Source: Candidatus Coatesbacteria bacterium (GTDB taxonomy: Bacteria > JAFGND01). From it: DNA of 52,955 nucleotides. Below the pieces are notes generated by a model. That model was not told the DNA's origin and did not search any database. It saw only the letters and a program-made list of their open reading frames with translations. Every line of letters begins with the position of its first letter. Within the stretch, counting starts at the first letter, position 1. Location of the stretch: contig JAFGND010000026.1 in NCBI GenBank assembly GCA_016927185.1, positions 1 to 52,955 of the forward strand, written 5' to 3'. Shown here in pieces: positions 1 through 52,955 of the stretch. Both the position numbers and the translations under genes were made by a program.

Positions 1-8
1 AGATATAA

Positions 9-3000
9 ATGAAAGAAGATTCTGGATTGGAAATTCCTTCTACAGGAATAGATATAGGTTCTCTTTTCCTAAAAGCTATTCAGACTGATAAAGCAGGAAA
101 TATAACCTACTATTCATGCATTCCAACTGAAGGACAACCAATCGAAGCACTAAAAAAAATCCTGCTGGATGATAAATTCATATTCCCTTCACACTTAGCA
201 CTTTGTGGCTCCCAGGCAGAATTCATAGCACAGATAGTCAACATAGAAACTGTTAATGACAAACAAGCTGAGATACTTGGTATTAAATCCTTATTCAAGG
301 AAAAAATATTCAATATAATTAATATTGGAGGAGCAAGTGTATCACTTATACAGTTGGATGAAAAGGGAGATTTCCTTGATTACTCAAGTAATTCCTTGTG
401 CGCAGCAGGTACAGGATCTTTTCTTGATCAACAGGCAGCTAGATTAGGATTAACTTATAACAATATGAAGAAACTAGTTATAGACAAGAATCCTCCTTCT
501 ATCGCAAGCAGATGTAGTGTTTTTGCAAAAAGTGATCTTATTCATAGACAACAGGAAGGCTTCAGTAAGGAATCTTTATGGTCTGGACTTTGTAAAAGTC
601 TCACCAGGACATTTCTGGGTACTCTACTAAGAGGAAGACCTCTTAATAATCTGACAGCCATTACAGGAGGGGTTTCACAAAATCCACAAGTTATTTATTG
701 GCTTAAAGATACATACGGAGACTATATAAAAACTCATCCATTAAGCCATTTTGCTGCTGCTCTTGGAGTATCCTTTCTTTCTAAAAATATATGTACTGAC
801 AAACAGATCCTTCTTGATAAACTGAACAAAGCTTCTTTAAAAAATAGATCATCATTTCTAAGACCTCCACTTGTTCTCAAGAAAACCAGATATCCTGATT
901 TTACAGTAGAGAAATCATATATTGATAAGTACAACAATGAGGTTAGAATAACCAAAGTCATGTCAGGAAAAATAGATTGTTATCTAGGAATAGATATTGG
1001 TTCTACCAGCACAAAACTTGTTCTCATAGACCAGTATGCAAATGTTATATTAGATATTTATAGAAAAACAGCTGGAGAACCAATAAAAGCTATCAAATAT
1101 CTTTTTGAAGCCATTGTTGATGTCTTTAAAAGCAACTCTTTGACAGTTAATATAAAAGGGGTAGCAACAACAGGTAGTGGCAGAAAAATGATAGGGCAGA
1201 TAATAGGAGCTGATTTGATACAGAATGAAATTTCTGCCCATCTTGCAGGAGCTTTGAGTGTTGATAAAACTGTAGATACAATATTTGAAATAGGAGGACA
1301 GGATAGCAAGTATATACTTACTAATAATGGAGTTATCAAGCAAAGCAACATGAATTATGTATGTGCAGCAGGAACAGGATCTTTTGTTGAAGAACAGGCT
1401 GCAAGACTTGGTTTTAAACTGGAAGAAATAGGAGACGTTGTAATGGGTATTGCACCTCCTATTACATCAGACAGATGTACAGTCTTCATGCAAAGTGATG
1501 TCGTAAGATTACTTCAACTAGGCTATACAAGAGAAGAATGTATGGCAGCAGTTCTTTACAGCGTTTTCAGAAATTATCTTAACAAAGTAGTTGGAAACAG
1601 GCAATACAATAGAAACAGGATTTTTTTTCAGGGAGCAACAGCAAGAAACAAGGGACTGGTTGCAGCACTAGAAAATCTGCTTAACGTTGAGGTAGTGGTT
1701 TCACCTTACTGTCATGTTCTGGGAGCCATGGGGGCTGCTCTTTCCGTCAAGAGCATTATGGAAACTAGAAGCGAAAAAACAAGCTTTCTTGGTTTCTCTC
1801 TCGCAGATAAGGAAATTTCATTATCAAGCGAAATCTGCAAGCTTTGCTCAAATAATTGTACAATTACATTTGCCAACATCGAAGGAATGGATAAAAAGCC
1901 ATCATGGGGATACCTTTGTGGAAGAGATCCAGACGAAAACAAGATGAAAATCAATTCAAATTTTCAGAGTTTTCAAAAATTCTCTGCTCCTGTTAACAAA
2001 ACAATAAAAGGGAAAAAGAAAACAATAGGTTTTCCAAGAGCGCTTCTTTATTACAGCTGGTATCCTTTGTGGCAAGAGTTTTTCAAATCACTGGATCTTA
2101 ATGTTATTCTTTCCCCCAGGACAAATACCGAAATTATTACAAAAGGAGCAGAATTGGCAGGTGCAGAATTCTGTTTTCCAATCAAGATATCATTTGGTCA
2201 TGCATCGTATTTAGTAGATAGGAACGATATCGATTTTACAATAATACCTCACATGATTTCGGACAAGAAAAATCCATGCACAACAAACTCGTTTTTCTGT
2301 CCATTGGTACAAAGTCAGCCTTCAACAGCAAAAGCTACTTTAAGCCTTCATCATTCGTCTATAGACAAGATTCTATCACCTGTCATAGATTTCAGGTTTG
2401 GAGAAAAAAGACAGGTTGAAGAATTATCTCTTTCGCTTGAAAAACTGGAAATCAGCAAAAATGAACTACTGAAAGCATGGCATAATGCAATTCAAGCTCA
2501 GAAATTACATACAGAGAATGTAAAAAAGCAAGGTGAGAACCTTATTCGTGAATTGCAATCCTGTGGAAAGAAAGCCTTTGTTATAATGGGAAGACCATAT
2601 AATACACTTGATCAGGGTGCATGTCTGGGACTTCCTCAGAAGATATCTGAACTAGGACTTCCAGTTATACCAATGGGATTGCTTCCATATGAAATAAATG
2701 ACCTGCCAAAAGATTTTTTCAATATGTATTGGTCTTATGGTCAGCATATAATTGCTGCAACAAAGTATATTTCGGAAAGAAAGAATCTCTTCCCTATTTA
2801 TTTCACTAATTTCAGCTGCGGACCTGACAGTTTCCTTATATCTTTTGTAGAGGAAATGATGGGAAACAAGCCCTTGCTTACTATCGAGTTAGATGAACAT
2901 GGTGGCGATGCTGGTTATATGACAAGGATTGAATCGTTCTATGATGTAGTCAAGAACTTCAATGAAGAACCGAAACCTGTTCCTTTCTATATTCCCAGAG

Positions 3001-4172
3001 TGACTCCTGAAGAGCTGAAAGGCAGGACAATATTTGTTCCACCTATGCATGTAGCTGGTACAAGGCTTTTTGCAGCTGGTTTTGCAAGATTCGGTATGAA
3101 ATCCATTCCAATTGAAACAGAAACATATTCCGACCTTGAAGAAGGCAGAAAGCATAGTAGAGGTGGAGAATGTCTGCCTTGCGCAACAACACTTGGAAGT
3201 CTGATAAATTGTGCAAAAAAGGTTAGTAAAGGGGAAAAATACGCTTTCTTTATGCCTAGTGCAGATGGACCTTGCAGATTTGGGCAATACAATGTTTTCC
3301 ATAGAAGAGTTCTAGACAAACTTGGTTTTGTAGATTTAAAGATTCTCTCTCCCTCAGCAGGAAATTCATATCAAGGACTAAGTCAATCCATGAGGCAATT
3401 TCTATGGAAAGCAATGTTAGCGGCAGATATAGTTTATAAATTCAGATTGAAAACTGCTCCATACGAAAAGGAGAAAGGATCTTCAGAGAGTTTATTCAAA
3501 GAATCTCTTGGGTTTCTGGAGAAAGAGATAAAGGGAAAAGGAAGAATAAGAGAATCTTTAACTGAAATAATGAAAAGTTTCATTGCCTTGCCTAAAATGA
3601 ATATTCCTCCAAAACCTCTTGTTGGTATTGTCGGGGAAATATATGTCAGATGTAATCAGTTCTCTAATGACAGACTTGTTGAATCTATAGAGAAATATGG
3701 TGGAGAAGCCTGGGTATCACCTATTGGTGAATGGGTCTTATATACTGCCTATATGCAGGAATGGCAAGCCAAGCACAAGGAATCTTTGCTGAGTGGAGTC
3801 CTTGTAAAGTCAATGCTAAAGAATTTTTTCCTGCATAAATATGAAAAGGAATACTATAAATCGGTGGAACCACTTCTACATGACAGATTTGAACCTGATG
3901 TTGCAGATATAGTTGAAACTGGTTCAAAATATATACCGAGGAACTTTTATGGTGAATCAATATTGACTCTTGGAAGAGCTGCTCTTTTCAAGAATGATGG
4001 TGCAAAAATGATAGTAAATGTTGCTCCTTTTACATGCATGCCTGGATTGCTTACAAGTGCTTTAATGCAGAAAATACAGATTGAATATGATATTCCTATA
4101 GTCAGTATGTTCTATGACGGAGAATCAGGCTTGAATGAAAAACTGAAAATCTATCTCGAAAATATCTCCTGA
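9..4172 (+). CDS. Fused acyl-CoA dehydratase activase / DUF2229 reductase protein (two BcrA/BcrD/HgdC-type ATPase domains plus two reductase-like domains); PlsA-PlsR/Ger-like architecture
   Basis: Two ASKHA ATPase repeats (GIDIGSLFLK...CAAGTGSFLDQQA...RCSVFA; GIDIGSTSTK...EIGGQDSK...CAAGTGSFVEEQA...RCTVFM), a CKLCSNNC linker, DUF2229-like IGFPRAL...CFPIK, then NFSCGPD, ELDEHG, GPCRFGQY, VGIVGEIYVR and PFTCMPG. Confidence 0.9.
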   Translation: MKEDSGLEIPSTGIDIGSLFLKAIQTDKAGNITYYSCIPTEGQPIEALKKILLDDKFIFPSHLALCGSQAEFIAQIVNIETVNDKQAEILGIKSLFKEKIFNIINIGGASVSLIQLDEKGDFLDYSSNSLCAAGTGSFLDQQAARLGLTYNNMKKLVIDKNPPSIASRCSVFAKSDLIHRQQEGFSKESLWSGLCKSLTRTFLGTLLRGRPLNNLTAITGGVSQNPQVIYWLKDTYGDYIKTHPLSHFAAALGVSFLSKNICTDKQILLDKLNKASLKNRSSFLRPPLVLKKTRYPDFTVEKSYIDKYNNEVRITKVMSGKIDCYLGIDIGSTSTKLVLIDQYANVILDIYRKTAGEPIKAIKYLFEAIVDVFKSNSLTVNIKGVATTGSGRKMIGQIIGADLIQNEISAHLAGALSVDKTVDTIFEIGGQDSKYILTNNGVIKQSNMNYVCAAGTGSFVEEQAARLGFKLEEIGDVVMGIAPPITSDRCTVFMQSDVVRLLQLGYTREECMAAVLYSVFRNYLNKVVGNRQYNRNRIFFQGATARNKGLVAALENLLNVEVVVSPYCHVLGAMGAALSVKSIMETRSEKTSFLGFSLADKEISLSSEICKLCSNNCTITFANIEGMDKKPSWGYLCGRDPDENKMKINSNFQSFQKFSAPVNKTIKGKKKTIGFPRALLYYSWYPLWQEFFKSLDLNVILSPRTNTEIITKGAELAGAEFCFPIKISFGHASYLVDRNDIDFTIIPHMISDKKNPCTTNSFFCPLVQSQPSTAKATLSLHHSSIDKILSPVIDFRFGEKRQVEELSLSLEKLEISKNELLKAWHNAIQAQKLHTENVKKQGENLIRELQSCGKKAFVIMGRPYNTLDQGACLGLPQKISELGLPVIPMGLLPYEINDLPKDFFNMYWSYGQHIIAATKYISERKNLFPIYFTNFSCGPDSFLISFVEEMMGNKPLLTIELDEHGGDAGYMTRIESFYDVVKNFNEEPKPVPFYIPRVTPEELKGRTIFVPPMHVAGTRLFAAGFARFGMKSIPIETETYSDLEEGRKHSRGGECLPCATTLGSLINCAKKVSKGEKYAFFMPSADGPCRFGQYNVFHRRVLDKLGFVDLKILSPSAGNSYQGLSQSMRQFLWKAMLAADIVYKFRLKTAPYEKEKGSSESLFKESLGFLEKEIKGKGRIRESLTEIMKSFIALPKMNIPPKPLVGIVGEIYVRCNQFSNDRLVESIEKYGGEAWVSPIGEWVLYTAYMQEWQAKHKESLLSGVLVKSMLKNFFLHKYEKEYYKSVEPLLHDRFEPDVADIVETGSKYIPRNFYGESILTLGRAALFKNDGAKMIVNVAPFTCMPGLLTSALMQKIQIEYDIPIVSMFYDGESGLNEKLKIYLENIS

Positions 4173-4173
4173 A

Positions 4174-5061
4174 ATGCAGAAAAATATTGATAGAATTAAT
4201 GAAATCGCTAAGAGATTACCTAACAAAGAGACTTCAATAACAATCGCAGAAAGAGCATTTTATCTTGAACAGGAATATGGAGACAATATTGATACTCTTT
4301 TTGCATATGGAAGTCTGGTATTCGGTAAACCCAGGAAGAAATCAATTCCAGATTTTCTTGTAATAATCAAGGATATAGTAGTCTTCCATAAAATGAATGA
4401 AGATTTCTATGCAAGTGGATTAACGATACCAAGCAATTCAGATGAACAGATAAAACTTAATGAATTGTGGCCAAACTTCTATAATCTTGAATCTCCATAT
4501 GGAGAAATGAAAGCTGGAGTGATGAGCAAGGAATATTATCTTAATGCCATCTACAAAGACAATATGTTTATTCAGGGCAGGATACAAAAACCTCTTGGGA
4601 TTCTTTGGAGCAGCAGGGAAACAGAGGAAGCTCTGCTTTTTGCAAGAAGAAAAGGTGCTCTTCATGCTCTTAATCTTCTTCCTGTGTCTTTTTCATTCAG
4701 GGAATTTGCAGAAAAATTATCTTCACTCAGCTATTTGTCTGAAATCAGACCTGAAAATATCAATCGCAAAATAAAGGATATTGTGGAAACTGGATATAGC
4801 CAGTTTGAATCCATATATAAACCTATATTGAATGAGGTTGACTATATCAAATATATTGGTGAGGAATATAAAGATACAAGATCTCATGAAGAAAAAGAAA
4901 AAGCGAGAAATGAAACACTTGACTTCCAGAAGAAACAAAAATGGGCATGGAAAAGCATTAAAAGGATATTTCAGAACGCAATCAATTATAAACACCCCCT
5001 TAATTATATTGTAGATAAAATCAAGGGAGAAATCAACAAAACACTCATAGATAAAGAATAA
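4174..5061 (+). CDS. Tam41/Mmp37-like phosphatidate cytidylyltransferase (nucleotidyltransferase fold)
   Basis: FAYGS...PDFLV NTase motif followed, in Tam41 order, by KAGVMS, GRIQKP, ALNLLP, LSY.SEIRPE and F.SIYKPIL; starts 1 nt after the upstream stop. Confidence 0.75.
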   Translation: MQKNIDRINEIAKRLPNKETSITIAERAFYLEQEYGDNIDTLFAYGSLVFGKPRKKSIPDFLVIIKDIVVFHKMNEDFYASGLTIPSNSDEQIKLNELWPNFYNLESPYGEMKAGVMSKEYYLNAIYKDNMFIQGRIQKPLGILWSSRETEEALLFARRKGALHALNLLPVSFSFREFAEKLSSLSYLSEIRPENINRKIKDIVETGYSQFESIYKPILNEVDYIKYIGEEYKDTRSHEEKEKARNETLDFQKKQKWAWKSIKRIFQNAINYKHPLNYIVDKIKGEINKTLIDKE

Positions 5062-5068
5062 TTTTTTA

Positions 5069-5085
5069 TTGGCATATAATTTGCT
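5069..5085 (+). promoter_or_regulatory. Sigma54-type -24/-12 promoter upstream of hrcA
   Basis: TTGGCATATAATTTGCT has exact GG-N10-GC spacing and matches TGGCA-N6-TTGC(A/T). Confidence 0.7.
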
Positions 5086-5150
5086 CTATATTTCTAAAAT
5101 AAGAATAATAACAATTTAAAGAGGGAGAAAAGACTTTTTGTCGCATTCAT

Positions 5151-5165
5151 ATGACAATTTGTCAT
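5151..5165. promoter_or_regulatory. Perfect inverted repeat ATGACAA-T-TTGTCAT; candidate operator or RNA hairpin
   Basis: 7-1-7 palindrome ending 4 nt before the hrcA ATG; a weaker copy GAC-N5-GTC lies at 5132-5142. Confidence 0.55.
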
Positions 5166-5169
5166 TATT

Positions 5170-6183
5170 ATGGAATTGAAAGATAAGGAAAAAAAAATAC
5201 TGAACTTCATGATCAGGGAATATATAAGATATGGTCTTCCTGTTGGTTCACAGTTTTTGTCTGAAATGAAGAATATAAGACTTGCAGCCTCTACAATAAG
5301 GAAGATCCTTCAATTTCTTGAAAAAGAAGGATTCCTTACTCAATCCCATAAATCGAGTGGAAGGATCCCAACAGACAAAGCTTACAGGTTTTATATAGAC
5401 GAATATGTTAAACCTAAATTTGAAAAAAATAAAGACAGAAACAAAGAAAAACTGCCTTCTTTAATACTTTCAGCTGGCTCAACAGAGGAAATATATAATC
5501 AGGTAGCATTGATTCTTTCAAAACAATCCAGGCAAGTGGCATTGCTTTTCAGGACAGATAAAATTGAAGCAAAGCTTCTAAGGATAATTCTTATCTTGAG
5601 AGAAGGTCAGACAATAATGTATGCCATTACTTACGATAATGGAGAAACAAATACTGGTGTATTCCAGATAGATTACAAGACTAACAGGACAGAAGTGAAT
5701 GAAGCGGAACAAATTTTAAACCAGAGGCTTGAAGGTTTATCTAGTAATGAAATTAAAGCAGCTATCAATAACAGAATGAGAGATATTCCTCTTTCTAGAA
5801 GAAAAATGATAGATAATATTATTAATCACAAGGAATTGATATTTAAATTCAAGTCAAAAGCATTGCTTATCATAGGAGGAATTAATTATCTCATTTCACA
5901 GATAGACCTTCTGAAACCTTCTAACATAGAAGAGATTCTCAGTTTCATAGAACAAAAAGAGGCTTTAGAGGAATTCCTGTCTTGCAGACCTAAAGAAACT
6001 TATCAAGTATCGATAGGCTCTGAGCACAGACAACCTGCTCTCAGCTCCTGTTCAATAATGACATATCCTGTTAATAAAGAAGAACACAGGGCAGTACTTG
6101 GTATATTAGGTCCTACAAAGATGCAATACTCTGAAATACTTAATCTACTCTATGAGATAGGAGAAAGTAATTATGAATGGTAA
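5170..6183 (+). CDS. hrcA: Heat-inducible transcriptional repressor HrcA
   Basis: EYIRYGLPVGS...STIR...LEKEGFLTQSHKSSGRIPTDKAYRFYID wHTH; C-terminal GILGPTKMQY; lies upstream of dnaK. Confidence 0.92.
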   Translation: MELKDKEKKILNFMIREYIRYGLPVGSQFLSEMKNIRLAASTIRKILQFLEKEGFLTQSHKSSGRIPTDKAYRFYIDEYVKPKFEKNKDRNKEKLPSLILSAGSTEEIYNQVALILSKQSRQVALLFRTDKIEAKLLRIILILREGQTIMYAITYDNGETNTGVFQIDYKTNRTEVNEAEQILNQRLEGLSSNEIKAAINNRMRDIPLSRRKMIDNIINHKELIFKFKSKALLIIGGINYLISQIDLLKPSNIEEILSFIEQKEALEEFLSCRPKETYQVSIGSEHRQPALSSCSIMTYPVNKEEHRAVLGILGPTKMQYSEILNLLYEIGESNYEW

Positions 6184-6226
6184 TTTACTTAGTATATTAA
6201 ACTACTAATATATAAGGAGGAATAGA

Positions 6227-8179
6227 ATGGGTAAAGTAATAGGTATAGACCTTGGAACTACTAATTCATGCGTTGCCGTAATGGAAGGTAATGATCCAGT
6301 AGTCATTCCAAACAGGGAAGGGAACAGAACGACCCCTTCAGTTGTTGCTTTCACTCCAGATGGAGAGAAACTGATAGGTCAGATTGCCAAAAGACAGGCA
6401 GTAAGAAATCCGGATTCTACTATCTTCTCTATCAAGAGATTCATAGGAAGAAGATTTGGGGAAGTTAGTGAGGAAATAAAGATTGTACCTTATCAAGTTA
6501 TTGAAGGTAGTGGAGGACTGGCAAAAGTGTTTGTTCAGGGGAAGGAATTCTATCCACCTGAAATTTCTGCAATGGTTCTCAGGGAACTCAAGAAGGTAGC
6601 GGAAGAATATCTTGGTGAACCTGTATCCCAGGCAGTCATTACAGTACCGGCATATTTCAATGATTCACAAAGGCAAGCTACAAAAGATGCAGGTAAGGGT
6701 GCTGGTCTGGAAGTTCTTCGTATAATAAATGAACCAACTGCTGCCAGCCTGGCATATGGGATGGATAAAAAGAAGGAACAGAAAATAGCTGTATATGATT
6801 TAGGAGGAGGAACTTTTGATATCTCCATACTTGAAATAGGAGATGGAGTATTCGAAGTTAAATCCACAAACGGAAACACCCATTTAGGTGGAGATGATTT
6901 TGATCACAGGCTTATCAACTATCTTGCTGATGAATTCATGAAAAAGGAAGGAATTGATCTCAGGAAAGACAAGATGGCATTGCAAAGATTGAAAGAAGCT
7001 GCAGAAAAAGCAAAATGTGAATTATCAACTGTCATGTCAACTTCAATAAATCTGCCTTTCATAACAGCAGGGGTACATGGACCACTGCATCTGGAGGAAA
7101 CATTAACACGTGCAAAGATGGAACTTCTAATCGGTGATTTGATTGAATTGACAATTGCTCCATGCAAGCAAGCATTAAAAGATGCCAATATGACTAAAGA
7201 CGATATAGATGAGGTAATTCTTGTCGGCGGTTCAACAAGAATTCCTATGGTTCAGCAAAAAGTAAAAGATTTATTTGGAAGAGAACCAAATAGGAGTGTC
7301 AATCCTGATGAAGTAGTAGCAATAGGAGCTGCAATACAAGCTGGTGTTCTGACTGGTGAGGTAAAGGATATATTACTTCTTGATGTAACACCATTATCTC
7401 TGGGAATAGAAACTCTAGGCGGAGTAATGACAAAGCTTATTGAGAGAAATACTACAATTCCAACAAGAAAAAGTCAGATTTTTACTACTGCTGCTGATAA
7501 TCAGAGTGCTGTTACAGTACATGTTCTGCAAGGGGAACGTGAAATGGCAAATGATAACAGAACTCTTGCCAAATTTGATCTTGTTGGCATTCCACCAGCA
7601 CCACGTGGTGTTCCTCAGGTAGAAGTAACATTTGATATAGATGCAAATGGGATTGTAAATGTAAAGGCAAAAGATCTTGGAACTGGCAAGGAACAGAAAA
7701 TCAAAGTTCAGGTTTCAAGCGGTTTGACACAATCAGAAATAGATAAAATGGTAACTGAAAGTGAGAAATTTGCAGAGGAAGACAAGAAGAGAAGAGAACT
7801 TGCTGAAATCAAGAACCGTGCGGATACACTTGTTTATACTTCTGAAAAGAATCTAAAAGAATATGCCAACCAGATAGATGAAGGAGATAAAAAGAAAATT
7901 GAAGATGCTATCAGTGAGCTCAAAAGCAAAATTGCTGCAAACGATATAGACGAGATTAAAATGGCTGTAATGAATCTTGAACAGGCATCCTACAAGATCT
8001 CTGAAACCCTATATGCACAAGCACAAGCAGCAGGAACAAGTGGACCTCAGGAACAGACTGGTCCTACTCCAGGATATGGGCCATCAGGTCCTGGTCCTGA
8101 ACCACAACCAGGAGAATCTGAGCAGAAGCAAAAGACTGTTGATGCTGACTTCGAAGTTGTAGATGACGAGAACAAATAA
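6227..8179 (+). CDS. dnaK: Chaperone DnaK (Hsp70)
   Basis: [45 protein letters not shown] upstream. Confidence 0.99.
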
Positions 8180-8181
8180 AT

Positions 8182-9303
8182 ATGTCTAACAAGAGAGATT
8201 ATTATGAAATCCTTGGGGTTAATAAGGATGCTAATCCTGAGGATATTAAAAAAGCATTCAGAAATCTTGCTCCAAAATACCATCCTGACAGAAATCCAGG
8301 AAATCATGAAGCAGAAGAGAAATTCAAGGAAATAGCTGAAGCTTATGAGATCCTAAAGGATCCAGAAAAAAGAAGAATGTATGATCAGTTCGGACATGCT
8401 GCATTTCAGGGTGGAGGTTCTTCGGGTTTTAATATTGATCCTTTTGATATTTTTTCCCAGTTTTTTGGTGGAGATCTTGGTGATATTTTCGGCTTCAGAT
8501 CTTCTTCTTCAAGAATGAGAAACAGAAAAGGAGAGGATCTGCAAATAAGGCTTACATTAACTCTTGAAGAAATCGCTACAGGAGTTACTAAAAAGGTGAA
8601 GATAAAAAAACTCATTCCTTGTACTCACTGTGATGGTTCTGGTGTTGAACCAGGTGCAAAGATTGAAACCTGTCCATCATGTGAAGGTCGAGGAGTAAAA
8701 AGAACTGTGCAAAGGACTTTTCTTGGTCAAATCATGACGGAGAACATATGTCATGTATGTGAAGGAGAAGGTAAAAGGGCTTCTCAGAATTGCGCTGTTT
8801 GCCATGGAGAAACAAGAATAAGGACGGATGAAACTCTAGAAGTTAAAATACCAAAGGGTGTAAGTAATGGTAATTACCTGACATTGAGAGGCAAAGGTAA
8901 CATTGGGAAAAAGAAGAGTGAAGCTGGGGATTTAATTGTTATTATTGAGGAAAAACCTCACAAGTTTTTTGAAAGACATAATGAAGATGTTGTTTGTCAA
9001 CTTAACATTACCATTAGCGAAGCTGTATTAGGTACAAAAGTCCAGATACCAACATTGTATGGAAAGGTGGAATTATCTATTCCAGCAGGGACACAATCAG
9101 AAACTGTTATTAAGTTGAATAATAAAGGATTACCATTACTCAATTCTTCAAGAACTGGAAATCAGCTTGTGAAAATTCATGTAGATATGCCTACAAAGCT
9201 TTCTTCTGAAGAAAAGGATATATTCAAGAGGCTTTCTGAAATAGAGAAAAGCAAGGAAAACCATAAAGGATTTATAGAAAGACTCAAGGAGGTGTTCAAC
9301 TAG
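8182..9303 (+). CDS. dnaJ: Chaperone DnaJ
   Basis: J domain with HPD, G/F region, four CxxCxGx(G) repeats, C-terminal domain. Confidence 0.98.
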   Translation: MSNKRDYYEILGVNKDANPEDIKKAFRNLAPKYHPDRNPGNHEAEEKFKEIAEAYEILKDPEKRRMYDQFGHAAFQGGGSSGFNIDPFDIFSQFFGGDLGDIFGFRSSSSRMRNRKGEDLQIRLTLTLEEIATGVTKKVKIKKLIPCTHCDGSGVEPGAKIETCPSCEGRGVKRTVQRTFLGQIMTENICHVCEGEGKRASQNCAVCHGETRIRTDETLEVKIPKGVSNGNYLTLRGKGNIGKKKSEAGDLIVIIEEKPHKFFERHNEDVVCQLNITISEAVLGTKVQIPTLYGKVELSIPAGTQSETVIKLNNKGLPLLNSSRTGNQLVKIHVDMPTKLSSEEKDIFKRLSEIEKSKENHKGFIERLKEVFN

Positions 9304-9327
9304 CCATAGCATTACCAAGATAAATCA

Positions 9328-9975
9328 TTGATTTACATTATAATACTTTGTTTTAATTTACTGCTTTCTTCTCAAGCAGAAGCTGGGAATGATATTAAAT
9401 ATAGTCATTTTTATCTTGGGATTATGGGATTTTACTCTACATTAACCAGCGATAAACTAAATGGGAGTTATGCATTTACAAATGCATTTTCCAGATATTA
9501 TCTTCCCAAAATAAAGAATAATGCAGGTTACGGTTGCCTGTTTGGGATCAAATTCTATTCTTATAACACTGAAATAGCTTATTTCGGGACTAATTATAAA
9601 ACTGAATTCAAGAATCAAACTAGTCATAATGCTCATGACTGGCATATAAACTGGAACAACAAATTCTGCCTGCGTGAACGAAATAGAACACAACCTTATT
9701 TGTTTACAGGACTTGGGCTGGAGAGAATTAAGATTACTGAAAGTGCCTACTTCAGAGATGAAAAGAAAGCCAGAGATGCTCTTTATAATGGATTGGATAT
9801 AGAAGTTGGGATTGGTTTAAGATATTATCTTAGTGAAAAAGTGACAATAAGGTCTGAATTATCTTATAAGTCAACAGGTTTCACTGGAGTAGATGGAAGT
9901 GAATTCAATGAACCTCTTTATACTAATTCCTTCAAATTCCTGCTTGGAACTAATTATAATTTCGGTAAACTATAG
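9328..9975 (+). CDS. Outer-membrane beta-barrel protein (8-strand OmpA-TM/OmpW-like)
   Basis: Signal peptide; amphipathic aromatic strands QPYLFTGLG, VGIGLRYY and terminal LGTNYNF; TTG start. Confidence 0.7.
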   Translation: MIYIIILCFNLLLSSQAEAGNDIKYSHFYLGIMGFYSTLTSDKLNGSYAFTNAFSRYYLPKIKNNAGYGCLFGIKFYSYNTEIAYFGTNYKTEFKNQTSHNAHDWHINWNNKFCLRERNRTQPYLFTGLGLERIKITESAYFRDEKKARDALYNGLDIEVGIGLRYYLSEKVTIRSELSYKSTGFTGVDGSEFNEPLYTNSFKFLLGTNYNFGKL

Positions 9976-11049
9976 AAGATTAGTTACATATTTTGCAATT
10001 GCAAGCGAAGCAGTAAGCCCAGGACTTTCTATACCCAGCAGATTTATAAATCCTTTGTAACCATTTGCAGTTTCTTCAGTTATGTAAAAGTCTTGCTCTG
10101 TTTCACCATACTTCTGTAATTTAGGTCTGATTCCAGACATATCTGGGTAAATACAATCAATTGTAAGAGAAGGAATTAGCTTTCTACCCTCCATCAAGAA
10201 ATCACTTGCTTTTCTTTCGTTTATTTTATAATCTATTTGGTTTACGTAACTTGCATCTGGCCCTAGTTTCACTCCTCCACCTAAATCTATTGTAACATGA
10301 ACTCCCAATCCTGTATTTTCCTTGAGGGGAAGCGGATAGAGAAGATGATTTATTTTAGGAACAGGACTTATCCTGAAATAATCTCCCTTGCATAGGAAGA
10401 CTTCTTTCCTGATATCAAGCAGATTAGATATTTCTGTAGAACCTAATCCTGCGCAATTAATTACAACTTCAGAGATGAATTCAAAATTGTTGCTGAGTCT
10501 GATTTTATACATCCTGTTAATATATTGTATGCCAACAACTTTGGAAGCAAAAGATATAATCCCATTGTTGTCTTCAAATTTCTGTTTTAATGATTTCATA
10601 AATGCATGTGTATCAATGATTCCTGTTGATGGGGAAAATATCGCTTTTCCTGGAAATGCAAGTGGCTCTAGGTTTGTAATATTTTCCTTATTTAATAAGT
10701 AGCAATCACTTACACCATTATCAATAGCCTTCATGAAAAGGTTCATAAGTTCATTTTCTTGTTCATGCTTAGCAACAAGAATTTTGCCACATTTCCGGAA
10801 TGGTATTTTATTTTTCTCACAATACTCATACAAAAAAACTTTGCCTTCCTGACAGAGTCTGCTTTTCAATGAATTCTTTTGATAATAAAGTCCAGCATGT
10901 ATTACTTCACTGTTTCTTGAGGAAATTTCCTGCCCAAAACTCTCATTCTTTTCAACCAATACTATGTGATTGAATGTTTTGGAAAGATCGAAAGCTATTG
11001 AAAGACCGATAACCCCAGCACCAATTATAGTGAAATTAAACTTATCCAA
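9970..11049 (-). CDS. FAD-dependent oxidoreductase, L-2-hydroxyglutarate oxidase (LhgO)-like
   Basis: IIGAGVIG, SSRNSEVIHAGLYY, GVHVTIDLGG, GIRPK, GIESPGLTASLAIA. Confidence 0.88.
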   Translation of the reverse strand: MDKFNFTIIGAGVIGLSIAFDLSKTFNHIVLVEKNESFGQEISSRNSEVIHAGLYYQKNSLKSRLCQEGKVFLYEYCEKNKIPFRKCGKILVAKHEQENELMNLFMKAIDNGVSDCYLLNKENITNLEPLAFPGKAIFSPSTGIIDTHAFMKSLKQKFEDNNGIISFASKVVGIQYINRMYKIRLSNNFEFISEVVINCAGLGSTEISNLLDIRKEVFLCKGDYFRISPVPKINHLLYPLPLKENTGLGVHVTIDLGGGVKLGPDASYVNQIDYKINERKASDFLMEGRKLIPSLTIDCIYPDMSGIRPKLQKYGETEQDFYITEETANGYKGFINLLGIESPGLTASLAIAKYVTNLL

Positions 11050-11058
11050 ATGACTAAT

Positions 11059-13254
11059 CTAATCAATATCCCAAAAAATTCCAATTGAAGCGCCATGCCA
11101 GAAAGTCTTGTTCTTCCTGTCTTTTATCTGGTAATAATCCTTGCCTTTCATATCTATATGAATACCAAGGCTTTTAGCTCCCCTGCCCTCTTCATAAGAG
11201 TTATCTCCGCCATATCCGCAAGCATTATTATACGCAGAATAAACATCATTTCCCGAGAAATCCAGGTGAATACCAAAAGCGTTTTGTGCAGCTCCACCAT
11301 TGGTATAGGATGGAGAGTAATACATATCATCTCCCGAGTAATCAAGTAGATAACCACATGACATGTCCCATGAAGAGCCTTGATCCGCTGCAATATCAGC
11401 AATATACCTGTCATTCCCTGCCTTGTCAACTAGTATCCCTATAGCATGATGAGCAGAAGATCCCTGTGAATACCTGCTTCCATCATATAAATCATTACCT
11501 TCATTGTCATAAAGCATCCCTAGACCAAGAAAATAACCAAGCCCTTGAGAGAAATTTCCAGCATAATACTTATCTCTTCCCGAGCAATCAATCAGCAAAC
11601 CTATTCCAGCAGAAGCATATAGTCTGATGCCCATTGCACATCCCTGGGAAAAACTCTGGAACAAGCCAGGCACTCCATATGAACATGGGTAAAGGCCAGT
11701 TGCCCTATATGTATCGTTCCCGCTTTTATCAAGAAGCAGCCCTATGCTCTTAGGACCGGCAAATCCTTGAGAATATATTGCTGAATTGTAATAATCGTTA
11801 CCAGATAAATCAATTAGCAATCCAAGTCCAAACAGTGAAGAACCTTGAGCAAAATCTCTTGCATTGTATATGTCGTCTCCATTACAGTCATAAATGAGAC
11901 CTGAACCCAAATAGCCAAATCCCAGTCCACCTTGCTTTACTGAATACTCATCATTTCCTTCAAAATCAATTATCCCACCATTCCCGAAAAAGCCTGAAGC
12001 CAGAGAAATATTCTCTCCATAGTATTTGTCATTTCCACTCATGTCTACTATTATAATATTCTTCTGCTCATTAAATTTGTAAATATCATTTCCTCCCAAA
12101 TCAATTATCATTGCTGCATCTATATTCTCATAGACATTATTTTCCTTACCTCCAAGGATTACTGGTCCTGATTTCGTTTTAGCGATTATCCTTGCTTTCC
12201 CCTTGATATTATCTAACAAATCTCCGGATGTCATTTCCTTAATCTTTGATAGAAAAAGCCAGTAATCCTTTTTTGAAAAATCTGTTAAAACAATAAATGA
12301 CATGATAAGTGCTTTGTAATCAACTTTTTTAGTGAGATTTATGAATTGAAATCTGTCTATGAATTCCTGCTGCTTTTCTAATGTATGTATGTATATATTT
12401 TCTGGAAGATCTGCCAATAATTCCCTTGCAGTCTTTTTCATCTTACTGATTTCTTCTTCAGTAAGTTCTGAAAAAGCCTTTTCCCTGTAACTATAGCTTA
12501 AATCAAGAATTTTTTCAATCTGAGAAAAATCTTCTTGCTCATTATTATCTAAACTATTACTATTTAATAATACTGGTTCAGGTTTCCTTTCTATTATTAT
12601 CTCTTCATCCATGAGATTAGACATCAACAAGACAATTTCTTTAAGATCAGAAGTCTTTATGAATGGATTAGCAATAGCTTCTGCCAGGGGAGCTACTTTT
12701 AATGGATTCCTGAATAGGAACTGAAAAGTATTTAGAGTATATACTCCCCTTTTTTCATCAAGCTCCTTGTTGAAAAGCTTTTTTAGTATATCGAAATCCT
12801 TATCAGCTCCTGCCTTGTTTATTGCTTTTAATAAATACCTTTCTGAAAAATCATCTATAGAAAGTACTCCTTTAAGAAAAGGAGTGATCTCATAATCATC
12901 CAATTTCCTTCCTGTTTTCATATGAGAAAGAGCATCTTTGGGATTTCCTAATTGCAGTGTTTTTTCAAGGATTTCTTCTCCTCTTTTTATAACCAGTTTT
13001 ACATTCTGGTAAGGCTTGTACCTTTTTATAATCAATTGAAAATCCTGATAGTTAACAATTTTCAAACTGTCTATCTGAAGCAGAATGTCTCCAGTTCTTA
13101 TATCTGCTTTTGCTAAGGGAGAATTCCAGTATACCCAGCCAAGTATCAATTTGTCAGTAGTTCCTTGATCAGGATAAAAACCAAGAAAAGGTCTATCTTC
13201 TGCATAAACAAATGATATGCAACAAATTATGCTGATTAAAATTGCTTTTTTCAT
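11059..13254 (-). CDS. Exported protein with N-terminal PDZ domain and C-terminal Gly/Asp-rich solenoid repeats
   Basis: Signal peptide; PFLGF...SPLAKADIRTGDILLQID PDZ; more than ten G.G.L.D..G.D.Y repeats. Confidence 0.75.
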   Translation of the reverse strand: MKKAILISIICCISFVYAEDRPFLGFYPDQGTTDKLILGWVYWNSPLAKADIRTGDILLQIDSLKIVNYQDFQLIIKRYKPYQNVKLVIKRGEEILEKTLQLGNPKDALSHMKTGRKLDDYEITPFLKGVLSIDDFSERYLLKAINKAGADKDFDILKKLFNKELDEKRGVYTLNTFQFLFRNPLKVAPLAEAIANPFIKTSDLKEIVLLMSNLMDEEIIIERKPEPVLLNSNSLDNNEQEDFSQIEKILDLSYSYREKAFSELTEEEISKMKKTARELLADLPENIYIHTLEKQQEFIDRFQFINLTKKVDYKALIMSFIVLTDFSKKDYWLFLSKIKEMTSGDLLDNIKGKARIIAKTKSGPVILGGKENNVYENIDAAMIIDLGGNDIYKFNEQKNIIIVDMSGNDKYYGENISLASGFFGNGGIIDFEGNDEYSVKQGGLGFGYLGSGLIYDCNGDDIYNARDFAQGSSLFGLGLLIDLSGNDYYNSAIYSQGFAGPKSIGLLLDKSGNDTYRATGLYPCSYGVPGLFQSFSQGCAMGIRLYASAGIGLLIDCSGRDKYYAGNFSQGLGYFLGLGMLYDNEGNDLYDGSRYSQGSSAHHAIGILVDKAGNDRYIADIAADQGSSWDMSCGYLLDYSGDDMYYSPSYTNGGAAQNAFGIHLDFSGNDVYSAYNNACGYGGDNSYEEGRGAKSLGIHIDMKGKDYYQIKDRKNKTFWHGASIGIFWDID

Positions 13255-13257
13255 GTT

Positions 13258-14652
13258 TTAGAACAACGCATTCTTTGGAGTTCTAGGATAAGGGATAACG
13301 TCTCTGATGTTAGTCATTCCAGTTGAATACTGAACCAGTCTGTCAAATCCTAAACCAAAGCCAGCATGAGGAATAGTTCCGAACTTCCTGAGTTCAAGAT
13401 ACCAAATATAATCCTCTATATTAAGATTCATTTCCTTGATCCGTCTTATTAAAACATCCTCTCTCTCTTCACGGACACTTCCCCCAACAATCTCTCCTAC
13501 TCCAGGGACTAAAACATCCATTGCAGAAACTGTCTTTTCATCATCATCCAGTCTCATATAGAATGCCTTGATTTCTTTTGGATAATTGGTTACAATTACT
13601 GGACAGTCAAATGCCTTTTCTGTAATGTATCTTTCATGCTCTGCCTGAAGATCAGTTCCCCAGAAAACTGGATACTCAAATTGCTGCTTTGAATTAGCAA
13701 GAATATCAATAGCTTCAGCATATGTTATATGCTTGAAAGACTTGTTTACAATATTCTTCAGTTTTGTAATCAAGCCGTTTTCCACCCATTTATCAAGAAA
13801 GTTAAGATCTTCTTCCCGTAAAATCAGGAGCTCATTCATTATATATTTGAGACAATCTTCTGCAAGCTCCATATTCTCTTTCAAGCCAGCAAAAGCTATT
13901 TCTGGTTCAATCATCCAGAATTCAGAACAGTGCCTGCTTGTGTTAGATTTTTCAGCCCTGAATGTTGGACCAAATGTATATACATTCCCCAGAGAACAGC
14001 AAAACGGTTCAACATTCAGCTGTCCTGATACAGTAAGGAAAGTCTGTTTCCCGAAGAAATCCTCGTTATAATCTACTAATCCTTCATCATTTTTCTGAAT
14101 ATTAGCAAGATCAAGAGTGGTTACCCTGAACATCTCTCCAGCTCCCTCGCAGTCAGATCCAGTAATTATTGGAGTCTGGATGTAAAGGAATCCCCTTTCC
14201 TGAAAAAATTTATGTATTGAAAATGACAAGGTAGAACGTATTCTGACTACTGCTCCTTGAGTATTAGTTCTTGATCTTAGATGAAGAATGGAACGCAAAT
14301 ACTCAAAAGAATGTCTTTTCTTCTGAAGAGGATATAAATCAGATGGACACTTTCCAATTATCTTGATTCTTGAAGCAGAGAGCTCAACTTCTTGACCTTT
14401 TGCAGGAGATTCTATTAATAATCCCTCTATTTCAATGCTACTACCTGTTGTAAGATCATCTAATAATGATTCATAGTTTTCTATATTTTTTTCTTCAAGA
14501 ATAATCTGAAGGTTATTTATTACAGAACCATCATTTATTTCAAGAAAAGTTATATTTTTCGATTGTCTGGCAGTTCTTATCCAGCCTTTTATTTTGTATA
14601 TTTTTCCTGCCTTGTCTTTATTCAACAATTCTGATATTTTGATTTCAGTCAT
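13258..14652 (-). CDS. asnS: Asparagine--tRNA ligase
   Basis: OB fold GWIRTAR; LTVSGQL; FGPTFRAEKSNTSRH; PHAGFGLGFDR. Confidence 0.98.
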   Translation of the reverse strand: MTEIKISELLNKDKAGKIYKIKGWIRTARQSKNITFLEINDGSVINNLQIILEEKNIENYESLLDDLTTGSSIEIEGLLIESPAKGQEVELSASRIKIIGKCPSDLYPLQKKRHSFEYLRSILHLRSRTNTQGAVVRIRSTLSFSIHKFFQERGFLYIQTPIITGSDCEGAGEMFRVTTLDLANIQKNDEGLVDYNEDFFGKQTFLTVSGQLNVEPFCCSLGNVYTFGPTFRAEKSNTSRHCSEFWMIEPEIAFAGLKENMELAEDCLKYIMNELLILREEDLNFLDKWVENGLITKLKNIVNKSFKHITYAEAIDILANSKQQFEYPVFWGTDLQAEHERYITEKAFDCPVIVTNYPKEIKAFYMRLDDDEKTVSAMDVLVPGVGEIVGGSVREEREDVLIRRIKEMNLNIEDYIWYLELRKFGTIPHAGFGLGFDRLVQYSTGMTNIRDVIPYPRTPKNALF

Positions 14653-14676
14653 ATCCTCTTCCTATTAAACTATTCA

Positions 14677-16167
14677 TTAACAGCTTGATTTCTCAACAAC
14701 TGGAAAAGTTGGGATCGGTTCTTCCATATTACCTGAACTAGCATATTTCTTTGGATTCATTTTCAAGATAGCTCTTAACCCAGCTAAGTTGATTTTTACA
14801 TCTGTCCAGGATCTGATTTTCTTCAGCCTTTGCCATATATAGCTTGGTCTCATATAATATCCCTTGAAAGCAGCTTGCTGAAGATATCTTAACTTGTTCT
14901 CATCCATAGTATAAGGAACAAATGGCAGAAGATGCATTCCCAGTTTTGTAATATCAGGCTCAAGAAGCCTGCCATATTTCTCAATATCATTATATAATCT
15001 AGTACCAGGAAATGGAGTACAAGGGAAAAATTCTACATAATCACTATTTAATTCATGAGCAAATTTTATTGTTTCTAATGCTTCTTCATATGTTTCTCCA
15101 GGTATACCGAGTATGAAAGTATTTATCATTGAAATTCCATATTTGTGAGTTAATGCCACTGTTTCTCTTATTTGATCAAGGGTAATCTTCTTGCCAATCA
15201 TATCCAGATTTTTCTGAACTCCGCTTTCAATACCATATTGAATATAATGGCAGCCTGAACGTTTCATCAATTTCAATAAATCCTTGTCTACTCCATCTAT
15301 TCTTCCTGAGCATGACCATATTACATCCCATTGTTTCCCATACTTTTCTCTCTTCTTTATCATTCCTTCACAGATTTTTGCTACGCGTTCTCTGTCATGT
15401 GTAAAATTCTCATCCCAGAATTTCATTTCTCTTATTTCAAACAAATCTATCCATCTTTGCATTTCCTCAATAATGTTTTCTGGAGATCTCATCCTTATCT
15501 GATCTCCCCCAATCTTGAAACAATATATACAACTGTTTGGACAACCTCTTGAGGTCATCATTTCACCAACTGGAAGTCTCTTATATTGACCTACACTTGG
15601 AACATACCATTTGCAATCAAGTAAGTCTATGGCTGGAAATGGAATACTGTCTAGATCTTCAGTAAATGGATAATCACCATGAAATTTAATCTCGTTATTA
15701 TCCCTGTAATAAACTCCTAATAATCCACTAAGAGATTCAGAATTCTTTATTCTGTCAAGAAGCTTTAAAGTACTATATTCTCCTTCGTTTACAACTACGT
15801 AATCTAGTGCATTGCATTCCTTTAAGCATCTCTCTTTAAGGAAGGTTGGCCCCTGTCCCCCAGCAGCTATTTTTACTTTCGGTAATACTTCCCTAACATC
15901 AGACATTAATTCTTTGGCTCTTTCCCATAATTTAGCAACGCATGATACACCTAAAAAATCAGGATTCTCATTTTTCAGGACTTCAACCATTCCTCTCATA
16001 GTAAACCTTGCCCCATCATAGGCTTTCACTTCATAACCAGCTTCTCTTAAAACAGCAGCAATATAGAGAATGCCAAGAGGAGGCCAAAATCCAGCAATGG
16101 TATCCTGCAATGCTTCAAAATGACTGTCCTTATGAGTCCATGGTGGAATTATAAAAATACATTTCAT
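14677..16167 (-). CDS. Cobalamin-binding radical SAM protein (BchE/class B methyltransferase-like)
   Basis: PPLGILYIAAVL N-terminal B12-binding region; SRGCPNSCIYC; GIESG; FILGIPGET; PFPGT. Confidence 0.9.
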   Translation of the reverse strand: MKCIFIIPPWTHKDSHFEALQDTIAGFWPPLGILYIAAVLREAGYEVKAYDGARFTMRGMVEVLKNENPDFLGVSCVAKLWERAKELMSDVREVLPKVKIAAGGQGPTFLKERCLKECNALDYVVVNEGEYSTLKLLDRIKNSESLSGLLGVYYRDNNEIKFHGDYPFTEDLDSIPFPAIDLLDCKWYVPSVGQYKRLPVGEMMTSRGCPNSCIYCFKIGGDQIRMRSPENIIEEMQRWIDLFEIREMKFWDENFTHDRERVAKICEGMIKKREKYGKQWDVIWSCSGRIDGVDKDLLKLMKRSGCHYIQYGIESGVQKNLDMIGKKITLDQIRETVALTHKYGISMINTFILGIPGETYEEALETIKFAHELNSDYVEFFPCTPFPGTRLYNDIEKYGRLLEPDITKLGMHLLPFVPYTMDENKLRYLQQAAFKGYYMRPSYIWQRLKKIRSWTDVKINLAGLRAILKMNPKKYASSGNMEEPIPTFPVVEKSSC

Positions 16168-16228
16168 AGAACAATTTTCCTGATTTTTCAGTACTCCTTT
16201 AAAGAATATAAAGTCCCATCATCTATTG

Positions 16229-18856
16229 TCAATCGATTTGGACAAGCTTTCTTAAAAACACTCCTCTGGATGTTTTTATTTTAAGGAAGAAAATCCCACC
16301 TGACTTCATTCTTTCTATTCTCAACGTTCCATATCCCTTATTCAAGCAGGAATTCTTCTTTCTGACTAGTCTCCCCCTTATATCATAATATGAAATAGAG
16401 ATTTTTTCTGCTTCAGGAAGAGAGACTCTTATAAAACTTTCTGTTCTGCATGGTTGAGGATAGATTTCTCCTATCTTGAATGGAATAGATATTTCCTGAG
16501 GTGTCAAGAAGTTGCTTAAAGCATTTGATCCAACATCAATTTTGAACCAGACCTGATCATCTGGAGGACCAAAATGTCCCGAATCGCTGAACCAAGCATA
16601 ACTCTCCTGAACAAGTCCCCAATTCTCTATGTATTCCTTTTCCATGTTAGACATTGGAGCGGTCAGAATAAACATGAATACTGCTTTCTGACCTGGCAAA
16701 GCATTCCTGTTAGGTTTTGCAGGTCTGCACTTGCTAATCCAATTCCCTTCCGTATAGAAAACACTTTCCCTGTCTCTTTCCATTGTGGTTGCTAATAAAG
16801 TCTCACTATTCCATGAATTTTCTCCGATATTTTCGAATTCAATGAAGGAAGGTGATTTTTCCCCATAACTCATCCTGGAAGGATATTGCTGGTTCAAATA
16901 TTTAGCTCCAAGTTTTCCAGAATATCCGCCTCTAATTATATCCAGATACTCCCCTGCACTTCCAGCTGATGACCATCCTGTTTTATAATCAGGGACATTA
17001 GCAATATTTATATGATACCAATAGCCTGAAGATTCTGTAATAGTGAACATCTGCCCAGTACTTATAGTCGTAATAATTGGATAATTTGTTCCTGGACCGG
17101 ATCTTACGTTAAGAACTCCGTCCATTGCAAAAGGTTTCACTTTTACATAGTCAGTTTCAAGATGTCCTGTCAAATAACCATTGTCTCCGTTACCTCCATA
17201 ACACCATCCTGATGTTGTACCTGTTCCAGAAGGAATATAAATTCTATACCAGTTGTTCTTGTAAGAAGTACATACGAATTCCTGCCCTTCATATACCTTG
17301 CAGATTTCTTCTGAATATGTATCTGCTTGCTTTCTTACTGGTAATTCTTCTATGCCAACGACTTTTACAACAAAAGGTCTGACATCTGATTCCTCTTCAG
17401 TTCCATTGTATTTTCTTGGTATATAACCAGAAAGTGATGAGAAATTGTATGTCCTGTAGCTCACTCTCCAGTCAACCCCAGAAGCTTCCAAAGTCAAGAC
17501 ACTATTTTCCGGATTATCTTCAGCGCATAGCCTGACATGAGAACCAGCATTATTCAGGCAATCTCCCCTCTTCATATCATTGTATGATGGCAGTTCTTCT
17601 GAAATGTTAGGGATTGTGCTAGTACCATATTTCTGAGTCGTTCCCCATGCCCGAGAAACGAATCCTGAGCAATCTACTCCAATACAATAGTTACTTGCTG
17701 AAGCTTTATCAGTATAATTATCTCCTGCATATTTTGTAGCTAATCCAGTATCAAAACCTGCTATACTTGAAAATCCCCCCCATTGATACGGTATTTTTTC
17801 CTTGTATCCTTCAGTAACCCATGATGGAGTACATATATACTTGCCATCATTATCTTGCTTTGTACCGTATGTTATATTCCATGTATTAGCATACCATTCA
17901 TGAGATTCATATGGAACTGCATTTGCCATAATCTGATCCCTGGTAATAGAAACAAATCCATTATCAGGTTCAGGGAAAGTTGTTTCTCTCACTCTTGTTT
18001 CCCAGAATGCATCTCTTTTAGAATCAATTATGCCTTTCAGCTTGACATATCCTTTTAATTCATTATTGGTTAATGAAAACAGTACTAATTCATGCTTATT
18101 TGCCAGCAATATGTGAAATATGCCGTTTGTATCCATAAAGAAATTATGCTTTATAAAAGCATATGGATAAAGTGGAAGTTCTACTATTGCTTTAGTATTG
18201 CCACTTTCATCTGCTATATAAATAAAACCCTGCGCAAGAATTGGTGATTTACTATATACCTTTTCTGCATATATATAATAGTTTCCTGATTTGTCTTTTG
18301 CAAAGGGAATAATGCTTCCCCTGTTGACAAGATTGAAAAATTTGTTTTTGAAATAGAAACCAGAATCCGTTCTAATAATTGAAATTGATTCATTTTCATT
18401 TACTGGATATCCCAATCCCCTAATATTAGTTCCATCTACTGACTGCCAAAATCCTTTGGGATCAATTACAACCCAATGTCCCTTGAAGTGAGTAATTCGC
18501 CATGCTGCAAACCAGCCAGATGGTAGTCTGAATTTATTCCTTATAGTTCCATCAAGAGAAGTTATATATACATTCCTGCCAGAAAGAAAGCCAAACTCGT
18601 TATTATTCAAGCAAATATTTTCAGCATAATCAGGGATTTTTATTTCCCTGATAAATCTGCTTTTCTCGAGGGAATACTCATATACTATATTCTCTTGAAG
18701 AAGATAAATTATATTTTCATTCAAGACATATGAAGAGGGAGCATATCTTCCTTCCTGTAATTCTCTGAATTGAAATGGGATTCTCAGAGAATCTGCATGT
18801 AAAAAAAAGTATGTTAAAAGTATAATAAATGAAATGAATACTAGTTTCGCTTTCAT
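16229..18856 (-). CDS. Secreted multidomain peptidoglycan hydrolase-like protein: NlpC/P60-type Cys domain, two SH3b domains, Ig-like domain, T9SS-like C-terminal sorting domain
   Basis: Signal peptide; PYQWGG...GVDCSGFVSRAW...GSHVRL; LPVRKQAD and LNVRSGPGTNYPII; C-terminal IYPQP...YDIRGRLV...GIFFLKI...KLV. Confidence 0.75.
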   Translation of the reverse strand: MKAKLVFISFIILLTYFFLHADSLRIPFQFRELQEGRYAPSSYVLNENIIYLLQENIVYEYSLEKSRFIREIKIPDYAENICLNNNEFGFLSGRNVYITSLDGTIRNKFRLPSGWFAAWRITHFKGHWVVIDPKGFWQSVDGTNIRGLGYPVNENESISIIRTDSGFYFKNKFFNLVNRGSIIPFAKDKSGNYYIYAEKVYSKSPILAQGFIYIADESGNTKAIVELPLYPYAFIKHNFFMDTNGIFHILLANKHELVLFSLTNNELKGYVKLKGIIDSKRDAFWETRVRETTFPEPDNGFVSITRDQIMANAVPYESHEWYANTWNITYGTKQDNDGKYICTPSWVTEGYKEKIPYQWGGFSSIAGFDTGLATKYAGDNYTDKASASNYCIGVDCSGFVSRAWGTTQKYGTSTIPNISEELPSYNDMKRGDCLNNAGSHVRLCAEDNPENSVLTLEASGVDWRVSYRTYNFSSLSGYIPRKYNGTEEESDVRPFVVKVVGIEELPVRKQADTYSEEICKVYEGQEFVCTSYKNNWYRIYIPSGTGTTSGWCYGGNGDNGYLTGHLETDYVKVKPFAMDGVLNVRSGPGTNYPIITTISTGQMFTITESSGYWYHINIANVPDYKTGWSSAGSAGEYLDIIRGGYSGKLGAKYLNQQYPSRMSYGEKSPSFIEFENIGENSWNSETLLATTMERDRESVFYTEGNWISKCRPAKPNRNALPGQKAVFMFILTAPMSNMEKEYIENWGLVQESYAWFSDSGHFGPPDDQVWFKIDVGSNALSNFLTPQEISIPFKIGEIYPQPCRTESFIRVSLPEAEKISISYYDIRGRLVRKKNSCLNKGYGTLRIERMKSGGIFFLKIKTSRGVFLRKLVQID

Positions 18857-19018
18857 AGTTCTCCCGATAAATATTCTTTTTGCTAGAAGTTGCTTATAAT
18901 ATTAAAAAGTCAAGCTTAAACAGAAGGCTATCTATAAAACTTCAGGCTCATGAAAATAAGCAAAGCGAAGTACAATATCACAATTAACTGTATTGAAATT
19001 GATCAACCAAATAGCATC

Positions 19019-19058
19019 AAAAAAAGAGGGGTAGAGTTTGCCAACCCTCTTCTTTTTT
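19019..19058. terminator. Intrinsic terminator, likely ending the minus-strand anti-sigma/Spy transcript (possibly bidirectional)
   Basis: AAAAAAAGAGGG-N14-CCCTCTTCTTTTTT stem flanked by A and T tracts, directly after the stop at 19063. Confidence 0.7.
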
Positions 19059-19062
19059 ATTT

Positions 19063-19794
19063 TTACCTAGTATCTTTTTTGGGGTCTCCAAAATCCTTTT
19101 TATCTGCTTGTGGCATCTCATTTTTATGATTCATGAATCTTTGATTTGGTCTTCCCCATCTTTTTTCCATTGGATTAAAATCTCTTTTTTCTTGTCTGTT
19201 CATAAGCCAGCGTTTCAGGAAAGGTCTATTCATCCTGTTATCTTCCAGCCTGTTCTGGATTTTTCCTTTTCCAAGCATTCCCTGCATAAGTCTCTGCATT
19301 ATGAATGCTCTCTGCTCTGGCATAAGAATCTTTGATGCAGCTATTACATGCTTCATTTTTAATTTATCAAGATCTGCTTCCAGTTTTGCTTTTTCATCAA
19401 TTATAGGATCAATCTTTGCCTGATCAGGATTTTCAGCTTTCAGCTCTTCAAAAATTGCTTTCTGCTTTTCACCTATTTTTTTCCTTGTTTCTTCACTTTC
19501 CTTTAGAAAACTATCCATTAAATCCTTTAATTTGGTTCTCTGCTCTTTATTCAAAGGTGATGGAGTATCCTTTTTGTCTATGCCTCCCAGATCTTGCATA
19601 AAAGGCATCATTTCAGGAGGATGCATCCTTTGATTATGCCTGAAAAAGCCTAGAACTGTTATTAAAACAACAAGATTAATAATGACAGAAAAAGCAAGAA
19701 CACTATAAAGAATTATATTCTTTACAGGTAGTTTCTTTTTGGGTTTAAGAAGAATTTCCTCTTCTTCTTTTTTCATTTCATCCTCAGTTTCCAT
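19063..19794 (-). CDS. Membrane-anchored Spy/CpxP/ZraP-family (periplasmic heavy-metal sensor-like) protein
   Basis: TM segment, then LNKEQ...NPDQAKID...ILMPEQR (LTxxQ-like motifs); Met-rich. Confidence 0.75.
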   Translation of the reverse strand: METEDEMKKEEEEILLKPKKKLPVKNIILYSVLAFSVIINLVVLITVLGFFRHNQRMHPPEMMPFMQDLGGIDKKDTPSPLNKEQRTKLKDLMDSFLKESEETRKKIGEKQKAIFEELKAENPDQAKIDPIIDEKAKLEADLDKLKMKHVIAASKILMPEQRAFIMQRLMQGMLGKGKIQNRLEDNRMNRPFLKRWLMNRQEKRDFNPMEKRWGRPNQRFMNHKNEMPQADKKDFGDPKKDTR

Positions 19795-20227
19795 TTCTTT
19801 CTCCTTCTTCTGTTTGAGAATTACTTGAGCAGGTTAAAATATAATTATCTTCATAGTTCTTTAGGGGGGAGTAAATGTCCTCTACATAAGTGGAAGTTTT
19901 TTCTGGCTTGATTATTTCGGAGAATTTCTCACCAAGATAATATCCACTAATGCTTCCTGAAACAAGAATGAAGAAACTTGCTGCAATTTTTAACCATACT
20001 GGCAATTCCATTTTTATCTGCTTTTTCACAAGTCTTGAAAGTGGTATTTCAACAACAGGACCCTGACTGATTTCATTCATCGAGCTGTTCAACAAATTCA
20101 ATTGCTTCAGGAAATTGCTGCATGAACTACACTTTTCAAGATGACTATTCAGCATCTGCAATTCTTCAGGTTTTATTTCTTTATCGAAGCTCTTGCTTAT
20201 AAGCAATTCGAAATCTTTGCAATCCAA
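19784..20227 (-). CDS. Zinc-finger (zf-HC2/ZAS) anti-sigma factor with a single TM helix
   Basis: C...HLEKCSSC motif and TM WLKIAASFFILVSG; start moved to TTG 20227 behind SD AAAGGAG. Confidence 0.82.
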   Translation of the reverse strand: MDCKDFELLISKSFDKEIKPEELQMLNSHLEKCSSCSNFLKQLNLLNSSMNEISQGPVVEIPLSRLVKKQIKMELPVWLKIAASFFILVSGSISGYYLGEKFSEIIKPEKTSTYVEDIYSPLKNYEDNYILTCSSNSQTEEGERNGN

Positions 20228-20278
20228 AATATCTCCTTTCAATATTAATACAAAAACAAAATGAAAAACTCGCGCGTG

Positions 20279-21922
20279 TTATTTGATTTTAAAAATAACC
20301 ATTTCTCCATTAGTGGCAAGCTTTTCCAGTCTTTCCTGATATAATAAATCCCTGTACCAGCCAGGAAAAAGGATGAAATAATCTGCCTTGAATTTGATTG
20401 TATCTTTTCTGTACTTTTTGAAAAAAATCCTGCTTTCCTCTGTCTCTCCCGTAAGTATTTCCCAGATCTTGTCATGATTGTGAATAATGGGAATCAATTC
20501 AGGTGCAGTTAATCCAGTAATATCAATTATAAACCTGTCCGTCATGAAACTTATTGCTCCTACGTCATGACAAATAAGATAAGCATCTTTATCAATATGC
20601 TCATTTACCCATTCTGCAGTCTTGATATGATTGTTTCTTATCCATGCTCCTTCGTTAAAAAGAAAATCCTTGTTTCTTGCCAGATTATGAACAAGAAGAA
20701 ATATGGTAATTATATATGCACCATTTAAAACTAATCCAGCATCTTCCTTCTTGTAAAACAAGAAATAGCATAAGAATGCTGCAATAATACCCATGAAATA
20801 CAATAAACCTGAAATCCAGATGGATGCAGCAACAAGAAGAATTGAAAGAAATATCATGAAAAAAATCTTTGATTTTCCTTTTTCATTCTCCATGAGTCTG
20901 AAGGCAAAAAAAGAAGCAATATAAAAAAATGACAGGTATGGTATCAAATATCTTCCATGGTGATATAGTCTTGGCAGTCTTATATATAGAAAGATAGATA
21001 TAATTAAAGGAAGTAGTGAAAAAATCAATATAATCGGACTTTTCTTTTGCTTTATCATTAGAAATAATGATATTATATAAAAGGGAAGTAAGAAAAAGGG
21101 AATTGAAAAGGGCTTTTTACCCAGATCTCCTTCAGCATTGCCCCTTAAAAAGAAATCAACTACTGATTTCAAAAAAATCATCTTAGGCTGCAAACCATAA
21201 AATACAGCTTTGGCATAACTTGTTGCAGGGACAAAGGAATTGGTCTTGAAATAATAGAAAAAGGATATTACAATAAATCCCACTAAAAAAATAATATATG
21301 GTTTTAAAAGTACAATTGATTTATTCCTGATAGCTTCGATTATTCTCAATATCAAAAGAAGTAAAATCAGAAGTATCATTTCTGCCCTTGATAAAACAAG
21401 ACAGATAAGTAAAATCCCTTTCAAATGTAAATTTCTATTTTCTGAAATTTCAAGATATAATATTATGCTTAGCAAAGCCAGAGACAAGGAAGTTTCCATT
21501 CCTGAAAAAGCAGACCACAGGAAATGCCAATCAAGAGATAGTATTATGCATAGTAACCAGATATCTGACTTTCTTAATTCCACTATCTTTTTCTTGCTTA
21601 TTTCATTTAAGAATAAATAGGAAAAGTATAAGAATAAAACATGACTCAATCCTCCTATCAAATAAGCAGAAACAACAAAAGATCTTGATAAAAAAGTAAA
21701 TAGAGCCAACATAATAGAAAATAAGGGAGCAGTTGAACTGGCAACAAAAACCTCCTTGTGAAAGGAAATCGTTCCATATTTCAACAGGTTATCTGCAATC
21801 TTGAAATGTATATAGGTATCATCCAGAGGAAATGCATGAGGATAATTAAGAAGAAGATTTAAACCATAACCTAGATAAGGAAGAAAGCAGATTAATAAAA
21901 GTAGATAAACTTTTCTTTGCAA
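20279..21922 (-). CDS. Polytopic GT-C-fold glycosyltransferase (ArnT/Aft-like)
   Basis: LDDTYIHF first-loop acidic motif, SSTAPL, SGMET, RAE, GRYLIP, DVGAISF...DITGLT; many TM helices. Confidence 0.75.
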   Translation of the reverse strand: MQRKVYLLLLICFLPYLGYGLNLLLNYPHAFPLDDTYIHFKIADNLLKYGTISFHKEVFVASSTAPLFSIMLALFTFLSRSFVVSAYLIGGLSHVLFLYFSYLFLNEISKKKIVELRKSDIWLLCIILSLDWHFLWSAFSGMETSLSLALLSIILYLEISENRNLHLKGILLICLVLSRAEMILLILLLLILRIIEAIRNKSIVLLKPYIIFLVGFIVISFFYYFKTNSFVPATSYAKAVFYGLQPKMIFLKSVVDFFLRGNAEGDLGKKPFSIPFFLLPFYIISLFLMIKQKKSPIILIFSLLPLIISIFLYIRLPRLYHHGRYLIPYLSFFYIASFFAFRLMENEKGKSKIFFMIFLSILLVAASIWISGLLYFMGIIAAFLCYFLFYKKEDAGLVLNGAYIITIFLLVHNLARNKDFLFNEGAWIRNNHIKTAEWVNEHIDKDAYLICHDVGAISFMTDRFIIDITGLTAPELIPIIHNHDKIWEILTGETEESRIFFKKYRKDTIKFKADYFILFPGWYRDLLYQERLEKLATNGEMVIFKIK

Positions 21923-21925
21923 ATT

Positions 21926-23089
21926 CTATTTCTTTTTTGGTTCAACCTTTTTATCAGGTTCTCCTTCTGTCTCCTGATTCCTGACTAATTGGATCAAGTA
22001 CTCATCATTTGATTCTACAAGCTTGTCAAGATATATTTTAGCTGCATCATCCTGGGATTTCTCCGTGAAAACTTCATACAAATTGTAATACGCATATGGA
22101 TGTGATAATTTCTTCAGTCCTTCCAGCGCATCGTCATTCTTTAGTTTTTCAGCTTTTGCTATCAAATACAACATAGTATAATAATTTATTTGATATGCAG
22201 GTTCATTTGGATCCTTCTTCATTGCATCAGCAAATCTCTCTGAAGCTTTCTTGTAATCCTTTCTCAGGAAGAAAGATAAACCTGCCAGATTGAGATTAAC
22301 TGCATCAGTTTCCGGTAATCCTTTGACAAGTCCTTCAAATTTATCAATATTATTGATTCTCAAACAAATAGAAGCTCCTAATATCTGGGCTTCTTTTGTA
22401 GGATTTTTTATTTTCTCCCAGTATACCCATGCATCTTTGTAATTCCCTTTCTTATAAAGAATTAAGGCCATTGCAAATAAATATATATCTGCATCTTCTG
22501 GAGGAGAACTCAAGAAAGACTTCAATCCTTCTATTTGTTTGTCACTTGGCAATTTATCTGCTGTAACCTCTCTTGTAAGAAGCATATTTCTTTCTGTCCC
22601 TTTTCTTTCTGAAGATACCCTTTCTGATGCACTTCTTGATACATTAGCCAGTCTTGGAATTTTAATAGAGGATTTCACTGGAGCAACCAATTGAAATACA
22701 ACTTCTTCCTTTTTGGGAGTCTTCTTCAGGAAAAACCTTACTAAATAATAACCTCCTACTACAAGTATTAAAACTCCGATTATCAAACCTGCAATCTTCA
22801 GAATTTTAGGTATAATACTTGGTTTTGAAGGAAGAACATAATCCTCTTCTTCCTCCTCTTCGTTTTCCCGTTTTGTTTCATGCTTTCTTGAAACAACTCT
22901 TTCTTCATCTGCTTCCCTCTCTTCAGCCTCCAATTTTGTCTTTCTCCTAGGCGCTTGAGGTGCAACCACTTCTATTTGTTCTCTGGATTCCAAAGGAGAA
23001 GACGGAAGCATTTCAAGGCAATATCTGCATTTAATTGCATCTTTCTTAATTTTTTCACCACAATATGGACATATCTTATATTCTTCCAT
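21926..23089 (-). CDS. Zinc-ribbon, acidic linker, TM helix, TPR protein
   Basis: CPYCGEKIKKDAIKCRYC; poly-Glu linker; TM; TPR-like helices. Confidence 0.7.
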   Translation of the reverse strand: MEEYKICPYCGEKIKKDAIKCRYCLEMLPSSPLESREQIEVVAPQAPRRKTKLEAEEREADEERVVSRKHETKRENEEEEEEDYVLPSKPSIIPKILKIAGLIIGVLILVVGGYYLVRFFLKKTPKKEEVVFQLVAPVKSSIKIPRLANVSRSASERVSSERKGTERNMLLTREVTADKLPSDKQIEGLKSFLSSPPEDADIYLFAMALILYKKGNYKDAWVYWEKIKNPTKEAQILGASICLRINNIDKFEGLVKGLPETDAVNLNLAGLSFFLRKDYKKASERFADAMKKDPNEPAYQINYYTMLYLIAKAEKLKNDDALEGLKKLSHPYAYYNLYEVFTEKSQDDAAKIYLDKLVESNDEYLIQLVRNQETEGEPDKKVEPKKK

Positions 23090-23102
23090 AAATCCTCCAG
23101 GA

Positions 23103-23843
23103 CTATAAATTCACATATGCAATTTTCGGCATATGAGCTTTATGTCCATTTCTTTTTATCAAATCATGAATCCTGTCTAATATCATATCAGATGGTTTAT
23201 CTGCTCTCTCCTTGTTAAGGTATTTCAAGGCATGCTCCATATCTGCATAATTCAAGCCAATCTCACCTTCATCAGTCTGACCATGCCATAAACCAGCACT
23301 TGGCTGCTTCTCAATTATAGATTTGGGTATATCTAGCTCTTTTGCAATAGCATAAACCTCACTTTTATATAAGTCTCCTAAAGGCATTATATCACACCCA
23401 CCATCTCCATATTTAGTATAATAGCCTAATTGAAGTTCCACTTTATTCCCTGTTCCAATAACAAGATATCTTCTTCTGTTTGCCCAATAATAGAGAACAA
23501 TCATCCTTAATCTTGGTTTTAAATTGTTTGCTGTAAGTTTATTCTCTGGAACATTATCATGTTCCATTAATCTCAAAATGCTTTTATAGAAATCCTTGAT
23601 ATCAATTACAATAGTCTCAATATCAAAATTTTCTGCTACAAGTAATGCATCTTCCCTGTCTTTGAGATTACTTTCACATGGAAGTATAAGACCTAATGTA
23701 CTGGAGGGAGCTACTTGTTTTGCCAAGACTGCAGCTACTGAACTGTCTATTCCTCCACTCATACCTAAAACAAATCCATTTGAACCACTATCTTTCAAAG
23801 CATTTGCCATAAATGTTTGTATTGATCCTATTATTTCCTTCAT
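23103..23843 (-). CDS. nadE: NH3-dependent NAD+ synthetase
   Basis: GMSGGIDS, NLKPRLRM, GYYTKYGDG, PSAGLW.GQTDE. Confidence 0.96.
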   Translation of the reverse strand: MKEIIGSIQTFMANALKDSGSNGFVLGMSGGIDSSVAAVLAKQVAPSSTLGLILPCESNLKDREDALLVAENFDIETIVIDIKDFYKSILRLMEHDNVPENKLTANNLKPRLRMIVLYYWANRRRYLVIGTGNKVELQLGYYTKYGDGGCDIMPLGDLYKSEVYAIAKELDIPKSIIEKQPSAGLWHGQTDEGEIGLNYADMEHALKYLNKERADKPSDMILDRIHDLIKRNGHKAHMPKIAYVNL

Positions 23844-23857
23844 GCTTTATCCCCTTA

Positions 23858-24985
23858 CTAAATTCTACTCAGCGTATCTTGCAATACACTTACAAGATTT
23901 TTGTCAAGCGCATTTAATGAATATTCGTTTATTGCTACTAAAGAAGCATTCTTTCCAATTCTTACTCTTAAATCTTTATCCCTAACAAGATTTATGGTCT
24001 TTTCAACAAATTCATCTAAATCATTTGCCTTAAATCCAGTTAAACCATCTTCTATCAAATAAGAAACCTCTCCATTATTGCTTGCAACAACAGCAAGTCC
24101 AGACGAAAGATATTCAAATACCTTGGTTGGACTTTTACTCCACGCCCATGGTGATTGCTGTATCAATGGAAATAAACCTATATCAAAACTCTGAAGTAAA
24201 GATGGAACCTCTTCATATTTCACTTGAGGAATAACAGAAATAGGCAAGTCACTGTAAATCGTATTTATGCAGTTTTTTACATATTTCATGAATATTCCAC
24301 CGCCTACCAGAACTAGTTCAGTATTCTGGCATTCTTTATAGACTTTCTCAAAAACCTCAAGAATAAACAGGACATTATGATAAATCTGTTCTCCCCATAC
24401 TATTCCTACCCATCCCAGCTTCACTATGTTATCATTATTTCTGTATTCCTTGCATGGGAATCTGTCACTATCCATTCCTGTCGGAACAAGAAAGGTTTTT
24501 GAATTCCATTGTGTAAGGAAATCTTTGAGAAAGTGGCTTGCAGCAATGCATGTACTAGCATTTTCTGATATTCTTTTTGTAGCCTGCAAGTAATTAGAAG
24601 TTCCAAAAACAAACTTATTGATCCAGTGATTTTGAAAAAAAACAGATAATTCAATATCATAGTCATCATAATCAAAGACATATGGATAATTTCTATATCT
24701 GTTTAGAAGAATAGTAGATGCTGAATGATAATGTATTTTCTGAAGGTAAATAAGCCTTTTTTCATTCTTCAGGGCTTTGTAAGCTTTCAGGTTAAGATTT
24801 ATCCTGCTGCATAAATCAAGATTCCACATTTCCTCTTCAGAAAGATTCTTTGCCAGATCCTGCTTGTAACTCAATACTTCTGTATCAAATCCATGCTTTT
24901 CTTTAAGTATCCTGGCAAAGTGATAACATCGAACCCTGGTATGAGGAAGTTCATAACCACTTATACCTATAAAAGTAATTTTCAC
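23858..24985 (-). CDS. Glycosyltransferase family 4
   Basis: DIGLFP...KSPTKVFEYLSSGLAVVAS..GE. Confidence 0.88.
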   Translation of the reverse strand: MKITFIGISGYELPHTRVRCYHFARILKEKHGFDTEVLSYKQDLAKNLSEEEMWNLDLCSRINLNLKAYKALKNEKRLIYLQKIHYHSASTILLNRYRNYPYVFDYDDYDIELSVFFQNHWINKFVFGTSNYLQATKRISENASTCIAASHFLKDFLTQWNSKTFLVPTGMDSDRFPCKEYRNNDNIVKLGWVGIVWGEQIYHNVLFILEVFEKVYKECQNTELVLVGGGIFMKYVKNCINTIYSDLPISVIPQVKYEEVPSLLQSFDIGLFPLIQQSPWAWSKSPTKVFEYLSSGLAVVASNNGEVSYLIEDGLTGFKANDLDEFVEKTINLVRDKDLRVRIGKNASLVAINEYSLNALDKNLVSVLQDTLSRI

Positions 24986-24991
24986 TTCAAA

Positions 24992-25864
24992 TTAATGCAT
25001 TCTGTACAAAATTTCTATCCTTGAATTAGACAAATTATCAAGTTTCTGATCAACATCTTCCATATCAAACCAGAGCTTCTTTGGTTTTTTATAATACTTT
25101 ACAGATGCTTCTTTTTTCAAATTCGCTTCCTTCTTTGCCAAATCTATCGCATCTTCATAAGTACCAAGCTCATCAACAAAATTATACTTTTTTGCCTGTC
25201 TTCCAGTGAAAATTCTTCCATCAGCATATTGCTTTACAAATCCTTTTGAAAGATTTCTTCCTTTTGATACAACTTCTATGAATTGCTCATAAACATCAGT
25301 TACTGTTTCAAGCAGCAGTTTTTTTTCCGCTTCCTCCATAGGTCTGAATGGAGACATTATATCTTTGTAAGCTGAACTCTTTATAGGTTCTACTTTAACA
25401 CCGATCTTATCCATTATGGGACTTATATCATAATGTAGCAGTATAACACCTATACTTCCTGTCAATGTTCCAGGATTTGCCACAATCTTATCACATGCAC
25501 ATGCTATATAATATCCACCTGAAGCTGAGACAGTACCCATAGTTGCTATGACTTTTTTCCCTGACTTCCTCAGTTTTAATATACTCTCATAGATTTCCTG
25601 TGATGGTGCTACGCCCCCTCCCGGACTATCAATACGAATAACAACTGCCTTTACGCTTTTCTTCTTTCTTATGTTTTCTAGTGTTTTTAAAACAAAATTG
25701 ACATTCCTTATCTCACTTTTAATTTCCACTACAGCAACCTGTTCGAATCCAAATGAGCCATCGGACTTGGATAGTGATGCTATGGCAATTGTTATGCTCA
25801 GCAGTGTAGTGAGGACAAGGAAAACAATGATAACAGTCAGTACAATTTTACCAGTTTTACTCAT
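24992..25864 (-). CDS. sppA: Signal peptide peptidase SppA (36K type)
   Basis: RIDSPGG, SASGGYYIA, TGSIGV, YKD, DGRIFTGRQA. Confidence 0.95.
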   Translation of the reverse strand: MSKTGKIVLTVIIVFLVLTTLLSITIAIASLSKSDGSFGFEQVAVVEIKSEIRNVNFVLKTLENIRKKKSVKAVVIRIDSPGGGVAPSQEIYESILKLRKSGKKVIATMGTVSASGGYYIACACDKIVANPGTLTGSIGVILLHYDISPIMDKIGVKVEPIKSSAYKDIMSPFRPMEEAEKKLLLETVTDVYEQFIEVVSKGRNLSKGFVKQYADGRIFTGRQAKKYNFVDELGTYEDAIDLAKKEANLKKEASVKYYKKPKKLWFDMEDVDQKLDNLSNSRIEILYRMH

Positions 25865-25875
25865 AATTTCACTCC

Positions 25876-27123
25876 CTAGTTTAAGGTATCTATGTTCATT
25901 TTTATAACAAAAGGATTAGATGGATAATATGGAATCATTTTTTCACTTGAACATCCCAGGAAATCCTCATTAAACATCTTGAAGAAATTACCACTGATCT
26001 GAATCTGTGGAAGTCTTCCTGAAATCATACCATTCTTATACAAAAAAGCCAGTTGCACTGGTGTTGCAAAATCACCTTTGTCCGTATATGCTCCACCAGA
26101 AGCAACTACTGGAATTATTGCTTCGTTACCTCCTAGGATCTCTTTCAATCTTTTATCATTTGGTTTTATATTTATATGACTGAATTCTATCTTCGGATTT
26201 TCCATGTAAGTTCTATAACCATTAGCAGTAGATTTCTTCTTGAATCTAGCTGCTGTTGCCAAATCCAAGGCTACATTTTTTACTACACCACAGGATATTA
26301 CATCTAAATCATTTTCATCTCTAATCATGCCTTCCATATCAAAAGGATTTACAATACCATATTCAGGCATCAGATTTGAATCTACTATTGAAAGGCTTTT
26401 ATTAAAAACCTGCTCCCCAATCTTCCCTGAAAGCATTGATGTTTTTTCAAAATAACGTTTTCCATCCAGAGACTGCATGAAAAAATCAAGCAGCATTTTC
26501 TGCATACCATCATCTACTAGAATTACCGGATATACTCCGGATTTCAAATTCTGCTTACTCTTGTACACTGAGAATAAGTCCTCTATATGTTTCAGAAATT
26601 GATTGAGTTTTATGTCAGAACCGGATGAATAATCAATATAACCATCCATTATGTTAGATCCGCCCTTCTCCTTGAAAAAAAGTACAAAGTAAAACATCTG
26701 ATGATTTTCGTATAATGAAAGATTCAAATCATTCTCGAGGAGTTTGCTTTCTAAATTTGTAACAGCTATTCCATTGAACAGGTAATCTGGATATTTCTGA
26801 GTTAACTCATTCAGGACATTTTCGCAAATATCATTAAGTTCTTTCAAACTAAGGTTTTCATATCCTTCTGCGAAATCCTTGAAGTATGTATTGTTGGCAG
26901 GTAGTTCATATTCATATCTGAGTCCATAATCCATGTTTTCTTCTGCCCTTTTTATCAAGGATGGAAAATCAGTTACTCCTCTTGCAACAGCAGTCCCCAG
27001 TTTACCATTCCTGAAAATTCTTGCTGCTCTTGAAACATTCTCTTTAATCCTTGTTCCTGCAATCTTGTTTGCAGATATTTTTATTAAATGTTCACTTATT
27101 CTTAACTCAAGTTTTTCGCGCAT
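25876..27123 (-). CDS. pmbA: PmbA/TldE-like protein (divergent)
   Basis: PFDMEG, STANG, GDFATPV, ISGN; no HExxxH; directly downstream of tldD; start at ATG 27123 behind SD AAAGGAG. Confidence 0.7.
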   Translation of the reverse strand: MREKLELRISEHLIKISANKIAGTRIKENVSRAARIFRNGKLGTAVARGVTDFPSLIKRAEENMDYGLRYEYELPANNTYFKDFAEGYENLSLKELNDICENVLNELTQKYPDYLFNGIAVTNLESKLLENDLNLSLYENHQMFYFVLFFKEKGGSNIMDGYIDYSSGSDIKLNQFLKHIEDLFSVYKSKQNLKSGVYPVILVDDGMQKMLLDFFMQSLDGKRYFEKTSMLSGKIGEQVFNKSLSIVDSNLMPEYGIVNPFDMEGMIRDENDLDVISCGVVKNVALDLATAARFKKKSTANGYRTYMENPKIEFSHINIKPNDKRLKEILGGNEAIIPVVASGGAYTDKGDFATPVQLAFLYKNGMISGRLPQIQISGNFFKMFNEDFLGCSSEKMIPYYPSNPFVIKMNIDTLN

Positions 27124-27133
27124 TATATCTCCT

Positions 27134-28489
27134 TTAAGCAATTTGCATCTTTGAAACCTTTACCTTAGGTCCTCCCAATCCAACAGGTAATGGCCACTGC
27201 TCCATCTTGCCACATCCTCCGAATAATCTCACTTCCATCCTGACTTTATCAGACAAGCCAACTATAAGACCCAGTGTCTCAAAAACATTTCCTGTTGCTA
27301 CGCTAACTCTTACTGGTTCAGCTATCCTGCCATCCCTGATCATATATGACATATTTGGAGCAATTGTGAATGTTGACATTCCAGTTCCATAATTAATATT
27401 CTTTATAAATACTCCCTCTTTGATATCAGATATCAAGTCCTCAAAACTTGACTGTCCTGCTTCAATATAAGTATTTGTCATTCTAACTATAGGTTCAAAC
27501 TCACCATTCATAGCTCTAGAGTTTCCTGTCGGTTTTTCTTCGAAATCCCTTGCAGTATCGTTTGAATGCAACCTGCCTTGAAGAATTCCATTCTTGATTA
27601 AATATGTTTTGGTTGCTTTCGTTCCTTCATCATCAAAAGGAGTAAAACCGCTTGAATCTAATATATCTCCCTGATCAACTATAGACAGGATGGAAGAACC
27701 TACTTTTTTTCCAATTTCCCATTCTTTAAGAGCTTCTGGATCACCTGTCATGAAATCTGCTTCAGACTTATGTCCAAAAGATTCATGGGCGAATACTCCA
27801 GAGACTATCTCATCAAGAACAACTGGATATATCCCCTTTTTAACTTCACCAGCATAAAGAAATGGGACTGCTTCATCAAGATAGCCAGTTATTTCCTTAT
27901 CTTTTCCAAATAAATCACTATATAGAACTCCTCCTGAGCTGAATTTTGTAATGAATATCTTGTCTTCATCTTTGAGAACAAAATTGAACATCATCCCATA
28001 GAAAACCCTGTCATATTTGAAATATATACCTGAAGATGATGCAAATGATTTTACATTATAGAAATCCATATATCTTGCATCAAGACTTGCTACTTCTTTC
28101 CTGTTTCTGAATATTTCCTGATAACTTCCAAGCAAATCTCTTTTTTCAACCAGTTCAATATAATCTGGTTTGTTTCTTTCATTGAATATCAATTCCTGAG
28201 AAAGAGATTTTGAAGGAATATAATGCTTCTTTTCAGTATCTTTGTATTTCCTGCTTTGTTCTATCAAGTCGTTTATCACTTTTTCCAATCTTCCTTCTTC
28301 AGCAACAGATGCATATAGCCACCTTCCATTATTCCATACCCTGATAAAGAAAGCTTTTTGATTCTCAGTAGAAATATCTTCAAGAATATAATTCCTGAAG
28401 AGTATTCTGCTTGTCATTGTCTCTTCCAATCTTACATCAAGATATTCGCAGTCAAAAACAGATAAATCATATTTCTTTAAATCACTCAT
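27134..28489 (-). CDS. tldD: TldD metalloprotease
   Basis: GVFAHESFGHKSEAD, FDDEG, PTGNSRA, RMTNTY, GCGK; start moved to ATG 28489. Confidence 0.92.
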   Translation of the reverse strand: MSDLKKYDLSVFDCEYLDVRLEETMTSRILFRNYILEDISTENQKAFFIRVWNNGRWLYASVAEEGRLEKVINDLIEQSRKYKDTEKKHYIPSKSLSQELIFNERNKPDYIELVEKRDLLGSYQEIFRNRKEVASLDARYMDFYNVKSFASSSGIYFKYDRVFYGMMFNFVLKDEDKIFITKFSSGGVLYSDLFGKDKEITGYLDEAVPFLYAGEVKKGIYPVVLDEIVSGVFAHESFGHKSEADFMTGDPEALKEWEIGKKVGSSILSIVDQGDILDSSGFTPFDDEGTKATKTYLIKNGILQGRLHSNDTARDFEEKPTGNSRAMNGEFEPIVRMTNTYIEAGQSSFEDLISDIKEGVFIKNINYGTGMSTFTIAPNMSYMIRDGRIAEPVRVSVATGNVFETLGLIVGLSDKVRMEVRLFGGCGKMEQWPLPVGLGGPKVKVSKMQIA

Positions 28490-28520
28490 TGCAGTCCTTT
28501 CGCTAAAAGTGAAATGAAAA

Positions 28521-28539
28521 TTGACATTACTTTTGTCAA
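28521..28539. promoter_or_regulatory. Palindrome TTGACA-N7-TGTCAA upstream of tldD (-35 box and/or operator)
   Basis: TTGACATTACTTTTGTCAA, about 30 nt upstream of the tldD start. Confidence 0.4.
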
Positions 28540-28794
28540 AGGAAAATTTCAGGAAACCATTAAAATAAAAAATGAGGTAAGCAGAACTTGCTTCATTATT
28601 CAATTCAAAAAGATCTCAATTGAATATAGTTCCATCTTTTAATATAGTATTTTTAATATAGCCTGTTATACAAAAATGTTTTCCTCTTCATTGAGATAAT
28701 AGTCCTTCAGACTATCATGATAAAGATCCCCCAAAAATATGCAGTTGATTCTTCTCTCCCAGTAAGGTTTGTTAGGGTATTATAGTTTGTCTAT

Positions 28795-30687
28795 TTATAG
28801 TTTGCTCTTTATTTCTGATAGCTCTAATCTAAGTTTGTAATTATTTGGATCTAGTTCCACCGCTTTCAGCAGTTCTCTCAATGCTTCCTTCGAATTTGAT
28901 AATTTCTTATATGTAAGGTATGCATGATAATGATAAACCGGACTCTCAGGTAGCATATTTCTCAGCTTTTCGTTATACCATAAAGCTGCTTCAAATAATT
29001 CTTCTCTATAAGATTCTTCCCATGCAGATATTGCCAACTGCTCTCTTAAATTAGCAGTAAATGGTTCTAAAGAATATCTGATTTGTGTTACTTTGATGAA
29101 ATCCATCCTATAGCTTCTTATAGTTATCCTTTCTTTCTCTTTTATAGGCAGTCTTTCCATGATTTTTTCTATTAGAAAAAACTCATCAGAAAACAACGTA
29201 AATGTGAATTCCTTTATTCCTGAATCTTCCATGTGCAGGAGAAAACCAAACAGTTTCTTTGGATTACTACAGTAAAAAATATCCTTCTCTGCATATAATG
29301 GGATCAGATAAAAGGGATACCACCATATATTTGAAACTATAATACTATCTGCTTTTTTTGCATAATCAAGAATTTCTGCAGTAGCTTTTTTCTTGTAATA
29401 GAGTGTATGTAAACCAAGTAACTGATAGGAAACTGAAAGCAGGCAAAGCAGATAGACACATCTTCTTAGTCCTTTATTAAAAAGGTCCCTGATTGAGTTC
29501 CATATTAATATACCTGCAAGTGAATAAAAAGGAAGTAAAAATCTTGCTCCCCATTGCATTCCTCCATTTAATGGACTTATTAATCCAAAAATCAAAATGA
29601 AAGATAAGGCTGCATATAACCATGTTTTATAAGCTGAGTAGTCCTTCCTGAAAATCAACAAGAAAAATATGGGGGAATGATGAAACAATGAAGCTGATTT
29701 CAATGTACTGTTTGCCGGATCATTATCAAATATGCTTATTGCAAAAAAAACTATATGTATCGCAGTATATATCGCTAGGAACTCGTTTCTCTCCTTGAAT
29801 CTTATCATGAATGCACAAGTCAACCAGGCAATCCCGAAAAAAATTGACAGCAGGATATTATTGCTAGCTTGAAAAAGCAATCCATGATACACTCTTGCCT
29901 TCTCAATAATGATATTAACCAAATTACCACTAAAAACTTTGCTTAATCCCATATTCGCTTCAAAATGAGCACCAAGTAAGCTACCATATACGAAATAATT
30001 CATGGCCAGCCAAGCCAGCATGACAAGGATAATCACAAGAATTGCTTTTATGTCTTTTATTCTTTCAAATATAGCAAACAGGATTACAAATAAAAGCAGT
30101 TCTGTTCTGAAGAAAACATTTATAGAGAGAAATAAATAGCATAATTCTGTTCTCTTCTTTATATAAAAAAACAATGCAGCAAGAAAAAATACCACTGATA
30201 TTATGTGCTCCCATAAAACAAGGCAATAAAAGAAATAAGGTATACAGAAGAAAAATAAAAGCAGGAGCATCTCTTTAGGCTGGGTCGAAGCATCCCAGAT
30301 GGTTTGCGAGATTTTTGAAAAGAGGTAGAGTATTAAAAAACCACTTATGAAACCCCATAGGTAGAATCCAAAACTCCCAAACAACTTGTTTGAAGCATAT
30401 AGCATAAAAGAATAAACAGGTGAATGTACTGTTCTGTATTCTGTTTTGTTTTCTCTGTAAGCAAAAGGTCCCCTGAATGGAAAAAACTCCCCTTCCTTAT
30501 CAAGATAGCTCCCTTTGTATAAAATCCTGAATGACCATGTTTTATATATTTTTGAGCTTATTGTTGGCAATATTTTATTAGCTTCGTCTACTATCCAGAA
30601 TCCATTTTGAGATAATAAATAAAAAACCATGAAAAAGAAAACATAAAGAAGATAGTTTATTCTATATCTGACTAACATAATATTCAA
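28795..30687 (-). CDS. Polytopic putative GT-C glycosyltransferase with C-terminal TPR
   Basis: WIVDEANK first loop, WEH, RTE, GGMQWGARFLLP; many TM helices; terminal TPR (KAVELDPNN). Confidence 0.65.
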   Translation of the reverse strand: MNIMLVRYRINYLLYVFFFMVFYLLSQNGFWIVDEANKILPTISSKIYKTWSFRILYKGSYLDKEGEFFPFRGPFAYRENKTEYRTVHSPVYSFMLYASNKLFGSFGFYLWGFISGFLILYLFSKISQTIWDASTQPKEMLLLLFFFCIPYFFYCLVLWEHIISVVFFLAALFFYIKKRTELCYLFLSINVFFRTELLLFVILFAIFERIKDIKAILVIILVMLAWLAMNYFVYGSLLGAHFEANMGLSKVFSGNLVNIIIEKARVYHGLLFQASNNILLSIFFGIAWLTCAFMIRFKERNEFLAIYTAIHIVFFAISIFDNDPANSTLKSASLFHHSPIFFLLIFRKDYSAYKTWLYAALSFILIFGLISPLNGGMQWGARFLLPFYSLAGILIWNSIRDLFNKGLRRCVYLLCLLSVSYQLLGLHTLYYKKKATAEILDYAKKADSIIVSNIWWYPFYLIPLYAEKDIFYCSNPKKLFGFLLHMEDSGIKEFTFTLFSDEFFLIEKIMERLPIKEKERITIRSYRMDFIKVTQIRYSLEPFTANLREQLAISAWEESYREELFEAALWYNEKLRNMLPESPVYHYHAYLTYKKLSNSKEALRELLKAVELDPNNYKLRLELSEIKSKL

Positions 30688-30815
30688 TCTTAAACCTGCT
30701 GCCCAAATCTCAAGAGATAGTCAAGCAAAAACAGTTGTAAGTAATAATTGTATTGACTTAAAAACAAGTATCACAATGGCATGACTTATTGTTCATAAGG
30801 AAATAATAAGTAACC

Positions 30816-31526
30816 ATGAGAAAAAGGCATTCTATTAAACCCAATGAAAGCAGAGGGACGATTTATTTAATTGCAACCCCCATAGGCAATCTTAATGATA
30901 TCTCCTACAGGATGGTACAAGTATTAAAAAAAGTAGATATAGTAGCAGCTGAAGACACAAGAACAGCAAGAAAGCTTTTCCATCACATTGGTTTGCAGAA
31001 TATGCAAATTCGTTCATATTATATTGGTAATGAAGACAGAGAAACAGAAAATCTTATTGATCTAGCAAGACAGGGAATGAATATCGCCCTGATTACAGAA
31101 AGCGGTACACCATGTATAAGTGATCCAGGTTTCCTGCTTGTTAGAGAAGCATGGAAATATGGTATCAAGCTGATTCCCATACCTGGACCATCTGCAGTTC
31201 AATTAGCATTAATAGTAAGCGGTTTCCCATCGAATTCTTACACCTTCTTAGGCTTCTTGCCTTCCAAGAGCACCCAAAGAAGAAAGCTGATTGAGTCGTT
31301 AAGAAATTCAACAATATCAACTGTCGTATTTGAAAGTGTTCATAGAATCCAGGCTACTCTTGGCGATTTTCAGGAAATTCTTCCAGACAGAGAGATTTTC
31401 ATAGCAAGAGAGCTGACAAAGGAATTCGAGACTTTTTATAAAGGGATTGCCATGAACATTCTGGAGGAATTGGTTACAAGAAAAGAGTTAAAAGGGGAAT
31501 TTACATTGGTGATTAAGGGTGCCTAG
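30816..31526 (+). CDS. rsmI: 16S rRNA C1402 2'-O-methyltransferase
   Basis: IATPIGNL.DIS.R, AEDTR, SGTPCISDPG, ARELTK, KGEF. Confidence 0.96.
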   Translation: MRKRHSIKPNESRGTIYLIATPIGNLNDISYRMVQVLKKVDIVAAEDTRTARKLFHHIGLQNMQIRSYYIGNEDRETENLIDLARQGMNIALITESGTPCISDPGFLLVREAWKYGIKLIPIPGPSAVQLALIVSGFPSNSYTFLGFLPSKSTQRRKLIESLRNSTISTVVFESVHRIQATLGDFQEILPDREIFIARELTKEFETFYKGIAMNILEELVTRKELKGEFTLVIKGA

Positions 31527-32151
31527 TTTACTAACTCAATTACTTAAAGAGAAAATTAACAAGATTCTCTCTCCACTCAGTTATATACTTCAAAAAGTTA
31601 AAATTACTCCTAACATGTTATCTTTGTTCGGATTGGTAGTGAATATTATCTCTGCAGTAGCAATACTCAATGGAAAACTTGTGCTAGGTGGTTTCCTGCT
31701 TCTGTTTGCAGGTTTTTTTGATCTGCTTGATGGTGCCATGGCAAGATCTACAAAGCAAACAACCAGATTTGGAGCAATACTTGATTCTACTCTGGATAGA
31801 TATAGTGAATTATTTACCTTATGCGCTTTAACATGGTACTTTTTCATGAAAAACGATGCTTCGCTTTTATTAGCTTGCTTGATTTCCATTGTTGGCAGTT
31901 TGATGATAAGTTATATAAAAGCTAGAGGAGAAGGATTAGGTTTCAATTGCACTGTAGGAATAATGACAAGACCAGAAAGAGTGGTCGTCCTTTTAACCAT
32001 CTTGATTCTGAATTCTCTGCATCCTCAGATTATTTCAATAGGAATCTGGTTTGTTGCAATCGCTTCCAATATAACTGCTATTCACAGGCTTCTTTATTTA
32101 CGGAAACAAGATAAAATCAATACTAAAGATGACAAGGAAAATTCTGCATGA
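31519..32151 (+). CDS. CDP-alcohol phosphatidyltransferase, PI(P)-synthase/archaetidylinositol-P synthase-like clade
   Basis: TPN, DLLDGAMAR...FGAILDSTLDRYSE, SYIKARGEGLG...GIMTRPER. Confidence 0.88.
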   Translation: MPSLLTQLLKEKINKILSPLSYILQKVKITPNMLSLFGLVVNIISAVAILNGKLVLGGFLLLFAGFFDLLDGAMARSTKQTTRFGAILDSTLDRYSELFTLCALTWYFFMKNDASLLLACLISIVGSLMISYIKARGEGLGFNCTVGIMTRPERVVVLLTILILNSLHPQIISIGIWFVAIASNITAIHRLLYLRKQDKINTKDDKENSA

Positions 32152-32777
32152 AGAGAGATCTTTTCATAACTTTTGAAGGAATAGAAGGAAGTGGAAAGAC
32201 AACCCAGGTTCATATTTTGAAAAATAAACTACAGAAAGCTGGTTTTACAGTAGTCCAAACAAGAGAACCTGGAGGAACTCCCCTTGGAGAAAAAATAAGA
32301 CAGTTACTTCTTGATCCCTCAAATACTGATATAAAACCATTAACTGAATTGCTGCTTTATATGGCAAGCAGAGCTCAGCATTACAAGGAGTTGATTGTTC
32401 CTGCCTTAGAAAGAGGTGAAATAGTGATTTCTGATAGATTTCTCGATGCTTCTGTTGCTTATCAGGGAGCTGGAAGGCAAATTAAAATTGAATGGATAAA
32501 AACTCTTAATGATATCTGCCTGGAAGGAAACAAGCCTGATGTAACATTCATTCTTGATCTGGATATTGAAGAGAGCAGGAAAAGGCTTCTCGGTAGGGAT
32601 TTGTTTCCTGACAGATTGGAAAGTGAAGGCAATACTTTTTTCCATCTTGTCAGGGAATACTATCTTGATCTTGCAACATCTGGAGAAAAAAGATTCAAGC
32701 TTATAAATGCTTCAAAAAATATGGATTTGGTTTCAGAAGAAATATGGGATATTATAAAGGGATATATAAATGTCTAA
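32148..32777 (+). CDS. tmk: Thymidylate kinase
   Basis: FEGIEGSGKTT, TREPGG, DRF.DAS.AYQG. Confidence 0.97.
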   Translation: MKRDLFITFEGIEGSGKTTQVHILKNKLQKAGFTVVQTREPGGTPLGEKIRQLLLDPSNTDIKPLTELLLYMASRAQHYKELIVPALERGEIVISDRFLDASVAYQGAGRQIKIEWIKTLNDICLEGNKPDVTFILDLDIEESRKRLLGRDLFPDRLESEGNTFFHLVREYYLDLATSGEKRFKLINASKNMDLVSEEIWDIIKGYINV

Positions 32778-33771
32778 ATTCTGTATAATAGGAGCAGGAA
32801 GCTGGGCAACTGCACTGGCTATTGCACTACTTGATAACAATCATGAAATTACACTATGGGAATTCAGAAAGGATTATTGCAGGTTCTTGCAGCAAAACAG
32901 AATACATCCGCAAATACTTCCAGGGATAATAATCCCGGAGAAAATCGAGATTTTAGATAATCTTGAGCTTGCTGTAAAAAACAAAGACATATTGATTATC
33001 TGCACCCCATCTCATTCTGTTCAGGAAGTATTGAAACAAGTAAAAAAACTCTATAATAATCAACCTTTGATATGTGCAACAAAAGGTTTATCAGAGACTG
33101 ATGCTTTAAGAATGAGTGAAGTTGCAGCAAAAATCCTGGGAGATGGAATTCTCGATTACTATATAGTGCTCTCCGGTCCATCTCATGCTGAGGAAGTAGC
33201 AGTAAGAATTCCAACAGCTGTTGTTATAGCAGGAAAGAATAATTCACTTTTATTAGATATACAGAAGAAAATCATGACGAATTTTTTAAGGATTTATACA
33301 AGTAATGATTTGACTGGAGTAGAACTGGCTGGTTCTTTGAAGAATATTATAGCACTTGCTTCTGGCATACTAGATGGTCTAAAATTGGGAGATAATACCA
33401 AAGGAGCATTAATGACAAGAGGATTGGCAGAGATATCAAGGCTCGGTTGCTCTATGGGTGCTAATCCTTTGACTTTTGCAGGTCTAGCTGGAATAGGAGA
33501 TTTGATAACAACATGCATTTCAAAGCATTCTAGAAACAGGAATGCAGGAGAAAGGATAGGAAGAGGGGAAAAACTGAGTGAGATAATTGCATCCAGCATA
33601 ATGGTAATAGAAGGAGTCAGAACAACAAAAGCAGCTCGAATTCTTTCTATAAAAGCAGACATCGAAATGCCTATTGCTGATATGATGCATAGGGTCTTAT
33701 TCGAGGATTTATCTCCGGGAAAAGCAATCTCAGAATTGATGACCAGAGCTGCTAAGCCCGAATGGGATTAG
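32770..33771 (+). CDS. gpsA: NAD(P)H-dependent glycerol-3-phosphate dehydrogenase
   Basis: GAGSWATA, SGPSHAEEV, LKNIIA, GDLITTC.S.HSRN. Confidence 0.97.
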   Translation: MSKFCIIGAGSWATALAIALLDNNHEITLWEFRKDYCRFLQQNRIHPQILPGIIIPEKIEILDNLELAVKNKDILIICTPSHSVQEVLKQVKKLYNNQPLICATKGLSETDALRMSEVAAKILGDGILDYYIVLSGPSHAEEVAVRIPTAVVIAGKNNSLLLDIQKKIMTNFLRIYTSNDLTGVELAGSLKNIIALASGILDGLKLGDNTKGALMTRGLAEISRLGCSMGANPLTFAGLAGIGDLITTCISKHSRNRNAGERIGRGEKLSEIIASSIMVIEGVRTTKAARILSIKADIEMPIADMMHRVLFEDLSPGKAISELMTRAAKPEWD

Positions 33772-33786
33772 CATACTGATATTTTT

Positions 33787-35478
33787 TTATAATTGTTCAG
33801 CCCCACATTTTGGACAGTATTTTGCAGCTCTCGGGATTTGAGCACCGCACTTTCTGCAAAACTTAAATCTTTTCTCGGTTTTTGTATTTGAAGAACTATT
33901 ATCAGTAACATTAGTTTGATTCTTATTAACAGGTTGTTTAGGTTCTACTTTCTTTATCTTCTTTTCCTTGTCTTTGCTTGGCTCATCTTTATTGGTGCCA
34001 TTTTCAATTTTAGTTGTATCAACTGGCTCAGCAGGTTTTTCCCCGATTTCAAGTTTTGCAAATTTCAATTTGAAAGTATCAGACAGTTTATAAATATGTA
34101 TCTGAGATGAACCTCCATATATAATGAAAAGCATTATTACGATTACAACAATGAAAAGAAAACCTACTATATATGCTATCTTATTTCTCTTTTTGGGTGA
34201 AAACTCTTCAAAATCCTCCTTCTCTTGTTGAAGAGTTTTGGCTTTTTCCTCTTCTGGAACAAATGCTTCTGTATCTCTTTCCTCAATTTCCTTTGATTTT
34301 CTATCATCAATTACTTCGGAAATTAGACCGGGAGTGCTTGGAGTCTTTACTCGATTAGAATCATCTATTGCCTCAACAGCTTCTGTTTTGACTATATCCT
34401 GTTCTTCATTTTCTGAAATAACATCTGCTTCTTTCTTCATTCCAGAACTTGGTCTTTTAGGAGCTACCTGCTCTTCTGCATTCTTTGCTGCTATCTCCTT
34501 AATATCACTTTTTATCTCACCAGAAATCCTTGACAAGTTAATCCCGCTTTTATTTATTTCTTCCAGTATTTCCATGGCATCGGAAAACCTTTCTGCAGGT
34601 TCTTTTGCCATACATTTGATTATGATATCTTCTAACCATTCAGGAACATCATTATTAATTGACCTGGGGGAAGCCGGAGGTTCGAAAACATGCTTATAAT
34701 ATATTGTGGAGGTATCTCCAGAGAAAGGTACATCTCCAGTTGCCATTTCATAGAGAATAACACCAAATGAATATAAATCAGCTCTTTTATCAATTGGCAA
34801 TCCTCTTATCTGCTCTGGTGACATATAATGTGGAGTACCGATCATAGTTCCGCTTGCAGTAAGATTGGTTCCCTCAGTAGCTCTTGCTACCCCAAAATCC
34901 ATTACTATAGCTTTTGCTTCAGTATCAATCATTATGTTAGAAGGTTTCAAATCCCTGTGAACAAGTTTCTTCTCCATATTATGCGCATATGAAAGAGCTA
35001 CTGCTACCTGCTTTATCAAGTAACACAATTTCGGTATGGTAAGCTTCTTGCTGACTTTGTATGCTTTCAGAGTAATCCCATGTATGTATTCCATGCTGAA
35101 AAAATGAATATTATTAATATTGAAAATTCCGAAAATGTTAATAACATTCGGATGTTTCAGCTGAGCCTGTAGTTTTGCTTCCCTGTGAAATCTTGAGATA
35201 TAATCAGGATTATAAGAATATTGTTCTGGAAGGAATTTCAGAGCAATATCACGTTCAAGAGAAATTTCTGTTGCCAGATATACAACAGCCATCCCTCCCC
35301 TTCCAATCTCTCTTTTTATTGCAAACTGATCCTTTAATGTGGTCTTTATTCTTTCTTCAAAATTGTAGAACTGGGCATTACTTATGCTGTCAGTATCACT
35401 TAATGCTAAAGCAGAACCACATCTGTTGCAGAACTTGAAATTATCAGGATTCTCCTGCCCGCATCTTCCGCAAAACAT
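33787..35478 (-). CDS. Hanks-type Ser/Thr kinase with N-terminal zinc ribbon, TM helix and C-terminal zinc ribbon
   Basis: GRGGMAVVY, IALK, HRDLKPSN, DFG, GTPHYMSPEQ; CGRC...CNRC at the N-terminus; CRKC...CPKC at the C-terminus. Confidence 0.93.
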   Translation of the reverse strand: MFCGRCGQENPDNFKFCNRCGSALALSDTDSISNAQFYNFEERIKTTLKDQFAIKREIGRGGMAVVYLATEISLERDIALKFLPEQYSYNPDYISRFHREAKLQAQLKHPNVINIFGIFNINNIHFFSMEYIHGITLKAYKVSKKLTIPKLCYLIKQVAVALSYAHNMEKKLVHRDLKPSNIMIDTEAKAIVMDFGVARATEGTNLTASGTMIGTPHYMSPEQIRGLPIDKRADLYSFGVILYEMATGDVPFSGDTSTIYYKHVFEPPASPRSINNDVPEWLEDIIIKCMAKEPAERFSDAMEILEEINKSGINLSRISGEIKSDIKEIAAKNAEEQVAPKRPSSGMKKEADVISENEEQDIVKTEAVEAIDDSNRVKTPSTPGLISEVIDDRKSKEIEERDTEAFVPEEEKAKTLQQEKEDFEEFSPKKRNKIAYIVGFLFIVVIVIMLFIIYGGSSQIHIYKLSDTFKLKFAKLEIGEKPAEPVDTTKIENGTNKDEPSKDKEKKIKKVEPKQPVNKNQTNVTDNSSSNTKTEKRFKFCRKCGAQIPRAAKYCPKCGAEQL

Positions 35479-35608
35479 TTTCTATATATTCATTTCCATT
35501 TAATTGTTTTAGATTCACCTTTAAGTTCACAAGCTATTTACTCAAAAAATGTCAATCTAAAAAAACTTGACCATTTAATAAGTGTTCCAATCTTTGTTTC
35601 TTCTTAAT

Positions 35609-36682
35609 ATGTTGAAGAAAACAATTCCTCTGCTTTTAATTATATTGTTTAATCACTCCTGCACAAATATAAAGAAAAGCGATTTTCAAAATATTATCAA
35701 GAATCTTAATCCAATATTGAAAAATATCTCTCAGGATAGCCCTCAGTATGATGAAGATATTTCTTTACCAGAGTTGAATGTAAAAACAATCCCATATGAA
35801 CTGGTATTGGAAAACAGGAAACTTGAAAAACTCAAAGATTTTGCAGACAATGATTCTGTACTTGATATAAAATGGAAAATGCTGAATGACATCAACAATT
35901 CAAGAAAAAAATATAAATTGAAACCTTTAAAACTTAATATTTTAGCTTGTCGCGTTGCCAATATGCATTGCAAAGATATGGTTAATAAAAAGTATTTTTC
36001 CCATTATAGCAAGAATGGATTAAAACCTTATCATAGATGGGGATTGAATGGAGGACTGGATCATATCAGCGAAAATCTGCATTCAAGAGTGCAGAATGTT
36101 CCTTTGCTTACATCGCTTGCTAATATACTATATTACATGAGAACAGGGCACAAGCGTTTTATGGATGAAAAACCTCCTAATGATGGTCACCGAAAAGAAA
36201 TCCTGAACAGCAATCATACTCATGCAGGAATTGGATTTGCAATAAAAGAAAAAGAGTTCAGATATTCAGAATTATATGTTGATAAGTATTTAGAAATAAA
36301 TCCCAATCCCAGTTTCATTCCTCCGGGAAGGATAACAATCAGGGGAAAAGTACTAGAACCTGAGAAATATGGACTATTCCTGGCAGTTGCTTATTATGAC
36401 AAGAAAAACATCTCCCTTCCTGAAAATGTAAGAAATAGCCCCTATCCAGATTTCAGTGAGGTCAAATTAACACAAGTTCCACCATGGAAACTAAAATATG
36501 ATACTATAACAGGAAATTTCGTACTACCTATTACATTCAAGGGAAAAAAATCTGGATATGCATATATACAAATATTCGTGAAAGAAAATCCGAATAAAAT
36601 ACCATATAAACCTGAAAGAACAGTCCAAATAAGCAGTAAGAATTCAATTTGTGCTGGTGGAGTAATAGTAGAATTACCTTAA
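35609..36682 (+). CDS. CAP (SCP/YkwD) domain lipoprotein with C-terminal extension
   Basis: Lipobox-like NHSC; INNSR...HCKDM...YFSH...SENL...GHRKEILN...GIG; ATG 35609 preferred over GTG 35582. Confidence 0.8.
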   Translation: MLKKTIPLLLIILFNHSCTNIKKSDFQNIIKNLNPILKNISQDSPQYDEDISLPELNVKTIPYELVLENRKLEKLKDFADNDSVLDIKWKMLNDINNSRKKYKLKPLKLNILACRVANMHCKDMVNKKYFSHYSKNGLKPYHRWGLNGGLDHISENLHSRVQNVPLLTSLANILYYMRTGHKRFMDEKPPNDGHRKEILNSNHTHAGIGFAIKEKEFRYSELYVDKYLEINPNPSFIPPGRITIRGKVLEPEKYGLFLAVAYYDKKNISLPENVRNSPYPDFSEVKLTQVPPWKLKYDTITGNFVLPITFKGKKSGYAYIQIFVKENPNKIPYKPERTVQISSKNSICAGGVIVELP

Positions 36683-37356
36683 TAAGCACCTTTTGCAGTT
36701 ATAACCATGAAAATTGTTTTTATAATAATTAATATATCATACCAGAAGCTCCTGTTCTGTACATAATAAACATCTTTCAGAATTCTCTGCTCGTAACTGC
36801 TATCATTTCTACCTGTTATCTGCCAGTAACCTGTAACGCCTGGTTTTACTTTCAAGACATATTTCTTGTAAATTCCATATCTATGAATTTCCTTAACAAG
36901 TTTTGGTCTAGGACCTACTATACTCATCTCACCTTTCAAGACATTTATTATTTGAGGGATCTCATCAAGTGATGTTTTTCTTAAAAACCTTCCTAGTTTT
37001 GTTAATCTGGGATCTTCCTTCAACTTGGCATTTTCATAGAATTGCTGGCTTAAATCCTTGTCTTTTTTAAGTATCAAATCTGCTTCTTCAACCATGGTTC
37101 TGAATTTAAGCATCTCAAAAAAGCGTTTTTCATCATACCATCTTTTTGATTTGAATATCACTTTGCCAGGAGAATCCCATTTTATTGCTATAGATATAAT
37201 AATAAAAAAAAGTGGAAAAAAAAGCATTCCTGTTAATGCTATTATTATATCTAATACTCTTTTCATGAAATCATAATATGGCCTGTTTCTTAAGCTATTC
37301 TTCAGCAGGTTTTTGTCTATATCTGACTCATGAAGAATCTTCTTGAATTCGTACAT
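36679..37356 (-). CDS. Monotopic phosphoglycosyl transferase (Bac_transf; WbaP/PglC-like catalytic domain)
   Basis: KRVLDI, KFRTM, DPRLT, SLDEIPQ..NVLKGEMSIVGPRP, KPGVTG.WQ. Confidence 0.93.
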   Translation of the reverse strand: MYEFKKILHESDIDKNLLKNSLRNRPYYDFMKRVLDIIIALTGMLFFPLFFIIISIAIKWDSPGKVIFKSKRWYDEKRFFEMLKFRTMVEEADLILKKDKDLSQQFYENAKLKEDPRLTKLGRFLRKTSLDEIPQIINVLKGEMSIVGPRPKLVKEIHRYGIYKKYVLKVKPGVTGYWQITGRNDSSYEQRILKDVYYVQNRSFWYDILIIIKTIFMVITAKGAY

Positions 37357-37363
37357 GAGAAAA

Positions 37364-38026
37364 CTATTCTGATAACTCGCTTAAAACTTCTTTAGCTGCA
37401 GATAATCCTATTCTAGTTGCCCCAGCTTCAATAAGTTCTAGTACTTGCTTGAGAGTCTTGATACCTGCACTTGCTTTAATATCCATAGATTTCCCGACAG
37501 AAGATCTAATTATCTTTACATCCTCTACAGTTACACCTCTCCCTATAAAACCGGTGCAGGTTTTAACAAAATCAGCACCTCCGTCACTAACTAATCTTGC
37601 TGCTTCCGCAATCTCTTCTACTGACAAAAGACCAGTTTCTATTATGACTTTAAGAATAATATCTCCTGGAAGCAAATTCTTTATTCTTCTAATCTCTGCT
37701 TCAGCTTCCTTCTTTTTGCCACTTTTAAAATAATTCAAATTCAATACAATGTCTAATTCGTCTATTTCGAATTTTAATGCATATGCAATCTCAGATTCTT
37801 TAACATTCATTGGCATGCTTCCAAAAGGGAATCCTGCAACAGTAACCAGTTTAACATTTGATTTCTTAATAATAGGACTTACTATCGGAAGGGCAATAAG
37901 ATGAACACATGCTCCTTTCACATTCATTTCAACAGCTTCTGATGCAAATTTCCTTAGAATTTCATCGGTTGCATCAGGTTTCAATATTGTATAATCAAAG
38001 AACTTTACTAAATCATCTCTTTTCAT
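37364..38026 (-). CDS. deoC: Deoxyribose-phosphate aldolase
   Basis: T.LKP, GFPFG, ELDIV, LKVIIET, ADFVKTCTGF, KAS.GI, GATRIG. Confidence 0.93.
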   Translation of the reverse strand: MKRDDLVKFFDYTILKPDATDEILRKFASEAVEMNVKGACVHLIALPIVSPIIKKSNVKLVTVAGFPFGSMPMNVKESEIAYALKFEIDELDIVLNLNYFKSGKKKEAEAEIRRIKNLLPGDIILKVIIETGLLSVEEIAEAARLVSDGGADFVKTCTGFIGRGVTVEDVKIIRSSVGKSMDIKASAGIKTLKQVLELIEAGATRIGLSAAKEVLSELSE

Positions 38027-38035
38027 TTCTGCTCC

Positions 38036-38506
38036 TTATTTGATATTGTATCTCAATAAATCTGCTATTTTATGCAACCTTTTTTTACAGGATGGTTTAT
38101 CTGACATATATCCAAGTATATATGAATTGAAAACATCCACATCTTTTACAAATTCCGATAACCTATCATCATCTTCAACATCTTTGTTGCTATGATTAAA
38201 GATGGCGTATGAAATCTTTGATAAATCTTCCTCCTTGATTTTATCAAAAAGGATCTCTTTTATCAATATGGAACCAGTTTCAGCATGGTTTTCGTTTTTG
38301 CATGTCATTATTCGACCAATATCATGAAACAAACATGTGATTTGAGAAATTTCATCATCCAAATCATATTTATCAGAAAGTATTCTTGCTAGCATGCATG
38401 CATTTATTGCATGAACCAGCTCAAAGGCTGGAGGGAAAGCAGTTCCAACATCATTACTATGTTCTTTCCATATATTCAAAAAAATGTTTAAAATATCTTC
38501 TTGCAT
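38036..38506 (-). CDS. HD-domain phosphohydrolase
   Basis: H...FHDIGR...NHAETG...NHS...KDVD. Confidence 0.82.
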   Translation of the reverse strand: MQEDILNIFLNIWKEHSNDVGTAFPPAFELVHAINACMLARILSDKYDLDDEISQITCLFHDIGRIMTCKNENHAETGSILIKEILFDKIKEEDLSKISYAIFNHSNKDVEDDDRLSEFVKDVDVFNSYILGYMSDKPSCKKRLHKIADLLRYNIK

Positions 38507-38544
38507 TTTTTCTTCATGATAAAATCCAAACTCTGATTTTGAAT

Positions 38545-39567
38545 ATGCATTCGATGGTCAAGGATTTTTCAAACCCAGCAGCTATTCTTTTTTTTGGAGC
38601 AGGTGCTGGAAACTTTATTATGACTACATCGATGATAGATTCACTGAAGGAAATATATGATCTTCATATTTTCTTCAAACAAGAACACGTATATAATCTG
38701 GCTTCTATTCATTATGACAATATCCATAGATTTTCACTGGGAAAAACATTTGACTTGAAAGATTTTCTAGTAATCAGAAAAAAAATTCGAACAATAAATG
38801 CAAAAGTATTCATAACAACTTTTCAAGATCCCAGAAGGATTCTCCTTCTCTATGCTTATAGTGCATTCATTCCTAGAATAGTCTCTGGTTACGACCACTA
38901 TAATAGAGTAAAAAATGAGAAAACACCATCTCATGAACTGGATAGGTATAACTGGGTTCTTAAAGATCTTGATATTACTATAAAAAAACAAGTGCCAAAT
39001 ATCTCAAACTGGAACTGGGAAAAATTTGAATGGAAATTCAACTTCCCAATGGAAGATTCTATAATTTTTCATATTGGACCATCTGCCGAGGAAGCTAATA
39101 TTTCAAAAAATATCCCTCCTGATCTTATAGTCAGTATAATAAATGAGATACCTGCTGATGTAAGGGAAAAAGTGATAATAGGCATAGGAAGCTCCCATGA
39201 AAAAAAGATAGTGCAAGAAGTAAAGACAAAGACAGGTTCAAAAATCAATACACTTTCTGGTATGCTTAACATATCACAATTGTGTTATTTGATAAGCAAA
39301 TCAAGATTGATTGTAACAAGTGATTCAGCTCCTATGCATTTTGCATTAGCATTGCAGAAAAAGGTATTAGCTCTTTTCGGACCTACAGACTATAGAGTAA
39401 CAGGTCCATATGGCAGCAGGAATAATTACTTAGTTCTGACTTCAAATATGAATTGCAGTCCTTGTGCAAAATATGGGCGTATTAGTTGCAAGGAAAACGC
39501 TAAATGTATGGAAGCATTCGATAAAAATGAGGTTTTAAAGTCCTTCTTTAACCTTCTTGATCGTTGA
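38545..39567 (+). CDS. Glycosyltransferase family 9 (heptosyltransferase-like)
   Basis: DSAPMHFA.AL...ALFGPT and CSPC...C...CM motif; start placed at ATG 38545 (or 38554) to avoid overlap with the HD gene. Confidence 0.85.
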   Translation: MHSMVKDFSNPAAILFFGAGAGNFIMTTSMIDSLKEIYDLHIFFKQEHVYNLASIHYDNIHRFSLGKTFDLKDFLVIRKKIRTINAKVFITTFQDPRRILLLYAYSAFIPRIVSGYDHYNRVKNEKTPSHELDRYNWVLKDLDITIKKQVPNISNWNWEKFEWKFNFPMEDSIIFHIGPSAEEANISKNIPPDLIVSIINEIPADVREKVIIGIGSSHEKKIVQEVKTKTGSKINTLSGMLNISQLCYLISKSRLIVTSDSAPMHFALALQKKVLALFGPTDYRVTGPYGSRNNYLVLTSNMNCSPCAKYGRISCKENAKCMEAFDKNEVLKSFFNLLDR

Positions 39568-40459
39568 CAAGGCATTTCATAGAGCCAGATAAGTCAAATT
39601 CAAGATCATAATTCAGAATATTTTCTAAGAGAGCAGGCAGATTTTTGAATATCTCTTTTCTAAGTGTTTTATAATCATGAACATATGGAATGCAGGGAAG
39701 CATTCGCTGCAACGTCTCCGTCAATCTCAGCTTGTTTTTCCTGTTTTGCCTTGATTGAACAAGAGAAAATGATGCTGAGAGTGGAAAATCCCTTAGTGAA
39801 TTTTTTCTTGAAAAATCCTTTCTCCTTTCTCCAGATATATATGGAACAGAGCAGACCCTGATTGTGTTGCCTTGAGGTAAGATCATATTCATCTCATCAC
39901 TCATCAATTCGAAATCATCCAACATCGCACTAGCTGTACTTTTACCTGCACCTGAAGGTCCATACAACAAATAGGATTTCTCATCTTTTGCAACTCCAAG
40001 AGAATGGATAAGAAAACCTCCATTCTGATTTGCAAGCCAGGCTCCTGAAATCTGAAGTATATTCTGCAAAGTAACATCCCAGAGATTCTTATCTATTAAA
40101 TTCAATAAAAAAATCCCTTTATTCCCTTTTACTCCACCGCAGAAAAACTGAGAAGATATCAAATATCTTTCATTCAATTCAAATCCCTTATATCCCATTT
40201 TTTCATTTTCTTTCGGTAAAGCAAGGAAGAATTCTTCGTTAAAAGTTTTTTCAATAATTATCAGCTCCAGATCTGCTGGTTTTTGTTCATAAATGAAATC
40301 ACTATAATATTTTTCAGCAACTTCTAAGAAAAATGATTTCATACCAACAAGCTTTATGAAGAAATCCCCTGTCCTTATTGTAATACTGTTTGAGTTTTCT
40401 ACCCCAATAGAATCACTGTTAATTAAACTATCCAGTTTAAAGAAAATATCTTTATTCAT
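39548..40459 (-). CDS. HPr kinase-related P-loop protein (ScmC-like)
   Basis: GFLIHS.GV...LLYGPSGAGKST...LMSDE...PY.SGE. Confidence 0.7.
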   Translation of the reverse strand: MNKDIFFKLDSLINSDSIGVENSNSITIRTGDFFIKLVGMKSFFLEVAEKYYSDFIYEQKPADLELIIIEKTFNEEFFLALPKENEKMGYKGFELNERYLISSQFFCGGVKGNKGIFLLNLIDKNLWDVTLQNILQISGAWLANQNGGFLIHSLGVAKDEKSYLLYGPSGAGKSTASAMLDDFELMSDEMNMILPQGNTIRVCSVPYISGERRKDFSRKNSLRDFPLSASFSLVQSRQNRKNKLRLTETLQRMLPCIPYVHDYKTLRKEIFKNLPALLENILNYDLEFDLSGSMKCLVNDQEG

Positions 40460-42479
40460 TTTTAATCAGAAATACTCCTTGTTTTCTTCTAATATTCGTT
40501 TGAAAAAGCAATGTCCTGAAGTCATGATAGTCCTTTTTTCCAATCAACGATGACATTCTTTTGAAATTATCATTATAGATGAGATTACCATTATTATCCA
40601 GAATACAGTCTTGTTTGAAGGAGTTTACACCTTTTGTCAGTCTGAACGATTGAGGCAGACCAAGAAACTTATAGCCAGGTGGGGGTACTATACTCAGTCT
40701 TATACTCTGCTCATATTTATTTGTATAGAATATAGGGAAGAATCTGTCTTCCCTTAAAACAGATGATAATGATAACAAATATAGTGGTAATTTCATGAAA
40801 AGAATCTTTCCTTCGGTATTTCTTAATATCAAGGGTGAAGAAAATGAAACTGAAATTATTAGTTGATCTGATTTATAGCTGTTTCCCTCAATACTAAAAC
40901 TGTCTATCTGGACATTAGACAATTCATCACTTAAGAAGTCATGCAGAAGTACACTTTTATATGCTTCATCAAATCTCTTTATATTCCTGTTTTGAATTGC
41001 TATATTTCCAGACAAGATTATCTTCAGTTTTCCTTTTGAAGGTTTGCCAAGCTCTATTCTCATATCTACATCCATTAATTCCGGTTTGTCATCAGGAATA
41101 CTTATAATAGACTTTCTTCTTATTGATAAGGCTTTGCTACCCATAAGAAAACCTGGTAATTGTGAGAAGTGCCTGTCAATTTCATTTATATATACATAAT
41201 AATCTTTTTCTCCAATTCTGAGGAAGACTACAGGATATAATAATTCAGCAAGGGTATGAATATCTTCCCTGAAATTCACTTCATTTCTCGATGCTACTAA
41301 AAGAAAATCTATATCAGTGAATCCACTATTCCTTAAAAGTGAATAATAAAGAAATGCTGCATCCATTCTCAATAAATATCTTGAATGTCTTATCTTCTCA
41401 TATTTACGAGGCAAAAAACCATATTCAGCAGGAGAAATATTCAATATGGAATACCTTATCAGCAAATCATAGTATAAATCCCTTGCTGTAGAAATATCTG
41501 AAAGAGTCCTTTTCCTGAAATCCTTTCTTAAAGTTGCTGAATCTGGAAGCATATTTTCAAGTTTCTGCATATAATCTATTGCTATACTATTCCAATTTTC
41601 ATTAAGTGATACTTTTAATTCCGGAGATATATAGTTTAAAGGAGGAGATTGCGATTCAGGAACAATAGCTTTCCTTTTCTCTATACTCCATGAATACTTG
41701 TTTCTCTTTCTGCTAGCAGTAATTGGAGGAGAATGAAATTGGTTTATAGAATAGTTTTCTGGCAATGTTAGTGTTACTGTTTTCCTGTAAATTGGTTCTG
41801 TATACTGAAATTGATGGCTAATTAGAAACGGTTTTTCAGCAGAATTATATTTGCATTTCAAGGTATAACTGAAAAACAGCACATTATTTTTACTTGATAG
41901 AGGCATAAAAAACCTTAGAATTCTGATTTTATTATCAGGATAATTGGATGCAGTTAATTTTGTTATAGCATTATCATTCGTATTTATAACAGTACCATTA
42001 GGAGTTACTGTTAATGCAAAATGAAGTTTTATCTCATCTGAACTATTGTAAATGATTTCCTGATTTCCTGCTTTTTCTCCCCCCTTGGGAGATAATATTT
42101 TTATCAACTTGATAACTTCCCTTTCATAAATACTATCATTTATTACTTTGTAATTTTCTTCCCAGTATAGATAAATAAAATTGTCATCTGATCTGATAAT
42201 ATCTTCAGAATCTTTTTTCCTAAGATACTTCATGGCATAATGCTTTATCTGATTTACATTCTCAGTTCCCTCAAATTGCCTGTAAGCTGAAAAAGAAATC
42301 TGTAAAATCTCTCTGAGATTAATTTCCAACATCTTGTTATGAGGCATTGCATTGAAGAATATTTTTTCATTAGTTATCTGCCTTATCTCTCCAGAATACT
42401 CCTCACCATTAACCAAATATAGTTTATCTGAATAGTAAATACTTATATAACTTAGTAACAAAAGAAGTATTTTTCTCAT
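40452..42479 (-). CDS. Exported DUF3857 / transglutaminase-like / DUF3858-type protein, probably catalytically inactive
   Basis: Same layout as its neighbour; YLLRMDAAFLYYSLLR in place of GDCxDKxxL. Confidence 0.65.
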   Translation of the reverse strand: MRKILLLLLSYISIYYSDKLYLVNGEEYSGEIRQITNEKIFFNAMPHNKMLEINLREILQISFSAYRQFEGTENVNQIKHYAMKYLRKKDSEDIIRSDDNFIYLYWEENYKVINDSIYEREVIKLIKILSPKGGEKAGNQEIIYNSSDEIKLHFALTVTPNGTVINTNDNAITKLTASNYPDNKIRILRFFMPLSSKNNVLFFSYTLKCKYNSAEKPFLISHQFQYTEPIYRKTVTLTLPENYSINQFHSPPITASRKRNKYSWSIEKRKAIVPESQSPPLNYISPELKVSLNENWNSIAIDYMQKLENMLPDSATLRKDFRKRTLSDISTARDLYYDLLIRYSILNISPAEYGFLPRKYEKIRHSRYLLRMDAAFLYYSLLRNSGFTDIDFLLVASRNEVNFREDIHTLAELLYPVVFLRIGEKDYYVYINEIDRHFSQLPGFLMGSKALSIRRKSIISIPDDKPELMDVDMRIELGKPSKGKLKIILSGNIAIQNRNIKRFDEAYKSVLLHDFLSDELSNVQIDSFSIEGNSYKSDQLIISVSFSSPLILRNTEGKILFMKLPLYLLSLSSVLREDRFFPIFYTNKYEQSIRLSIVPPPGYKFLGLPQSFRLTKGVNSFKQDCILDNNGNLIYNDNFKRMSSLIGKKDYHDFRTLLFQTNIRRKQGVFLIKNE

Positions 42480-44548
42480 TCTTCAAACTCAAGAATTATT
42501 TGTTCTCTCGTAAAAGTTATTATTTCAAACAATTTAAGTTTGAACTCATTGAATTTTTCCACTGGGATAAGTCTGCTTTTTCTTATATATTCATCTTTGA
42601 ATACTATGTCTTTTCCATTTATGCTGTAGGAGCCTGAATAACTGAAAAAAGGATTTTCTATTTTGATACTAGCTGGAATATAAATGATTCTCATGTTTGA
42701 TGGCAGATTATAACAAAATGAATTAGATGAATATTTTGTATCCTGAAAAAACAATGGATTCATTCTGTTTTTATATTTCAATGCGGTGAATTCGGGAATA
42801 ATTTCTTCCAGATTAAAAGCGAAGAATTTATCATTAATAGCTCCAAGATTATACAGTATATATTCTTGTTTTATTTCCAGATTCCCTTTCAAGTCATAAA
42901 GATGTTTAAAATCAATGTTATTCAGATTAGATCCTGGATAACGCTTAGAAAGTTCTCCTTCAAAAATCTCTTCTATCTCTGAATTTTTCCTTGGAGAATA
43001 AAGATTTCTCAGTTTAGCAGCAGTAGAACCATTTGCTATTGTTTTGATTTCCAGCCTTGCTGTCTGTGGGCTTAAAATGCTTATTGTACCTTGCTGAAGA
43101 AAGGAATTATCTTTTGGATCTGGAACAGGAATTCTACTGAGCTTTCCTTCCATAATATCCATTGAATTTGATCCATAATTTATATAATCGAAATAAGGAA
43201 AATTGTAATGAATGCTTGAGGGATCCAGATAATATTCTTTGTCATTTATATAGCATTTTACAATAGCATGATTCCCATCAAGGCAGGGAATATCATCTAT
43301 CTGCTTTCTCTGATCATTAGTCATCAATATTATTGGATTGGATTTTATCCCTATTACCTTAAGTAATGCAGAGAACAAGATTGATTTGTCTATGCAATCT
43401 CCATATCCATTACTTAAAGTATTCTCTGCAGAATGTCCTGAAAAAGATGAACTTATGCTTTCCTTTAAAGAAATATATCTTACATTCCTTTGCATAAAAA
43501 TATATAGTAGATTCACTTTATCTTCTTCTGTCAAACCTGAAGCTGTAATTAATCTTGCCTGTTCAATTATTTTAGGAGTTGTTTCAAGTCTCTTGTTTAG
43601 AAACTTCGCATACCATTTAAATACTCTATCCCAGCTATCTACTGTTGTTGCATAAACAAAAGGTAGTGTGTCATAGTAAGGTGGACTTTCAGGTTCAAAT
43701 TCAATTGGAATCAAATCATGCAATGTCCATGTATAGGAAATTGAATTATCATTGTTTGAAATTAAAGGGTCAGGATTTGATTTGAAATTCCTTGTACTAT
43801 ATTTAAAAAAAGCATTCTTAGGCACTTCAATAGAAAAACTGTGACTGCCTGTTGGGAATCTATCATAAAACGAATGTTTCGGGAAAAAAAACTCCTTATT
43901 GAATGGTGTATGTTCATATTTTTCATATGTATAGTCTATAAGTGATCCAATACAAACACCAGGGAATATCAGGTTAAGCTTGACATATCTATCAATTGAT
44001 TTTTTGTCCGAAGATATACTTGTGAATATATCATCATCAGAAAGTAATACAACTGAAGCATCTGGCAAAATAACCCTAGCTCCCAATATCTTGATGTTTG
44101 ATCTTGCTTCATCAAACTCAAGAGATACCCTATTTCCTTTCAATGAAGAAATTGAGTTTAGTCTGTAACAGATGTGTCCTGATGTTTTCCTGTGTCCATT
44201 TGAAAGAAGTGTTTGTTTCAAATCATATTCAACAACTGAAAATCTATATCCAGGAAACCTTTTATTCAGATTATTTCCATTTTCTATAAGGTTTTTCGCA
44301 TCCTTGAAAACGAATTTCTCTTTGGATAAATACGGAGAATACTGATATCTGAAGAGGATTTCTTTGACTTCACTTCTCATATAAGTCTTTCCATTGCTCA
44401 AGATTATTTTATTCTCCTTGAATAAGGGAGGCAATGAATCTATTAATGAAGTATCATTAGTGAAAAAAATCTTGTAAAGATTCGCCTCCAAAAAGGAGAC
44501 ATTTAAAACGGATGCTAATATGAAAGTGATAGATAGAAAGTATCTCAA
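42476..44548 (-). CDS. Exported DUF3857 / transglutaminase-like cysteine protein
   Basis: GSLIDY; VRYIS...GYGDCIDKSILFSALL...GNHAIV...YLDPS (Cys-His-Asp). Confidence 0.85.
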   Translation of the reverse strand: MRYFLSITFILASVLNVSFLEANLYKIFFTNDTSLIDSLPPLFKENKIILSNGKTYMRSEVKEILFRYQYSPYLSKEKFVFKDAKNLIENGNNLNKRFPGYRFSVVEYDLKQTLLSNGHRKTSGHICYRLNSISSLKGNRVSLEFDEARSNIKILGARVILPDASVVLLSDDDIFTSISSDKKSIDRYVKLNLIFPGVCIGSLIDYTYEKYEHTPFNKEFFFPKHSFYDRFPTGSHSFSIEVPKNAFFKYSTRNFKSNPDPLISNNDNSISYTWTLHDLIPIEFEPESPPYYDTLPFVYATTVDSWDRVFKWYAKFLNKRLETTPKIIEQARLITASGLTEEDKVNLLYIFMQRNVRYISLKESISSSFSGHSAENTLSNGYGDCIDKSILFSALLKVIGIKSNPIILMTNDQRKQIDDIPCLDGNHAIVKCYINDKEYYLDPSSIHYNFPYFDYINYGSNSMDIMEGKLSRIPVPDPKDNSFLQQGTISILSPQTARLEIKTIANGSTAAKLRNLYSPRKNSEIEEIFEGELSKRYPGSNLNNIDFKHLYDLKGNLEIKQEYILYNLGAINDKFFAFNLEEIIPEFTALKYKNRMNPLFFQDTKYSSNSFCYNLPSNMRIIYIPASIKIENPFFSYSGSYSINGKDIVFKDEYIRKSRLIPVEKFNEFKLKLFEIITFTREQIILEFEE

Positions 44549-45079
44549 TTACTTATTCTGATTTTCAAGCCATTCCTGTTCTTTTACTTCTTTTCCATCA
44601 ATAAAATAATAAACAACTTCCTCCTCACCTTCCTTGTCATAAACCTTCCATATACCGTGTTTATTACCTTCCTTATAAGAACCTGTCATACTCAAAACTC
44701 CATTATCCCACCAATATGTTGTTTCTCCCTCAAGTCTTCCGTTCTTATAGGTTTCAACATATTCAACTTGTCCATTTCCAAACAAAACTTTTAGTTCACC
44801 ATTACCATCTTTGATATTGCATAATTCACTACCATCAGGATTATAGGATGTGGCTTTTGCAAGGTAATTTTTGCTATCCTTCTTCTCTAATTTCATTATC
44901 AGTCTCTTCTTACCATCTTCGAAATAGCCTGCAATTACAAGATAATTTCCCATCTGTCCCTCAAATACCCTCTTTGCTTTCTTGTTTGGCCATTCTTCAA
45001 GTATCTGCTTTCCAGCTGCGGAAAGCGAGGAACAAGCATAAGCAATGCAAATAAAAAGCAATAAGAACTTATTCATCAA
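44549..45079 (-). CDS. MORN-variant repeat (YwqK-like) lipoprotein
   Basis: Lipobox-like AYAC; YKNGRLEGETTYWWDNG and YKEGNKHGIWKVYDKEG repeats. Confidence 0.8.
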   Translation of the reverse strand: MMNKFLLLFICIAYACSSLSAAGKQILEEWPNKKAKRVFEGQMGNYLVIAGYFEDGKKRLIMKLEKKDSKNYLAKATSYNPDGSELCNIKDGNGELKVLFGNGQVEYVETYKNGRLEGETTYWWDNGVLSMTGSYKEGNKHGIWKVYDKEGEEEVVYYFIDGKEVKEQEWLENQNK

Positions 45080-45197
45080 TATCTCCTTGTTTGAATTCTG
45101 CTTGTTCCAACTTTATATATGCTTATGTCAAGTTTTTTTTAGCTATTTGCTTTAAATTTGTCTTGTAAATTTTACCAGCTTTTTTACTGCTTCCAAT

Positions 45198-47171
45198 ATG
45201 CAGCAAAAGAGAAAATCCAAGGAAAACAAAGCTAACATCCAAAAGAAAGGTAAAACAAGATTAGATTTTAGCAACATTCTAAAGGAATCCTTACCCATAA
45301 TTGTACTTGCTGTCATTATAATTATTGCCTATTTTAGTGTCTGGAATAATGGTTTCATTTATGATGATCATGATCTGATTGAAAACAATCCCCTGATGCA
45401 GGAAAAGATTCCTGTTAAATATATTTTCACAACAGAGTACTGGGAAACAACAAGAGGAAAAAGCAATTATTACAGACCTTTAATAATATTATCTTACAGA
45501 CTTGAAAACATGTTATGGAATAAAAAACCATCAGGTTTTCATGTTACTAATCTCTTAATCCATATACTAATTTCCATCTTGATATATTTCCTTTCAATGA
45601 AGCTGGGACTAAATAAACTGCAATCATTGCTTGCTTCAGCGATTTTTGGAATATCTCCTTTGCATACCCAGAGTGTGGCATGGATTTCAGGCAGAACAGA
45701 TCTCCTTGCAACTTTTTTTGCATTAGGATCTTATCTTTGTTTTATAAACGCAAGGAAGCTGAAATCATATCTTTTTTATATCCTGTCAGGTGTTCTATAT
45801 TTATCATCAATACTATCAAAAGAGATAACAGCTACTTTGCCAATTGTAATAATTGCAATAGATTTTATTAATAATGGAAATGAACTAATGAAGAATAAGA
45901 AAGCATGGATACATTATTTAGTATTCCTGCTTCCAATACTTATATATGTATATTTAAGATTGATGGTTGTTGGTAATTTTCTAGGAATAAAACCTCATGC
46001 TGAAGCTTGGTGGAATCCTGAAAATGGAAACCTTAGAAGATTCCTCACAGTTCCCCAGATTTTTGTATGGTATTTATACAAGAATATACTACCAATCAAT
46101 CTTAATTTTGACAGAGGAATTGACTTATCAAGCGGTTTTAATGATATATGGTTTTATATAAGCAGTATTGTTTTGTTAGCATGGATAATAGTAATTTTTG
46201 TTAGCCTTAAAAACTATAAAATAGTATCATCAGGATTAACATGGTTGTTCATTACATTAATACCATTATCAAATATATTTCCAATCTTTGAATCAGCTTT
46301 GGAGCATTTGTCATACTTTCCAAGTATAGGTTTTGCAATTGTTTTCGGATTTTTATATGGGAAAGCAATTTATAAATACAATTACAGGATTATTTATGTT
46401 ATTTCTATTATTCCTATTATCATATTCATGATATTGACACAATTACGTCTTAAAGACTGGAAAAATGATTTATCAATCTGGAGGGATACGCTTGCCAAAA
46501 AACCACATCTTTACAGGGCTCAATCTATGTATGGGCTTGCACTTGCTGATGCAGGTTTCAATGCTGAATCAATTGAACCCTTGAAGAAGGCTTTAGCTAT
46601 GAAACCTGATTATGCTCCTCCCCACTATAATCTTGGCTTGGCTTATAAGAAACTTGGAAAAATGAATGAGGCAAGAAAAGAGTTGGAAGAAGCAATCAGG
46701 ATAAATCCAGAGCTATTATCATCATATAATGTTCTTGGATCAATTTACTTCATGCAAAACGAATTCAAGAAAATGAGAGAACTTTTCGAGAAAGCAAATA
46801 AAGTGGAGAAACTGCCTTACCATTATTATAGTATAGGAATAGCAGCACAGAAGGAAGGCAATATATTGTTGGCAAAAGAATCATATGAAAATGCTCTTAA
46901 AATTGATCCTGATTATGCAAATGCTTATCTTGGATTAGGAGAAATTAATGCAATTTCTGGGAATGAAGATAAGGCTTTATATTATTATTCAATATCACTG
47001 AAAATTAATCCTTATCTTACTCCTGCTCTTGATAATATGGGATTGATCTTTCTTAACAGAGGAGAATATTCCAAAGCAAAAGCTTATTGGGAAAGAGCTT
47101 TGCAAATAAATCCCCAAGATCAGATAGCAAAAAGAAACCTAAGTATTTTAAGGCAAAAATCTCTTGACTGA
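45198..47171 (+). CDS. TMTC-like GT-C membrane glycosyltransferase with C-terminal TPR array
   Basis: FIYDD...I.NNP, YYRPL, FHVTNLLIH, SVAWISGRTDLL, SKE, EH.SYFPS, W...LSIW; multiple TPRs. Confidence 0.85.
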   Translation: MQQKRKSKENKANIQKKGKTRLDFSNILKESLPIIVLAVIIIIAYFSVWNNGFIYDDHDLIENNPLMQEKIPVKYIFTTEYWETTRGKSNYYRPLIILSYRLENMLWNKKPSGFHVTNLLIHILISILIYFLSMKLGLNKLQSLLASAIFGISPLHTQSVAWISGRTDLLATFFALGSYLCFINARKLKSYLFYILSGVLYLSSILSKEITATLPIVIIAIDFINNGNELMKNKKAWIHYLVFLLPILIYVYLRLMVVGNFLGIKPHAEAWWNPENGNLRRFLTVPQIFVWYLYKNILPINLNFDRGIDLSSGFNDIWFYISSIVLLAWIIVIFVSLKNYKIVSSGLTWLFITLIPLSNIFPIFESALEHLSYFPSIGFAIVFGFLYGKAIYKYNYRIIYVISIIPIIIFMILTQLRLKDWKNDLSIWRDTLAKKPHLYRAQSMYGLALADAGFNAESIEPLKKALAMKPDYAPPHYNLGLAYKKLGKMNEARKELEEAIRINPELLSSYNVLGSIYFMQNEFKKMRELFEKANKVEKLPYHYYSIGIAAQKEGNILLAKESYENALKIDPDYANAYLGLGEINAISGNEDKALYYYSISLKINPYLTPALDNMGLIFLNRGEYSKAKAYWERALQINPQDQIAKRNLSILRQKSLD

Positions 47172-47226
47172 AAATCAACAAATATACTTATTAAAACGAA
47201 GTCATTTTCAATACAACTAAACAATA

Positions 47227-47535
47227 ATGAAGATAATATTAGAATCAATTAGACTATCGGAAAGCGAATTGAAGGAAGTCCTTGACGGCTATTTTAATGA
47301 TGAAGAAGCTGCCATAAAGATTGAACTGAAGCAACCCTGGCTATGGTTTGAGATCTATCAGGATGGAACAATCCATTATGGTGCATATGGTTTGATTTCA
47401 AATAAGCCATTGTATAAATCACAAAAATTCTCTAATGATGAATGGAATAGTCTGAAATCTTTTATAGATTATTTACGAAATAAGGTTAATCCTTCTGACT
47501 CTCCTGAAGAAGAGATCTCACCACCTTCAAGTTAG
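47227..47535 (+). CDS. Hypothetical protein (102 aa)
   Basis: ATG ORF filling the gap between two convergent GT-C genes; protein-like composition; no motif recognised. Confidence 0.55.
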   Translation: MKIILESIRLSESELKEVLDGYFNDEEAAIKIELKQPWLWFEIYQDGTIHYGAYGLISNKPLYKSQKFSNDEWNSLKSFIDYLRNKVNPSDSPEEEISPPSS

Positions 47536-49381
47536 TATCAATATCTGCATTTTCAGGTTCAAGCTGCTTATAGATAAGCAGATACTTTTCAGCTTTCCTA
47601 TACTCCTTCTTCCTTACACATATATCTATGAAACGCCTTAAACCCCAGAAAAGATTATCCCTTGACTGCTTATCCTTTGGAAATCTCTCTATTAACTCAA
47701 GGGAATAATCTATTGCTTTTTCATACTTATTCAACGAATATAATATTAATACTCTATTCCTTTGTGCTTTTAAATGATTAGGATGCAACTCTATAAGCTT
47801 CTCAGCATAAAACAATGCCTCTTTTGCCTTATTCTGATATTTTGAAAGAATTACACTTAAATTCAGTAGAGCAGAAACATAATTTGGATCTTGTTTTAAT
47901 ACTTCATAATATAATGACTCTGCTTTTGCATGTTTTCCCTCACACTGATAAAACCATCCCAGATTATAGATCGAGGCATAATCCTGTTCATCCTTCATCG
48001 GACTTGCCTTGAAATTAGAAACAATAAATATTCCCAGTAAAAGAGAAACTGAAATAGCAATCCTCTTATAGTCCTTTCTTTCACTGTAGAGCATTATCAA
48101 TCCAGAGACGGAGAAAAGAATTAGAAAAGGAATTAATGGCAATCTGTACCTTGCTGTAACAAAAAAAGCTAATACAAAAAGGATATGCGTCATTATGAAA
48201 AAATAGATTAAAAGAAGTTTTCTCCAATTATGCAAAGTTAAAAACAAGCCAACAAATGCAAATGGATAGAGTATTCCCAATGGAAAAGAAAGAAATCCGG
48301 GTATTTTAAAAAGAGTATACTTGAGATATTGGCTATATTTCCTGAAAGCATATATATTCTGATTTCTCAATATCTCATGTCCTCTTAGTAAAAGAAAAAT
48401 CTTGTGTCTTAACAATCTCAATGCAGCAAGTGGATTATTCAGGTAAAAATCAAATCCTTTTTTCATCCAATAATTCGAGAGATCATCACTCTTTGTATAT
48501 CCATGCTTATGTTTTGGTTCTAAAGTCATCAGCTCCCATTCATAACCTGGTCTTAATCCAACAGTGCTAATATAATCAGGATTATTGCCTATATAGAAAT
48601 TCATGCCATTGTTAGAGCATACCGGAATAAAAACCTTTTCAGCATAATAATTATGAGCTGTTGTTAAAAGGATTGGAAAGATAAACATTGGAAAAAACCT
48701 ATAAAATGATCTTTTAGTTAATATTGGATAAGATGGTGTTTCAGTTTTATGCTTCTTCCCTGAATGAAATTTGTGTTTATGCAGGAATGAAAAGATGATA
48801 AATACTAAAACAAACAGAATAATTGATCCTCTTGTTATTGAAAGCAAACCAGCTGCCAGTCCAGCTAATCCCCAAAATACCATTTTCTGCTTTTCTCGTG
48901 CTAAGTAGAGCAAATAGAAGAAAAGCAGAAGCAAGAAGTTTTCTAAAACAGGATTAAGTATTTCAAGATCAAGAAATACTATTGTTGGATAAAAAGACAG
49001 GATTATTGCAGAAATATAAGCTATTCTTTTTTCAAAAATCTGTTTACCCAGCAAAAATAACAAAACACAAGTTAAACTGCCTATTATAGACTGGATAATT
49101 CGTAACAAAAGGAAGTTTTTTGCACCTATGAAAAAGTAAATAAATCCTAGAAAATATGGATAACCAGGAGCTTGCCAGAAAGCCAATTTCTCTATCAATT
49201 TCCCATCAGCAATTTCTATTGCTCTTTCATGATAAGTACCTGCATCTATTACTGGATGGTTGAAATATGGATTATCCTTAATCTCAAAGGTTACAAACAA
49301 TCTTACAATTAATGCAATTGCAAATATAATAATGATTTCCTTGTATAGCAGGATTCTCTTTGTTTTACTTCCTGAAGCCAT
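47486..49381 (-). CDS. ArnT/PMT_2-family GT-C glycosyltransferase with C-terminal TPRs
   Basis: IDAGTY...APGYPYFLG, E.L, TR, NFYIGNNP, ARYRLP; TPRs; start placed at ATG 49381. Confidence 0.85.
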   Translation of the reverse strand: MASGSKTKRILLYKEIIIIFAIALIVRLFVTFEIKDNPYFNHPVIDAGTYHERAIEIADGKLIEKLAFWQAPGYPYFLGFIYFFIGAKNFLLLRIIQSIIGSLTCVLLFLLGKQIFEKRIAYISAIILSFYPTIVFLDLEILNPVLENFLLLLFFYLLYLAREKQKMVFWGLAGLAAGLLSITRGSIILFVLVFIIFSFLHKHKFHSGKKHKTETPSYPILTKRSFYRFFPMFIFPILLTTAHNYYAEKVFIPVCSNNGMNFYIGNNPDYISTVGLRPGYEWELMTLEPKHKHGYTKSDDLSNYWMKKGFDFYLNNPLAALRLLRHKIFLLLRGHEILRNQNIYAFRKYSQYLKYTLFKIPGFLSFPLGILYPFAFVGLFLTLHNWRKLLLIYFFIMTHILFVLAFFVTARYRLPLIPFLILFSVSGLIMLYSERKDYKRIAISVSLLLGIFIVSNFKASPMKDEQDYASIYNLGWFYQCEGKHAKAESLYYEVLKQDPNYVSALLNLSVILSKYQNKAKEALFYAEKLIELHPNHLKAQRNRVLILYSLNKYEKAIDYSLELIERFPKDKQSRDNLFWGLRRFIDICVRKKEYRKAEKYLLIYKQLEPENADIDTNLKVVRSLLQESQKD

Positions 49382-49439
49382 ATTAATCTCAACAAGAAGG
49401 ATATAAAACACCTTATAGTCAAGCTTTTTGATAATTCAG

Positions 49440-49468
49440 TTTACAAATATAAAAAATACTTGTATATT
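49440..49468 (+). promoter_or_regulatory. Sigma70-type promoter for the 49512 gene
   Basis: TTTACA-N17-TATATT; SD GAGGAGG just before ATG 49512. Confidence 0.5.
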
Positions 49469-49511
49469 TTTCTTACAAATGGCTTATTGACAATAGTTTA
49501 GAGGAGGATTT

Positions 49512-50399
49512 ATGAGCAAGAGAATTAAATGTGTCAACTGCCAAAGGACAATAAGACTTGCTGAAGCAGATAAATGCCCTTATTGTGGTGAAGAATATAC
49601 AAAAGAACAGATAGAAGCTCTTCCTGAGGATGGAGATTTCCAGGAAGCAATTGAGGAAGAAAAACCTAACGAATCGAAAGGTATTAGTGTATTGTTTCTA
49701 AATCCTTACTTCATAGGAACACTAGCATTGCTTATGATAGTATTTATTACTCTTAAAGGTATAAGCTCCTGCAGTAAAAAGGAGCCTGAGGAAAAAATGA
49801 TTTCTGAAAATGCAAATGTAAGTATTTTTGATAGACTAACAGGAAGACAAAACAAAGCCCACCAGGAACAAAGGAATGCCTTCATTATGGATCAACATAA
49901 AAAAGCACTGGAAGACCTTAATCAAATACAAACACTGCTTGAATTGCATTATAAAAAATATGGGAATTATCCAAGGAAGCTTTCAGACAAACTTGAGGAG
50001 CTAACAGAATTGGGAGAGGTTGAACCTTTGCTTAGAAGATTCGACGAAAATAAAATTCTTTCATATAAGCATTTTACTTCTCCTGATGGTCAACTAGAAC
50101 AGTATGCATTACAGGTTTCGGTGAAACCTGATAAAAGAATTTTTACGGTTACCTTTGATCATAAAAAGGGAGAAGAAAAGCCTGAGGTAAAAAAAGATAG
50201 TACAAATACGATCTCGAAAAAAGAAGATACTAAAAAAGAAGATACTAAAAAAGAAGAGACTAAAGAAGAAAGCAAAACAACTGTACCCGATAAAGAAACC
50301 AAAGAAAACAGTGACTCTACGAAAGAAAATGAGGATTCTTCTTCAACAAAAAGCAATGTGTTTCCAGGAAAGAAGAAAAGAGCTAAGATAAAGATGTAA
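49512..50399 (+). CDS. Zinc-ribbon, TM helix, pseudopilin(GspG)-like helix and charged low-complexity tail
   Basis: CVNC...CPYC; TM; LNQIQTLLELHYKKYGNYPRKL; K/E/T/S-rich tail. Confidence 0.65.
   Translation: MSKRIKCVNCQRTIRLAEADKCPYCGEEYTKEQIEALPEDGDFQEAIEEEKPNESKGISVLFLNPYFIGTLALLMIVFITLKGISSCSKKEPEEKMISENANVSIFDRLTGRQNKAHQEQRNAFIMDQHKKALEDLNQIQTLLELHYKKYGNYPRKLSDKLEELTELGEVEPLLRRFDENKILSYKHFTSPDGQLEQYALQVSVKPDKRIFTVTFDHKKGEEKPEVKKDSTNTISKKEDTKKEDTKKEETKEESKTTVPDKETKENSDSTKENEDSSSTKSNVFPGKKKRAKIKM
50217..50261 (+). repeat. In-frame 15-bp tandem repeat x3 (KKEDT KKEDT KKEET)
   Basis: AAAAAAGAAGATACT twice, then AAAAAAGAAGAGACT. Confidence 0.9.
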
Positions 50400-50448
50400 T
50401 TTCCACTTGACTAGCTTTGCTTCTTATTTGTGAAAGCTGCTAATATTA

Positions 50449-51579
50449 ATGTCTAAAACCAAGTTTGCATTTGTACTGGGAACACGCCCTGAAGCTATCA
50501 AGTTAGCACCTGTAATATTAGAATCCTTGAAAAGAGAAAAACAGCTTGATACAATAATAATAACTACTGGTCAGCATAAATCAATGTTAGAACAAATCCT
50601 TGAATTATTCAAAATAATACCTGATCATGATTTGAAAATAATGCAGCATAATCAGAATCTTGCTTCTGTAACTTCAAAGGCTATTTCAGGTTTATATAAG
50701 GTTTTTGAAGATGAAAAACCAGATCTTGTGATTGTTCAAGGAGATACAACATCAACCTTCTGCGGAGCGTTAACCGCTTTCTATAAGAAGATACCAGTAG
50801 CTCATGTTGAGGCAGGATTAAGAACTTTCAATAAATACCATCCATTCCCTGAGGAAATTAACAGGAAGATTGTAGGAAGCATTTCTGATTTTAATTTTGC
50901 TCCAACTTATAGAGCGAAACAAAATCTTCTCGCTGAAGGTATAGAAGATAGTAAAATATGGGTAACAGGAAATACCGGTATAGATGCTTTATTTGCTGTC
51001 ATGAAGATCAAACATGAGATTAGCAAGCAAATATCAGTAATTTTCAAGAGAAAAAAGAGAACTATACTTGTTACTGCTCACAGAAGGGAAAATCATGGCA
51101 GACCTTTAAAGGAAATATGCAAAGCTTTATCAAATATGCTTAAGAAATTCAAAGATATTCAAATACTTTTTCCTGCACATTTATCACCTAATGTTCAAAA
51201 AACAGTAAAAGAGCATTTCAAATCCACTGAAAGGATAATTATCTTACCTCCATTAAATTATTCTGATTTTGTTTTTGCAATGAAAAATTCATATATCATT
51301 TTAACTGATTCTGGTGGTATTCAGGAAGAAGCTCCTTCCCTTGGAAAACCTGTTCTGGTTCTGAGAGAAACTACAGAAAGACCTGAAGCTTTGGAAGCAG
51401 GCACTGTAAAATTAACTGGAACAGATAGCAGAAAAATACTTGACGCTGTCTCTGAATTACTTCAGAACAAACAAGAATATCTTGCCATGACTTCAAAGAG
51501 TAATCCATTTGGAGATGGAACTTCATCTGAAAAAATTATTGATTTATTAAATAACATATTTAACAAACATAAAGGATAG
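50449..51579 (+). CDS. wecB: UDP-N-acetylglucosamine 2-epimerase (non-hydrolysing)
   Basis: GTRPEAIK, TGQH, QGDT, HVEAGLR, HRREN, TDSGGIQEEA, TERPE. Confidence 0.97.
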   Translation: MSKTKFAFVLGTRPEAIKLAPVILESLKREKQLDTIIITTGQHKSMLEQILELFKIIPDHDLKIMQHNQNLASVTSKAISGLYKVFEDEKPDLVIVQGDTTSTFCGALTAFYKKIPVAHVEAGLRTFNKYHPFPEEINRKIVGSISDFNFAPTYRAKQNLLAEGIEDSKIWVTGNTGIDALFAVMKIKHEISKQISVIFKRKKRTILVTAHRRENHGRPLKEICKALSNMLKKFKDIQILFPAHLSPNVQKTVKEHFKSTERIIILPPLNYSDFVFAMKNSYIILTDSGGIQEEAPSLGKPVLVLRETTERPEALEAGTVKLTGTDSRKILDAVSELLQNKQEYLAMTSKSNPFGDGTSSEKIIDLLNNIFNKHKG

Positions 51580-51588
51580 GATAGCCTT

Positions 51589-52725
51589 ATGAAGATAATT
51601 TTACTAATCATTATGCTTATGGTTTTTGTTAATTTGCTGAATTGCTCTCCGAAATATCCCATAAAACTTACAATAGTCTATAGCAGTGATCTGGAGGGGA
51701 ATATTATACCAACTGGTTGTGGTAAGGTATATTATGGAGGTTTACCTAGAAGAGGAACAGCTGTTAAGAGGATTTTGAAAGAAAATCCTGATGCAATAGT
51801 ACTTGATGCTGGAAGTCCATTCTATTCAAGAGACATGTTTTATACTTGGCCAGAATCCTTGATTGCCGAATGGAATAATAATGCAGAGATAATAGCAAAA
51901 GCTATGAAGATAACGAAAGTACAGGCAGGTTGTATTGGTAACTGTGACCTTTTTAATGGTTTCAAAAATCTAAAAGAGTTAAATAAAAAGGCAGATTATC
52001 CTTTGCTAAGCTTGAATCTCGTTGATAAGACTTCTCAAAAACCTTATTTCAAGCCCTATAAAATTATAAAACACAAAGGGTTAAAAATTGCTGTTATAGG
52101 GATTACAAGTCCTGAAGAAAGATTCAAGACTATCATAACTGTTATGGCTAGAGAAAAAGACAAAGACATGATATTACAGAATCTGGAAGTAAAAAGACCG
52201 AAACAACTATTAACTGACCTTATTCAGAAATTAAGAAAAAATAAAGAAGCTGATTTTATAATAGTTCTTAGCAATCTTGGAAGTATGGATGATATTAATC
52301 TTATTAATGAAGTAGATGGAGTTGATGTATTAATAGGAAGCGGAATTGGAATAGAATATCTGGAAACTGTTAAAGTGAAAAATACTATTATGTGCAGGGC
52401 AGGAGGAGCTGGAAAATTCCTTGGACGAATTGATTTTTATTTGGATGGAAGTAATAAACCATATGGAGAAAAAAGAAAACTAGATGAGCTTATTAAAGAC
52501 ATAAAATACTTCAAAGAGGAAAACAAGAAAGAGCAGCTGGAAGAAGCTGAAGATGATCTGAAATTCTTTCAAGATGAAAACGGGAAAATTAATGTACAGT
52601 TCTTTGAAAATAATCTGATATTCCTTGGAAAAGATATGGAAGACGATCCAGAGATGGTCAATCTACTTCCTGAAAAATATAAAGGAATGATCAAAGACTG
52701 TAATGGGTTTAAAAAACAGGATTAA
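51589..52725 (+). CDS. Lipoprotein with degenerate 5'-nucleotidase/UshA-like metallophosphoesterase N-terminal domain
   Basis: Lipobox-like LLNC; SSDLEG...GCG...GGLPRR, DAGS, GNCD, PLLSLN, KIAVIGIT, DVLIGS. Confidence 0.75.
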   Translation: MKIILLIIMLMVFVNLLNCSPKYPIKLTIVYSSDLEGNIIPTGCGKVYYGGLPRRGTAVKRILKENPDAIVLDAGSPFYSRDMFYTWPESLIAEWNNNAEIIAKAMKITKVQAGCIGNCDLFNGFKNLKELNKKADYPLLSLNLVDKTSQKPYFKPYKIIKHKGLKIAVIGITSPEERFKTIITVMAREKDKDMILQNLEVKRPKQLLTDLIQKLRKNKEADFIIVLSNLGSMDDINLINEVDGVDVLIGSGIGIEYLETVKVKNTIMCRAGGAGKFLGRIDFYLDGSNKPYGEKRKLDELIKDIKYFKEENKKEQLEEAEDDLKFFQDENGKINVQFFENNLIFLGKDMEDDPEMVNLLPEKYKGMIKDCNGFKKQD

Positions 52726-52726
52726 A

Positions 52727-52955
52727 TTAATCGAGAATGAAAGTCAGTTTATTCTGACATTTAGGACATCTTATTGGATTTTGATGAAAGAATAATTGAG
52801 TTTTATAACCAGTTCTTTTTATCAGCAACTCTTTGCAAAATGGGCAATAGGTATTATTATTAGCAGATATATTTCCAAGGTATATATATTTCAAATATTC
52901 TGAAATGATTTCCTTAGCATGATTAAGCAAAATAGGTGGGGTGGGTTCAGCGTTG
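52727..52955 (-). CDS. amrS: C-terminal fragment of AmmeMemoRadiSam radical SAM enzyme (runs off the window edge)
   Basis: Frame open to the edge: EPTP...LKYIYLGN...NTYCPFC..LLIKRTGY...CPKC. Confidence 0.8.
   Translation of the reverse strand, partial: NAEPTPPILLNHAKEIISEYLKYIYLGNISANNNTYCPFCKELLIKRTGYKTQLFFHQNPIRCPKCQNKLTFILD

Follow-up and report, generated by a model that had tools for sequence, protein, structure and literature searches.

The window analyzed here, a stretch of 52,955 nucleotides from a Candidatus Coatesbacteria genome (GCA_016927185.1, hereafter G000; contig JAFGND010000026.1), opens with two closely spaced genes on the forward strand. ORF1 (positions 9 to 4,172) encodes a single chain of 1,387 amino acids in which two activase domains precede two HAD-like lobes (BBD), while ORF2 (4,174 to 5,061) encodes a Tam41-type nucleotidyltransferase (NTase) of 295 amino acids. 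The contig begins 8 nt upstream of ORF1, and the 5' end of this gene is complete since an in-frame TAA (6 to 8) precedes its ATG. At the junction between the two genes (4,170 to 4,176, forward strand), the ORF1 stop codon TGA (4,170 to 4,172) and the ORF2 start codon ATG (4,174 to 4,176) are separated by 1 nt, as had been noted in a previous sequence-only reading of this DNA. This junction is not an assembly artifact of one sample because a contig from an independent biogas-fermenter assembly (X2), obtained in a different study, spans positions 4,098 to 4,276 with 0 differences. The stretch was present in sediment and biogas-fermenter metagenomes, which fits an oxygen-sensitive enzyme. ORF2 adjoins the hrcA-dnaK-dnaJ genes.

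The first activase domain of ORF1 (42 to 779, forward strand; residues ~12 to 257) is a BcrAD/BadFG ATPase matching benzoyl-CoA reductase subunit D and MbdP. The second (984 to 1,742, forward strand; residues 326 to 578, PF01869) is the better-conserved ATPase of the two, with PDB matches to MbdQ, the HgdC activator, and HadI (E-values of 1e-25 to 1e-27). Pfam predicted PF01869 (BcrAD_BadFG) twice in ORF1 (E-value of 5e-58), and the NCBIfam family CoA_E_activ was also found (TIGR00241, 239 bits vs. a cut-off of 125). Cys131 and Cys169 of the first domain, which we take to be putative ligands of a bridging [4Fe-4S] cluster by analogy with HgdC, were invariant across 16 relatives, as were Cys452 and Cys490 of the second domain in relatives. 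Between the activases and the reductase lobes lies a Cys-rich linker, CxxCxxxC...C (1,836 to 1,919, forward strand; Cys610, 613, 617, and 637), which is invariant in relatives, is shared with a second paralog of the same genome and is likely an Fe-S site. A total of 14 cysteines of ORF1 were invariant among 16 clade-A sequences (clades are defined below).

Reductase lobe 1 (2,022 to 2,969, forward strand; residues 672 to 987) carries DUF2229 (PF09989, residues 672 to 889, E-value of 1.5e-55, 188.6 bits vs. a cut-off of 29.4) and adopts a predicted HAD/BCR beta-subunit-like fold. The model of residues 672 to 1,387 (pLDDT 86.3) resembled 2-hydroxyisocaproyl-CoA dehydratase, benzoyl-CoA reductase BzdNO/MbdON, and the double-cubane cluster protein in Foldseek searches, where both the alpha and beta chains of 3o3m and 9gai were matched. 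With VIA-align, lobe 1 (model residues 1 to 316) obtained Z-scores of 13.8 over 263 aligned residues against 3o3n_B, 12.9 against DCCP, and 12.3 against BzdO. A faint match to PF06050 HGD-D (E-value of 0.017) was located at residues ~930 to 980, the end of lobe 1. Lobe 2 (2,970 to 4,169, forward strand; residues 988 to 1,387) is homologous to lobe 1 according to hhalign (probability of 77.7%, E-value of 1.9e-5, 281 columns) and, following the Act1/Act2/Red1/Red2 scheme in the literature (PMC12838417; preprint 10.64898/2026.06.23.733905), would be the counterpart of the PlsR part (Red2) of two-gene systems. Hence, with two activases, a HAD/BCR-like lobe 1 and a homologous lobe 2, the activase-activase-reductase-reductase fusion recognized in the sequence-only reading is confirmed, and its assignment of ORF1 to the PlsA/PlsR-Ger family is supported as far as domain content and fold go.

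The activase-activase-DUF2229 architecture serves as the operational definition of Ger homologs (PMC13159169; preprint 10.64898/2026.06.23.733905). When compared by domain layout, ORF1 shares with Ger of Thermotoga maritima (Tmari_0479) and D. alkenivorans (SHJ90043), both anaerobes, a single polypeptide of ~1,400 amino acids with two PF01869 domains, PF09989, and further HAD-like sequence (PMC13159169). The PlsA/PlsR system of Clostridium perfringens (CPE1194/1195), a HAD-family Fe-S enzyme, has the same Act1-Act2-Red1-Red2 order, and ORF1 is fused into one gene as in facultative anaerobes, single-gene PlsA being known from E. faecalis, L. cremoris, and B. longum (PMC12838417). Pfam returned one PF09989 match in ORF1, a pattern that a sponge preprint (10.64898/2026.06.23.733905) treats as Ger-like. 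Our searches retrieved 2,385 ORF1 homologs, the best of which was 48% identical.

Tam41 is known as a mitochondrial enzyme, with a few bacterial homologs of unclear role. ORF2 matched the Pfam family Tam41_Mmp37 (PF09139) with 74.9 bits (cut-off of 24) over profile positions 9 to 233 of 322, and with 74.3 bits in a profile search of the genome. Its PDB sequence matches were S. pombe Tam41 6ig2 (E-value of 4.5e-8) and the bacterial Tam41 7ecd (E-value of 8.9e-5; Kimura et al., 2022, as cited in PMC11646218). S. pombe Tam41 shares the YGS, Asp, QKP, and LSY..R motifs at aligned positions, and residues Y45-G46-S47, D60, K113, R136, K139 (QKP), S186-Y187, and R192 were invariant across 15 sequences. 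D60 is the single invariant Asp in this alignment, which fits the report that, out of three acidic residues typical of NTases, Tam41 retains just one (PMC11646218). Using the predicted model (pLDDT 87.8), the best five Foldseek matches were all Tam41 (7ecd, 6ig2/6ig4; E-values of 3e-11 to 2e-9, TM of 0.59 to 0.68), the next being aminoglycoside NTases with a TM of ~0.3. As in 6ig2 and 7ecd, the predicted fold combines an NTase domain with a helical (winged-helix) domain behind it. The Lys/Arg-rich C-terminal region has predicted helices at residues 238 to 256, 259 to 270, and 275 to 294, which may correspond to the basic C-terminal helices of Tam41/TAMM41 and 7ecd and are candidates for the positively charged amphipathic helix by which Tam41 binds membranes. 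Family, sequence match and fold thus all uphold the earlier description of ORF2 as an NTase with Tam41 motifs. The ORF2 subfamily is divergent, with 21 to 24% identity to solved Tam41 structures and a LSYxxExRPE motif vs. LSYLGDIR in S. pombe. It is also rare, with 8 representatives at E < 1e-30 in a search space of 1.84 billion, and was found in 2 of 121 genomes in a phylum sample and 5 of 81 in a class sample. More distant Tam41 homologs coexist with CdsA and lie beside P450 and FAD-oxidoreductase genes.

In bacteria, CdsA is regarded as both universal and essential for making CDP-diacylglycerol (CDP-DAG). A profile search did not find CdsA (PF01148) in G000, which is 93.4% complete, and no CDS signature motif was observed among its 7,012 six-frame ORFs. 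The ORF2 subfamily occurs in seven genomes (G000, G041 to G044, G169, and G076) and PF01148 was not found in any of them, each single absence being weak evidence because no completeness figure accompanies G041 to G044, G169, and G076. PF01148 was found in all four genomes with only distant Tam41 homologs. CarS was not found in the five Tam41-subfamily genomes tested, and CDP-alcohol phosphatidyltransferases were present in 5/5 tested, including six matches in G000. In the class sample (n = 81), CdsA was present in 0 of 5 Tam41-positive vs. 74 of 76 Tam41-negative genomes (Fisher p = 8e-7, with related genomes that are not independent). The five Tam41-positive genomes could represent a single lineage, in which case the CdsA loss there would count as one event. 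Two Tam41-negative genomes, G200 and G219, were yet also without a CdsA match. The ORF2 Tam41 subfamily and CdsA are mutually exclusive in these data. Since CdsA and CarS are missing, CDP-alcohol phosphatidyltransferases are present and CdsA and Tam41 exclude each other, ORF2 is most likely the only CDP-DAG synthase of the cell rather than a dedicated ether-lipid accessory, and its subfamily has seemingly replaced CdsA in this lineage.

The reaction proposed for ORF2, phosphatidic acid (PA) + CTP to CDP-DAG + PPi, is that of CdsA, whereas the folds are unrelated: CdsA, an integral membrane protein, carries the motif KDx5PGHGGx2DRxD (PMC7018664), and ORF2, where this motif is missing, is predicted to be soluble or peripheral. 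In E. coli depleted of CdsA, phospholipid synthesis can be rescued by yeast Tam41p, although this protein cannot make the MPIase precursor that CdsA also provides in that host (PMC6362211). ORF2 also differs from Tam41/TAMM41 in that the genomes carrying its subfamily have no CdsA, whereas cells with mitochondria keep a CDS enzyme too, and in that part of the ORF2-type loci appear to form an operon with a PlsA/Ger-type reductase. The exclusion across the seven genomes and the 81-genome class sample suggests a non-orthologous displacement at a central branch point of phospholipid synthesis, which is directly testable with existing E. coli cdsA tools. This result, the stronger one, was not among the claims of the sequence-only reading. 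For annotation, pathway reconstructions requiring cdsA will wrongly score phospholipid synthesis as incomplete in these lineages.

The sequence-only reading had also suggested a neighborhood survey of Tam41 homologs, and this survey revealed that the adjacency recurs: of the 24 related loci that were informative, 7 had an ORF1 ortholog directly upstream of an ORF2 ortholog (6 of 18 when only distinct loci are counted). The paired loci, across which Tam41 identity was 35 to 41%, were scattered in at least five places on the Tam41-like tree. Their junctions showed ATGA overlaps (L019 and L020), overlaps of 32 nt (L018) and 20 nt (L026), or gaps of 26 nt (L014) and 42 nt (L030). At another locus (L025), a different, divergent reductase fusion was convergent beside the Tam41-like gene. 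The adjacency was not seen in 17 of the 24 informative loci. Reductase and Tam41-like genes were on separate contigs in G042 to G044, no reductase fusion was found within 1.5 kb of the Tam41-like gene in G169 and G076 (the sole fusion of G076 being 28% identical to ORF1), and G041 had a Tam41-like gene but no detectable reductase fusion. The commonest neighbor of the Tam41-like gene was an unrelated ABC-F ATPase (10 loci). We found no mention of a pairing of a PlsA/Ger-type reductase with Tam41 in the literature searched, in line with the earlier presumption that it was undescribed.

Reductase trees, which resolved the internal family clades A, B, and C, placed ORF1 in subclade A1 with the Tam41-adjacent reductases and those of the Tam41-positive genomes G042 to G044. 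Within the same class, 14 reductases from CdsA-positive genomes formed a separate clade together with the two of G200 and G219, while clade B took two further reductases of CdsA-positive genomes. Subclade A1 goes together with Tam41-positive genomes. The G169 reductase copy was 52% identical to ORF1. The named members of subclade A1 are Brocadiia-type MAG proteins, and ORF1 relatives bear only the public name "acyl-CoA dehydratase activase." The second paralog, located elsewhere in the genome, was 36% identical to ORF1 and belonged to clade B, with named relatives from Desulfobacterota, Syntrophaceae, and Thermodesulfobacteriota; it may be closer than ORF1 to the characterized Ger of D. alkenivorans.

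We consider it probable that ORF1 and ORF2 constitute a two-gene membrane-lipid operon, with a Tam41-type synthase in place of CdsA and a PlsA/PlsR-Ger reductase. The genes would be co-transcribed and are probably translationally coupled. ORF2 would act as a peripheral, non-CdsA CTP:phosphatidate cytidylyltransferase converting PA and CTP into CDP-DAG, would have displaced CdsA in this lineage from a step for which bacteria normally all rely on it, and would feed the CDP-alcohol phosphatidyltransferases for bulk phospholipid synthesis. ORF1 would be a single-chain, ATP-driven, oxygen-sensitive Fe-S radical enzyme in which the two activase domains inject low-potential electrons into the two HAD-like lobes. 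Glycerolipids would most likely be its substrates, their sn-1 acyl ester being reduced to an ether of the alkyl or alkenyl type. Subclade A1 and this Tam41 subfamily would be inherited as one lipid module. A substrate hand-over between the two proteins is conceivable, and published data on relatives argue against ORF2 acting on ether intermediates. The recurrent operon could offer a practical handle on which lipid intermediate this still little-understood radical enzyme class uses, and it is relevant to the interpretation of ether-lipid biomarkers in anoxic sediments and digesters.

The lipid unit put forward in the sequence-only reading therefore stands as a recurrent, tightly coupled pair (ATGA or longer overlaps) but not as a dedicated ether-lipid partnership. 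Under such a partnership, ORF1 would work early, on PA or a precursor, and ORF2 would CDP-activate 1-alkyl(enyl)-2-acyl-glycerol-3-phosphate or supply CDP-DAG as the reductase substrate, so that the pair would define the step at which this reductase clade acts. The close coupling of the two genes, which are 1 nt apart in this contig and overlap by ATGA at other loci, the recurrence over deep divergence, the separation of A1 reductases of Tam41-positive genomes from the other reductase clade of CdsA-positive genomes of the same class, and the unrelated reductase type at L025 all agree with it, and CdsA loss would be sensible if CdsA handled ether-PA poorly. However, PlsA/Ger-type fusions were found in 77 and CdsA in 74 of the 81 class genomes, so most must have both without Tam41, and nearly all the fusion-bearing genomes are indeed CdsA-positive and without Tam41. 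T. maritima has both cdsA and Ger (PMC8788747), neither characterized Ger is described with a Tam41 neighbor in the available text of the reports, and in E. coli both Ger and PlsA yield ether lipids with no Tam41 present (PMC13159169, PMC12838417). Moreover, alkenyl species are practically missing from the PA, CDP-DAG, and PS of clostridia (PMC9702350), and the pair is unlinked in most loci. The partnership is thus rather unlikely, and the evidence points to a general CDP-DAG synthase of CdsA-less genomes.

A bolder version, to which we give a low probability, is that an A1 reductase and a Tam41-like gene form a transferable two-gene module that reshapes how phospholipid synthesis begins: the reductase would introduce ether bonds while the lipid is still phosphatidate, the soluble, peripheral Tam41-type enzyme would take both ether-PA and diacyl-PA, and CdsA would become dispensable and be lost in whole lineages (this one and a Planctomycetota group). 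If true, a bacterial ether-lipid route would start from PA rather than from finished phospholipids, and an "essential" bacterial gene would have been naturally replaced by a mitochondrial enzyme type. It is also unlikely that the adjacency has no functional meaning, with a housekeeping ORF2 in a remnant of the ancestral gene order of related lineages. The 17 unlinked loci and the lack of linkage in G042 to G044, G169, and G076 agree with this, as do the unrelated ABC-F neighbor, the hrcA-dnaK-dnaJ genes here, and the roughly congruent reductase and Tam41-like trees, as expected under vertical co-inheritance; yet the adjacency survives protein divergence to 35 to 50% identity in at least five separate branches, stop and start codons overlap, and another reductase type at L025 has been paired independently.

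Finally, it is very unlikely that one assignment is functionally wrong, ORF1 being a CoA-ester dehydratase/reductase or other radical enzyme, or ORF2 using a non-phosphatidate substrate beside an unrecognized CDP-DAG enzyme: the public name of ORF1 relatives, the CoA-ester substrates of its structural neighbors, the divergence of ORF2, and the genomic context of distant Tam41 homologs, which suggests that the family is not single-purpose, would be compatible with such an error, but PlsA/PlsR and Ger are the only functions tested for the fused architecture in the available text of PMC13159169 and PMC12838417, the CDP-alcohol phosphatidyltransferases need a CDP-DAG source for which the five genomes offered no other candidate, and the exclusion between CdsA and Tam41 is clean.

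The sequence-only reading had placed the stop codon of ORF1 (9-4172, + strand), a PlsA/Ger-type reductase fusion, 1 nt ahead of the Tam41-type gene ORF2 (4174-5061, + strand), and we confirmed this junction (stop 4170-4172, ATG 4174). A contig from an unrelated biogas-fermenter assembly spanned 4098-4276 with 0 differences, and the window's stretch was found in both sediment and biogas-fermenter metagenomes. A promoter and terminator scan between the two genes gave signals no better than in shuffles. No RNA data set was listed among those containing the stretch, and the metatranscriptome runs X10 and X11 gave no sequence for it. ORF2 (295 aa) matched the Pfam family Tam41_Mmp37 (74.9 bits for a cut-off of 24) as well as the sequences of S. 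pombe Tam41 and of the bacterial Tam41 of PDB entry 7ecd. The close structural neighbours of its model (pLDDT 87.8) were all Tam41 proteins (TM 0.59-0.68), the next nucleotidyltransferases scoring approximately 0.3. Pfam, PDB sequence matches and modelled fold thus agree with its earlier description as a Tam41-like nucleotidyltransferase; NCBIfam held no model matching ORF2.

The window begins 8 nt upstream of ORF1, whose start codon (ATG, position 9) follows an in-frame stop (TAA, 6-8), so that the ORF is complete. Its 1387-aa product contains two BcrAD_BadFG/CoA_E_activ ATPase domains and DUF2229 at residues 672-889 (Pfam, NCBIfam), and its PDB sequence matches (MbdQ/MbdP, the HgdC activator, and HadI) cover the activase parts only. 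The best Foldseek matches of a model of residues 672-1387 (20-row alignment, pLDDT 86.3, pTM 0.86) were BzdNO benzoyl-CoA reductase, 2-hydroxyisocaproyl-CoA dehydratase, MbdON 3-methylbenzoyl-CoA reductase, and a double-cubane cluster protein. VIA-align located these four on model residues 1-316 (Z 10.3-13.8), this first lobe having filled the match list. The remaining lobe aligned with the first over 281 columns (hhalign probability 77.7%, E 1.9e-5), with Cys-containing motifs in register. The domain matches, the lobe fold and the homology between lobes therefore indicate that the 'activase-activase-reductase-reductase' layout proposed for ORF1 is real. A search of the ESM Atlas returned generic DUF2229 clusters only. 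Both family assignments hold as to domains and fold. Complex prediction for ORF1 672-1387 with ORF2 12-295, with alignments, scored 0.01.

We then considered the conservation of the pairing. Scans with an alignment of eight subfamily members yielded five genome and 32 metagenome loci, of which six of the 37 were set aside (distant clade or long branch); 24 of the remaining 31 extended 500 nt or more beyond the match on its upstream side. Adjacency was counted by tblastn rather than from ORF calls, because in 13 high-GC loci the Tam41 gene was hidden by antisense ORFs. In this gene-neighbourhood survey the pairing recurred: an ORF1 orthologue (43-53% identity) ended at the Tam41-like gene in seven of the 24 informative loci (L014, L018, L019, L020, L021, L026, L030), or in 6/18 once near-identical loci were collapsed. 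Junctions included ATGA overlaps (L019, L020), overlaps of 32 nt (L018) and 20 nt (L026), and gaps of 26 nt (L014) and 42 nt (L030). Adjacency changed at least five times on the Tam41-like protein tree, so that it occurs across the subfamily rather than in a single tip clade. Judging from sequence, ORF1 and ORF2 form a genuine unit that recurs and is tightly coupled. One further adjacent pair is suggested by a 6142-bp ENA contig that is the source of both the Tam41-like protein P0011 and the clade-A fusion P0161. Within the set of papers searched, Tam41 was not found together with Planctomycet- or plsA, and the search for Tam41 and 'ether lipid' returned only mitochondrial and other eukaryote-focused papers.

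The remaining loci had unrelated neighbours. An ABC-F ATPase (two ABC_tran domains, ABC_tran_Xtn, and CTD) lay directly 3' of the Tam41-like gene, often overlapping it, in L009, L010, L016, L017, L020, L021, L024, L027, L032, and L033, and genes for Memo-AMMECR1 fusions were found further downstream in six loci. Other neighbours were aldehyde dehydrogenase, PFOR, UDP-glucose dehydrogenase, and aldo-keto reductase. Of note, a divergent type of reductase fusion, longer than ORF1 (1554-1556 aa), was seen twice: a Pfam-confirmed one (L025:8884-13554, - strand; 25% identity to ORF1), convergent and downstream of the Tam41-like gene, and one in a Tam41-positive, CdsA-less genome (G076, C168:4015-7821; 28% identity).

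The ORF2 subfamily is rare, with three proteins in a 90%-clustered collection and eight representatives at E < 1e-30 among 1.84 billion. It occurred in 2/121 genomes sampled from the phylum of the Tam41-positive genome G042 and in 5/81 from its class, its loci being assigned by NCBI to Planctomycetota and Candidatus Brocadiia. A distant Tam41 clade (L012, L041, L042, L044, among others) shares 22-29% identity with ORF2; its gene is flanked by a FAD-dependent oxidoreductase in these four loci and by a cytochrome P450 in L012, L042, L043, and L044. Checked in one genome of this clade (G045, a Polyangia MAG), CdsA was present, and the clade probably has another role. A more distant Tam41-like cluster, that of P0019, includes a protein named from a MAG of Candidatus Aenigmarchaeota, a DPANN archaeon.

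ORF1 has a 36%-identical paralogue in its own genome (G000), on contig C79 (C79:25685-30070, that is L007:5686-10071, - strand; probable start Met57, approximately 1405 aa). For each of the two there are thousands of homologues, the most similar at 48-49% identity. Named relatives of ORF1 come from Brocadiia, Aminicenantia, Acidobacteriota, Myxococcota, Nitrospirae, and Syntrophales, those of the paralogue from Syntrophaceae, Zixibacteria, Desulfobacterota, and Thermodesulfobacteriota. FastTree separated clades A and B of the reductase fusions with local support of 99-100, and the paralogue fell into clade B. ORF1 fell inside the 16-row subclade A1 (support 99-100), together with all three includable Tam41-adjacent fusions and with those of the Tam41-positive genomes G042-G044, which are not linked to the Tam41 gene. 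Fourteen fusions of CdsA-positive genomes of the same class formed a separate clade C with those of G200 and G219, and two other fusions of CdsA-positive genomes were in clade B. The second reductase tree was read without two wrong-frame rows, L056 (G166) and L067 (G169), whose end branches were 2.6-2.8. The fusions of the ORF2-subfamily carriers G169 and G076 are 52% and 28% identical to ORF1, respectively, and none was detectable in a further carrier, G041. From the tree and these identities, A1-type fusions and the Tam41 subfamily are thus largely found together, adjacent or not. This co-occurrence is compatible both with a module passed on as a unit, by inheritance or transfer, and with ordinary vertical descent inside one group. 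The best-supported putative function of ORF1 is the reduction of lipid esters, as a PlsA/Ger-type enzyme whose subclade co-occurs with the Tam41 subfamily of ORF2. Clade-A-type proteins may already be included in the Ger tree of PMC13159169 (table S21, data S2) or in a sponge preprint.

The unexpected result concerned CdsA. Its family, PF01148, had no match in G000 (2.99 Mb, 109 contigs, 93.4% complete), the CDS signature motif was in none of its ORFs, and CarS was not found there. The same genome has one Tam41 gene, and CDP-alcohol phosphatidyltransferase is matched six times in it, once inside the window; these enzymes require a CDP-activated lipid. PF01148 was missing from all seven genomes carrying the ORF2 subfamily at 34% identity or more (G000, G041-G044, G169, G076) and present in all four with distant Tam41 homologues only (G001, G018, G024, G045). 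In the class sample (n = 81), CdsA was found in 0/5 Tam41-positive genomes versus 74/76 Tam41-negative ones (Fisher p = 8e-7, for related genomes that are not independent, the five maybe being one lineage). The two other genomes, G200 and G219, matched neither CdsA nor Tam41 and both have a clade-C fusion; their double absence reflects either incompleteness or another route. When CdsA is depleted in E. coli, yeast Tam41p rescues phospholipid synthesis (PMC6362211), and CDP-DAG is reported as the product of a bacterial Tam41 (Kimura et al., 2022, as cited in PMC11646218). On the simplest view, ORF2 would be the sole CDP-DAG synthase of G000, with general synthesis of CDP-DAG in a cell lacking CdsA as its best-supported putative function. 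Within the set of papers searched, nothing relevant was found on cdsA absence.

A dedicated role, in which ORF2 CDP-activates the substrate or product of ester-to-(vinyl)ether reduction by ORF1, had been proposed from the sequence. Plasmalogens are made by C. perfringens PlsA/PlsR and by the single-gene PlsA of lactic acid bacteria, in E. coli too (PMC12838417). In E. coli under anaerobic conditions, the T. maritima and D. alkenivorans Ger enzymes yield 1-alkyl glycerol ethers; the operational definition of Ger is two PF01869 domains together with PF09989, with homologues reported in many phyla, PVC and FCB groups included (PMC13159169), and one in 'Ca. Kuenenia' (PMC8788747). In the class sample, the DUF2229 fusion was present in 77/81 genomes and CdsA in 74/81. 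Taken with this literature, these counts therefore indicate that the reductase family does not generally need a Tam41-type enzyme. Clostridial PA, CDP-DAG, and PS are described as essentially without alkenyl chains, so that ether formation is late there (PMC9702350). All this weighs against the proposed dedicated role, which may still hold for A1. The idea that the missing CdsA is a gap in one incomplete MAG was rejected since the absence recurs in 7/7 genomes of the subfamily.

The paralogue on C79 neighbours proS, a DNA methylase, cheR, and a transaldolase gene, none lipid-linked, and the two fusions of G000 might serve different positions or lipid classes. C79 also codes for a protein carrying the Por_Secre_tail sorting domain of T9SS (L007:45-1448), which together with Lpt genes suggests an FCB-type diderm. 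Among 40 genomes, none was nearer to G000 than 'same domain'. Elsewhere in the window, a run of overlapping + strand genes (30816-33771) encodes a TP_methylase-family protein (30816-31526), the CDP-alcohol phosphatidyltransferase (31519-32151), thymidylate kinase (32148-32777), and the NAD-dependent glycerol-3-phosphate dehydrogenase GpsA (32770-33771), bringing together a CDP-DAG consumer and a G3P supplier in the window of ORF1 and ORF2. Downstream of ORF2, beyond a 108-nt AT-rich gap at 5062-5169, lie hrcA, dnaK, and dnaJ. The consensus of the canonical CIRCE operator had no match in the whole window at up to three mismatches. A perfect 7-1-7 palindrome, ATGACAA-T-TTGTCAT (5151-5165), ends 4 nt upstream of the hrcA start (5170) and may be a variant HrcA operator.
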